Positions 1 to 64,000 of a stretch of DNA of 64,000 nt are shown in pieces. Position 1 is the stretch's first letter, and the number at the start of each line of letters is the position of its first letter. The notes below the pieces were generated by a model. The model made no database searches and was not told the DNA's origin. It saw nothing but the letters and a program-made list of their open reading frames with translations. The translations under genes were made by a program, and so were the position numbers. This DNA is from Dimorphilus gyrociliatus (taxonomy: Eukaryota > Animalia > Annelida). The stretch is taken from positions 1,108,916-1,172,915 of the forward strand of contig CAJFCJ010000020.1 in NCBI GenBank assembly GCA_904063045.1. The letters are read 5' to 3'.

Positions 1-665
1 TGCGGTAGGGTTGAAATGATTCAAATTTACTCTATAAGAAAGTAAAGCACTTGTATATAGAAGAACACAATAAGTCTTAGAATCAGTATTTATAAAGATT
101 TTAATAATGATAGGGGAAAAACGTAATTCTCTAGAATTCATTATACGTTATTTATAACTAGTATCAAAGAACGTTTAAAAGCTCCGAAACGTGTAACATA
201 AATCTATTATCGAACACACCCATATTAGGCATAAATACTCACCCAATGCTTTTTATCGGTATCCTCTTTCGCGTGCCAACGCCGAGTTAAAAAAGGAAAT
301 TTCTCACTAATAATCTCACCATCAAAAAAAGTAGTTAAATTTGGAAATTCATCTGTTAAGCCTTTGATTTTCAAATAGCCACATACGTAATTTTGCTCTA
401 AATCTACATACTGCAATTATATAAATAGGATTAAAATAACAATTTACAATTGTACGACAGTGATCTAGATATAGTTGAATTAATGGATACAAGAGTTGAA
501 TACGAAAGAAGATCAAACCTGGATTGTAACTTCAACTTCGTACGTCGATCCTTTAGACGTCTGTGCACCGGAAAATTTTGCACCCGAATATAATCTCGTC
601 GTTTGAACCCCCGGTTGCTTAGAGTTTGCCGGTAGTGGGGGAGTAATATTTAACAAACCAGGCAT
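1..665 (-). CDS. GID4: GID4, substrate receptor of the GID/CTLH E3 ligase (3' end runs off the window)
   Basis: Exons 519-665 ([20 protein letters not shown]...[25 protein letters not shown]), 243-410 ([34 protein letters not shown]...KHW) and 1-31 (SKFESF). GT-AG introns, phases consistent. Motifs match the GID4/Vid24 family. Confidence 0.92.
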
Positions 666-741
666 AGTTTAGAAGTAAATTGACAATTCGAGTGCTATTC
701 GCCAGAACAAGACATAAAGCGTTCTGTTTCCGAATAGGCAT

Positions 742-751
742 TGCGCATGCG
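742..751. promoter_or_regulatory. NRF1-like palindromic element TGCGCATGCG upstream of GID4
   Basis: 10-nt match to the NRF1 consensus about 80 nt upstream of the GID4 ATG. Function inferred only. Confidence 0.35.
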
Positions 752-965
752 TAGTATAACAAAGTTGCATTCTGGGTAAAAGTTGAGAAATTTAAGTACT
801 AACCAAACGCCTTAGCAGTTTAATTTTTCAATTAAAGTATTAACGAATTTTACAATGAAAATAGAAGCTATAGATAAGGACACTTTCTAATTCATAATTT
901 CAAGTATTCATTCATTTATTTCGCTAAGATAGTGTAAATTTATTCAGATTCATATAAATATAAAT

Positions 966-2263
966 TTAAGTCATTCTATTTATCCTTTTCGAATTGGAAG
1001 TTTCACTATTAGTAGTTAAATAGACAAACAAAGCTGCTGCAGCCAATTTTGCTTCACTTGTATATGTTTCAACATTATGAAACCATTCGACATTCCCCCA
1101 CTTTTGTGTCTAATTACAAAGTAAAATTAAAATAATTAGTATCTTTTAAAAGAAATGAAAAATTAAATTTATTATAGAAAAACTGTTATAAATGATACCA
1201 TCTTGCGTTAAAAAATATAAAATTATCTACCTGATAATCCTGTTCTAATCTAGATAAACTGACTGCTGTTTCCACGCTTATTTTTTTATCCACTAAAGAA
1301 AGTGCTAAAATAAAAGACTTCAACGTCTCAATCACTTGTTGAAATCCTGCGGAAAAGATAATAAAAATAAACGTCTTATAATTATAACATCCTATGCTAT
1401 TTCTTTAATTATTAACCGAATAAAGCCAATTCATTATAAGAATTAAGGTGTTGAGTGAATATTTGTTTCGTTTCCTTTGAGATGTTCAACATACCAATAC
1501 CATATGTCAAACCAATGTCAACATTATATCTAGAAAAATCAGTAGCCTTTTTTATATTGTATCGGAAAAAAGGATTTTTTGCACAAGTTTACCTTTCATT
1601 TGCCCATTCTATTATAGGATTCCATTTTTCGTTTTGAAGTTTAACTAAATCTTCCGGTTCTTTCATTCTGTAGCTAAGGAATTGGTTCAGTTGATATTTA
1701 ATATTTAAAGAAATAAGCGAAAGCTAACCATATCGTATCAGTATCCAAAAACTCTAACATCCCATTGATCGTTGTCACTTTATCCCGATGAGTTGGATTA
1801 TCAATTGATATATTGCAGAGAGATGTCTATTTTTTAGAAAGAAAAATATTGCCCTGTGAATATCCTTTTCTATAAATATCAAAATATACTTAATATATGC
1901 ATATTGTATTTTTTGATAACATCTTCTTGTGATTCCCATTCATTAAGGACCGCCAAGGCTAAAGCTTCCGTTGGTACAATGAATAAATTTCCTCCAGGTG
2001 TTTTTAATTTCCTTTGATCTAAGTTTATTTCATATCCATTAGATCCCTGGGTAACTGTAACATTCTTGTAGAAGCGTTTGATATCTGTAGTAAATAAGTG
2101 GTAACTTCTTATAATATCGCTCAAAATGTAATTTTAAAAGCTAATTAAATTTAATTTGTAAATTCTTTTTAACTATTAAACCTTTTGTTGAGTAATTTCT
2201 CAGAAATGTTCTTTTAGCACATTGACCAGAAGTTGACAAGCGGGAAATTAGCTTTGTAAACAT
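966..2263 (-). CDS. ATPAF2: ATP synthase F1 assembly factor 2 (ATP12 family), 6 exons
   Basis: Transit-peptide-like exon 2182-2263. Then KRFYKNV...LDQRKLKTP...LALAVLNEW, FLDTDTICYR...LQNEKWNPIIEW, LSRLEQDYQ, QKWG...LAAAALFV; stop at 966-968. One intron has a non-GT donor and the last exon has a compensated frameshift (see findings). Confidence 0.9.
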
Positions 2264-2649
2264 CACGCGGTATTTTACTGAGTGATATTACAAAAAGACA
2301 CCATATTATTCCGCCAATTTAACGGAACATTTTTCTACCCTAAAATTGCGTATCAACACCAGCAAGTACGTCGAAAAAGCGGCTAAGTCGGTAAGCGTAT
2401 AATTATTATATTGTGTAGTAATGATGGGAGATCTGCAACGTAAATACTAATGCGAGCAATCCGTTCTCGGGAAACTTATTTGATGGAATCGGCTTTCGTT
2501 ACGTCTCCATGTTGATCTTCCTGTAATTTTGTTTTTCGATTTGAACGTATTTATTGATAATTTTTTCTGTAAATATCTTGTTCGACTCGTACTGATGAAA
2601 CCCCTTTATATAACATTAATTTACTCATGTTTTTGCAGTTTTCGACCAG

Positions 2650-5600
2650 ATGAAGGATTTTGTAGAAATCGACAGTTTCGATGTAAAGGTGAAATTTTAT
2701 GATCGCGATATACAAAGTCGCGGGAAAAAAGAAGATGGAAAGATTCGATTATGTGCTGTTTCCTGCGATAGTTTTGCCTTCTTTATCGAAAAGAAGGAAT
2801 CAGGACATATGGAAATCGTTTTGGTGAGTATTTAGTTTGTAACATAAATTAATTTATGAGAAAATCCTATAAAAATTTAGGTATTGAGAAATTTTTGTCA
2901 CGCCTCAAACCTACCAGAAGGCAATATAATATTAAAATAGCTAAAAATGGTTTTAAAATCTTAACTCGATTCCCAGTTAATATAACATATTAAAACATAA
3001 TGAAATATATCTAGGATTATATATATTTATATATACTGTATTTGGTGAAATTGAAAAAGAATTATTCCTTTACCAGTTTTATCAATTTACTTTGAAATAT
3101 TTCCTATTTTTAAAAGCATTTTTCTCTTATTTTTTTTTCATTGCATTTTTATTGTTAAAATTCTGTTCAGTATTTTATCTCTTTACCAACGGATTATATA
3201 CTTTTACCCAATATTATTTACTTTTAAATATTTGTTTAATGTTCGCTTTCTTCAGTTGGATGGAAAAGATAAATGGAAACTTAAATACATAAAGACAACA
3301 AGATCTTTAGAATTATTGAAACAACCAAAAAAAATTCATGTACAATTGCCAGTAACATTCAAAGTTGGTGCATTTGATAGGATGTGTCAAACGGCGGAGA
3401 AATTGTTGGAAAAAATGTCTTGGAAACACATTGAGTACTTAAAACAAAGTTCTTCTGAAATTGAAGGATTGCCAAAGTCTTTTAAACTTAGCGATTGCAA
3501 TAAAGAAAATATTGGGTAAAATTGATTACTTTATATTATGTAATAGATTCTTTACCGCCTTTATTAATTCTAGATTAAACAAGAGAGTCTTGAATGATTC
3601 GAAATCTGGATCTGATGTAGAGTCAAGCATTTTAGACGAACCAAAGAGATTGAAAAGAGAAACTACTCCTGAAAAAATTCTGTCTAATTCCTCATCAGAT
3701 AGGTAAATTATTCAAAAAAGTTGTTATTGAAAAATTCGTAAGAGAGATCATTTATTAGTTCAAACAAGATCCGAAAGGATTTCGAAAAAAATTCTGAGGA
3801 TGAACAACAAACCACCATCAGTACACCTCCTATTAAAACTCTGTGAGAATTTAATTTGAATTTGTTATCATTTTTTTTCATTTGTTTAATTATTTTTAAC
3901 TGATAGACAACAACAGAAAACTCCTAATCAAAGTGAAATATCACCTCGAAATTTTTATTCCAATATAACTGTTAGCTCTGTAAAATGTACACCCCCAAGA
4001 AGTATTTCTACGTCATGTCGAATATCGAGGAAACCAGCTATTCTTACAAATGGTCTGCGGAACTCTTGTCCTCAAACTTCGAAACCTTCAACGTCTTCCG
4101 TACTCTCAGCGCCAATCAGCCATGCAACTGTTAAAGAGATAAATAACTGTGGAAGTGTTAATTTCGATAACAGTGAGGAAATAACGGGTAATAAATATTC
4201 ATATAACGCCTCTTCAAAATGGAATATATTCTAAACGATAATTGTTTACAGGGTTGCGTAATATTGGAAATTCGTGTTACATGAATGTAATTCTTCAAAG
4301 CCTTTTTAATGTTGAATGTTTTCGGAATGAATTTTTAGCCAACTATGATCAATTTCTTAAAGACAAAGATGTTAAACAAGGCTGCTTGCTTCTCTCAGTA
4401 TGCCATCTCTTTAGCGTCATGAAGCTAAGGAGAGTAGAGAGGCGTCATTTAGAATCTGTGAAAGAGGCTTTTGTTAAGAAAGCGGAAACATTTGCTGGAA
4501 CTCAACAGCATGATGCTCAGGAATTTTTAACATTTTTCTTAGATATTTTAAGAGAAGAATTATTGGCTATCAACAAGGAAAAATCTTTTGAACAATATAA
4601 AAATTCAGTCCTAATCAACTTTGAAACAGTTACAACCGAAAACATAAGATGCAATAAATGTGGAAATCTAGTAACTAAACAGGAATCAAATATGCAGATG
4701 AGTCTCCTCATGCCTGATAGACCTAGCCTCGTTTCAGCTCTAAAACAATTTATGAGCGAGGAAGAAGTTGAGTATACTTGCGAGAAATGCGAAAATAAAA
4801 GTGGTGTTCTTTCTCATAAATTTTATAGACTACCACGAGTCTTGATTCTACATTTGAAACGATACAATAAATTGGAGAAGAAAGGATCCGCTGTTATGAT
4901 ACCAAGGTACCTAAATCTATCAAATTATTGCGATGAAACAACAATTTCACCCTCTTTGTCTTCGGATATTTCTCCGAGTGATAACTTTCTGAGAGATGTC
5001 ATTGAGGAATTCGAAAGGAACTTGGAAAATAACAGAGAAACTGAATTAAACAATTTTCCTGATTCTCCTGGTGGTGATATGAATGGAACTAGATTAAGAT
5101 TCAAAAATCGTTTCCAGAGTACTAAAAAGAAACCTGCCGATACCTTACTATCGGATTCTTCAAGTTATTTTGCTAAAGATGTGAAAAGGTTCAAGCCCAG
5201 TAATGGAGAAGAGTTCTCAAATGGTTTGATGGATAATGTTAATGCAAACAAGTATGATGATGGTGAAGCTGATTTATTTGATAGTCAAGACGTTGGTAAA
5301 AAAGGTCCTTATAAAAAATTAGATTTTAGCTGCGATGAGGACAGAAGGGACGATTTATTAGATGAAAGCGTTAGGCACGAAAGAGCATCTCCCAATAGCT
5401 TTTTACATGATGGCCCTGTGTACAGCGGAACTTCTATGAATTCAACCGTGGAACCGACTTCATCATCGTCAGTGAAGTGTGGATCTGAGGAAAATCAAGA
5501 AATTCCCAATTTCCCGGTTAATGATAGACTTGGTACATCTCCGAATGGTCTTTTGGGAGGTAATTCTGAAAATAACTCGCTGGAAAGGAGAAAGGAAATA

Positions 5601-6137
5601 TTTTCATTACAACAAGATGACAGTTCTACTAACTCTTGTGGATTGCTAGGTGGTAGTCCTGCGGTTAAACAATCTGAGGCAGATGTACAAAGTCAGGCCA
5701 CAATCGAAGAATGTGAACTAGACGAAAACGATGAAGAGTTACAAAAAGCTATTCAACAGAGTAAACTCCAGTTTGAAGAGGAAAGGAGAAGTAAAATGCA
5801 GGAAGAGGAGGAACAACTACAGGAAGCTCTAGAAAAGAGCCTCTATGAAGCTGAGGCTGAACGACAGAGAAAATTAGAGCAACTAGAGAGCATAACAGAT
5901 GATGAAGATTATGATGACGAAACACAACCTGGATTTTCTTATCGGCTCGTCTCCATAATTTCCCATTCTGGTAGTGCGCATGGTGGGCACTATACTTGCA
6001 GTGTATTACGATCATCGGACGGTAAATGGTATCGATGTAACGATAACGAAGTTACGAGTCTCTACAATCAGGACGAAAAGTCACTGCTAAACGAGTGTCA
6101 AACTTACGGCTATATTTTCTTTTATGTAAATAAGTGA
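2650..6137 (+). CDS. USP37: USP37-like ubiquitin carboxyl-terminal hydrolase (peptidase C19) with N-terminal extension and UIM-bearing insertion
   Basis: Cys box GLRNIGNSCYMN, QHDAQEF, LILHLKRY, His box HSGSAHGGHY, WYRCND. Long insertion in the catalytic domain with two UIM-like helices (DEELQKAIQQS, EEQLQEALEKS). Five upstream exons from ATG 2650 join in phase by GT-AG introns. Confidence 0.8.
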
Positions 6138-7104
6138 GTATTTCTTCCCGACAATTCTATTATAATATCCTCATCTCCGCCTAATATTCTTCTTTTCTAT
6201 TCAGACATGTTCTAAATGAAATTAACTATAAATCACCGGCTAAGTTTCATAAAAGGAAAACTTGAGAAATCATCAAGTTTATTATTTTGGTGCTGCTCAT
6301 TGATGAAATGTAAAAGAATAAAAAACTTGGTGAATGAGGGAATTGAATGGCTTGCTTCGTACACCATCATTTGCATTTTAGTTCCAATATTTAAAATTTA
6401 TGTAAATATAGAATCATATTTACTTTTCGTGATTATGAGAGGACTGTTTTTTTTTCATCTAACTTATTGCATAAACTGAGAGAATTCTTGAATCAATTTT
6501 ATCTATAAAGAAAAGGAAAAAGTTTAATTTGTTTCTTTACATTTTTACATTTCATATATGTATAAAAGATAAAATACCATCTGACTTCAATAAAGCGAAG
6601 CGTTATTGATTGTATAATTTTATTCATATTTTCTGTTTTATATCTAAAAATTCACACGATTTCATCATTTAATTTTCGAAATTTTATTTTCCATTAAACT
6701 GATGTAGATGATAATATAATTGATATTGTCTTATTTTAATTGAATACTGCATGACATGTTTGAAGGAAGAATTTCTACGAACAAATAAAAGGTACAAATG
6801 TGACAATTTTAAAAAGTACAATTTCTAAGGTATGGGATGGGGCTCCTGGTCCACTCAGGGACTAGCTATTTGAAAGTTGAAGAAAAATGTTTAGAAAAAA
6901 AGTGCGGAACTATTTTTAATAGTTGCGGTCCTGTATTAAGTGCAACCGGCCTCACTGCATACCCGTAAAACTCTTTCGTTTCCGTTTCCATTTATAAATT
7001 ACTTGGATTAACATTTCATTCTTAAAAGTAATTAGGAAAAAGATCAGTCTGTTAGTATAATTTAAATTCCAGTAAGCTTGGATTATTTGATTCCAACATA
7101 GACA

Positions 7105-9167
7105 ATGGAAAAAACGAAATCTGCCTCTAAGGACGTCGAAATGAAAGATGTCGAAAAGACGGAAAAAGTGGAAGAAACAAAGGATCCAGACTTGTTAACG
7201 TTAGAAGGTAGTGTATTTCTTATATTATAAGCAGCCAGAATCAAAATTTTAAATATTTTATTTGCTGAATCACCCAGCGAATTATAGGATCGCGACGAAA
7301 TTCAACATGACATATCAACTATACTTTGTTTATGTCATGAAAATTAAGTAATTTACAAACAGAAAATATCTAAATCATTGAAAATAATATTTCAGATTTG
7401 CCGTTTATCTTAAGTAAATTTGATCAGACCTCAATTTACATGCATGATAGCTTACATTAAAAAGTTTTTTCCTTTTGTACATTAGATATAAGAGATCAAA
7501 TAAGAAACATCGACAAAGCAGCACATACTAAAGAAAGAAGATTTGCGGCTAGGAGTTTAAGAGCTTTACCCTCATTAAGAAGACGGGTAAACCCTGGAGT
7601 TCTTAAACAAGCTATTACAAATTTTTGCCAATCATCTTCTAAGGAAACAATTATAAGTTATATCCCTGAGAGTGATAAAGGCACTGAAAGATTTGACAAG
7701 GTGTCCACCCCTCAAAATTTAGCATTTGAATGCGAAATTTACTTGCACATGCTGTTATGCATGTATTTACTTGATGAATTCAACAAGAAGAAAGTAGAAA
7801 AAACCATATTATTACGGTGTGGTAAAGACTTGTTGGACAAGATAACAAGTCATTCGGTTCTCGATTCATTGTCCGCCAGAGCCTTCTTTTACTCTGCAAG
7901 AAGTATGGAAGCTTGTAAAGAGCCAGAGGAACCATTACGGCCCACTCTTCATGCTGCTTTGAGGACTTCAACACTTAAGGGACATGCTGAAACAGAAGCT
8001 ACACTGCTAGTTCTACTTCTAAGATCCTACGTGGAAGCGAAATTGTATACCCAAGCAGATAAATTGGTATCGAAAACTACTATGCCTGAAAATGCATCAT
8101 CCAACCAACACGCTAGGTGTGAATTAACTACTAGTTTAACTTGATGTAGAATGAATGACTATCTATTTTATTTTTCAGATATCTTTATTACGTTGCGAAA
8201 CTGCGCGCAATCCAACTTGATTATAGTTCAGCTTACAAACATCTTGTTGCTGCTTCTCGAAAAGCTCCGTCAATTGGTGCTCTAGGATTTCGTCAACATG
8301 TAGCTAGATTGACTGTAGTTGTCCAACTACTTTTGGGTGACATACCAGAGCGTGCAGCCTTTAGGGCATCGGGTATGAGACATACATTGGAGCCCTACTT
8401 GGAGTTAACAAGAGCTGTAAGGGCTGGAAGGTTAGATGCTTTTGGAGACTGCCTAAAGAAACACGAGAAACTTTTTGAGGAGCACGCTACTTACACTTTA
8501 ATTGGTAATTTTTGCCTTTCTTTAATTCCTAGTCGACTGTTAACATTGAAATTAATTTCAGTGAGGATCAGACACAATGTAATTAAAGCAGGAGTCAGAA
8601 GAATTGCAAGTGCTTACTCAAGAATTAGTTTGGTTGATGTAGCTACAAAATTGGGCTTAGACTCTCCTGAGGACGCTGAATACATTGTGTCTAAAGCGAT
8701 CCGCGACAAGGTACTGGATCCAACATCGACTAGTGTTGACCACGAATTTGGAACTTTGGATGCGCGACATCCGGCTGATGTATATATAACAATGGAGCCA
8801 ACTTACGCTTTTGATACGCGACTGTCGTACTGTCTGAAATTACAGAGGCAATGCGTAAAGGCTCTAAGGTTTGTAAAAATCTGAGTTATACGAGTTAGTT
8901 TTGTTTTTCAATATTCTTAAAATATTTTTTTGCCAATAACAACTAGTCTCTTTCTACTGTTATTCCACCTTTTTGTGCTTTAAAGATTGTAAAGCTTGAC
9001 AATTGTAAAAAAAAGATAGTTCTCTTATTTAAAAATTGATCTTTTTTAGGTATCCGCCAAAATCATATCAGCGCAATTTGGAAACTCCTGAACAAAGACG
9101 GGAAAGAGAGCAACACGAAATTGACGCTGCGGCCGATATGCCTGATGATGACTTTGATGGATTTTAA
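7105..9167 (+). CDS. PSMD3: 26S proteasome regulatory subunit Rpn3, 5 exons
   Basis: LLLRSYVEAKLYTQADKLVSK, QLLLGDIPER, IRHNVIKAGVRRIASAYSRISL, LGLDSPEDAEYIVSKAIRD (PCI domain), C-terminal RYPPKSY...EQRREREQ. All introns GT-AG and in phase. Confidence 0.95.
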
Positions 9168-9417
9168 ATTAATTCTTGTTAGATACTATTCAAATGCTTG
9201 TGTAAAACATATAATAAAAAATATGTTGTTTTTTTCATTAAACAATTTAAATGGCTTATTCTTTTTCTATATTGTTCTATTTTTTACAATATTCACTTTC
9301 ATAATATTAGAGAATTTACTATTTTTAAAAGAAATTAAATTTCCACATCATGAAACTTTAAAAATCAAAATTCATTAATTTTTTAAAAAAATATCAGACA
9401 ATAAGAAAAACCATTTT

Positions 9418-12400
9418 ATGACAACTCAAACTAATGAGATACAAGAACAGAATGACGTCACTATATTTCATAAGTACGACGGATTATCTAGAAAAGATAA
9501 AAAATTGAAAAAATTACAAGAAGAATTAGGTATTCGCAGTCCTGATTATAAACCTCGCCAATTGCCTACCTTAACCAGAAGAACATTTAAAAACAAAGGA
9601 AATTCCGGGATTGACAATACTATAGACGATGGAAAAACTAGTGGTTATTCTATTCAACACTCTAAGATAGATAAGATGACAGATATAGATCATTTAAAGA
9701 AAACTAATAATTGCAGTGAGCTCAAAAATCATTGTGAAGAGAAAATGCTCCCTATATCGCCCGTAGAAAACGATTTGATAAAAGGTATGACATTTCTTGC
9801 TCTTACGGTTTTATCAATTATTTAACCATAACAGAGGAATGTCAGCCAAAGTATGAAAAGACCGACGTTCAAGTGAATAATCCACTTCTTTTAGAAGATA
9901 ATATCTTGAAGAGTTATCATGAGACAAACTCCAAACCATACTCTCAATTTACAAAGAAAAGGCGAACTTTAGATTTCGATAGAAGTAACCAAAAGCATAT
10001 TCCCAACTTTAGAATTATTAAAAATACAATAGAAGATAGACTTAAATCTAAAAGAATCTCAGATTTTCGGGGACCATCAACGTTTTCGGATTATAATAGA
10101 TTTCCTACGGAAGAAAGTCTATTAATAGATAACTACGCAAAAAAGTATGCCGTCACCAACTTATCCAGAGATAACTTTAATATTTCAAATACAAAGAAGA
10201 AAGTACAAACACATAATTAATATGCATTTGAATCTAATTAACATAATTAAAATATTAAATATTTTTTACAACAAATTATAGAATCATCAATTCAATTCCA
10301 AGGAGCATTTAGAATATTTGACATATTCTGAAAATAGACCGACATACAAAAATCTAAATAGGCCTGACGTCACTCCAATATCTCTTATTACAAATCAATT
10401 AAAAGGATTATTGAGTTCTTCCGATTCGCTTCAGAATCTATTAAATGATACTCCTATTTCTAAGAGTTGTCTGTATCAGAAATTTGACAAATTTAGGCCT
10501 AGTATGTCGAGATTCTCTTTAAATAGAAAAAGCAACTCTATTTCTAATGAACATTTAATGAGTCATGGGAGAAAGCATGAGCTCAACGATAAATCTCAGA
10601 ATCGATTAATTAACAAGATTAATGAGATTGACGAAGGAAAGTTCCTCGACAAGAAAATTGGTGATTTTCCACTTAATAAAGATCCATTTTCCTTCGAAGC
10701 TGATAATCATAAAAACTTTCAAATGAATAATTTCCTCGGAAAGGAAATTTATCTATCAGAAACAGGAGAATCTCTATTAGATGAAAGTTTAAATCGTATT
10801 ATATCGGATGATAAAAGTAGGGAAGGAAATGAACATTTAAGCAAGATGAACAATTGCAAAGATAATGAAGATACCATAAAATTGAAGTCAATCATTTCTC
10901 AACCAACTGTTGAAAATCTTCATGAGAAGAGAAGTAATTTCATATGGAAATTAATAAGACAAACAGATTGGTATAATAAATCATCCATTGGCTCATTTAA
11001 CACTAGGAAACAGTATTCGGAAATTCCAATTCCAAAGATATTATCAAAGGACGAAGCAGTCATGAAGAGATTAGTAAGCGCCTATGAGAAATGCAACGAT
11101 AATTATAAGATTGATCATATTGACTCTATCCTAAAAGAATTTCGCTTCTTAGATAATGAAGATTTAATTCTGGTTGATGATGAGGAGAAAGGTGTAAGAG
11201 TAATATCAAAAGGACAAAAGAGTATTTACGTAGCTTCATATTTAAAGAATTACTTATGTAAAGTACCGAATGATAGGGAAATCAGGACAAATAAGATAAT
11301 TCATTTAAATTTTTCAAATGAGAGAGGAGAAGCTGCAGTAGTATTGAAATTATTTAGGAAAGACGATAAAGATAACAGCTTAAGTAGGATTATCCAAGAA
11401 TCAATAATATTAAACTACTTAAATACTAATAATTCATCAATTTGTCCAATTTTAGTTGGACTAGTAATACTATCTTTAAATCCATTCTATTATGAAATAG
11501 GAATTGTTAGTCATCTTATTGGAGATCCTCTTAATTTTGAAGTTATTTCCCTAGATCGAATTATTCTATTGGATTATGAAAAAAGATCGAAAAAGTCAAA
11601 TGATAATCTTACTGATCAACAATGGATTGAAATCTTAATAACTCTAGCTGAAATATTTAAAAATTTACACAACTCCTATACCATAATTAATAAAATAGAA
11701 CTAAAAAATATAGTATTAAGGCCTATTGATCAATATTCCAGTAGTTGGACTATTCCGAAACTCACCTGTTTCCAACATGCGACTATACATTCTAAGGTTC
11801 AAGAATTTACTGGTATCAATACACTTTTTGATGATAATATGGAGGAATTCTTTAGAGTTGATGTTCAACTACTATGCAATATTATTGAACAAATCAATTT
11901 TACATTAAATTTAGGGTTAGATAATCTAGGGGGAAGGCAACTATCATCATCTGAAATACATCAGTATTTATTTAATCATTTAAATACTAAAAATCATTAC
12001 TTTAATGGAAGATTGTTAAAAAATGTTGAAGATTATCAATCCACGAGAAATATCATTGATAGTCAAGATGACAAATGTAGAAAATCCACTAATGAGGAGT
12101 TGGACAAGGAAGAGATAAAGCAGGATTTAAAAAATAAGAAGAGGGTCTCCTTGGATATTAATCTATTAAGAGAGGAGAAAAACGATGAAATTAGGGGAAA
12201 ATCTTCATTATTTTCCAATACAGGAAAGATGAAGACAAATAAGCATTCTCATCTAAACGGAAAGGTTGAAAAAATAGGAGAGAAAAATTCCAGTGACGAT
12301 GACAATGATGATGATGATGATGATCATTTAAGCGATAGGGTTTGTATAGAAAATTTTTTACTTATCCAATCATTTAAGCAAATGAAAACACAGCCAAAAG

Positions 12401-12675
12401 AAACTATTGTAAGAATAAGAAAAAGAGATGGCAATCATCATCTTTGGTTGGCGAAACTAATCAAATCTTTGAAAAGCTATTGTTCTATCCAAATTAAAAA
12501 TCCTAGAATGAAAACTATTAATAAATTTGTAAAGAATCAGCCGAAAAGGATTATTAAGAAATCTAAGGAGAACAATCGTTCGAGTAGATGTTCATCGGTG
12601 AATATGGATTTGACTGACGGCGGTGATAATTCAAATATCAATGTTAAATTGATGGATAGTATTAAAACAATATAG
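9418..12675 (+). CDS. Orphan N/K/S-rich protein with a degenerate protein-kinase-like (pseudokinase) domain
   Basis: Three ORF blocks join in phase (donors near 9784 and 10203). A 785-codon open frame in AT-rich DNA. Kinase-like motifs in order: VVLK, IQES, HNSYTIINKIELKNIV, PKLTCF, DVQLL. Confidence 0.65.
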
Positions 12676-12695
12676 ATAAAGATAAGTTCAATTAA

Positions 12696-13601
12696 CTAAA
12701 TATTATCATCGAATTCATCATTATCGGAAGTTCTTTCATCTAGATATCTTTCCTGTATCATACCGTACAAATCGTCTTGCCATTCAGCTTTTACTGCGCA
12801 AGACAACATAGTCTGAATATTTGATTCCTCTTCAGCTCCGAAAATATAGCCGTTCGCTTTATCAACTCCTCTAACTACTCTGAGGCAGCTCTCTTTCATC
12901 GTTACATCAAGAGGTATAAAGGATACTAGACTGTAGTCTTCTACTATACCCGCGAGAACTTTATTTAATTTATTATATTTCTTAAAACTTTCGGCTTCTT
13001 CCGCTTGTTCCAATAAGTAAGAGAGATCTAGGACATCGGCGTAGAAATCTAGTCTAAATGACAAGTTAGCCTTCTTCGCTAAGTCTGCTTTACTTAATAC
13101 ATTGATGTGGGGTAATTCAAAATGTAGCATTGATGATAGAGACATGCATAAGGCTGAAATGAACTTTCCTGGTTCTGAACAATGATGAGAGTCTATAAGA
13201 TTAACTGCGGCCAATCGAATATTCTTTGACAGAAGAGTAATTACATTTTTTATGGCTGGTAAATGAGTATAGAGTTCCACTTGACCAGGACAATCAAATA
13301 TCAGATATTTATCTTTTAATTCTTCAATTTTATTTAAAAGCCACTTTGAGTTTTTATCAAGATACTCCATACAATATAGAAGACCACCATTTGGTCCAAG
13401 TTTTAATCGTTCCATCACCTCTTCAAGTTTTATCAGTTCATTTATGTTGACAGAACATGTGTAAGGCAACAACTCATTTGCCGGGTCCAAATTTACAATG
13501 GCTACCTTCCTACCAAGAGCCTCAAGAAGATCAAATATAGCCTTACAATACGTTGTTTTCCCACTGCCAGGTGGACCGATGATCACTTGCCCAAAAATCA
13601 T
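12696..13601 (-). CDS. GPN2: GPN-loop GTPase 2, intronless
   Basis: MIFGQVIIGPPGSGKTTYC, NLDPANE, LGPNGGL (GPN loop), DCPGQVELYTH, PHINVLSKAD. The start at ATG 13601 is preferred over the ORF-track start. Confidence 0.93.
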   Translation of the reverse strand: MIFGQVIIGPPGSGKTTYCKAIFDLLEALGRKVAIVNLDPANELLPYTCSVNINELIKLEEVMERLKLGPNGGLLYCMEYLDKNSKWLLNKIEELKDKYLIFDCPGQVELYTHLPAIKNVITLLSKNIRLAAVNLIDSHHCSEPGKFISALCMSLSSMLHFELPHINVLSKADLAKKANLSFRLDFYADVLDLSYLLEQAEEAESFKKYNKLNKVLAGIVEDYSLVSFIPLDVTMKESCLRVVRGVDKANGYIFGAEEESNIQTMLSCAVKAEWQDDLYGMIQERYLDERTSDNDEFDDNI

Positions 13602-14298
13602 GATAAAACAATGTAAACAATCAATTTCTTTGACGCATATATTTATATATGTAAACCGAAGTTCGTCTGCTAAACACAATTGAAAAATTATACTATAGAT
13701 GTCGCTACAACTCATTCAGAAATCTTTACCAAAATGTTTTATCTCTTCTGGTAAACGGATATAAGTCATCCTACGACTGTAGGCCTATAACATTAATATC
13801 TGAAAAAGTCAAACAACACGGAAGGTATAATTATCGATAAGTTATTAATATATTTGTTAAAGAATAACAAAAAAGTTAAAAAAGAGAGAAAATAAATTGA
13901 TAATTTCAATAGTTTATTCATTTTCTTTTGAATTCTATTAGCCTATTATAAAATGCTAGAGTCGAAAATGAGAAAAAAAACTAATTAACCTCAATAGAAA
14001 TAACGTACTGTTTATAGAATAATTTGTATCAAGTTATTATTATATTAGACTATTACACGAAAATGTAGTACTAGTTTATTTAATTTTAAATGGAAAACTA
14101 TGTTTTTATTATAATTCTTTACTTAAAAATGAAATTGAACAAATATGGTGAATGTATATAAAAACTGGTTTGATAAAAACATAGGCTTTTTTTTCTTTGT
14201 TTCTTTTTAAAAAAAAAGTAGTACTATGATTAAACAAATGAAGTTAATTAATACAAAATAGAGCATTAAGAACGAGTGTCAGAAACTTAGTTCGTTGC

Positions 14299-17200
14299 CT
14301 AATACTTGAAGACAGCCTTTAAATATGCATTATCTGATTCTGTCAGAGCTTTTTTGAAGTCATCAGCAGATGATTTTAAGTCATCATGAGTATTACAATT
14401 AGCTTTTAACGTTCTTAAAAGTTGCTCAATCTTATCTTCACCACCCTGAAATATTAAAAAATTCAAATAGATTTAATTATACTAAACTGTACAGTTGATA
14501 TGCAATATATTACTTTTCTGTCAATTCTTCTCTTTTTGATAATTTCTTCACTATCGTCAGCTGATCCTGAGTAATCTTCAAGATCTTCGGCACGTTTTTT
14601 GGCGTACTTAAAACAGAAGCGATCGTAAATTTAATGTTTGTGTCAAAATATATAAATACAAATAAATATACAATATATAATATATACATAGATGGAGAAT
14701 GCATACACTATATATTGTATTAGTATATAAACTAAGCATTTTTATAGCAAGTTATAGTTGGTAAATTATAGAAATATTTTATTTTGATTCTTGTTTAGAT
14801 AATTAATAGTAATAAAGATAGTAATAGCTTTGTCGTTTTATAATACAGTATATATACTGTATATAGGTTAAAATTACGTTTTTACAAGTGTTATTAGTTA
14901 TTATTGCGAAATATAATTTGAATAATGAATAATTGATAGACCGCATTCAAGTGGTTATGTATAACGGTTAAAATTATTTTTACACTAAAATATTTTCGCA
15001 ACGTGTTCAACGTGCCCCATCACGTTCAAGTATAAAAAAAAATGATGTACGACGAGGCGCGAGGCTTTTTAAACGGATGCCAGCCCATAGGGCGTTCAGT
15101 TCGCTACAAGACTCTAACGTGCTTACACGTTAACCGCCATTCTGCTGCCAATAATTTTAAAGGCAGCAATGGCGGATAGCATGGAAGTACTTTAGGCTTT
15201 TCAACTTTTTTTAAAACAACGCTTAAATATTAATAAGAAAATAACTGGAAGCGCAAAACTTCTCTTGATCATTATGGCATCAACATTACATTGCTGTCGT
15301 AACGATCAAACGTAGTTTAGCTTCTACAATCACCTCTAGGACTCTTTCCGGAAAATTTGTCATTCGAGCAACGTCTATACCGAAACTTCTATCACAGGCA
15401 CCTTCAAATGAGAATAAAGTTTGTTTAGTTTTAAATAAAATGTATGTCAGTTATGGGCTTACCTGCTTGGACTTGATATAAAAGGGTTAAAGTTTCATTT
15501 TCGCATAGAGCGGCAACGTGAAAATTCTTTACGGATTTAATTTCATCCGCTAGGGCAGTTAATTCATGGAAATGAGTGGCGAATAAGCAATAAGCGTCTA
15601 TTTTACTAGCAATATATCTGTAAAATATATCAATAACTTTAACGGTTTTAGCTTGCGAAACTCATTTAAATTTAATGAGTTCATTAAAATGTATAAATTT
15701 TATGTACTCTGTCCCTTCCTAAAACAGAAAAGAAAGGTGATAAGGCAAGTAAAAAAGCTTCTCTATATTGCTTTGACAGTTTTTACTGTTTTTTTCTTTG
15801 ATTTTTTTGTAAAAAAGAAAACTTCTTTGGTGTAACATTAGGTTAATATTGTACTCGGTGCATAAATAGATTTTGGTAACCTTAATTAACCTTTCAACTG
15901 AGAAATTTTGATAAAAGGCTTGTTAAAAATTGTTTTACTAACTCAGCAATGGACCATGCCAGCCCAAAACCGTCGTAAGTTGAAGTTCCGCGTCCTAATT
16001 CGTCTATAATAAGTAGGCTGTTTTTCGTAGCACACTATAAACAGAATTGAAATTAAGCAGGCGAGAACAATTGGGTATGAGGTGTTGTAAAGAAGCTGAA
16101 TGTATGAGAAAAATTACTCTTAAAATAGATGAAATTTCCAACATTTCGGCCATGAAAGTAGAGACTCCTTTCATTTGACAATCGCCAGCTCCTACCCTTG
16201 CTAATATGCCATCTGTAACGGAAATCTTTGCACTTTCCGCAGGTACAAATGATCCAATTTGCGCGAGTAACACAGCCACCCCGACTGACTTTATATAAGT
16301 AGATTTTCCACCCATATTTGGTCCTGTAATTACGACTAGCATTTGTTCACCTGAAAATAGAGGTAATCTAATATAGTATGAAATTTGTAATGTGTGAACG
16401 CTCTAATTTATGGTTTCAGGGAAGCTTTGGTACAAAAAAGACAAGAGAGATTTATGAGCGGGAAAGTTTCCACAGCATATGTCGCCTTGTTTGCACTAAA
16501 GTAACATATGCCTACGATACATTTGTTAGTATTTCAAAAGCATATTAAAAGGAACGTTTTGTTTAAATATTGAAATTTTAGAATCAATTAAACAAATAGT
16601 TAATTATATAACTATATAAGTGCTATTTCTTTCAAGAAAGCTATTATAGGTTGTATGACAGAAAGGTGTTTTAAAAGCTTATACTCTAGATGGCGTTATC
16701 ATACATTAAATAAAAAAGTTTTAACTCTTACCTCGTTTCATTAAAATATCGTTAGCAATATAGGCAACGTCATCTTGACGTTCTACGCAAGCATGTCTCA
16801 AATTTTTTATGTCAATAATTCCTTCTTCGCTATCGAAAATTTCTGGACAACAATATGGTATAGGAGCCCCAACAGCAACTTCGGCAAATGTTGACAAAAC
16901 GTCAAGTTTGGCTAACGTTGCAGCTAGATTAAGCAACGAGTCAACGTATCCAGCGGCAACAGTTAAAACTTTTTCGACTAAAATTTTTTGCATTTCTTTA
17001 TATTTTCTGGCACTTGAATCGTATTCTTTACTCAAGTCCTGTAAATTTCCCGTACGGAACTTAACTCCATCTTTTCTTGTCTCAATAATGATACAACTTT
17101 TATTATTTCGAATAGTTTTTTCATTATTTCTCGTTACGCGAAAAAAGTATCCATATTGTGAATTAGTTTCTAACTTAAGTGCTTTCCTTGCTTCTAGTTT

Positions 17201-19408
17201 AAGTTTCACAGCAACCTGGAAATGCAACTTCAATTAAGGAAAAATAACAAATAGCATAAATTTCTTTAAACCTCTTCCAGAAGATTTTCGATGTCCTGCC
17301 TAATTTCATCTAAATGTCCTTTCTGCTCCTCCAATTCAGAATCAAAATCGGCTTTAATGAAATATTCTCGACTTTCTTCAGCAGCCTTGAGATCAAGAGT
17401 TTCCGTAATGAGTTCATCGAATTTATTCAAATCACATCCTAGCTCCTAAAAAGAGATTACTTAAGAAAAAAGTTTGCTATTCGGATTATTGCATACAGTA
17501 AGTGGTCCAACAAAATTAGCTTGTATTTCTCTTTTGCCTTCTTCACTCTCATCCATCTCTAACGCCGTGACAATTTCGCTCAACCTGTTAACGCATTGTT
17601 GAATTTTATAGCAGTCCTCGAGAGTTGCTTTCCTGTTGAAAATTAATTGAATATACGAAGGATAGACGATTTGAAAATGTTAAAATGCAATCGAAATACA
17701 AACTTTCTATTAAATTTTCCACAGACTCTTACAAGATCAATAACACGAGTAGCTAATATTTCACGAATAGTCCTTCTCATCAAGCTATTGTTAACAAATA
17801 CAGATACAGTATTTTGTCTCTCTATGATAAGTTGAACATCCTTAAGTGGTTGCAAGATCCATTGATTTAATAGTCTTTTGGAAAATATATAGTGAATTTC
17901 ATGATAGTGGAATAACTAATTTCAGATTACCTTTGACCCATGGCCGTTTTACATTCATTTAGAACTCCCAATAGGGAATCTGATTGAACTCCTTGATTTT
18001 CTGGCAAAACGTTTAAAGCTTTTGCTGCGGTAGAGTCAAGTCTCATATATTGATCTAGATCAACTGTTGCTAATGTAAATTGCTGAAAGTTTTCTTCTTG
18101 ATTTAATATCTAAAAAGAAGTTTTGACATTTAGTACACTACACCGTTAAAAGCAAACAACATTGAAACCTCTAGATAGGAGATAAGAGCCGACAAACAGG
18201 ATAAAATAAGCTCACGATCAATATCAGCTGTAAGTTGAAGTATCAAAAATGTATTCTGTAAAAGACACGTAAGGTACTTACGTAAGAGAAAATCATTCTG
18301 ATTTTTCAAGAGTCTGTTCATGTCCTGTTCAATATGTTTCGGGTTAAATTCTGCTCTCTTCCGCTCATTTATTAAAATATTCGATCTTTCAAAGATGGGT
18401 TTTATTTCAGCTTCACTTGGACAAATTACACACTCTTTAGGTGAAAGTTGCACTACGGCTGCCTGTATGGAATAAAGAGAATTAATACAACAGTAAAATA
18501 GTGTCCGAAGGGAATTACTTCGAGCGTTCCAAACTTGTCGCTATCAGAAAATTGACAGACTTGAAATGTTTTCAGAGTCAAATCTACTATTGCCATCCCT
18601 ATAATCCGCTTGTTATTTTTAGTAGAGAGTCGAACAGCCATAACACCTGCTCCCGAATCCATTTCTTTTGTTCCAAATAAAACATCTTCGAATTGAGTAA
18701 GATTTCCTGGAGAAGCTTTAAAGGTGACTTTCCAGTTTTGACATTTTGCTCCAGTTCCTGCACTATTTTCAAAAACTTCAACCCTGTATTGCCTCACTAA
18801 TAATAACTCGCGAATAAATGCTTCAAATTTCGCTTTTCCTAAGCAGATTGAAGGCATAGTCTTCTTTCCTGAGCCTAAATATTTTAATCCGGCCGTTGAC
18901 TTGAAGAAAGTTTTTGCCGTATAAATAGCATCATCTCCATGTACAGAGTAGAAATCCTGGAAATCAGTTGTACATTTAAGTAGATTTCTTTCAGGACATT
19001 TCAAAATCATTTAGGTCGCATATCTACTCATTCAAAAGTGTTTCAAGAATGAGTGATTTTGACTTTCAACAGTGAGAATAAATGTTAATACTTAAACATG
19101 CAAAGTACTCTTTTTCAATTAATCCAACTAATATGAAGAAAGATAATATATACTAATTATATAAAACTAATTACTAACTGATCTATCAAAGAATCGAATG
19201 GTTGTTGGAGGTTTCTGGAAGAAGAGCGATAATTAGAGTTATTGTAAGCATTTCACAAGACCTTACCTCAGGAAGACCTTTGATAAACGTCAGAAAGCTA
19301 TTTTCTTGTATACCATCTATAATAATAATAAACAATATTAGATTGAACTTTATATCAAAGCTGATATTAAAAACCTAATTTTAATTCTTCAACTGACTGA
19401 ACCGCCAT
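14299..19408 (-). CDS. MSH2: DNA mismatch repair protein MSH2, about 16 exons
   Basis: True start [11 protein letters not shown] at 19408 with small exons (FIKGLPE|[11 protein letters not shown]|[10 protein letters not shown]). Walker [60 protein letters not shown]; stop at 14299-14301. Confidence 0.95.
15005..15180. other. GC-rich multi-hairpin element in the longest MSH2 intron
   Basis: Hairpins at 15009-15026, 15115-15132 and 15134-15175 (14-bp stem). No RNA family recognised. Confidence 0.35.
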
Positions 19409-19544
19409 CTTCGCGGGCTTATGCAAAATATTCAGATTTTTCCGTTTTACAATTGGGATTAGTATGCATTGCGCAACACTTAAACTTTCACAACTGAAAG
19501 ACAGTTAAAAAAAGATTTTATTTCGTTACTATGAACAAGTAAAA

Positions 19545-21182
19545 TTATGAAAAATTTGTATTTTGTGCCTTTGAACGAAGGAAAAATTTATAATCTCTAT
19601 AAATACATGAGGGATTTTGCTTTTTCTTCTTTCTACGAATACTTATAATATCCCCTCCGAGAGCGATATCAACTCCGTAATTATCGTCCAACGAACCACA
19701 ATCCTTAAGATGATGAAGTTTATCTTTCGTATTCTTAGCATTTGATATTTTTCTGAGAAATTCCGAGTCAATAGATGTTTGTGCAGTTCGATTTTGATAA
19801 CACTGTTTGCTTTTATTGCTAAAAGCTTTTTCTGCCTTATTTAATGATTGTAGTTGAATATTTTTGTTGGATTTATATGTAGGAATTCTATCGTAGCTTT
19901 CCACAATAACTGATGGAACCGACTTTAGACTTGAATTTAATTTATTCATATTATTCAATGTGTCTTCTAGGTTATCACCTCCATTGCATAGACTTGGAAC
20001 GGTACTTGAGTTGTTAGGAGAATTTTTACATTCTTTCAATTGATTAACATTAATGTTTACATTTGAAGTTTTAGACATTTTTTCAGCAGTAACATTATAG
20101 TCACTTAGCTTCTTATTTAACTTTTTTAATTGTCCTTGTCTGTTGAAATTTACTAAACTAGGTATACAATGTTCTTGAATGTGATACGATGAATTATCTT
20201 CATTAAATAATTCATTTGAAGGGCTACGTGGGGAGTATCTGAGTATTTCAGTATTCATTTCAGCTAATGTTGGATTATGTAGAGCTTGTAAATTCTCATT
20301 TAAATATTGGGGTTCTTCAGAAAAGTTTGGGCCTATATGCACAATTGGATCATCTTCGGCATTCTCTTGATTTATTATTTTCGTTATCTTTGTAATTGTT
20401 AAATAATAATTTAAGGGAACTGCTACAAACTATGCTTTACCTGTTCGTAATTACTTAATTGATGAAGGCCGTTCAATTGCAGTTCTCCATCTTCAAATTC
20501 CATTTCATTCGACGATTTATCTTCTAAGATTTTCAAAGGATTTTAATGACAATTATTGTTTTTGTAGGAATTTCATACAACCTAGAATAAACTTATTCTT
20601 TTTCATCTTGAAATCATAATTAATATTAAAATTATTAGGAGATGATAATTCCTCATATTTCGTGGAATTGGCTGATCTATTAGATGTTTGAGAGGAATTT
20701 GTCCCTTTCTCGCTTCTATCACTTTTCAATGCGTCTGTTGATTTTTTTGAGTATTCTGACATGAAGCTATCTGTTAGTAGATTGTCAACAATTCTATCAT
20801 CATTTGGAATTTTTCTACTAATTTTACCAAGATCAATTGAGGCAGTTTTATTAACAATTGGCAACGAATCTAATTTTCTACCAAGATGACCACTAGACGA
20901 ACTTCTCTGGGGTAGTTTATTAGCTAGAATTGATGATGGTCTTTTCTTTTCAGAATTAAAAGAAATATTTCCAATATTTGGTACCCTTTGTTCATTTTCA
21001 CTTAAAGATTCAGAAGAACTTCTTGCATCTAATATATCATTTCTAAGATTTAATTGAAATGAGCCAATAATTTCTCCCTTATTTCGATTTCTAAGCTCTC
21101 CACAATATATAGTATGTTGAATATTATCAATCAGTTCCCTTTTCACATTCAAAACACATATGTCTGCTCTACTTAAATTCAT
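19545..21182 (-). CDS. Orphan S/N/K-rich, largely low-complexity protein, about 3 exons
   Basis: Two long ORFs (214 and 265 codons) are bridged in phase by a small exon (EDKSSNEMEFEDGELQLNGLHQLSNYEQ) with GT-AG ends. No family recognised. Confidence 0.55.
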
Positions 21183-21558
21183 TTTTTTCCAGTTCAATTC
21201 AATTCTTCAGAAATTGCGATGTTTCTCTATGATCCATAGGTGCATAATTTTGAATTTTAAATTTCAATATTCAAAATATACTTATTCAAATTGACAATTT
21301 ATTATTCAATTAAATCAATGGATTATTTATTTACAAAAAAATGGATGAAACTAGTTATTCGTTATAGATTTATTGATCAGAAAAACTGCAGTTTTCGATA
21401 GCGTTAGAATATTATCACAACTAAAATTCGTACAAAAAATAAATAAAAGTCACATAAATGATAATTTCTTAAAGATCTAGTCATAGTTTATGATGTAGCC
21501 CTATTTAAAAAATAAATAAATTACATATATTTTCTGTCTCGTAAATTCTATTGTTAAA

Positions 21559-22393
21559 TTACCTTCCAAATGTTATAAGAGAAATAATTCCAAAAATAAG
21601 TTCCAGGCCAACAAAACCCAATAAAATAGCACATGTCACTACCTCTGCTCTAAGGATATAAGTTTGCCAAATTAGAAAGAATACTACAAGGACTGCTACT
21701 GGAATGCTAAGAATAATTGAGACAAAAACGGACGGTACTCTTTCTGTTAAATTTCCTTTTTGACCTGTGAATTTCATCGTTACATATATCTGTATACATA
21801 TTATATAATACAAATAAATGAGTATATTGTACCGAAATAAAGTCGAAATGCTTCAATGCCGGCTAAAAGAAAGAGAAGTACTATTTCTGATGCTAAGTTA
21901 CCTTTAGGAAACGGTAGTGTTTCACCTGCAGAATTGTATTTTAATATGTTAGTTTATAATACAATTCTGAATTATAAAAACCTTTAAAAACAAGCATTAA
22001 AGCCTCGCATATCCAAAAGAGACCAAAATACCAACCATTTAAGTATAGGAGAATTTGATACGGCAATGAAGATCGCTTTTATAGTTAAGGAAATTCTTAA
22101 ACTAAATATTTAAATTTTTTATATAACAAAATACATTATACAATAAATTAATTGCAATTTTTATCATGAAAAAAGATACAATTGGAACTCCTTGACCTGA
22201 AATAAAACAACAGTGTGTTTAGCAACAAATGATTCGATTATTTTAGATATAATTTTTATAAAATAAGCATAGGGTCATCATTATATTAATTGCTTTAAGT
22301 TGTTAAGACCTTTTCTTAATATAGCAAAAATTAAAATGAGCAGAGCTGCATAAAAATTAAAGAAAACTCTTCAAACTCACCAGTAAATGCCAT
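21559..22393 (-). CDS. TMEM216: Ciliary transition-zone protein of the TMEM216/80/17 family
   Basis: Exons 22381-22393, 22180-22196, 21982-22075, 21833-21925, 21559-21764. SSLPYQILLYLNGWYF, LPFP..NL..E...L...EAFRLYFGQKGNLTE, QTYILRAE. Confidence 0.8.
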
Positions 22394-23290
22394 AGTTAAA
22401 AGAATTCCAATAACAGTCCCGCACTGAGCGGAAACCTCTCATAGGCGCGGATTTTGAATATTATCTTTCCAAATAACTAATAAATGAGTTTAGTTCATTA
22501 AAAGATACATTATATCAATATTCATCCATTAAACTTCATCCAGTGAACAACACTTGTTACTTTATCTTCCGATGTAGCTATTATAATGCAATTGAACTAT
22601 TGTAATTCATTATTTTGTTATTTCGTAACTGTCTGAACACGTTCAGTTTGATAAAATTAGGGATAACTTCTATTTAAAAAAATACTAAATAAACAAATAT
22701 ATTTTAGTAATGAAAATTAGTTAAGCATCTCCAAAGACGAAATTATTATCTATTTATAGGAATAAATATAAAAATTAATGTTAATCAACTTTAAAGTATT
22801 AAAATGGATAACTATTTTCTACAATATTACTAAATGAAATATACAAGTATAATACTTTCTAATAAAGCAATATATCACAAAAAACGGTAATAACTGCAAA
22901 CAATGTACTCTACAGTAAATACAAACTATTTTAACTAATTTTGGACCATAATAACGAAGTAATCTTATGATCTGCATTAATATATTAATCGTTTTTTATG
23001 ATTTTTGATTTAATTTATCAAGGAGATTAAAACTGAATTCTAAAATTTCTAAAAAATTTCAGAATAATGAAAATCTTTGCTACTTTCTTTAAGTATGGAG
23101 TTTATACATTTATGAAAAGTAACCGGTTTCTATTGGCGACCGGTGTCTATGTATGATATTCTCTTTCCGGTAACGTGGTTTGTGTTTACTTCCGAAATTT
23201 ATATTGCTTGTGCAATAATTTGTTCAATATATAAGTTGGTTTCAATCACTTATTTCTATAAGAAATATTGTTACTATACCATATGAGAGA

Positions 23291-25886
23291 ATGCCTAACG
23301 CAGCAAGAAATAAGAGAACAAACAGGAGAACCTTTTCAGGCACTCACGACACGTGTCCTATTTGTCATGAGGAGATCACTGCTTATGCTGTTTCTCGGTG
23401 TAATCATCCTACCTGCTTCGTTTGTGCTATAAGGATGAGGGTTTTAATGGAGCAAACCTACTGCTCTATTTGCAGAGCTTCAACACCCAAGGTATAAAGA
23501 TTATTAGAGAATTAAAGATGAATCGGTGCTTTTTTCACTTTTCAAAAAGCTGATTTAAAGAGAAATTTAAATAAAAAGATCATGTTTTGTCTTTCTTATT
23601 GTCAGATTCTCTGCACAAAGAAACCTTGTCGATTTGAAGAAGTTGATACAACGAATTTCTTACGAAATAAAGAATATGATGGTATACTCTTCGAAGAGAA
23701 TTCAATTAAGATAGAAGTTGAAGACCTACTACTGAATCCGTGTCAAGTATGTAAAAAGCTGTTTGATAGCTTTTCTAGCTTGAACATTCATGTAAAAAGG
23801 GAGCATGAAGTATTCTTTTGCGATTTGTGTTTGACAAATTTGAAGGTATTCTTAACAATATTTTACTTATTTTTTTAATAACCTTATATGATTTCATTCT
23901 CTTAGATATTCACATGCGAAAGAAAGCTATATAATAGATCCGACTTGGCTACACATAGACGCAAGGGTGATGCTGATGATAAATCATATAGAGGTCATCC
24001 TTTGTGTAAATTTTGTGATGAGAGATTTTTCGATAATGATGCTCTGGTTCGTCATCTGCGGACAGAACATTACTTTTGCCATTTCTGCGAGGCCGATCAA
24101 ATATCAAATGAATTTTTCTCTTCGTATCCAGACCTGAAGAAGCATTTTAGAATTAAGCACTTTCTTTGTGAAGAAGGAGAATGTCAAAAATCGCAATTTA
24201 CAAATGCATTTCGCACAGACATGGATTATAGAGCCCATATTGCCAGAAATCATTCAAACAAAATGAGCAAACAAGAAGCGAAACAGATACGAACATTTGG
24301 AATTGACTTTTCCTATAGAGGAGGACGAGGACGACGTTACGGTGGAAGAGGAACCAGTGAGCATGAACCTGTAAACGATAATTTAAATAGCTCATTTGAG
24401 GAGCCTAAAGAACCTGAGGTTTGAATAGCAAAGTCATTTCATATTTTCATATTTTGTAAAATACATTTGCATTTGCTGACAGAAATTCAGCGAAAATCCT
24501 GAGGATTTTCCAACTTTAGATGGCAGAGTTTTAGGCGGCTCAAATTCAGATAAAGAAAAAGGCTCGGAGTCCAAAGATACAATGGCTCGCAGGCTTGCAT
24601 TTAATACAGGTCAGTCAGTTCAAGAAGGTGAAATGGGAGACTTTCCTGCTCTTAATAAAGAAACGAGAGTTAGCAATAATTCGGGAAAATGGGTTAGAGG
24701 TGTTCAGAAAGAGACGCCAAAATCACGCGCTTCTGATGACTTTCCACAATTACCAAAGAGTCAGAAACCAATTTCTTTATCCTCCCGTCCAGCACATAAT
24801 CCTGCACCAGCTCAACCTCGAGTAGTTAAAGAAAAACCGAAAACCCCTGCATATTCTATTAATGATGATGATTTCCCTGATATACCTCAAAGTAAACATA
24901 TACCATTTGGAAACGTGCTATCCCAAGCTCCGGAATCGAAAATTTCGATTACAAACCCTTCGGAGATAAGAAATTCACAAGCAACTTATAATGTTACACA
25001 ATATAAACGGCCTGATGTCTCCAATACTGATGATTTTCCAGCTTTAGGAAAGCCTAAAGCTAATGTAAAGGCACCCACACCAGGCGTATGGAAAGCACAA
25101 AGTAAAAAAGAAAAAAAGAAAAAAATTGAACCAGAACCAGAAGAAGATCCAATTCCGGGCTTATTACTAGGTGAAATTGCCGGTTTAATAATAAGTACTA
25201 AGCAGAAAGGAAAATCAAATCATAAAGAGAAGGAAGGAACTGTAAAAGCAAATTTAAAAGAGAAGGAAGAAAGTTCAGCAACTGAGAAATTAGAAAAATT
25301 AGATGAAAACACATCGCTGAAATCTACTAACGAAGTGAAAAGTTTAAAGAAGCCACCACCCGGATTTGAGACAGTTCCCAGACGTCTTAACATTGAACAG
25401 ACTGCAGCTATCCTTTACTTGCCCGTAGAAGATTTCCATCTTCGCAATGAAAAGTTACAGAAAAAAATTACAACTTATCTGCACGATTTTTCAGACTCAC
25501 TTGAAAAATTCAAGGAATTAGCGCAAAACTTTCGGCAAAGTCTTTTAACTGGCCAAGAATACTTTATAGAATGTCAGAAGTTGATTGGTGTCGAGGAATT
25601 TAAGGGGATTGTTGAAGAATTAATAGCTCTCTTGCCAGATATAAGTAAACAAAATGAGTTATTATCCGTTTTCAATACGATGCAGGCCAAGGATAGTAAG
25701 CGCAAGAGCTGGAAAAAGAATGAACATTCATTGGTTACTTGTCCAAATTGCAAACAGGTTTTAAGAACTGGTGATAAACGTAATCACGAATTATCACACT
25801 CAAGTGATCAATTAGATTTTCCAGAACTAGGTTCCGCCCCAAGTAATCGATTTGGAATGAATTCTTGGAGTGGAAAACTTACTTGA
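23291..25886 (+). CDS. ZNF598: E3 ubiquitin ligase ZNF598/Hel2 (ribosome quality control), 4 exons
   Basis: N-terminal RING (CPIC...CNHPTCFVCAIRMRVL...CSICR), C2H2 array (GHPLCKFCDERFFDNDAL..HLR..HYFCHFC), PPPGF motif at 25353-25367, C-terminal zinc finger. Confidence 0.93.
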
Positions 25887-26370
25887 CAGCTGAATTAGGT
25901 TGTAATATAATTATTATTTGTTTCTAGATATGATTTCGCTTTAGTTCACTTTGATAAATTTCAAAGTTTAGTGTATGTACTGTGTTAATGGGATTTGAAT
26001 AAAAGAGAAATACAACTTTGGGAGCTGCCTAATAAATGAATTATGTATTAATTTTTCGTTCTACAATTAAATGACTCCAAATAAAATTTATTGAGTTATG
26101 AGTTGTTTTATTTTTGAAATTAGGTTTAATAGTTTATTGTAATAAATAGAACATTTAAAAACAGATAATTGTTTAAAATGTAAAAAAAAAGACCATACAT
26201 ATAACTAAAATTTACATATTTTATAAAGAGTGCAGTAGTACAAAGAGACATAAACATTTTATCTTTTAAATATTGCACAACGTTATGAAATAGTGAGAGG
26301 CTTCCACTCAAATATATACGAAAAATATGTTATTTATGCATTATAGTATCATACTGTATAGTATTTTAGC

Positions 26371-28254
26371 TTAATCAAGTTCTTCTATATTTGGACCGTT
26401 TCCTTCATTATTATTTGTTTCTGCTCCTTGATAAATTCGAGTTATAATAGGCTTACAAAAGGACTCCAATTCCTTCATTTGATGATCGAATTCTTCTTTT
26501 TCAGCTGTTTGATTGTTATCCAACCATTCAATGACATAATTACATTTCTCCGTTACTTGATCCCTTTCCTGGGGGCTAATTTTGTCTTGTATTTTCTTAT
26601 CCGACATAGTTTGTTTCATATTATATGCATAAGATTCAAGAGTATTTTTCGAGCTTACTCTTTTCCTATGATTTTCATCTTCGTCTTTGAATCTTTCGGC
26701 GTCATCTATCATACTCTTTATATCTTTTTCGGAGAGTCTTCCTTTGTTATTACTTATCGTGATATTCTTGGAGTTCATCGTGCCCTTCTCGATGGCAGTT
26801 ACATTGAGAATGCCGTTGGCATCAATATCAAAGGTTACTTCAACTTGCGGGACGCCTCTAGGAGCTGGTGGTATTCCCGATAGGTCAAAAGTTCCCAAGG
26901 CATTACAATCCTTTGTCATTGCCCTTTCTCCCTCAAAAACTTGAATAGATACTCCTGGCTGATTATCGACATATGTGCTGAATGTCTGAGTTTCTTTCGC
27001 TGGCAGACGAGTACCTCGTTTCATTAGGGGTGTCATAACACCTCCAGCGGTTTCTATGCCAAGTGACAATGGGGTAACATCAATAAGAAGAACATCTTGG
27101 ACCACATCACTTTTATCACCAGAGAGGATAGCTGCCTGAACGGCTGCTCCATAGGCTACTGCTTCATCCGGATTGATGGATTGATTTAGCTGTTTACCAT
27201 TAAAGAAGTCTTGTAATAGTTGTCTAATTTTAGGTATTCTTGTTGATCCACCAACTAATACTATTTCATCGATTTTTCCTTTGTCAAGTTTTGCATCTCT
27301 CAAAGCTTTTTCTACTGGCTCTAAGGTTCCTCTGAATAAATCCCCACAAAGTTCTTCGAATCGAGCTCTTCCGATGGTTGAATGAAAATCGATACCCTGA
27401 TAAAGAGAGTCGATTTCTATCGTCGCTTGAACAGAGGCAGATAAAGCTCTTTTTGCTCTTTCACAGGCAGTCCTTAATCTTCTAAGAGACCTCTTATTGT
27501 CGCTTATGTCTAACTTATGTTTCCTTTTAAATTCTGCCATGAAATGTTTAACCAGTCTATCATCGAAATCTTCTCCTCCAAGATGAGTATCACCAGCTGT
27601 GGACTTTACTTCAAAAAGGCCACTGTCTATTGCGAGTATTGAGACATCGAACGTTCCTCCACCCAAGTCGAAGATAAGGACGTGTTTTTCATTATTAGCT
27701 TTTGTTTCAAGTCCGTAAGCTATTGCTGCGGCAGTGGGTTCATTTATTATTCTTAATACATTTAAGCCAGCGATGGTTCCAGCATCCTTTGTTGACCTTC
27801 TCTGTGCATCGTTAAAGTAAGCAGGAACTGTAATTACTGCATCTGTCACAGTCTCTCCTAGATATGACTCTGCTGTCTCTTTCATCTTTGTTAAAACCAT
27901 TGATGAAACTTCTTCCGGATAAAAGAGCTTACTTTCTCCTTTATATTCAGCTTTAATTCTAGGCTTTCCATCAGATTCAACTACTTGAAATGGCCATAGT
28001 TTAATATCACTTTGAACAGATTGATCCTTGTAGTTCCTTCCAATTAATCTTTTAGCATCGAAAATTGTGTTCTGTGGGTTTAATGCCACTTGATTTTTTG
28101 CAGAATCTCCAATTAAACGTTCACTATCAGTAAAGGCCACATAGCTGGGAGTAGTTTTATTTCCTTGATCATTAGCAATAATTTCTACTTTTCCGTGCTG
28201 AAGTACCCCGACACAGGAGTAAGTCGTGCCCAAATCTATTCCAATTGCTGGCAT
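26371..28254 (-). CDS. HSP70: Cytosolic heat-inducible HSP70, intronless
   Basis: [20 protein letters not shown] and [12 protein letters not shown] signatures; 627 aa; C-terminus GPNIEELD. Confidence 0.97.
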
Positions 28255-28350
28255 AGTTTCTGTCGGTAACTTTCAGTTGCAAAAAGGTTTTTCAGTCTTT
28301 GTGTAACTTTCTCTTTCGAGTTGATGTCAGACATGCAATTTTGAGGTGGT

Positions 28351-28357
28351 TTTATAT
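28351..28357 (-). promoter_or_regulatory. TATA box of HSP70
   Basis: ATATAAA on the minus strand about 100 nt upstream of the ATG, proximal to heat-shock elements. Confidence 0.5.
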
Positions 28358-28473
28358 GTTTGAAGAAAGATTCAAGAAATTGCGGGATTTATCTAGAACA
28401 TTGTAAAAGTACGGAGTCCTGTTCCGTAGCTATTTTTACAAGTCAACTCTTTATAATGGAACAGGAGTATTTT

Positions 28474-28491
28474 TTCTAGAATGTTCTAGAA
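28474..28491. promoter_or_regulatory. Perfect four-unit heat-shock element
   Basis: TTCtaGAAtgTTCtaGAA (alternating nGAAn). Further partial units at 28371-28378, 28392-28403 and 28504-28520. Confidence 0.85.
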
Positions 28492-29775
28492 TATAGTAGA
28501 GTGTTCGAGCAATTCTGGAATACTCTTTCATAAATTAGAGGAATTTTTTTATTGGTTTTAAACAGAGGGTTAAAAATAAACTATATGAAATCTCACTTGA
28601 AAAATATATCTGATATATAAAACTTCTATTTAGATGTTATTCAAGTATCTAAAGTATATTAGGTATCTCTTTGTATCTTATATTTCTCTTATTCAGTAAG
28701 TAAGTAAGGAAATTATATGAATATAAAATACTAATCAACTTAAAAAAAAGTCTATTAAAACATTCAATACTCTTTCTTATTAATTAAAGAATGAGACTTT
28801 GATACTTCTTATGTAGAATTGTATTAACTCTAAATCAATTTGGATAAACGTCAGATATTATTCAATTTAACGTTAACAAACTAAGCGAAAATGTAATCTT
28901 AGAAAGTTTAAAATCAATAAAAAAGCACTTGTTGCAAATCAATAAATGGATCGTTTTATATTTTATTCTATATAATATCTATATATTTGAAATAATGTAT
29001 AATTTATACTGTATATATATATACATATATATGAAATTGAATTTTATTTATGTGTTAAATTCTTTATATTACTTATTTTTCTATCATAAAAAGACTATTT
29101 GGCAAGTAGATTATTATTTCAATGGTATATATTTATTTTCCTTTCAGTTACATTGAATGTTTTTTTTTCAAGGATACAAATTAAGACAATTCGAGGAAAC
29201 AAAAAATTTATAAATATATATTGCATATATACATATATACAATAATGTTTGTATATATATATATACATATATTAATACATTTAATTCAGTTAACATTGCG
29301 ATATAATTATGTAACACTGCAGTAAACAATAATATACAGCGATCAAATAAAAGTGTACATGGATAAGGCCACATAGAAACAATGCATAAAACTCCGCAGA
29401 AAACAAAGATTTAATTATTGGTGATAATTAAAAATCACAGATTGTTTTCCTCTTCAATATACAACAAAAAGGTATAACATAGCAAAGAGGGTCTGGAGGG
29501 CTAGGAATGTTTTATGTTATGACGATATATATATGCTTGTTTATTTAAACATGGGGAGATGATAAATTCAGGACTATGACATTCATTGTTTTTTGTTTTT
29601 TTTTTTTCATAGACAATATAGTATTTAAAGTTTTACTGAGAATTTTACAGCAATAGACCTTTAATGTTAATTGCTTAATTAATTTTGGCTTGATTTTGAA
29701 CGAGGGACGTTAAAAATTACTTTTTCTTCAGGTATGAACGGTTAAGCACCAAGATTGTGTTGGCTGGTCCCCTGA

Positions 29776-32700
29776 CTAAGTAATTAATAAAAAGACCGGC
29801 AAAAAGACAGCTGCAAATAATGTGCAAATGCTGGGAAGTAAAGCCGAGGATCGACCGCATTCCTCTGAATTCTCCTGTTATTTGACGTTAGTAATTATTA
29901 ATAGAAGAAAAAAAAATATTTGTCATTGAAAATAATCGGGTATACCCTGTCATGATGCGGATGGCACTGCTCCGGTCTCCTCCGGTATATATCGTACTGC
30001 AATCGTTGGCACATTATTGTGTCATTTAGTTTAATTTGCACTGGCTTCAAAGAAACTTGTATATCGGAATTGCAGTGTTTTCCCGTGCAAGGCTTTGTAA
30101 TTACTAACATTAAATTTGTTCTCGGTATCTCTTCAACATGATAAGACCTGTGACAAACATGTGGAAAAGGAAATGGCTAATTAGTAATTATTAGTTGATA
30201 CAATTCTTTTCTCTACCCTATTAAGCAAGTTAGGCTAAAAGTTACAAATACCAATGCATATATACAGTATAAATATGGTATATATATATGTAAATTTATA
30301 CATATGTATACGCGTGGTATTTGTCATTTAATTAGCATAAAAAGATAGTTTATATCTCTTATACTTTATTTTTTATACATAATTTATATGCATATATATA
30401 TATATAAACATATATATATACAATATATATATATATTTATATATGTATATAATTATTGTATTTTTTTAAAAGATATTCAGGAATAGAGGTTGGGAACCTT
30501 AACCAACACCATGCAGCGTTCAATCCGCAAATAAAAAGCTTGATATAACTATGATAAATTTTCGGTCACTGATTTGCTTCAGTTTAGATTTTTTTGTTTT
30601 TGTTTTTCTTTATACTTATCTTGAGCAGTGGCCATGTCATCATAACATGCCTGACATTCTTCTTCAGATAGGCATCTAATTTGTATTTAGGAATTTTAAA
30701 ATTTTCTCGAATATTGCACTTTTTTACTTACTCTAAGCAGCCATCAGCAGGTCCGCAAATAGGTTTCAGCTTTCCTCCCCGCCTTTTTGACCCAACTTGT
30801 CTAGTTAACGGTAATAGCTGAATACACTCTTCCCTTCCTGCTATTATATCTCCTTTGGTTTCTCTGATATGAGAAAGGGCTTTTTTGCAATGTTGGTCAC
30901 TCTTTTCAACGTAGTCTACTCCGGCAGTCAACATTTTTGTATGAAAATCTTCAGCAAAATCCGATCCGAAATAATCGCTCATTTTCTCAAGAATTTTACC
31001 AGTTTCTGGTGGGTTTTCGGGATCACAGATGGCCTCTTCTAGCTTTCCAGCTGAGCCATTAGGAGGAATTGTTTTTAAGACTATAAACTTTTACTAAATT
31101 TTGGCGAATTTTCATGCACTAATTTCGTTAGATAATTTTTCAATTTCAAACTTTCCGAAATAATCATGATTCTCTTTTTGGAATGATTAAAATATGACAA
31201 TGATAAAAGACGATCTCATGATTACTTCATCTCCTGTTTTGAATTTGATATTATCTAATAGAAAAACAAAACATTCTACCGAAATAAGAAGGTTAGTGAA
31301 CCCAAAATTAAACAAGTCGTGCTCTTTTAGTAAAAACAAGAAGATCTGCATGATGCTGGCCGTACAATTGTTTCAAAAAGACTCTTACACGTTTTTAAGT
31401 TGTCTGAACGTTTTTTGCTCATTTAGCTTTGACAAGCTATAAAGCTGAAGACATTTGCAATCAATATATCTCCAACTTTTTTTCGATGTCAAATCATCAA
31501 GAAAATCTAAAACTTGACCATAAGTTTCGTTCTCTCGTTTATGTAAATCCTGTCCGTAAGCTTGCAGCTTTTGTATCTGTCTTTTATTTTCTTTTAGCTT
31601 ATTGAGATGACTACTTAATAATTTCCGTAGATAGTTATCTTCTTTTGGAGAGAGTTTATTTATCAAGGTTTTTCGATCAGGCTCCTTCATGGTCTCACCT
31701 TCAAAATATGGAGGAACATTGAAAAGGGACAAGGATCGATCCACCGCCCATATTTGTAAAGGATAACCTTCACCATGTCACAAGTCACCTTTAGAACTTA
31801 CGATTCGTTTAATCCATTGTTGTCAAGATTGCTCTGATGCAGTAATAATCTACTAGTGGTGCACATTCGATATTCACTTCTATTCTTAGGAGATGCTATA
31901 ATTTTCAGATTTAGAAAAATATAAGTATAACAAGACGTGTTCAAAAACAAAATACAGCAGAATCCCCAAGAGAAAATAAAAAATATCCAGAAGCGACCAG
32001 TGACATGGTGGAGGACCTCTCAGAACAATTAACCTCAAGAAGATTCCCTCAATAAGCACAAGAAGTAATCTTCCAAAGATTTTGTTTTTAATAAAAATGA
32101 AATTAGTAGAAATAAAAAATGTTCTCATGCAAAGAAGTAAACCAAAAATAAAAAGAAAAGAAGAAATAATAAGATAAAAAAGAAAATAGTTCATGCTCCA
32201 ATTTGAATTAGATTTAAAATATATTAGATTTACAGATAAAAAATGTAATTCATTCGATAATTGACAACAATTCTTTAAAGTTTTATAAATACCTTCGATA
32301 CTCGACCAAGTATTCCAAATAGATTGAACGCCAAACTCGAATATAAATGTTCCTAGGCCGTGTAAAAGCCACACGACCGAGGTAAACAGTTTTTTAATAG
32401 GCTAAGTATAAGAAAGAGAAGATAATTGTTAATGTATAAAACTCGAAGAACAAACAGAAAAATCATATTCTAGAGTATTTATATATTACTTAATTAAGTT
32501 ACATAATCATTTAAGCAACTTACATCGGATATTAGAAAAGAAGCACTTGAAGAGCCAGGAAGTAACTTTTCACAAAGACCCTGATAATCTAATAATTGAA
32601 CTCTACAAAATAAAAAAAACATCCAAGGAAATACACTTATACAGGTAATTAATATATAAATTATTACGAACTCTTCGTAGATGTAATCATCTTTTTTATC

Positions 32701-35700
32701 GTATTCGTTTCTTCGAGTAAGTGCACTATACAAACTACCATCGTGTTCTCCTAGAAACTTGCCAATTAAATGTTTTTCACCATAGGCGAAAACAATATAT
32801 CCGTGACTGTCTACCAAATAACATTCAGTTTCATTTTTCTATAGAAAATAGTAAATGGAAATGGAGTTAATAAGTTTCGACTTTCTCTTTTTAATTAAAT
32901 AAAGAATTCTTCTTTTTAATATAGCTGACCTCGCAATAAGAACACTCTTGACAATCAGAATCGTTATATAATAGATCATAGAAATTTTCTAATTTCATTT
33001 GGAAACCAACAGCTGCTGTAATGCTTCCTTGGTCACTGGAATCATTTATCATAATAGCTTGAACGCCCGTAAGAACAGAAGAATAGATTTTTTCCTTATT
33101 ATTCTCTTCTTTCTTTTTATAAGGTACTGATAGCACCCATTTATTTGGGTGTTCGACTGCTCTCTTAAAATAATCCTCTTCAAAAGTTCCTTTGGCATCG
33201 CTCAAAGAGCTTTAAAAGGATTTTAGCAAATATTTTATAAAAAAATATAAGAAGTAATTAATTATTGTACCGATCTCTTAGGGTTTCATTTCCTAATACT
33301 ATTTCTTTTATTAAGCCAGATCTAGTTGCCAGGAAAATGTATTGGAAGCCTAGTCTGTTTCGGTAGAAAAAAGGGGGTAAATATATAATTAAACGTAGAA
33401 AACAGAGAAAAGCATACGATTCTGCTTCTTTAGCGTTTGTTGATTCGGCTCGATTTTCTTTTCTCCATTTGTCAGGAAAATCTTTTGTAATATTTGCGTC
33501 GTATCTTAACTTTCCTATTAGCTCAACGTCACATCTTGCTTTAAATTTCTCTTTCTCGCTTTTCTTAGCACCTTTTCTAGCGTATTTCATATATTTTATT
33601 AAATTAGAAATCGTTTTATTCTCATTCCTGTCGAATCTGCAGTACATCCAATCTGCTAAACGGGTACCTCTTTCCCTAAGATTCATTTCATCCTTGTCTG
33701 TTATTGGAAAAGTTTCTGGATCCATGGTAGCATTAAAACTATATTTTCCTAAATTCTTAGGAAATACAATAGCTAAACTAAACGGAGTGTCCTCAATAGG
33801 AGCAAAATAGTAGTCTTGCTCCCTAACAGCGATGCGTTTCTGTGATAAAATTATTTTTGTATAAATATGCGAAAGATGCTACTTCTGTAACGAATTTTAA
33901 TTACCATGTCATCAAAGTGAACTGTTACATTCATACTCTCCATTCCTTCTGTTCGATTTATCATCTTTCTCCTTAATTCCATATTGTAATTTGGTATTGC
34001 TAAGCTCTTTTCGTAAGCCATCCTTTCACTCTGCACAACTTCTAATTCTACTTCTGCTATATCAACGCTATTATAATTTGGTTTTATAATGTCCTGTCCA
34101 TTCTTTTTTGAGGTTGGCCTGAAATCCGGATGGAATAGCACGTAGCCATTATTTGTAATAGCAAAAGCATAACCATTAGGGCCCAGTTTATGGATAGGCG
34201 TTAGTCTGGTGAATTCGCTTAAGGGAACATCGGTTCCCATAACACCAAGAAGAATACCCTCTAATGCTGTTCGGTTTCTCTTGTCAAACACTGGTTTTGC
34301 GACGCTTGTCATTAAGTTTATACCCTATTTTAAAACGTATATGAACAATAAATATTTATGAGGGAGGGGATGCTCAATTACTGAATGGGGACCAACCTTT
34401 TCGGTGAAATGCTAAAGCGGTAAGGGAATAAAAAAAAAAGTATTATTTTTTCTCTGCCACCAATTAATCAACATAATTAACTTCATTTCAGAAAAAAACA
34501 TCACATTAAATCAAAAGAATAAAGATAAAGGTTGTTAAAGAAATATTAGAGAAGCAAAACGAAAAATACAACAGGCAATCATCCGTTTTCCTCTACTTTT
34601 TACACTTTTCTTTCTTGTCTTTCCCAATTTTCACCTACTAATTCTAATGAATCACCTCTAGTTCACTTCCGGCTGATAAATATACTTCAGTCCAAATAAC
34701 AATATTTGGTTGCTTTATCACCATCGGTCTGCTAGTTACTCGAACGTACATCTAGAAGAGGAAATGCTTTATGTGTTTTTCACCTTTCCTAATTCATACA
34801 TGATGATGGATTTAAAATAAGTACTGTATATTTTTTTCTATACGACACTACTACCGCAAAATGCTAGTGCAAATTGACAAAGCCATCCTAATTAGTTGGG
34901 CGGCTAAACCCTGAAAGTATAATAAAGGGTCACTTGTAACTGAGAAAAATTGTTAGAAATCCACCAATTAAATATTGAACAATCACTTTTCTTTATAGCT
35001 TTTAATAAATAGATAGACAGGTCGATTATTCTTTTATCCTACTAAATAGGAATTATCATTATAATCCTTTGATGAATGGGTACTTTTCATATAGTCAAAA
35101 TAACATGGTATGTTGCTTTATATCCACATGTCTCTTTTACTATTTCTTTAGCTAGTTTTTAATGAAAAGCTTTATGATACGATTGAAATGAATACATCTT
35201 CTATCTATCTATCTATCTGTCTATCTCTCTCTCTCTTTGTTTTCGCTAGATTATAACATTTCCCATGTTCATTTACCTAGACTTTTCTGTTGTATCTATT
35301 CTTTGCAGAACGGAATTATAGTTCCAATTAGAAGACACAACGTATAACGAAATATAGAAGAAAAACATTAGAAAATATAGAAATTGTTTTAAAGATAAAG
35401 AGTGTATAATATAAAATTGAAAAAAATAACAGAAATAAAAGGATTTGCTTTCGTGACGGTAAAAAGAAAAGGTAAAATGTGAAAGAAGAATTGAAAATTG
35501 TATTTTTTTTTTCTTCTTGTGCATGTTACAAAGAGAAGAAGAAGAAGAAGAAGAAAAAAAAATATATACATATATACAGTATATATATAAGAGATTGTGC
35601 TTTCTTATAAGAACAACAAACGTGTATGATTTGCAAGAAATATAGAAGTAAAGGGGATAAAAGTTGAAAAAAAGACATCGATTTTTGCATGCATAATATA

Positions 35701-38700
35701 TACCGCTTCATCGTTATAGACATTTGTCCAGATTGTATGATTCATACGTTTGATTACCATCGGTCTGCTTAGGACGTGCACGTAATCCTGGGATTTGTCA
35801 ATTGTCAATTAAAATACTACTATCGTTTACTATTGAACATTTTGTTAAACATGTCTACTCAATTAAAATATTACAGAAATTTTATGAAAATGATATAGAA
35901 ATATGAAAATGAAGAAGAAGAAAAGGAAAATTGAAAGGGGGATGGAGAAAGAAGAAGAATGAGAAGCAAAGATGGAAGTTGATGATAAAGTAAGAATAAA
36001 GAAGATTTTGTAAAAGACAGAGAGGAAAAGATAATATTTCTTTCATGATTATCGGTTTAAAATGATATAGTCATATAAATAATATAAAATACATCCTATA
36101 TTTTATAATAGGCTAGCAAATGCATAATGTTTGTTTTTCCGTAAGTCTTGATCGTCAATAAGTTATAAATAAGCTGTTGGCTATTTATCTAGGGCAATGA
36201 GAAAAAATGATGTTAAAGGCACCAACCTGAACGTGTTCTTGAACGTCCGCCAAAGTTGAAATATGGGAAAAGTATCCCTTATTAGCGCATGCCATCCACT
36301 TTGCGTGTTTCGAATCACCAACTTCTCTTCCTATTAAGTACGTAAATATCCGGACCTGCCAATATCGATTAATAAATCATTTGATTCTTTCATTAATACT
36401 ACTCAAGAAAATAAATGGAAAATAACGCTTTTGGTGTATTTATACGGCTTTGTCTTCATTTATTTCTAATTTTTTATATCATTACACATTTACCATTAAA
36501 ATATTTATAAGTCTATAAAACTTGTAAGTTTGCGTCGTTCGACGATCAATAGTACTATTTTTTATATTAGGGTAAATTGAAGAGACATTGACGGCTATTT
36601 GATAAATTACTAAGGGCTTTTTACATAGAGCCCCGAGCTGTGAAGGGAAAAAGGAAGGAAATTTTCGGCATTGAAATGGGAAAAAAAATGAAAAAAAAAA
36701 AACTTTAAAAGAAAAAAGAGAAATCGATTGAAAACTCGAAAAAATTGACTTAGTAATTTTAGTGTCACCCAAATGGATATTTTCTCCATCATCCAAAGTC
36801 CATTAAGAATGCCAATATGCTAGTTTAATCCCTATGGACTCTTCAATAAATTTAATGTTTCACCCCTTTCTCCTTGTGGACGAGTGGGCAGGGAAATTAG
36901 ATATTTAAAAGAAACAATTCTCTACACCATCCTCATCAATCGACTGTAAACATCCGAGTTTTTTTCTTTTCGTGTTCGCTCTACCAATGCATTAATTTTC
37001 ACTTGAAAGTAATAAAAACTCTCTTTTTTTTAAATATATATATATATAGAGCGTTTTTTTTATAATAAATTCATTTACGACGGATAGATATACTCTCTAC
37101 TATATCATGACATGTTAATCAGCTTTAAAATTTCACAACTTTTCTCCCCTATTAATTATTCTTAATAAAAGTATATTATCCCATGAATATTTTTATCTTT
37201 TAATCCAATTCCTTTCCCCTTCGTTTTTCCCTTTTCATCCTAGATGATTACTTTAATAAGATGGTTTTTAACTTATTAAACTTCAGAGTATTTAAGCTCA
37301 ACATCCTATAGTTATTCTTACATACTGTATAATTACGTTTATGAAAGAAAATTAATCAACTTACGTTAGCTTTTGGGGCCCAATTATACTTATCAAAAAC
37401 ATCTTCGTATGACTCTGGAGCACCGTCTGTTATTATCATAATCGCCTTATTGCAGTTTGTGGTTCTTTCCGTTTGATTTGCCTATTAGGAAAATTATATC
37501 GTTAATTCCCAGTGCTGTAAATATTTTTATCAGCATCTTTCCCCTGCGTAAAATCCTGAATTAACGATTCTTAATTCTAATCACTTTTTTTTCATTAAAA
37601 AAATCAGCTTTCAACTTAAAATCTATTTAGATTAGGTTTGCCCAGGCGTCTAAATCGCCTTAAAAAGGATTATAGGGGTAGGTTTTTGTTCGATTTATAG
37701 AACGCGATGTGTGTTAATATTGAGATATTAAGAAAGGGAGAAGGAAAAACAGAGGGAGATTAGAGAGAGAGAGAGAGAGAAAGAGAAAGGAGAAAGAAAA
37801 CTTGGAAAAAGTGAGATCAATGATCAATTTCAATAAGGAATTGTCCATTCGAGAGTTACAATATCTTCTTTAGTCTAATCAACTTATTGAATTTAGATAA
37901 GTAAAAAAGAAAAAGATTGAAAGGGAGGCTGTCGTCTTTTCAAAAGAAAATACAATATAAAAAAAACTATATAGTACATGTACAGTATATACCTATATTG
38001 AAAGAAATATATATATATATAGAGAGAGAGAAAGAAGAAGAAAGAGAAAAAAAGAGGGATTGGTCTATATTATTTGTTGCTCAAATTTGAATTTTCGATC
38101 GTTAAAGATCGATTTGGGATGAAAAAATATATACCCTTATAACATTACGCATCAATAAGTTCTATACAGCTGCTTAAAATCAAATAAAAACTCTAAAAAT
38201 CGATCCAATAACACTTACATTAGACAATAAAGAAAACGCTTCAATCAGAGCATCTTCAAATCTAGCGATATTCTGAGTTGTTATATCTTTTACTGAGTCT
38301 TTTAATTTCTTTTTATTATCTGCATTTGCTTGGATAAGTGTTCCGTTGAAGCACTCGTCCACATACTCTGGTCTTTCAGCAAACTTAAGAACATTGAAGA
38401 AGTCATTATCGCTCAGTGTGTCTAAGATTTTTTCTACTGTTGCCTTGGCTATTGCCATTCTTAATCCCGTCATGCTGCCGCTTGAGTCTACTAGGATTAC
38501 AACATCCTTAGGCGATGTGGCGGCTTGTATATACCTAGAAAAGGAAACACGATTTTAGACATTATAAACTATGATGGTAAAAAAAACACGATCTAAACAG
38601 CCGGGTGATTACTGAAATCGTAAAGTATCGTTCAGCGTAAATGACAGAGATTTACATATCGGAAAAGAAGACAATCTCCTACATTGATTGAGTAAATTAC

Positions 38701-39961
38701 AGAAACATAGAATTATATCCTATGAAAACTGTCATTTTAAAAGTTTCTTATCCTTTTTTATGAAACTACTTTGTTTTAAATTCTCTTTTTTTTCCCCGGA
38801 GCAACTTTGAACTCATCTGTACCAGGAGACGTAAGAAATTGACAAAACCTAAGTTCGCCTGTCGATAAAATCCCTCAAGGGTTTTTTTCGCTGTTCGTTT
38901 TGTCTTAATCGCCCTAAAACTGCAGCAATAATCTGTTACTGGAAAAAAATGACAGTAAAGACAGCAATTTCCTAGTCTAACCAAAAAAAATTTCTTTATT
39001 ATATAGAGTGCAGAGTAAATAATTGCTTCCTTTGAAGTACGTTGAACGAAACGTTTTCGTAATCTTTTATAATCACCCATAAAGCAACGTTTACTACATA
39101 TATCAGTCTATAGAAAAACATCAACAATAGCATGCACATATACATACATACATTCTCAAACACTCCTAATAGTTTGTCATGCGAAAATCAAGAACTAGCA
39201 AAAAATAGGATTGCAATTAACAAAAAATAAATTAAACGACAACGATGTCTATAGTCTTTGGGATAAGATGCTATAAAAACAAAGTAGGTGTATGCATGGA
39301 AATAGGGTATTGTGTTGGAAGAAACACACTACAGACGATAATGATGCATTATAGAAGAGAGAAGTACAATTTTTAAATCAATTATTTTAGTTTTGGGGAG
39401 GGGAAAAAGGGAGAAAGAAATGAAATTAGAGAGATATTACTTTTAAATTCTATTTTCTTTATATATTTATAAAGATATAAAGAATACTATCCTCCCAGAT
39501 TATAAAGGAAGATCTTACATATATATCAGCTATTGTACTATCGCCTTCTTTTATATCCTATCTAAACATTTCAGCTTTTTGGATTACTATTCTATTTTTT
39601 TCCTTTAAGAATTTTAAGTCTTTTTCTCTTCATTCTTTTTTTTCATTTATTAGTGAAAAAACCGAGTTTTTTCTCTTTAATGTATAAAATTATACATCAA
39701 AGGATTATAATAGAAAGGTTTAATATTAAAAGAACACGAATGAGTTTTTATCTCTCAAATTTCCCTTGACAGAATAACGAACAGACAACAAAGTGAAATA
39801 TCATATTCTCCCCTTACCATCCTCTATGTCTACAATCGAAGACGTCTACCCGTTTATTTTCGTAAAGGGTCCATCTAGTCCCTGTGTTTTTGTTTACAGA
39901 AACATGACAAGGTGCGAAAACAACAAACCGAAGACCAACCAAAAAGAATTTTTAATACATT

Positions 39962-40017
<56 letters not shown>

Positions 40018-40339
40018 AATGAGTCGATAAAAGCCCACAGATTATGAATTATATATGTATATATGGCATATGTGTCTTAGTCCCTGCGTAATTTTTATAT
40101 ACAGTATAAACTGTATCTCGGCTATACTATGAATAGCATTTACTTTCGTCAAATGGATATGTCATGTTCCGGTCTATCTCTTGGAAAGTTTTTTGAAAAC
40201 GGAAAGAATATATATATATATATATATATATATACTGTATATTGTATATACCTGGTTCTGAGATGCTATCAAAATTCATTTCCTAATTGTGTTATAATCA
40301 TCTTAAAAAGGATTTTTTTTCTGTATAGAATATATATAA

Positions 40340-40394
<55 letters not shown>

Positions 40395-41115
40395 AGTATG
40401 TATATATACCTTTTATATACATATATAACGGATATTGTTTTAACAATATAGTATACACCGGTTTGTGATAAATATATAAAAATATTGCGTATATTTCCGT
40501 ATATACTATATGTATTCGAAAACTATGGAAGGTTAAGTGCCCGTCACCTTTCTATCGATCAATTAGACAACATTCGCGCTAACATTCGATTTTTATTGTT
40601 TGTGTTTTTTCGTGGCTTTGTTTACTAAAACTCACCATCCGCGAGTTCTGCAATCGAATAGGTCTACTCCGTTGTCTGGTAATTGCCATCGCATTCCTAC
40701 GATGCGTATATATATATATATATATACTGTATATATATACTTATGCATAAATTTAGGTTAAGAGTGGGACATATGATATGATTTTGTTCTGCTTTTTTTG
40801 TTATTATTAACGCGTAATTAAAGTATCGACTAACCTTATTCAGATCGAAAAAGCTAAGGAAATAGTAAGACTTCAAAAGTGAGATTTATTCGAACGAATG
40901 GGTAAAAAAAAATACTTAAAACTTTTGATCTTTAAAATGTTGATATTATATACTGTCTATAAATTTATATTATTTCTTTATCGTTTTCTTTATTCTCATT
41001 TTTTTCTAATCTTTTCCTCTCTTTCACTCTCTGTCTCTCTATCTATATTCAAAATAGATTTTTTTCTATCTCTTGTGAGAGCTTACTCTTTCTATCTCTC
41101 TCTCTCTCTCTCACT

Positions 41116-41146
<31 letters not shown>

Positions 41147-44100
41147 TCGTTTATTCTACTCCTCTGATTTTATGTTGTTTGCACAAGAAAAAGGAGAAAT
41201 TATATGAATTTTTATGGGGCTGACTTGGATACGGAATTACTGCTTTCCGGTGGAAAATTACCCTGTAGACGTCAATGACGCTCCCTCAGCCCATTCGTTC
41301 GAAATCTGTATGTTCGTGATTGTAATTCAAAAAACTGAATAGTCTGCTTTTGATACAAGTTTGGAAAAATTGACTAAAAATTCTCTTATGGAATGGTCTA
41401 TTCATTCCATTTTGTTCAAGTATTCGATTAGTGCTTATATAAATAAGAGTATGTATAATATATAAGTGGTAAAATTCATTTATATAAATTTCTATATATA
41501 GTATATAGATGTATACTGTATCAAAGATGTCTATATATCTTATATTATCTTATTTGTTTGAGTAGAGATGGTGATAAGAGAGAAAAATAGATAAATACCT
41601 GGATAATTCCTAAAAAAACCGGTGGCTGATCCAAAATATTGCCACGTTAGAGTTGGATCTTTGTCGTAATTTTTACGGAATTGCTCATCCAATGCTTCGC
41701 TCCAGGCTACTCCATTTAGAACTTCATCAGCTGTTTTTAAAAAAAGATCAATTGACCCACTTAAAAGTTTACGATATCATTGAAATTCTGAAGGATAAAT
41801 GTTTAATAGTGTGTAAAATGACGACAGCTTTTTAGCTCATTAAGATTTAATAGTTGGGTGGTGTGAAAATGCTTTTTGCAATTAAGAGCTTCTGACATAG
41901 GAACGTAGATGTGGGCATGACATTTGCCAGACATCCCTTTTAATACTCTAAATTAACTTAATTATCCTGATTTTAACAAAGTTTACTTACATTCATCATA
42001 CACGTTTGTTGGTACATGGACAGAACTTCTATTCAAGTTGACTTGTACATTATTAAAATGTTCATTCTCTTCCATTACAAATTCAGATTCATTTAATTTC
42101 TTAGCCTTCGGATAGTTTCGATCAATATTCTCGCCATCAGTGTGATTTGCAAATGCCTCTTCAGCGACCTTAACCAAATCTTCTATTGCTTGCACTTTAT
42201 TTTTCAGCATATCTTCCACGTTCTTCTTCATTTGCCCTATCAATTTTTCTCCATCAATCTCTCCGAAAATGTTCTTTCCGAGAGTGGCATCCACAAGAAA
42301 AGACTTAAGATGAAAATTGAGTGGAGAGAGAGAGAGAGAGAGGGAGAAAAAAGTTAAAAAAAAGCATTAGAAAAAATATGAATGAATAATTAAAATTATA
42401 CACACTGTACTGAATATATATACTTAAAATGTATGTATATACATATATATTTACAATAAATAAGTGCTAATATACACAGCGTTGCCCATATTTGCCTGCA
42501 ATCTATACATTATAAAGTATATAAAATGTATTAATTTAGCTGTATAATTCCATACATACAGACTATATATATATATATATACAGTATATATATTTATATA
42601 CAAACATATATAAGATATATTTAACTCTTTACATAATCCTACACTTCTTCAAGAAGAGAAAATAGGTTTAATTTAAAAAAAGAAAGTCTTTTTATATAAT
42701 TGCTCTTCCTAGAATTTACTTAATATTATAATTAATCAATGTTGGTATGTAAATGTGAAATAACGTTCTAAAAGAGAAATCTGCTTCGGTTAATATTATA
42801 TCAGTCAATTCGTGAGAATAAATCACATTCCCAAGAGTGACAAGAATGATTAATCGTACCAAATATTATATTAGACTGGGCTATTGTACTTAAATCCTTA
42901 TTTTATGGTGATGACAACAACCTTTAACCTACTATTTTCCTTTAGGTTTATTTCGCAGTTTTTTTTTTACCATCTTCTCTTCTTCCTCCCATACCGCCCT
43001 TTTCACGCCCCTTTCTCTAATATTATTTGCGTTGTTAATATTTTATATAAGGAAAAATTTATCTTAGCTGGAATTGAATATTTTTGACACTTTTACCGTA
43101 GAGTTGATATGTAAAAAGAAATTTAACACATTCGCTACTTTTCCAAGTGAAATGCTAGACAATTTTTCTATTGCCATCACGATATAGAAAATGACAACTC
43201 AAGTTTTCATTTCGCTTGCTCTAGTTTATCTACTCTTTACCGTAAGCTTATATTTAATAAATAATAAATGTCACCACCCACAAACTATACTTCCGTTCTA
43301 TCTTAGGGCTTTTACACAAGCCATTTTCCTCATTAAAACGACTTTTGTGATACTTTCTGGAGAGTATTATCTGAAACAAGCTAATTGACGAATACAAAAG
43401 GAATCCTACCTACGTCGAAAACTTCCTATTTATTACATCTTAGATATAAATCTATTGAAATTGTATAATATATGTTGTAAGTCTGTGGAATTGATATTTT
43501 TCATGTTTGCAAATTGTTTGTGACATTTCTGCATTAACACCTTTATTAATATTTATGAGACTGCAACTAGGTCTAGAGGCGTAAACTTTAAGACATATTT
43601 TAGTTAAATGAGCAGCAGTACGTAGATGACGTCCATTGCGTCTATACTAATTGAATAGAACGCCCGTTACAATGAGTAAATCAAATTAGCTCTCTTCCTA
43701 AAATATCAACTACAGTGTTTCCTTTCCGATCCTTTGATAATACGTTGACTAAAAACTAAATTAGGAATTCTTAATGAAAAAATTCTATTTGAAAGGCAGG
43801 AAAGCGAATTAAAATACTGATTAGCTAATAACATAGTTACTATTTAAGAGTTTCAATCTCTTAGTCGGCAATATAAATATGGGATTTATAGAGAAACTTT
43901 TGCAAAAGTTACGCTTCAGGGAATCTTAAGCGGGAAAAAGTTTTCACTTCCGCCGATTGGTTTGAAATCGAGTAGACGCTTTTTTTGTGCGACGAGGCTC
44001 GTTAACAGGATGCACTAAAGGTAAATTTATCTCATAAAATTTTCAACTCCTATATTACCGCAAAACATATTAACAATCTCTAATAATCCGTTGCTAACAG

Positions 44101-44646
44101 CGACTCAAAATCGATTCTCCGATTTTTTCCTCTCTGGACGAGACCGTCTATTATTTAGACGCCGCTCTATCGATCCCGAAAAATAGGCCTTTACAATACA
44201 AACATACAACATACAAACACAAACAAAACTTACCGTTTTAACATCGTGTATGGCGGTCAGTGTGTCAAATTTAGTTTCCAACTTTTTCCCCCATGCCTCA
44301 GCTATATTGCGAGCCCTAAAGATATGAAATGGAAAACACATTTAAAAGAGGATAAAGTCACTTATCCCTTGATAAAGAAAGGAGAAAAATTGCTGTAGAC
44401 AGCCATAGAAGTAGTACGAGAATATCAATGAAATATTATAGGTAATAGTAAATTCTCTTGCAGTGCAAGCCTCTCTTTTTCTTTTTAATTTTACACTATA
44501 TAAAATTAGGTGCGCCAGTCTCTCGTAAAAGCTTCCGAAGAGTCTAAAGGGATTGAAAGGCGTTACCTGTTTCCATCAATTTTCGGGTAACCTGAAAAAG
44601 TAGGTAGGAAGAGATGGGTGATAAGTAGCAGTGAAAATAATTCCAT
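29776..44646 (-). CDS. CACNA2D: Voltage-gated calcium channel auxiliary subunit alpha2delta (signal peptide, VWA_N, VWA, dCache, delta, GPI-type tail), more than 20 exons
   Basis: Signal exon 44567-44646 ([19 protein letters not shown]). [31 protein letters not shown] (intact MIDAS DxSxS), [58 protein letters not shown], hydrophobic C-terminus; stop at 29776-29778. Confidence 0.92.
31519..31698 (-). CDS. Candidate symmetric (phase 1-1) 180-nt alpha2delta cassette exon, or alternative terminal exon reading on to stop 31385
   Basis: Pyrimidine tract plus AG at 31699-31700. Open in the alpha2delta frame; GT at 31518. Both flanking exons are phase 1. Confidence 0.5.
34382..34411 (-). CDS. 30-nt alpha2delta microexon ([10 protein letters not shown])
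   Basis: CCGCTTTAG acceptor, GTAATT donor, phase 0-0, no stop. Confidence 0.65.
34656..34751 (-). CDS. alpha2delta duplicated exon, pair 2 copy B ([32 protein letters not shown])
   Basis: CTCTTCTAG acceptor, GTGATT donor, 96 nt, phase 0-0. Paralogous to 35704-35787. Confidence 0.85.
35704..35787 (-). CDS. alpha2delta duplicated exon, pair 2 copy A ([28 protein letters not shown])
   Basis: TCCCAG acceptor, GTATAT donor, 84 nt, phase 0-0. Confidence 0.9.
37759..37790. repeat. (GA)n microsatellite; a similar tract lies at 42325-42341
   Basis: Read directly. Confidence 0.85.
39818..39881 (-). CDS. alpha2delta duplicated exon, pair 1 copy B ([22 protein letters not shown])
   Basis: CACAG acceptor, GTAAGG donor, 64 nt, phase 1-2. 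Paralogous to 40636-40696. Confidence 0.88.
39965..40014. repeat. (AT)25 microsatellite
   Basis: Read directly; lies in the intron between the pair-1 exons. Confidence 0.95.
40208..40391. repeat. Two (TA)n microsatellites (40208-40234 and 40343-40391)
   Basis: Read directly. Confidence 0.95.
40636..40696 (-). CDS. alpha2delta duplicated exon, pair 1 copy A ([21 protein letters not shown])
   Basis: CGTAG acceptor, GTGAGT donor, 61 nt, phase 1-2. Confidence 0.9.
40707..40726. repeat. (TA)10 tract occupying the polypyrimidine-tract position of exon 40636-40696
   Basis: Ends about 10 nt before the exon start on the minus strand. Confidence 0.9.
41093..41148. repeat. Compound (TC)n + (TCGT)n microsatellite
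   Basis: Read directly. Confidence 0.9.
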
Positions 44647-46034
44647 ATTATGAAATCATAACTTTCAATTCTTTTAGATGTCCGCAGACCGATTTCCGCC
44701 GTATTGTGAGCTGTGTCTGGAGCTCGAAAGAAAATCAATCAGACTGCAGACTGAAAAAAAACGCCACCTGTTGGTTACATTGATTTCTAAACTCTGTCAT
44801 ATATTCTAGTTTTTCTAGTTTTATGCATTGTTTGTAGGCTTTCTTTCGTATCAGTAGTTTTAAGGTCTCGTTCCAAGGTAAACTGATTAATTACCTTCTC
44901 GTTTTTTTCTACTTTATTATGAAGAGAGGTCTCTATTTGAATTGTTTGAAGCCAGAATCAAACCCTCGGGATTGGTAAGTAATGCTCGGTAATAGATAAA
45001 GCGAGCATCTAATCATCCACCACTGCAACGTAAAGTTCATTAAGCGAGAAAAAATTATCTAATTATAAGCCTCATATTTAGGAATTCTTCGCATCCCCTC
45101 ACTAAACATTTAAACAATAACTAAGTAAATTAATTTCCAAAATTCATTAATATATTAATTAAATGTCTAAAAAATTTCTATCTAATTACTATAAAATTCT
45201 TTATATTACAATAATAAGCAATATTTAACATATTCAATTAAATATAAACAATACTAAGTGAAATATCTAGATCAATAACCAAACATTAACACTATTAATT
45301 AATAGAACCATACAAAAAATTAATTAAAACCTCATACACGAAATTCTACAGAGGTAATTTTAGAATTTCATAATTAATGATATATCGTTTTTCATGTTGT
45401 CAATTTTTTACTCTAATAAAATTTCCTCTTTTTACTCTATCACTGCCATTTTATTGTTATTTTGTATATATATATATATATATATGTATATATAAATACT
45501 GTATATATGGGAAAATATTATCCTATAGCCCGCCTAAACGATAATTCCATTTTAGGAAGAGAGTGGTATGCAATGACCTATAAAGGTACCGGAAGAGTAC
45601 GACGTGATATTGACGATGGAACTAAAATGTGGCATACAGTTTATATATATGCAAAAAAAAGAAAAAAAAAAGCAAGTCATATCAATTCATAAAATATTAA
45701 CAAGATATATAAAATTAATTAATTCTATTGGTAATCCTTAAATCATATATTGTATACATTTAAGCTGTACTCTTCAAATTGAATATCAACTAAATTGATG
45801 ATATTGTCGAATCAGCAGAAACAATGAAATTTAAAAGAATAAGAATAATTAAATATTTATTAGTGTATGACTAGGACTCGTTACCTATTCCTTAATTCTA
45901 TGAATAACTACAAACAATTTCCTTTCGTTGGGTAAATAAGATAGATAAGAAAGAGACAGAGGGCATAAATATGAAAACGTTAATATATTTAATGTATATA
46001 TATATATTTATATTTAATGGTTCATTGCCTTTTC

Positions 46035-47006
46035 TCATTGATATTCAGAGCCAATGGTAAGGCTAAAATAATCTTTTTCCACTCTTGTATTGTGGTACCA
46101 CCAGTTTGTATCTATCACAAAAATATCTCCTGCTTCCAGGTTTATATCGAAATTTTTACACTCCATCTCGCATTCAAAAGTTGGATAGATCTGCCATGTT
46201 TTTTTACCAATAATTTGAGCTTGCCACGAAGGAACGCCAACTTGATCTATATGAACCGGAGCGGCAGATCCGCCGCTTCTACCAAAACCCATAAATAACC
46301 AAACTTGTTGAGTATTTAACGATTTTGGTAAAAATTCTGGGCTTATAAAATATTCTTGCAGAAGATTCTTATTTACATAATCGTCGCAACTCGAAAAGCC
46401 TATGTACCATGCAGGCTTACCAGTTTCCGCACGCTCCTTTGGCATATTGAAGACGTTTTTGATACTAAGAAAGCCCGATCCGTAATCTAGAAACTGGCAT
46501 GTTTTGAAGTAATCTAGAACAGTTTCATTGTCAAAAAACTGCTTAAAGAATTCATAGGAGAATTCCGTCGAAGCCTTCCATTTTCTAGTTGCATTCTTGA
46601 CAAGAAAAGGCACAATTGAATAAGCTAATTTCTCTGCCTCATCCTCGGGAACATGTCCGTCGAATGTTGGTATATTTTGAATATCAGAGCAAATTGAACA
46701 GTTAACAATAGGCCTAATAAGTTCGCTTGGTATCGAATTAATTTCTACGAGGCAAATTTCAGAACGGAGATATTCTCTAACAGATTTTGTAACTTCATAT
46801 TGGTATTCAACTAAAAATGAACATAGTACAATCATAAATGAAAGAACAATCAAGCATAATCTTTTTAACTTCCTTTTCCGGTTTTCTTGTTTTTTAATCT
46901 CATATTCGCAGAGACTATTTATTTCCTCTTTGTCATTTAAACTCAGACTCTTGCAAATATCATTAACTGTCTCAGAAAATAATTTGCGAGCTTCTGACTT
47001 CTTCAT
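46035..47006 (-). CDS. Single-pass membrane JmjC/cupin-like 2OG-Fe(II) oxygenase-family protein, intronless
   Basis: TM segment LCLIVLSFMIVLCSFLV, Cys-rich RPIVNCSIC, WYIGFSSC, HID...GKKTW...LEAGDIFV...WYH (HxD...H triad). Confidence 0.8.
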   Translation of the reverse strand: MKKSEARKLFSETVNDICKSLSLNDKEEINSLCEYEIKKQENRKRKLKRLCLIVLSFMIVLCSFLVEYQYEVTKSVREYLRSEICLVEINSIPSELIRPIVNCSICSDIQNIPTFDGHVPEDEAEKLAYSIVPFLVKNATRKWKASTEFSYEFFKQFFDNETVLDYFKTCQFLDYGSGFLSIKNVFNMPKERAETGKPAWYIGFSSCDDYVNKNLLQEYFISPEFLPKSLNTQQVWLFMGFGRSGGSAAPVHIDQVGVPSWQAQIIGKKTWQIYPTFECEMECKNFDINLEAGDIFVIDTNWWYHNTRVEKDYFSLTIGSEYQ

Positions 47007-47214
47007 TACTTAAAAGCTTCTTCAGCTGTTGACACGATACAGAATTAGACGGAAAGAATAACAAATTCTCATGACAACTAAGGCCAGATTATTACTTCCG
47101 CAAGAGGGCGTAGACCGACTTTAATACTTACATGGATAGAATTTTGAATAAAATGAAAGCAGGAAAAGAACACTAGAGAACGTTTATGGTATTCATCAAA
47201 AAAATTTATTTACA

Positions 47215-47913
47215 TTAAGAAGCTTTATTAAAATTCTTTGCAATGATGTATAGTTCAGTAGAATCACTTCTACTAGCTGGAGGTTTAATGTACTTTACCT
47301 GCTCAAAGCATGTTTTTAAACCTCTTAAAAGTAAATCTTGTTTTTCTCCTTGTAAAATTTTTACAAGAAAGTGTCCACCGTCATTTAAAACGTTTATACT
47401 AAATTTTACCACTGATTCGCACAAAACCATAATGTTTTCGTGATCAAGACTCCTTACTCCAGACGAATTGGGTGCCATATCACTTAGTACAACGTCTGCT
47501 TTACCACAATTAAGAGTTTTTAATACTTTCTGCTGAACTACAGCCTCAGTAAAATCAGAGCAGCTGAAAAAAGTAGCTCCTTTTATTTTTTCTATTGACT
47601 TTAAATCAATGCCAATAACTTGACCTATTTTGGCATTAGGAATAGAACCATCTGCGTTCACTTTTTTAACAGCCACCTGACTCCAAGAGCCTGGAGACGC
47701 TCCGCAATCTACTACAGAGAATCCTGGCTCTAAAATTCTATGTTTATCATCAATTTCGATTAATTTATAAGCACTTCTACATCTATAATAATCAGTTTTC
47801 GATTGCTTAACGTAACGATCATTTAATTGTCTCTTCAACCAACGTTGCTCATTAGTGGACTTTCCTTTTATATTCTTTGGCACAATTTTAAAAAGAACTC
47901 TCGTAAACTTCAT
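47215..47913 (-). CDS. MRM2: Mitochondrial rRNA methyltransferase 2 (FtsJ/RlmE family), intronless
   Basis: WLKRQLNDRYV, YRCRSAYKLIEID, DCGASPGSWSQV, DVVLSDMAPN, LVKILQG, KPPASRSDSTE (K-D-K-E tetrad). First in-frame ATG is at 47913; the true start is uncertain. Confidence 0.9.
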   Translation of the reverse strand: MKFTRVLFKIVPKNIKGKSTNEQRWLKRQLNDRYVKQSKTDYYRCRSAYKLIEIDDKHRILEPGFSVVDCGASPGSWSQVAVKKVNADGSIPNAKIGQVIGIDLKSIEKIKGATFFSCSDFTEAVVQQKVLKTLNCGKADVVLSDMAPNSSGVRSLDHENIMVLCESVVKFSINVLNDGGHFLVKILQGEKQDLLLRGLKTCFEQVKYIKPPASRSDSTELYIIAKNFNKAS

Positions 47914-48077
47914 ATCACATGTGGTCGAAAAAAATGAACGCACCGAAATCAAAGGGATACCATGGTTTCGTTTAGGAAATTGTTTCGTTCTCCCGATAAT
48001 TGCGCAAGTTAAGGTCAATGTCAATTTCTGTGACCCGAAATTATTTCCATGAGTTGTTAAGTTAATATAGGTTTAAA

Positions 48078-49719
48078 ATGGTTACTAGTAGTTTTTTGAG
48101 GCTCACTGCATCAGTAATTTTCTGGAATCGCAATCGATGCAATTGCTTTATAAAAAGAGCTTGCAGTAGTAAGTCTTACCTCTATTTCTTTCTAGGAATA
48201 TTGCAAAACAAGTATACTTTATGGTTTTTTATGTAGCTAATCATCCAGTGGAATATGTTGAAAAGTCTAAAAGTCACGTTGTGGAAACCGAAGCAGAGAA
48301 AAAGTTTAAGTATGTAATGAGTAAAGTTCCACAGCCAGTTGTAGTTGTAACAACTGCTAAAGAATCAAATGATGATCAATTGATAAAAAGAGGAGTGACT
48401 TGTAGTTCTTTTACAAGTGTATCTTTAAAGCCGCCAATCATATCATTCTGCATGAATAGGCCAAGGTAAGTTAATTAGTATTTTCTCTATGAAATGTATT
48501 TAATTAGTCCAATCCCAAAAGCCGAATGCACGATTTACTATTACAAACTGAGCTATTTGCCGTACACGTTTTGGCTAAGGACCAAGTTGATTATGGAATA
48601 CATTTTTCAAAAGCATCTCTGAATGGAAAAAACCAATTTGAAGAAATTCCCCATATAATCAATAAACAAGCAAGCTTTTTCCCTTATTTCTTTCATTCTG
48701 AAACAACGCTTATATAGGATAATATTCTATAGTCGATTTTTTCTTGTACATACATAGAATTTGCCAATAATTGAGAATACAAGCGCAGTTCTGCTCTGTA
48801 ACTATCATTCGGTGACAACAATAGGTAATAAATGAAGTCTAATCGTTTAATACTATTTTTTAAATCTTATTTTAAATTAAGGTGATCATCACGTATGGTA
48901 CGGCTTAGTACGCAATGCAGTTGTAAATAATCAATCTGAAGAAGCTCTTTTATATTATTCGAGGTTTTTCAAAGAAAATTCTTTTTTATATATTATTATA
49001 TACATATAAAGTAGAAAGAACTGCATTTAGTAACAAATCTTACATATTTTCTTAGATCTTTCCACTCGATTGGAGATGAAGCTTTTATGCAAGCTTTTGA
49101 GAATAAAACTTTACCATTTAAAGATTGGACTCATGAAGGTCATTTACGATTAGCCTGGAATTATATTCGGTTATATGGAAAAGAGAAAGCTACGCCTTTA
49201 ATTAGAGAAGGAATACAAAGATATAACGAAGAGAATAAAGATAAAGTCAGTTTTGATACTCTCTCCTTATGATAAAAAATATTTAATAATTCATCATTTA
49301 TCTAAAGATTAAGCACGGATATAATGAAACAATAACCCAGTTCTACATTTTTCATGTGTCAGAAGCTATTAATCGCTATGGTCACCCAGATATAACTTTT
49401 GAGGAGTTTTTACGCTTAAATTCACATTTAATCGATCCCCAACTCCCCTTCAAGTATTATTCTCTTGGAGTAATACAATCCAGTCATGCTAAGGAAACGT
49501 AAGTTATTGTTTAACAAAAAATATGTATCGAATGAAAGCTTTGTTCTTTTTCCCATTAAACATATTCGTATCTTTATAAAATTCATTAAAATTTCTTTCA
49601 TTTTGTTTTTCTGTTTATTTTTATAAATTTTACGAAATAATTATGTAAAAAGTCCTTTATTCTTTTCTTTTTTTTCTCATTACAGTTTCGTCGCACCAGA
49701 TAAACAGACTCTAGTTTAA
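48078..49719 (+). CDS. Mitochondrial-targeted flavin-reductase-like (HpaC/RutF type) domain fused to a C-terminal helical domain of unknown function; 8 exons, 343 aa
   Basis: Exons 48078-48168, 48237-48465, 48522-48669, 48758-48824, 48882-48963, 49056-49245, 49308-49498, 49686-49719 sum to 1032 nt in frame. PQPVVVVTT, GVTCSSFTSVSLKPP, FAVHVLAKDQ, GDHHVWYG; then FENKTLPFKDWTHEGHLRLAW...YNETIT...YYS...FVAPD. Confidence 0.85.
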
Positions 49720-50564
49720 CCTAATAAAATTTTTTTAACAATATCTGTTATTGCCTCACCTGCTGAGGACTTCTCTGTTTCTTCATCTGAACGCCGGCCA
49801 CCCTCGATAGCTTTTGTAAATTTTGAATCAAGAGGTACGCAACCAAGGAAATTAATGTCAAAATGCTCCGCCAAAGCTTTACCACCTCCGAATGAAAATA
49901 TATTTGTGCATTCTCCGCAGTGTTCGCATTTGAATCCACTCATATTTTCAATTATACCCAAAACTCTTACTTTAGTCTTTTTGCAGAATGTTAATTGTCG
50001 ACGAACGTCTGCAACGGCTACTTGTTGTGGTGTCGTGACAATTACTGCACTAGTCGCCGGGTGACTAGACAAGCGTTCCACAATACTCATATGTTCATCT
50101 GAAGTTCCTGGTGGGGTGTCAATCACGAGATAGTCGAGATCTGACCAAACAACGTCTTGCACAAATTGACCAATCATAGCCGTTTTCTTTGGACCTCGCC
50201 AAACAATAGCATCATTTTTATTCTTTAATAGAAATGCTATTGACATAACTGCGAGGGAGGCATCCCCATATGGGTAAACGGGAACCCAACCGGCGTTAGA
50301 TTGATGAATTTCTTGCTCTTCGATATTTAGCATGCGGGGAACGCTTGGACCACAAAGATCGATATCTAAGAGTCCTACCTAAAAAATTTTAGAAAGATTA
50401 TTAAAATTATCGACAAATACGCGAGAACTTTCCTTCTTTCCCGAACTACGTAGTTTTAGAGCTACTTCCGTTGAAATTGTACTTTTTCCAACTCCTCCTT
50501 TTCCTGATAGAACGAGAATAACATTTTTAACGCTTTCTAAGTTATTTCTGACAGCTTCTTGCAT
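49716..50564 (-). CDS. NUBP2: Cytosolic Fe-S assembly factor NUBP2/Cfd1, 2 exons
   Basis: [52 protein letters not shown]. Lacks the N-terminal Cys cluster of NUBP1. Confidence 0.93.
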
Positions 50565-51014
50565 TTTAGAGTGACTTTTCTAAAAAGTGAACACAATGAG
50601 CGATATTAAAAAAGTCGACCTGCGTTCATCACGTGATATATCGAAGACTGAGTGTTTTGCAATTTCTCCCAATTGAATTTGTTTTCGTTACAATTAACTA
50701 TTAATCGATATTTTTTGCTTTAAACTATTGTTACTTTTAGATTTTGGATACAATCGCTAATTCATTAGGTTGACTGGTTGCAAAAATATAATAGCTTTTA
50801 GGAAAGATGTTTCAACTTGAATGTTACCATAGTGAAATTCACATCAGAGTTGTGAAATCGAAGTAAAACATTCTAGAACAATTTTATACACAACAATATC
50901 AATTATTTCGAAATTGAGACAAATATATATATAAAGGCGCCTGTCTGTATTGTGCGCAAATTACTATACTTTACCAGAAATCAAATAAATATTGTTTTAT
51001 TACGAAAAGAAACT

Positions 51015-51963
51015 ATGGAGTCGGTAACTGAAGAACTACGTAAAGAGTGGGCACAGAAACAATTAGAGCTACAATCCAAATTAATTTTAGAAGATACTCA
51101 AGCATGGCAGACAAAGAGAATTACGGCTGAAAATGATTTAGGGTTTCCCGGAGAAGAGTCTTTGCAATACGTCGGTGGAGTAGATATCAGTTTTATAAAG
51201 GATGACAACGTAAACGCATGTGCGGCTTTCGTTGTCTGTAGATTTCCTGATATGAAAGTAATTTTTTTCTTTGAAAGCATTCTCTTTTACTTTAACTGGA
51301 TTTTCTATTGTTAGGTTGTTCATCGAGATTTGAGTATGGTAAAGCTAACGAAACCTTATATTGCTGGCTTTTTGGCTTTTAGAGAAGCTGACTTTTTGAT
51401 AGAGAAAATAGAGAAACTAAGAAGAGATAACCTAAAAATATTCCCTCAAGTAGTTTTAGTAGATGGGAATGGTTTATTACATCCCAGAGAGATGGGTTTA
51501 GCATGTCATATGGGGGTAATTTTAGATATGCCTTTTATTGGTGTAGCAAAGAATCTTCTACATGTACCCGGATTACAGAGAGATGTCGAGTTTAAAGATA
51601 AGGTAATACAGTAGCATCATTATTAAGAATCTACCTTATAATTATAATGACTCAACAACAGATCAAACAGATGGAAAGAGGTGGGGATTCTTTCGAGTTA
51701 GTTGGGCAATTCAACAGAGTTTATGGCTTGGTTGGTTTTGATGTAACTTTTGTTGTGTAATTAATAATAAAATGGGTATATTTCAGGCGTTGAGAAGTTG
51801 CGATGACGCACCAAATCCAATTTATGTTTCACAAGGACATAGGATTAGCCTCGAGACTGCAAAATGGGTTGTCATGAAATGTATAAAGTATCGAATACCT
51901 GAGCCGACGAGAAAAGCAGATCATTTCTCTCGAGACTTTTTAAGAGAGCAGGGGAAGCGGTAA
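51015..51963 (+). CDS. ENDOV: Endonuclease V, 4 exons
   Basis: GGVDISF, PYIAGFLAFRE, VDGNGLLHPR..GLACH, IGVAKN, NPIYVSQGH, RIPEPTRKAD. Confidence 0.93.
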
Positions 51964-52369
51964 AGGCGCAAAGGCAATATTTTCCATATTGGCTTCAACT
52001 TGTATAGTGCAAACTGCTTCACTTGATCATCTTAATTGCATTCCATTAAAAAGTCATGTTGGAGTTACGCCATCTGTTGCTTTAACTATGCTTTGAGCAC
52101 ACTTTTAGTGGACTTGCGAAAATTATCGTAGATAGGCTAAAATTTTCGTGGCAATTTGATACGAAAACTGTTTATCTACTTTTGTTTTAAATAAAATATC
52201 TATAGCTTGTGGGTAGTTTCTATAACAATAAAAATTGCTTATAATTTTTTATTTATATTTACATTTATACAAGCAAAATGTAGATAAAATAGTATTTAGG
52301 GAAAAAAAAAACAATGAACCATGCCCAGAATTTGACAAAAGAAAAAAATATAAAAACTTTAGCGCAAAA

Positions 52370-55300
52370 TTAGGACGTTCTTCCTTTTGAAATCAGTTCA
52401 TCACAAATTCTAGCTAGCTCGTCTAAATCCTTTTTCTACAAAAATCGAAAAAAAATAATTAGCTATTCTGTAAGCCTTTAGGCCTAATGAAAAATAGTAC
52501 AAACCTTTTGAGCTAGTTCATTTTGCAAACTAGATTCTTTCATTTCCATCATTCGAATTTTCTTCATTAGGAGTTCGATCTATTATTAGTAGATGAAATA
52601 AAAATGTACATAAAAATATTTGCGTTATAAATGACGCCACTATTATAGCAGCAATCGTAGAAATTCTCTATTTAAACATATTACCTCCTTGTTTTTATCA
52701 CTTTCTAATGCTTCAAAGTCTTGTTGGACTTGGTTAACTTTATCATCAGCTTCTTCAGTTAATTTATCGTATTTATTCATTCTCTCTTGCAATAGAATTT
52801 GCAATTCTCGTAGTTGTTCTGTTAACGATATATTTTTCATACTAACATCCTGATACTTCAATTTTAACTCGGAATATAACGATGTTGTTTCACTGAGTGC
52901 ACGTTCAAACCGTTGAACATCTTCTGCAGCTTGTAAAACCTCAGCATCCTTAGCTTCTAAGGCATTTGTCAAGTTTGTTAAAACATTGTATTGATACTCT
53001 GTAACTTGGCTGAAAAAAAAAATAGTAAAATAATAGTATGTTTAATAGATATCACGATAAAAAAAAAATTAGACTTAGTACTTACTCCCATTCTTGCTCT
53101 TTTTTTCTATATTCCTCTAATTTCTAAAAAAAAGAATAATTAACGTTGATAATATCAATTAAATATTGTAACTAAAATAATTGGTCGTTCTAATTAACTT
53201 ACGCTTTCATAGTCTTTCGTCTGAGCTAACATTTCGCCTTTCATTTCAAGCATAACTTCCTGCCGTACTCTATCAATGTCAACTTGACTTAAACCATTTG
53301 GAGTAGCAACGATAGCACCGCTGTCATCACTTTTCGATTGCGTAATAGTCTATATAATTGCAAAAAAATGCAAACACAATTATTACAAAATACCTTCAAT
53401 AATTATCTTCAAATTTTCTATATAAAATATCCAAAAAAAAATTATGAATATAAATTAAACTAACAACAATCACTGTATATATTAAAACAACAGATATAGC
53501 TTTGAAAGACCACCTTCGGTAGAGAAATAGGAGAAAGGAACAAAAAAAGGCAAAGAGATGCAATTTATGAAAATAAATTTGTCTAGAAAACTAAAATTGT
53601 TTAAAAGATTCAACAACGATCGAACCACTAACATTTTCGGTAACATTGGTGTCCTCTAATGAATCCCTGGACGAGAGCATATCCTGTTCGTTGTACTGAC
53701 TAACACTTGATAACCATGATGTACACAAAGAACCAGTTTGCTGGGACTGCTGTTTTTCATTCATACGGATAATATTACTCCATTGATGACTAGAATTTTT
53801 ATAGTTCTCACACAGAATATTCGGTTTTTATTTTTTATGATATAATAATTCACCTTAAATATGAAAATTTAAGGTCTATTGGTTGAATTATAAGTTGGAA
53901 TTACTTAATATAACTAACTACCTACTAAACGTGATATGTTTAAAACATTTATCTATATTATCAAATATGATAAAAAATAAACGAAAACGAAAATAAGGAA
54001 CTTACTGTATTCGAATCTCCAAATTGTGATAAGAGATTTTTCGATACTGGAGCTTTTTTAGTTCTGACGAAAGTAGCGTCTCCAACTCCAGCAGGACTGG
54101 ACATCGACATTAAATCTTGTTCGATATCTTCAACCTCCCTTCCTTTGTCCTGTTTAGCTGCTTCTTCTCTTAAAGCTTCGGCTGCTTTTCGGGCACGTTC
54201 TTTCAAGAGGGGACTTGCAACGTCTTGTAAAAGAGGGTCAAAACGTATAAATAAAGATTCCTTAGCTAAAGCCGATAGATTATCTGTTTGATGTCCACCA
54301 GCTTTTTCAAGTAGTTCAAAAGCGTCTTCCTGCCAAGCTATAAGTATAAAATTGAATTAATAAATCACATTATCTTTTAGAATTAAATAAAAATAAAGTC
54401 GAATAATAATCACGGGAGACTATTTAAGGCTGATCAATAACAAGAGAATAACGATTACAACGGAATTAATAATAATTTAATTTTTAACATTATTCTATAA
54501 ATATAAGAAAGAGCGTTAACCTTGGATGAGGTTATTTAATAAGAAAAATAAAATATTCCAGTGGAACACGTTGTATATCCGTTGTGGCCATGATATCGAT
54601 TTATAGACCTTTCTAATTTAGACACATACCACTAGATGGCTTACCTGAGCAGAGCTATCACAACGCGCTAGATATTTGTAAATTTATACTGTAATTCATA
54701 GAAATCTAGTTGATTTCCTTTATTCGTTCACCCTTCTCTATCTCTTTCTCTCTCTCTAATAATATTATTTTATTATAACAAATTAGGTGATACACAATCT
54801 TTATAGCCTGTTTATTTCAAGTTTATAAGCGTCTTAATTTAAAAGTTAATATGTAACTTTATTTACTTTTTTTTTCCCGTTCGTTAATTGTCTTTTTGAT
54901 GTGAAATTAAAGATTTATATATATTATTTAAATGTTTATTGTACATTGATTATATATTTCTTTCTTTAAATAATTTAAAATTTAAAAAATAACAACAGAA
55001 GTAAAAGAAAAATACGAAAATGTTTAAAGATACTTTAGTTAATGGTATTATGGGTCTGATTCTATTAGAAATAGGGATTTATCGTCAAAAGTCGAAGGTT
55101 TAAAGATTTAAGTAGTAAAGCAAATAATTATATATTATTTAAAACCATCTAAATAAGAACTTAATAGGCCTGAATCAACAAGTATCTACAAACAATCGAA
55201 ATGGGCAAATAAAACTTAATGGAGCATTGAAAAAAATTTGTCTATAATCGTCAAAGTGCCAAGAAAAAGCAATTTGAATGAATTCAATGCATTATATCTT

Positions 55301-58300
55301 TGTACGATTTCGCACTTGTATAATAAATATAAGATAATTTTTCATACTTTTAAGAATGTTGCTTTATAAATTATTATACCTTTCATAGGTCCTCTCTTAG
55401 GTATAAGCGTTTCTTTAGTGAATTTCTTCGGTCTTAATCTTAACTTATCCGGTAACAACGCTGGCGAACGACATTTTACTGGAAACGATGGACTATCGCA
55501 GAATCCTTCGTCCGATGATTGTATATCAGTTTTCATATGGGTTGTATACCTCAAAATATAAGAAAACTCTTTTCTGGTGCTCTATCCGGCACGTGTATAA
55601 ATAACAATAGACGATTTCGCTTGCTGGCAAGAGAATGGAATGCTAGCCTAGTGGAGGGGCTATTCAATAACTTGGCCTATGTTTACAGACGACAAAATTC
55701 ATCAATAAATTCATTCGAATGTCAGAGCGATTAGAAGTACGAGTTAATCAATGGACACTACAATAGACGTATTAATTCGACGGCTTACAAGTCTAGGCCT
55801 ATTCAATTAAATTTAAGTCATTTTTGACAGTCCCTCTTAAAGTTTTGATTTGTTTATCAACATAGATTATTAGTATATGAATACCCAATATGAATATAAA
55901 TATTATATATTCTACAAGGTTTTATCCCTTAAGGCTGTCTTTTGATTGTCAAAAAGTTTATAACGCTGGTTTTATCGCAATCCTCTTCAGTTGTTAGCCA
56001 ATTTTACCTTTACAATAATTGTTAAATATAGATTAAAAATCATTTCGATTTTTCTTTTGAGTACATTCTTTATCAATATATTTCGCAAGATTAGACTTCT
56101 ATCAACAAGTCTGAGATGAAATTCGTACTGTATCGATTACCTGACATATGTGCCAAAGAAAAAAAAATAAGCTTACCTTCGCCTGGTGTGAAATCTTCAT
56201 TTACATCAGCGGCCAAAAAATCAGAAGGTGGGGGTGGCATCATTGCTCTATCCTCGTCTGATGTATTCATTTGAATGGTGGATGTTTCTTTCAATGTTTG
56301 ATTACCATCAAAAGATTCTTCTTGACTATTATTCTCATCAGTTTTTGTATTAGCTACATTTGAAATTATATTATTTTCATCATCTTTTACTGGTTCTTCA
56401 TTTTCAACATTTTCATTAGAGGGCAGTGATTGTTTGACTTCGGTTTCTTCACTGGAGTTCTTATTTTCTGATTTTGAAGCAAATATAACAATATCATCCA
56501 TCTAAAGAAATAAACAACAAATAAATAATTTAATTAGCCTTTAATTACAAAAATAGACGTCTATTACACACCTGTTGAAATCCACCGGGAGGTTTTGCTG
56601 GTCTCTTAAATTTAGATATTGATGCTTTTGGTTTAGCAGGCCTATTAGATAAAAAAAAGTAATTAATTTACCAATTATATTTAAGTTATTATTACTTTTT
56701 TTCTTTAACTGTTTCTTTCTCTTCAGTTTTATTTGCATTGTTCTTGTTATTTTCGGTGCAACTGCAAGTTAAATAAAGTGTTAATAATAAGATAATAGCA
56801 ATTTCTATAACTATTTTAATAATTACTTTTCAACTTTACCATTTAACTGTTCGTTATTGTTTATTTTTTCATTTTCACAATTCTCGTTATCGTTAACTTG
56901 ACCAATATTACGGTTTTCTTCTGTATTGTTACTGTTCAATAGATAATGTTATTACATACATAGATGATATTACGGATTTCTGAATTCTTTATTCTTTTTA
57001 CACTGTTATAAGATTTACTTACTCTTTTTGAGGAGGAGGAGAAGGGTGAGAGACGGGCTCAATTTCGCAATTTTCTACATTTTTTTCTACTACAGTGTTG
57101 TTTGTATCATTAATAATGTTCTTTTTGGGTTTAGTTGGCTGTCCACCAAATGGATCTAAGGCCTCAAGATTATCCCAATCTATGGTGTAAGTCCCTCGTT
57201 GAACTGGAACTTCTTGCTCTTCGCTCATATCAGCTGGATCTTCATCAAATTTAGGTTGTTCTAAAGGTTCGACTTCTGTATGCGGATCTTCGCTCTTTAC
57301 GTCGAGTTTAGTTACAGTATTTTGAGCACTGTTATCAAAATAATCTTTTGTGTTACTAGGTGTTTGAATAATTTCTTCCGTTTCCTTGTCTTCCCACTCA
57401 ACTTTACCGAGTAAATCGTTCAGGCGTTTAGACAATTCGTCATCAGTTTCGTATGTACTATTTAAAGCAGTAGTATAACTCGAATTAGCACTTTTTTCTT
57501 CTGTGATTTCTTCCTTTTCCTCTTTTGGACCCTTTGAGCTACAATTCGGCAAATGACACGTCTAAATTAGCGAATAATTTAAAGTCTTAATTACTGTCTA
57601 ATTTGACAAACAGAAGCCTCCACAGCTATATTCTCTATACTACTACAGTATAAAAAAAGAGCACAGTATATTTCACGAATCGGCCTGCTGCAGCACGTTA
57701 GGCCCACGGTACTAAACCCTAGTGCTGTAGGCTTTTTCCATAGTAAACAAATTTGCTCACGCCCTTTCGAAATAATTAGCCTAAAACGTTTACTGAAGTT
57801 TAACTAACCCTAATTAAAGTTATCCGTGGTCTATTAAAAAAAACTCTTACTCTATCTAGCATAGAATGGAACATTCTAAAAATTGTAAAATGTTACGTAA
57901 TAGATACGCTATGGCTGAACTTACGTTTTATCCAGAGGAAGTTGATCAACTATTTCGGTTACTATACTTTTTACGTTATCTAAAGCTGTGTGTTCTTCTT
58001 CCTTTTCTTGATTATACAGAGTATCTGTCTCTTCTTCTGGTGATAACGAATCTTCCTTAGGTGATGTCTAAAGAATGAATAATAGAAATATAAAATCTAT
58101 AGAATTTTATCAATAAATAGTAGTTATTAGAACATTGATTTTCATAATAAATCAATTAGTCTAGAAAAATAACAGGCTTAAGAAAGCTAAGTAAAAAGTT
58201 AAGAAAGAAAAATAAATTGAATTCTTTAAAGCAATTTAACGCCATCTATATGTGAATTTGTTGTTCTTTTACATCCTGCTAAAATAAAATACTTCTCAAT

Positions 58301-61133
58301 AGTTTACTTCATTATGTAATTCCTCTGCTTTATTATTGAAGACTGACTTAAGCAGCTTCTTAAACATCTTTCATTCTCTATTAAAGAATTCTTTCTGAAT
58401 TCAATCAAAACAGGTGTTAAGTTACAGTCAAAGCACTACGCAGAGTTAGCAAAGCGTATAAAAGAAACGGTACTGCAGGAATCTAAGCGTATGATAAACA
58501 TTACTAGGCTTTCTAAGAGAAATTTTTGCGCACAGACTAACTATATAAACAAGTGCTGTATATTATGGCGAGAGCGAAAATAGACGTTTGTTGCGCAATA
58601 AACTAGTTAGACCGTTTTGCTATATTTAAAAAGACCCCAGGGGATTTTCAAGATTATTTACTGATTTCAATAAACAATTTTATCAATTAGGCAATGATAA
58701 AAATTTGAAATAGTAATAAAATAGCTAGAAGATTCTCCTAAGATTGTTTGTATCGTTGTTATAACATTCATCTTCTGAAGAGGATAGCTCTTCAAGGCAC
58801 AAAACCCAATCCTCATCGTTTGTAAGTGAAGATGTATCTATAGCGGCATCTTTCTTCATGTAACTATTTATAGAAATGCTTCTATACCTTGGTCGAACAA
58901 GAGAGCAAACATTTCTTTTATTGGTATTCATACAAGTTCCCTTATTGTTATCATAGTCATCATTAATTGAAGAGAAGTTTTCATCTTCTACGGAACATTC
59001 CATGATGAGCGATAAAACACTATCTGTATCGGAATCCTTATCGTTCATATGATCAATTACAATATCTGGTAAGAGTGTTTGCCTCTTGAATTCCCCATCT
59101 GAACTATCTTCCTGAGATTTAAGAGAGTTTCTTCGAAGACATTCATCTGGCTCTACTCGTTCATGTTCCACCCATTTTCGAAAGCCCTGATCTCGATGTG
59201 ACGAAATGGAAACGCACCCACCTCGAGATTCCAACAATTGCCTCTGCTGATTGACATCCACAGACGACCGACGTACAATTTGCACACATCTCATCCATGT
59301 ATCTTTGGCATTAGATTCTTTCGGTTCATTTGCCCTATTCATTAGATCGCAGCTCATACCTAGCATATCTTTTCTAGTACGATTGGAAAGAGAAGTTATA
59401 TCTTCTGGCTCATCGCTACCAGAAATAGAATCCATTGAGTCTGTAGAGTCTTCCTTTAAATCTAAATCTATTGTCTCATCAATATCAACGTCTTTTAGTA
59501 GCAATTTCAATGAAACAGTTTCCTCTGCTGTAACATTTTCAGTTATTTCTATAACTGAACTGGTATCCGAAACCGAGAGTCTATGATGCTTCAGCTTCTC
59601 AAAAATATCAAAATCGAAGTTATCTTTTGTTTCTACTGCAAGAGCGAAATCAGTAGAGATCAATGTATAAGAAAGACCTAAAATTGGCGAATTAAATTCG
59701 CGATATAAAAGAACAAAATCAAGAAATTCGTTGTTTAAGTCACTTTCAATAGCGACGAAACGTTCGTATTCTATTTCGGTAATAGAATGGCTGGAAAGAA
59801 CGTTTTCCGCAGATACAGCAATAGTCGGTACCGCCGCTGCACAGCAATGATAACAAATCGCAACGCGGTCCACGCAAACAAAACCGACGCTTTCCAAAAC
59901 GTTCGAAAGAGCTTGTGCTATAGGCAATTCATCTATTTTTTGCAGATCAACAGTCTTGCACAGGCCTACAGAGACCCGTTGCAGAGCAGTCAGAAAAAAT
60001 TTCGGGTTGCTTTTCGTTGATACCGACATTTTCACACCTGTTTGCAGGATTTCGGTTATCGAATAGGCTGATGAATTTGGGCAAAAGCTTTCTGTTGCTT
60101 CTGCATAGGGCCTAATATCATATTGGCACACTTGAAAACAGATTTGAACGCCCTCTGATGGTATTTTAACCATTCCGCCAACAGCAATGAGGCTTGTTCT
60201 CGATGAACTTTCGTCATTTACTTCTGCTAAGCTTCTATTTAAAGAGCTAACACCCATTTTTAGCATTCTTCTAGCTGTTGGAATTTTAGTGCATTCATTC
60301 AAAACTGGTGTCGACATTGCAGATTGCAAAATATCTGGTTGATTATTACATTTATTTTGCAGAGTGTAATCAGATGAGCTATTAAGCATTTGTTTGGGTC
60401 TAAACGGCAGAGTATATTTTTGAACAAGGGTTTTCTTATCAAAAGACGAATTATCCTTATCTTTTGAGGATAGTCCAGGTAGAGTACGAAAATTTATTTC
60501 TTCCTTGTTCGATTCTTTTTTTTTTGGTTTACTAAAGAATTTAGGCGTTTGTGGAACTCTCTTCTTTCCCATTGATGTAGTTTTAGATGATATATCCTTA
60601 TCTTCCACTTCTTGAGAGCAAATACCAGGTACACTAGTAACTGAGGGATTCTTACTTAAACTTAACCTTTTACGTCCAGCTTTGGCTTTCTGATCATTGG
60701 GAGAATCTGAGCTCTGATTCTGTCCCATAATTCCTTAAGAATCCAGCATTTTCTCCCCAGAAATACAACAGGCTATTTTTTCGATAACGAGCGACTAGCA
60801 GCGCTAAAAACAACACAAGCCGTTCGTAGCGCAAATTTACGGGGTTTCTCAGAGTTACCTGCGCGCTTAGACACAACTTTTAGACTGGATGTAATATATA
60901 GGCTAAACGAAGTGTTTTTTTTTCCTGCGCGAGTTTCATCGGGGAATTTTCCAAAACGTAAAAAGCAGTTACTAGTCAAACTAAGTAGCGACAGAACGAA
61001 TCTAAGTCTTTCTACAACAAACCTTTATGGATTGTGTAACGGAAATGTTTAACGTTTTGTTCTCTATGGCCACAAGTGGTTCCCTCTTGCGATGAAAAGA
61101 TGGGGAAGTTGGTGGTGTTTTAAAATCTTCCAT
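52370..61133 (-). CDS. TACC: Transforming acidic coiled-coil (TACC) family protein; 5' structure with several alternative first exons inferred
   Basis: C-terminal coiled coil ending SLQNELAQK|KKDLDELARICDELI; SLFIRFDPLL motif; RGTYTIDWDNLEALDPF repeat; acidic linker exons. The 3' half is solid; the 5' exon at 61023-61133 is inferred. Confidence 0.82.
57681..57737 (+). ncRNA. Candidate ~55-nt Pol III-type structured RNA antisense within a TACC intron
   Basis: TATAAAA at 57649-57655, an end-closing stem (GCCT/AGGC plus GCAGCAC/GTGCTGT) and TTTTT at 57733-57737. No family recognised. Confidence 0.3.
58725..60728 (-). CDS. Intronless 667-aa orphan ORF with N-myristoylation-like start, nested in the TACC 5' region
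   Basis: Long open frame from ATG; MGQNQS (G2, S6); central ~220-aa Cys-containing globular-looking block; acidic tail; own GC-richer upstream region. Confidence 0.7.
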   Translation of the reverse strand: MGQNQSSDSPNDQKAKAGRKRLSLSKNPSVTSVPGICSQEVEDKDISSKTTSMGKKRVPQTPKFFSKPKKKESNKEEINFRTLPGLSSKDKDNSSFDKKTLVQKYTLPFRPKQMLNSSSDYTLQNKCNNQPDILQSAMSTPVLNECTKIPTARRMLKMGVSSLNRSLAEVNDESSSRTSLIAVGGMVKIPSEGVQICFQVCQYDIRPYAEATESFCPNSSAYSITEILQTGVKMSVSTKSNPKFFLTALQRVSVGLCKTVDLQKIDELPIAQALSNVLESVGFVCVDRVAICYHCCAAAVPTIAVSAENVLSSHSITEIEYERFVAIESDLNNEFLDFVLLYREFNSPILGLSYTLISTDFALAVETKDNFDFDIFEKLKHHRLSVSDTSSVIEITENVTAEETVSLKLLLKDVDIDETIDLDLKEDSTDSMDSISGSDEPEDITSLSNRTRKDMLGMSCDLMNRANEPKESNAKDTWMRCVQIVRRSSVDVNQQRQLLESRGGCVSISSHRDQGFRKWVEHERVEPDECLRRNSLKSQEDSSDGEFKRQTLLPDIVIDHMNDKDSDTDSVLSLIMECSVEDENFSSINDDYDNNKGTCMNTNKRNVCSLVRPRYRSISINSYMKKDAAIDTSSLTNDEDWVLCLEELSSSEDECYNNDTNNLRRIF

Positions 61134-61930
61134 GTTAAAATCGTCACTCCTGTACTTTATTTCCCTAATTAATATTGTTTCACTTTATAGGAAAAAGTCA
61201 TTAACAAGTTTTCTACATGTCATTCTCAGGCTAAAAGATTTTATATTACCAGGAAAAGCATGCTACACACTTGTATTTTTTAAGTAAATCTTGGTGTGTT
61301 ATTCCCTGTTTCAATTATTTATTTTACATATTATTCTAACTTAATCGTGCTAATGTACAAACACCATCGATTACGAAATAATGATGGAAATTTAGAGAAT
61401 TTTACACTTCAAAAATTAACTTGTTACATAATATATTTTATTCAGTATTCAATTAACGGTTATTTTCTATACTATTCAAACCTTATAATAGTTGTAATAG
61501 GCCTAGCCTATTCAAAAATCCTAACGGTTTGAAGAGACACTCCGATTTTATCTTTTAATGAAATACTAATTACTTCGGAAAAAAAACATATTGGTTAGAT
61601 AATTATCTTTCCCGATGGCTGGGTTAGGAAAATAAACTTTATGAGAATGAGCGACAATACAAATTTCACCTAAGTGAAATGAGAAAAACGTTTCGATCAG
61701 TAATTTTTTACAAATAAAACAATACTTTAATATAAAAACTCATTAGGAAATTAACATATTAAAATCATGATAAAATTCATACCTAATGAAGCAGTAAAAT
61801 GCAATAAAAATATGAACGGTGATTCAAGCGCCTTGTAAAATTTAAAATTTTTCGGTAAGTGAAACCAGTTTAGACTGCCGTGAAGACTTCCGTTTCCGGT
61901 TGAATCCAATTCCGGGGAATTTAAAACTAT

Positions 61931-62409
61931 TTATACACGAATCAGAAATTCAACATTTATGAATACTATAGGAAATAATAAAAGAAAATTCGAAACATTA
62001 AAATTTCGTATGGCATAATTTTTGTGTTTTATCACTCTAATTTCATCTCTTTTCTTCTCACAATCAATCTCTAAAGTATCATTTTCCGGAACCTAAAAGA
62101 AGTTCAGAATGAGAATGATGGAGATAAATTTAAGCTATACCCTCTAAACCTGTATAGCTTCGAAGTAATGAGTACAACATCTCATATAATATTTTGTTCC
62201 ACAGCAATACGTTGACCCGCATTCTTCTGCCTTTTTAAAGTGACCAGTTTCATTACAGTGGGATGGGCATCGGTTAGATGGAACGTAGCCTCCTTTAAAT
62301 TGAATTTTTCCTTCAAGCAACTATGATCATGCGATATTTATGAAACATTACCGTCTAGTAAAGTTACCAAGAATATGAAAATAACACTGGAAGAAAAGTA
62401 GATTTTCAT
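61931..62409 (-). CDS. Previously uncalled 120-aa Cys-rich secreted/membrane protein, Shisa-like cysteine pattern; 3 exons
   Basis: Exons 62352-62409 (signal peptide), 62150-62292 and 61931-62092; GT-AG introns of 59 and 57 nt, in phase. C-x3-C-x11-C-x4-CC-x7-CC; hydrophobic C-terminus. Confidence 0.75.
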
Positions 62410-62827
62410 GAAGATAATCTCGATCGTAATACCTTTAATGATTGAGCAAAAACTCGAATATAAAACCGCTTTATATGAAAAAGTAAAACCGATTATCTAA
62501 TGGTTGATTAGACGTAATCTGTTTGCACAGAAACGGTATTGAAAAGACAAGAATACAAAACGGCTATAAAATACAAAGAATTTGTAACAATTAAGGAATT
62601 CAAAACACTTATCATGACCTAATTTTTATATAACTTTTTTAGTATTTAAAAGTTTTAAAATTATTAGATTCTAATTACTGAATTTTCGTTATATTGAATA
62701 ACATATAAAACTTTTAATGATGTCATTCTTGAATGAAAATTACACCTATTTTTTACAAAATTTTCGTAAATAAAAGAACATTTCTTCATGGGTCTGAAAA
62801 TTTCAAAATATTTTATTTATTACAATA

Positions 62828-64000
62828 ATGCCAATCTTTAGAGGGGCTGCTTGCCAAACTATGGTAAACTCAAAGAAAAAGACTTCTTTTAAAAGAGTTC
62901 ATAAAGGTCTACTTCAAACTGCTATAAATATCTGCAGACGGAAATTCTATGATAATGGACAGGATGAATTATTGGAAGCTGATATTAAAAAAATTAATGA
63001 TACTGATTTATATTCGAAAGACACTATAAACTCTTATACAGCCTACTTAAGAAAATTACAGGTATTATCTCCATCAAAAGGTAATGATTTAAGGCTTGCT
63101 CGCAGATTTAATTTTGACGAATATGCTGCTACAAGTGGAGGTAATACTAAAGAATTGTTCCTATTGGACGAAGCGCCCGAAATATCTTATGACGAAATTA
63201 TCGACTGTGATGACTATTTTGTTGAAAATGTTCTTGTTAGAGAAATGGCTGGACGATTTGTTGAATCTATATGGTTTCGTTTATTAGTTATGTTGTTGAT
63301 AGTTGTCAACTCGTTAATTATAGGCCTACAAGCGTCCGGATTAGAGGTATATCATATAACCGTTTATTTCTTTAAATTAGGTTAGATTATCAAAAACAAA
63401 ACAAAAAAAAATATAACAGAAATATTCTTCGAAAACTTTTGAAATATTCGATAGGATTGTTATTTCGGTATTTATATTTGAAATACTGATAAAATGGTAT
63501 CATAATTTTGCTGTTTTCTGGAAAATTGGATGGAATGTTTTAGATTTTATAATAACATTTTGTCTATTGATATCAGTAGGACAATTTATCAACTCACCAA
63601 GACTTTTAAGAGTTCTTCGTATAATTAGGGCATTTAGATCGTTACGTAGTATTGACGCTTTGGCTGGATTATCTGCCGTTGTATATACAATTCTAGTTTC
63701 TATACCGCAGATGTTCCAAATAGTAATTATCCTACTAATTATAATAGTTATGTACGGAGTTATGGGTACGATAATGTTTAGGGATATGTCACCTGACTAT
63801 TTCGATAATTTAGGGACTTCACTATTTTCACTATTTATTTGTATCAATCAAGATGGTTGGTTAGCAATTGTAGATCAAATAAAGAACTCTCGTATTGATA
63901 TTCATATGAACTGGACTAAATATATTGCCTATATTTATTTGGGTTCAGTGATTGTTGTTGGCGCATTTATGATTAGTAACCTAATAATTGCAGTATTGAT
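62828..64000 (+). CDS. CATSPER4: Sperm cation channel alpha subunit CatSper4-like (6TM, truncated by the window end)
   Basis: Exon 62828-63346 plus exon 63420 to the window end. FWKIGWNVLDF (S2-S3), S4 RLLRVLRIIRAFRSLR, pore LFICINQDGW, S6 VGAFMISNLIIAV. The xQDGW filter matches CatSper4 rather than CatSper1-3. Confidence 0.85.

Follow-up and report, generated by a model that had tools for sequence, protein, structure and literature searches.

The conserved amino-acid pocket of alpha2delta proteins binds drugs and leucine, and it is not known to have a natural on/off or specificity switch. The locus analyzed here, in a 64,000-nucleotide stretch of Dimorphilus gyrociliatus DNA (the window, to which all coordinates refer), raises the question of whether a single gene can produce several versions of this pocket by exchanging tandemly duplicated exons.

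The gene occupies approximately positions 42258-29788 of the window on the minus strand, as do all features described below, and tblastn aligns it collinearly with full-length orthologues, among them those of Lingula and Asterias. Pfam analysis revealed the VWA_N (E = 2.8e-10), VWA (E = 1e-7), and dCache_1 (E = 3.4e-8) domains in the order characteristic of alpha2delta proteins, and the large dCache1 exon (33905-34324, with its 3' end placed by homology) matched 13 distinct alpha2delta-1 chain sequences in the PDB, with a best E value of 1.5e-13 and all values at or below 1.8e-12. The closest annotated proteins, from Lingula, Gordionus, Branchiostoma, and Ptychodera, are only 55-62% identical. 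Judged from these sequence matches, which agree with the original prediction of an alpha2delta gene, the product is an alpha2delta-3-like auxiliary subunit of voltage-gated calcium channels, for which association with CaV is predicted. The exons surrounding the duplicated ones include a constitutive exon upstream of pair 1 (41599-41730), placed by splice borders, frame, and orthologue alignment, and three exons of the VWA domain. The first of these, V1 (38219-38534), gave the Pfam VWA match, contains the MIDAS motif DSSGS, and is joined to V2 in RNA run X1; V2 (37365-37481) was defined by RNA, splice borders, and frame, and V3 (36227-36355) by its borders and a V3-2A junction in RNA run X4.

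Two tandem exon pairs flank the VWA domain, and all four exons lie where they had been predicted, with AG/GT borders and matching phases. Pocket residues are numbered below by the published rabbit positions, transferred through the Lingula protein as aligned to the human alpha2delta-1 chain 8hlp_F; the human numbering given in the original prediction (R241/W243, Y450/D452, D491) agrees with this alignment. Exon 1A (40696-40636), which is 61 nt long and in phase 1, specifies W225, F238, and R243, with a loop between W225 and F238, and ends two bases into the W245 codon; exon 1B (39881-39818; 64 nt), placed by its AG/GT borders and frame, has the same phase. Exon 2A (35787-35704; 84 nt, phase 0) encodes ..WTNVYNDEA with Y452, D454, E455, and A456, whereas exon 2B (34751-34656; 96 nt, phase 0) encodes Y452, S454, A455, and G456 and has a tail that makes the loop toward position 463 four residues longer. 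Downstream of pair 2, a 15-nt microexon (34411-34397) adds HFTEK in the interval from pocket position 456 to 463. This microexon lies slightly inside 34382, the lower bound of the predicted interval.

The uniqueness of the two pairs was assessed by comparing 421 stop-free minus-strand peptide segments from 28.5-47 kb all against all. Besides low-complexity matches, only pairs 1 and 2 were returned (E = 2.9e-6 and 8.4e-8), so that both pairs are beyond chance and are, as predicted, the sole duplicated exons of the gene. Reading remains open in all eight exon combinations. Inclusion or omission of both copies of pair 1 causes a frameshift with at least four stops, which implies that one copy is used at a time, whereas inclusion or omission of both copies of pair 2 keeps the frame. 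Neighboring exons that are homologous, share a phase, and retain intact splice sites correspond to the arrangement of mutually exclusive tandem exons. Inverted-repeat scans of the introns were dominated by (TA)n and gave no docking or selector pattern that could be claimed. Within the 2A-2B intron, which otherwise does not align with that of the sister species, a non-coding block (34960-35075) is conserved at ~88% identity, and this block may be a splice-choice element.

The consequences of exon exchange were then mapped onto the 13 published ligand contacts, W207, V209, Y219, W225, Y238, R243, W245, Y452, D454, A455, L456, T463, and D493, for which alpha2delta-3/4 show the differences V209Y, Y238F, A455S, and L456Q (10.1101/2022.12.05.519047). 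The alignment confirmed that pair 1 corresponds to the N-terminal half and pair 2 to the C-terminal half of the dCache1 amino-acid site. Replacement of 2A by 2B affects three of the 13 contact positions, with Ser in place of Asp454, Ala in place of Glu455, and Gly in place of Ala456; the first of these is the predicted loss of the Asp that follows the pocket Tyr. The same Asp is also missing in several single-copy alpha2delta genes, such as that of Gordionus, and thus its loss need not alter specificity. PDB searches with exon 2A or 2B alone as the query gave no matches. In pair 1, the contact residues W225, F238, R243, and W245 are identical between the copies; relative to 1A, exon 1B has a loop between contacts that is one residue longer and two second-shell substitutions, L237V and T242H. 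The T/H difference is at the middle position of the R-x-R triplet, and this residue faces away from the pocket (PMC9901441). Of the two variable pocket halves originally proposed, pair 2 thus alters contacts 454-456, whereas pair 1 alters no published contact.

The fold and motif logic of this pocket are those of bacterial dCache_1 sensors such as PctA, in which the AA_motif holds the ligand carboxylate by Arg and Trp and the amino group by Tyr and Asp (PMC8915833). The N-terminal half of the motif has its Arg and Trp (equivalents of R243 and W245) in both 1A and 1B. The Tyr and Asp of the C-terminal half are also present, the former as Y452 in both 2A and 2B and the latter as the D493 equivalent (codon 34231-34229) in the GVMGTDV stretch of the large dCache1 exon, which also carries S/T463; this last pocket Asp is constitutive, as had been proposed. 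In contrast to the PctA type, the VWA insertion splits the domain, whose two halves are putatively splice-variable, and the first motif Tyr is replaced by Phe in both copies of pair 1 (DLF/DVF), a feature shared with vertebrate alpha2delta-3/4. The constitutive exon upstream of pair 1 contains the equivalents of W207, Y209, F217, and N219; in alpha2delta-1 the last three are Val, Ala, and Tyr. A Phe at 217 keeps bulky ligands out (PMC9901441). In place of the gabapentinoid-type residues (small residues at 209 and 217 and Tyr at 238), the gene encodes Y209, F217, and F238, which are of the gabapentin-insensitive alpha2delta-3/4 type. The description of the site as a gabapentinoid-binding pocket was therefore overstated, and a pocket of the alpha2delta-3/4 type is predicted, taking small amino acids and not gabapentinoids.

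RNA contigs from four runs were inspected for use of the duplicated exons. In run X4, contig 13 represents a spliced V3-2A-microexon-next exon transcript in which 2B is skipped, the microexon being read in the loose end of the contig. Since one transcript joins 2A directly to the microexon, 2B is at least an alternative exon. Contig 12 of the same run covers 34733-34697 of 2B, runs off the aligned stretch, and may be unspliced; intronic sequence is clearly present in runs X1 and X2. Across the four runs, no contig touched 1A or 1B, and splicing of 2B without 2A was not seen. Searches for spliced RNA-derived fragments, with either the N-terminal 100 residues encoded by the large exon or the VWA exon as the query, returned genomic frames only.

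Comparison with relatives provided evidence of selection on pair 2. Between exon 2B and a sister-species contig, 5 of 96 nucleotides differ, and all five changes are synonymous (pS 0.24, pN 0), a pattern with a chance of about 5e-4 given that synonymous sites make up 22% of the exon. The intron flanking 2B has diverged from that of the sister species and contains indels, and the constitutive exons show pN/pS values of 0.05-0.08. The sister-species contigs end at TA repeats, short of pair 1 and 2A. The microexon and its splice sites are kept in the sister species, where it reads HFSVK, and Lingula has HLEK at the corresponding site. In a more distant relative (about 57% protein identity; contig L006), an 84-nt A-type exon (..WTSVYIDAA) is followed by a 105-nt B-type exon (MYV..WTPVYISADTTNIKDV) and then by a microexon encoding HGRK, with AG/GT borders throughout, and the Asp/Ser difference between the A-type and B-type copies is retained. 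The proposed search of orthologous loci recovered the A/B arrangement of pair 2 in this relative; Lingula, Owenia, Gordionus, Ptychodera, Branchiostoma, and Physella lack pair 2. Between 1A and 1B, pN/pS is 0.3-0.4, and the key Arg is kept by codons two bases apart (CGC in 1A, AGA in 1B). When the open reading frame surrounding 1B was used to query the protein collection, no candidate for this exon in a relative emerged, and a degenerate DNA pattern of its 11-residue stretch had zero matches in JGI metagenomes. Taken at the sequence level, these comparisons indicate that both copies of pair 2 are under purifying selection, while the support for pair 1 consists of the copy-to-copy comparison.

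Duplication of the pair-1 type is not unique to this gene. The same exon is duplicated with the same phase in the alpha2delta-3-like genes of Lingula anatina (XP_013401127 vs XP_013401126; 55/61 nt) and Ptychodera flava (XP_070573321 vs XP_070573320; 61/64 nt), where the tandem exons were checked at the loci and where the lengths allow one copy to be used at a time. The isoforms in both species are NCBI database annotations. The ~20 residues encoded are too few to settle the orthology of the copies across phyla. Unlike the present gene, neither of these genes has pair 2, and the alternative pair-1 copy of Ptychodera changes the key Arg to Gln, whereas both copies here keep it. A literature search found no paper on such alpha2delta tandem pocket exons, including the Lingula and Ptychodera isoforms; the original statement that the arrangement had not been described accordingly holds for the papers searched, but NCBI already annotates isoforms of the pair-1 type. 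In vertebrate alpha2delta-1, splice regions A, B, and C likewise alter the Cache domains, and one splice variant has reduced gabapentin affinity (PMC9901441). Those events insert cassettes or use an alternative acceptor, in loops off the contact residues, whereas here homologous contact-bearing exons would be swapped. Tandem duplication with a one-of-two choice that changes a functional site is also found in FGFR2 IIIb/IIIc, CaV1.2 exons 8/8a, and Drosophila cacophony (PMC11828482, PMC4165533); in contrast to these cases, two separate pairs would rebuild two halves of one pocket in an auxiliary subunit.

We consider it probable that this one gene gives rise to several pocket versions through two swappable exon pairs of an alpha2delta-3-like subunit. 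The pocket strands sit in one small exon before and one after the VWA domain, each tandem-duplicated, and splicing would most likely yield as many as four forms of the pocket module, a number that rises to eight if the 15-nt microexon can be left out. Use of 2B for 2A should reshape the side of the pocket near the ligand's amino group, whereas use of 1B for 1A, with its altered hairpin loop and two second-shell residues, would be a finer adjustment or a change of the outer surface. We infer that mature transcripts include 1A, 1B, and 2B, that the two sites pair freely, and that ligand binding changes.

A rather unlikely alternative is that the exons are truly alternative and tune the protein surface, either at the contact of Cache1 with the alpha1 pore-domain III loops or at another partner, so that the pocket differences are incidental. 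The restriction of pair-1 variation to a loop and to residues off the contact list fits such a role, as do the extensive contacts of the Cache1 domain with the PD III loops of CaV1.2 (10.1101/2022.10.03.510667) and the variable inserts found just past position 456 in many phyla, which suggest a tolerant surface loop. It is harder to reconcile with the changes that pair 2 makes at the listed contacts 454-456, with the membership of 455 and 456 in the set of five sites that separate gabapentin-binding from non-binding vertebrate paralogues, and with the exchange of a ligand-binding Arg for Gln in the alternative pair-1 exon of Ptychodera.

It is still less probable that 1B, or with even less likelihood 2B, is an unused duplication relic and that one copy of a pair is all that ever enters mature mRNA. 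An absence of 1A and 1B contigs in the four RNA runs, the ambiguous RNA for 2B, the failure to find 1B in any relative in the protein collection or JGI metagenomes, and an estimated ~17% chance that a 21-codon frame stays open at the local base composition all speak for a relic. Exon 1B nevertheless retains both splice sites (AG and GT), the phase, and all conserved pocket residues, including the Arg whose codon has changed at two bases, and the same pair-1 arrangement is annotated as isoforms in two other phyla; for 2B, the five of five synonymous changes and the B-type copy kept in the distant relative argue against disuse. We regard as very improbable the proposal that 2B is a cassette spliced in alongside 2A, or that it has a regulatory role in which its inclusion yields a non-functional protein and so lowers the level of active subunit. 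Joint inclusion of 2A and 2B does stay in frame, but it would double the same two beta strands encoded by each, and the strict protein conservation of 2B argues for a folded, used product.

That the pair-1 arrangement occurs again in a brachiopod and a hemichordate points to selection for variety at this position. As a tentative and more doubtful extension, several marine invertebrate phyla may use splicing of their alpha2delta-3-like genes to toggle an amino-acid sensor, which would make ligand sensing regulated and cell-type-specific, with a second switch on the other half of the pocket allowing combinations in the present genome. Examples of such toggles would be the Gln that takes the place of the key carboxylate-binding Arg in Ptychodera and the change of Asp454 to Ser, together with a longer loop, in this gene. 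Natural isoforms of one gene that differ only in the pocket strands would be ready-made tools, and their comparison in binding, trafficking, and current could tell whether ligand occupancy matters for alpha2delta function, and for which ligands.

The alpha2delta-3-like gene occupies the minus strand of the AT-rich window (~30% G+C), with multiple exons running from ~42258 down to 29788. Full-length alpha2delta-3-like proteins, among them those of Lingula and Asterias, match the exons in collinear order, and the nearest full-length relatives reach 55-62% identity across the region studied. Solved alpha2delta-1 chains matched the large exon 34324-33905 (best E = 1.5e-13), and Pfam VWA_N, VWA, and dCache_1 were each matched by single exons. 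The claim that two tandem exon pairs flanking the VWA domain are the only duplicated exons in the gene was borne out by the minus-strand reading and by an all-versus-all comparison of 421 stop-free peptide segments from the gene region, in which the two pairs were the sole repeats besides low-complexity matches (E = 2.9e-6 and 8.4e-8). On the minus strand, an upstream exon (41730-41599, 132 nt) is followed by exons 1A (40696-40636, 61 nt) and 1B (39881-39818, 64 nt), the VWA exons V1 (38534-38219, 316 nt), V2 (37481-37365, 117 nt), and V3 (36355-36227, 129 nt), exons 2A (35787-35704, 84 nt) and 2B (34751-34656, 96 nt), a microexon (34411-34397, 15 nt), and the large dCache1 exon (420 nt) starting at 34324. 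AG and GT borders are present on all exons of this order, and the reading frame is open in all eight exon combinations. Including both copies or neither copy of pair 1 causes a frameshift and stops; the same choices at pair 2 keep the frame. Both pairs are real, and they are very probably alternative exons that may be combined, as proposed. The 1A-1B intron also holds two long, mutually complementary (TA)n tracts (39955-40020 and 40330-40415), for which we claim no function; such tracts in this intron also break the assemblies of relatives.

Cryo-EM structures of rabbit alpha2delta-1 show the L-Leu/gabapentin site to be lined by W207, V209, Y219, W225, Y238, R243, W245, Y452, D454, A455, L456, T463, and D493, with Y238, R243, and W245 contacting the ligand carboxylate and D493 the amino group (10.1101/2022.12.05.519047, 10.1101/2022.10.03.510667). 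The register was set by aligning the Lingula protein to human alpha2delta-1 (human numbering equals rabbit minus two), which also confirmed the human residue numbers given in the original prediction. The upstream exon encodes pocket positions W207, Y209, F217, and N219, pair 1 encodes W225, F238, R243, and the start of W245, pair 2 encodes Y452 and 454-456, and the large dCache1 exon encodes S/T463 and D493. The proposal of a splice-varied pocket was supported in part, as the published contact positions differ between the copies of pair 2 but not between those of pair 1. The pocket segment is Y-N-D-E-A in exon 2A but Y-L-S-A-G in 2B, which also has four extra residues behind it. Three contact positions are thereby altered, including 455 and 456, both of which belong to the five positions separating gabapentin-binding from non-binding vertebrate paralogues (10.1101/2022.12.05.519047). 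Between exons 1A and 1B, none of the four contact positions changes; the differences lie in the inter-strand loop (QLPDNG versus TLYENKR) and at positions 237 (L/V) and 242 (T/H). The label "gabapentinoid" was contradicted by the constitutive Y209, F217, and F238, which are the alpha2delta-3/4 states that clash with bulky ligands (10.1101/2022.12.05.519047, PMC9901441); the site should therefore be named an amino-acid pocket.

RNA evidence for use of the copies was thin, coming from metatranscriptome contigs only. One contig from run X4 joins V3 to 2A, and its overhang matches the 15-nt microexon and then the start of the large exon, indicating that this transcript includes 2A and the microexon but lacks 2B. 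Another X4 contig starts within 2B (34733) and extends past the stretch examined, as either a spliced or an unspliced molecule could. No contig in the runs examined covered 1A or 1B. Two other runs labelled RNA, X1 and X2, contain intron sequence on window 34697-40696, and X2 includes a 5.9-kb unspliced sister-species contig at depth 36; these runs hold DNA or unspliced RNA and are thus unusable alone as expression evidence.

For pair 2, evolutionary comparison provides stronger evidence than RNA for the use of both copies. Sister-species contigs (L001-L003, 93% protein identity) align to window 35077-30557, and all five differences among the 96 bases of 2B are synonymous, whereas the flanking introns have diverged and align with gaps. 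The constitutive exons have a pN/pS of 0.05-0.08 in this comparison. At pS 0.24, exon 2B has roughly half the synonymous divergence of constitutive exons (0.44-0.56), a drop often seen in alternative exons carrying splicing signals. Within the 2A-2B intron, a non-coding block (34960-35075) is ~88% identical to the sister species, the remaining intron being unalignable, and this block may be a splice-choice element. A distant relative's contig (L006, ~57% protein identity), more similar to this gene than to all annotated ones, carries an A-type exon (84 nt, ending ..VYIDAA), a B-type exon (105 nt, starting MYV and ending ..VYISADTTNIKDV), and a 12-nt microexon (HGRK) in the same order, all with proper splice sites. 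The B copy has thus long kept both its Asp/Ser difference and its longer tail. Searches for pair 1 in relatives retrieved no sequence for such a comparison, and the sole internal sign of constraint is that both copies retain every conserved residue, including an Arg whose codon is CGC in 1A and AGA in 1B.

Among six orthologous loci fetched, tandem pair-1 exons were found in Lingula and Ptychodera, but pair 2 in none; both exons are single-copy in Owenia, Gordionus, Branchiostoma, and Physella. In Lingula anatina, the pair-1 exons lie at L007:52139-52193 (55 nt) and L007:54809-54869 (61 nt); isoforms differ precisely at this exon, one copy being MKWQYRGIDMFDCRTRG, and the annotated isoforms P0009 and P0175 together use both. 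The Ptychodera flava copies, L010:2499-2559 (61 nt) and L010:2943-3006 (64 nt), are identical in length and order to 1A and 1B. The first copy (..DLYDCRNQG) replaces the ligand-binding Arg with Gln and is taken by NCBI isoform X2 (P0172), the Arg copy by X1 (P0164). Across Dimorphilus and Ptychodera, the 61-nt copies agree in NG-x-DL and the 64-nt copies in E-x-K, and copies within one species also have species-specific residues in common; with ~20 residues compared, pair 1 may reflect one old duplication or repeated ones. Gln likewise occupies the key Arg position (R-x-Q-x-W) in single-model alpha2delta proteins P0031, P0062, P0092, P0103, and P0117, including those of Tubulanus, Nucella, and Argonauta, which may be paralogues or may come from the alternative copy of an exon pair that is missing from the annotation.

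Optional small exons occur right after position 456 in Branchiostoma, Ptychodera, Lingula, Gordionus, and a shark alpha2delta-4-like gene, adding 3- to 20-residue inserts (P0006/P0152-P0158, P0007/P0160-P0172, P0177, P0151, P0184). Judged from these proteins, this position is an old splice hotspot common to protostomes and deuterostomes, to which the 15-nt microexon belongs. Directly behind the pocket Tyr exon, Lingula carries another duplicated cassette, a weaker one, L007:61644-61733 (EPWLKLRSQVTDGWVRRPL) versus L007:62392-62448 (EPRVYCRHKLTNGWVHRPL), and only the first copy was seen in annotated isoforms.

Known alpha2delta splicing involves cassette regions A, B, and C of vertebrate alpha2delta-1, with one variant of lower gabapentin affinity (PMC9901441). 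Alternative pocket exons, originally thought undescribed, were indeed absent from the literature searched on alpha2delta exon duplication, straightjacket isoforms, and CACNA2D3 splicing, but the pair-1 arrangement already stands in public isoform annotations. A change to the ligand site is plausible for pair 2; the more likely role of pair 1 is to fine-tune that site or to modify a surface, for example where Cache1 contacts the alpha1 subunit (10.1101/2022.10.03.510667).
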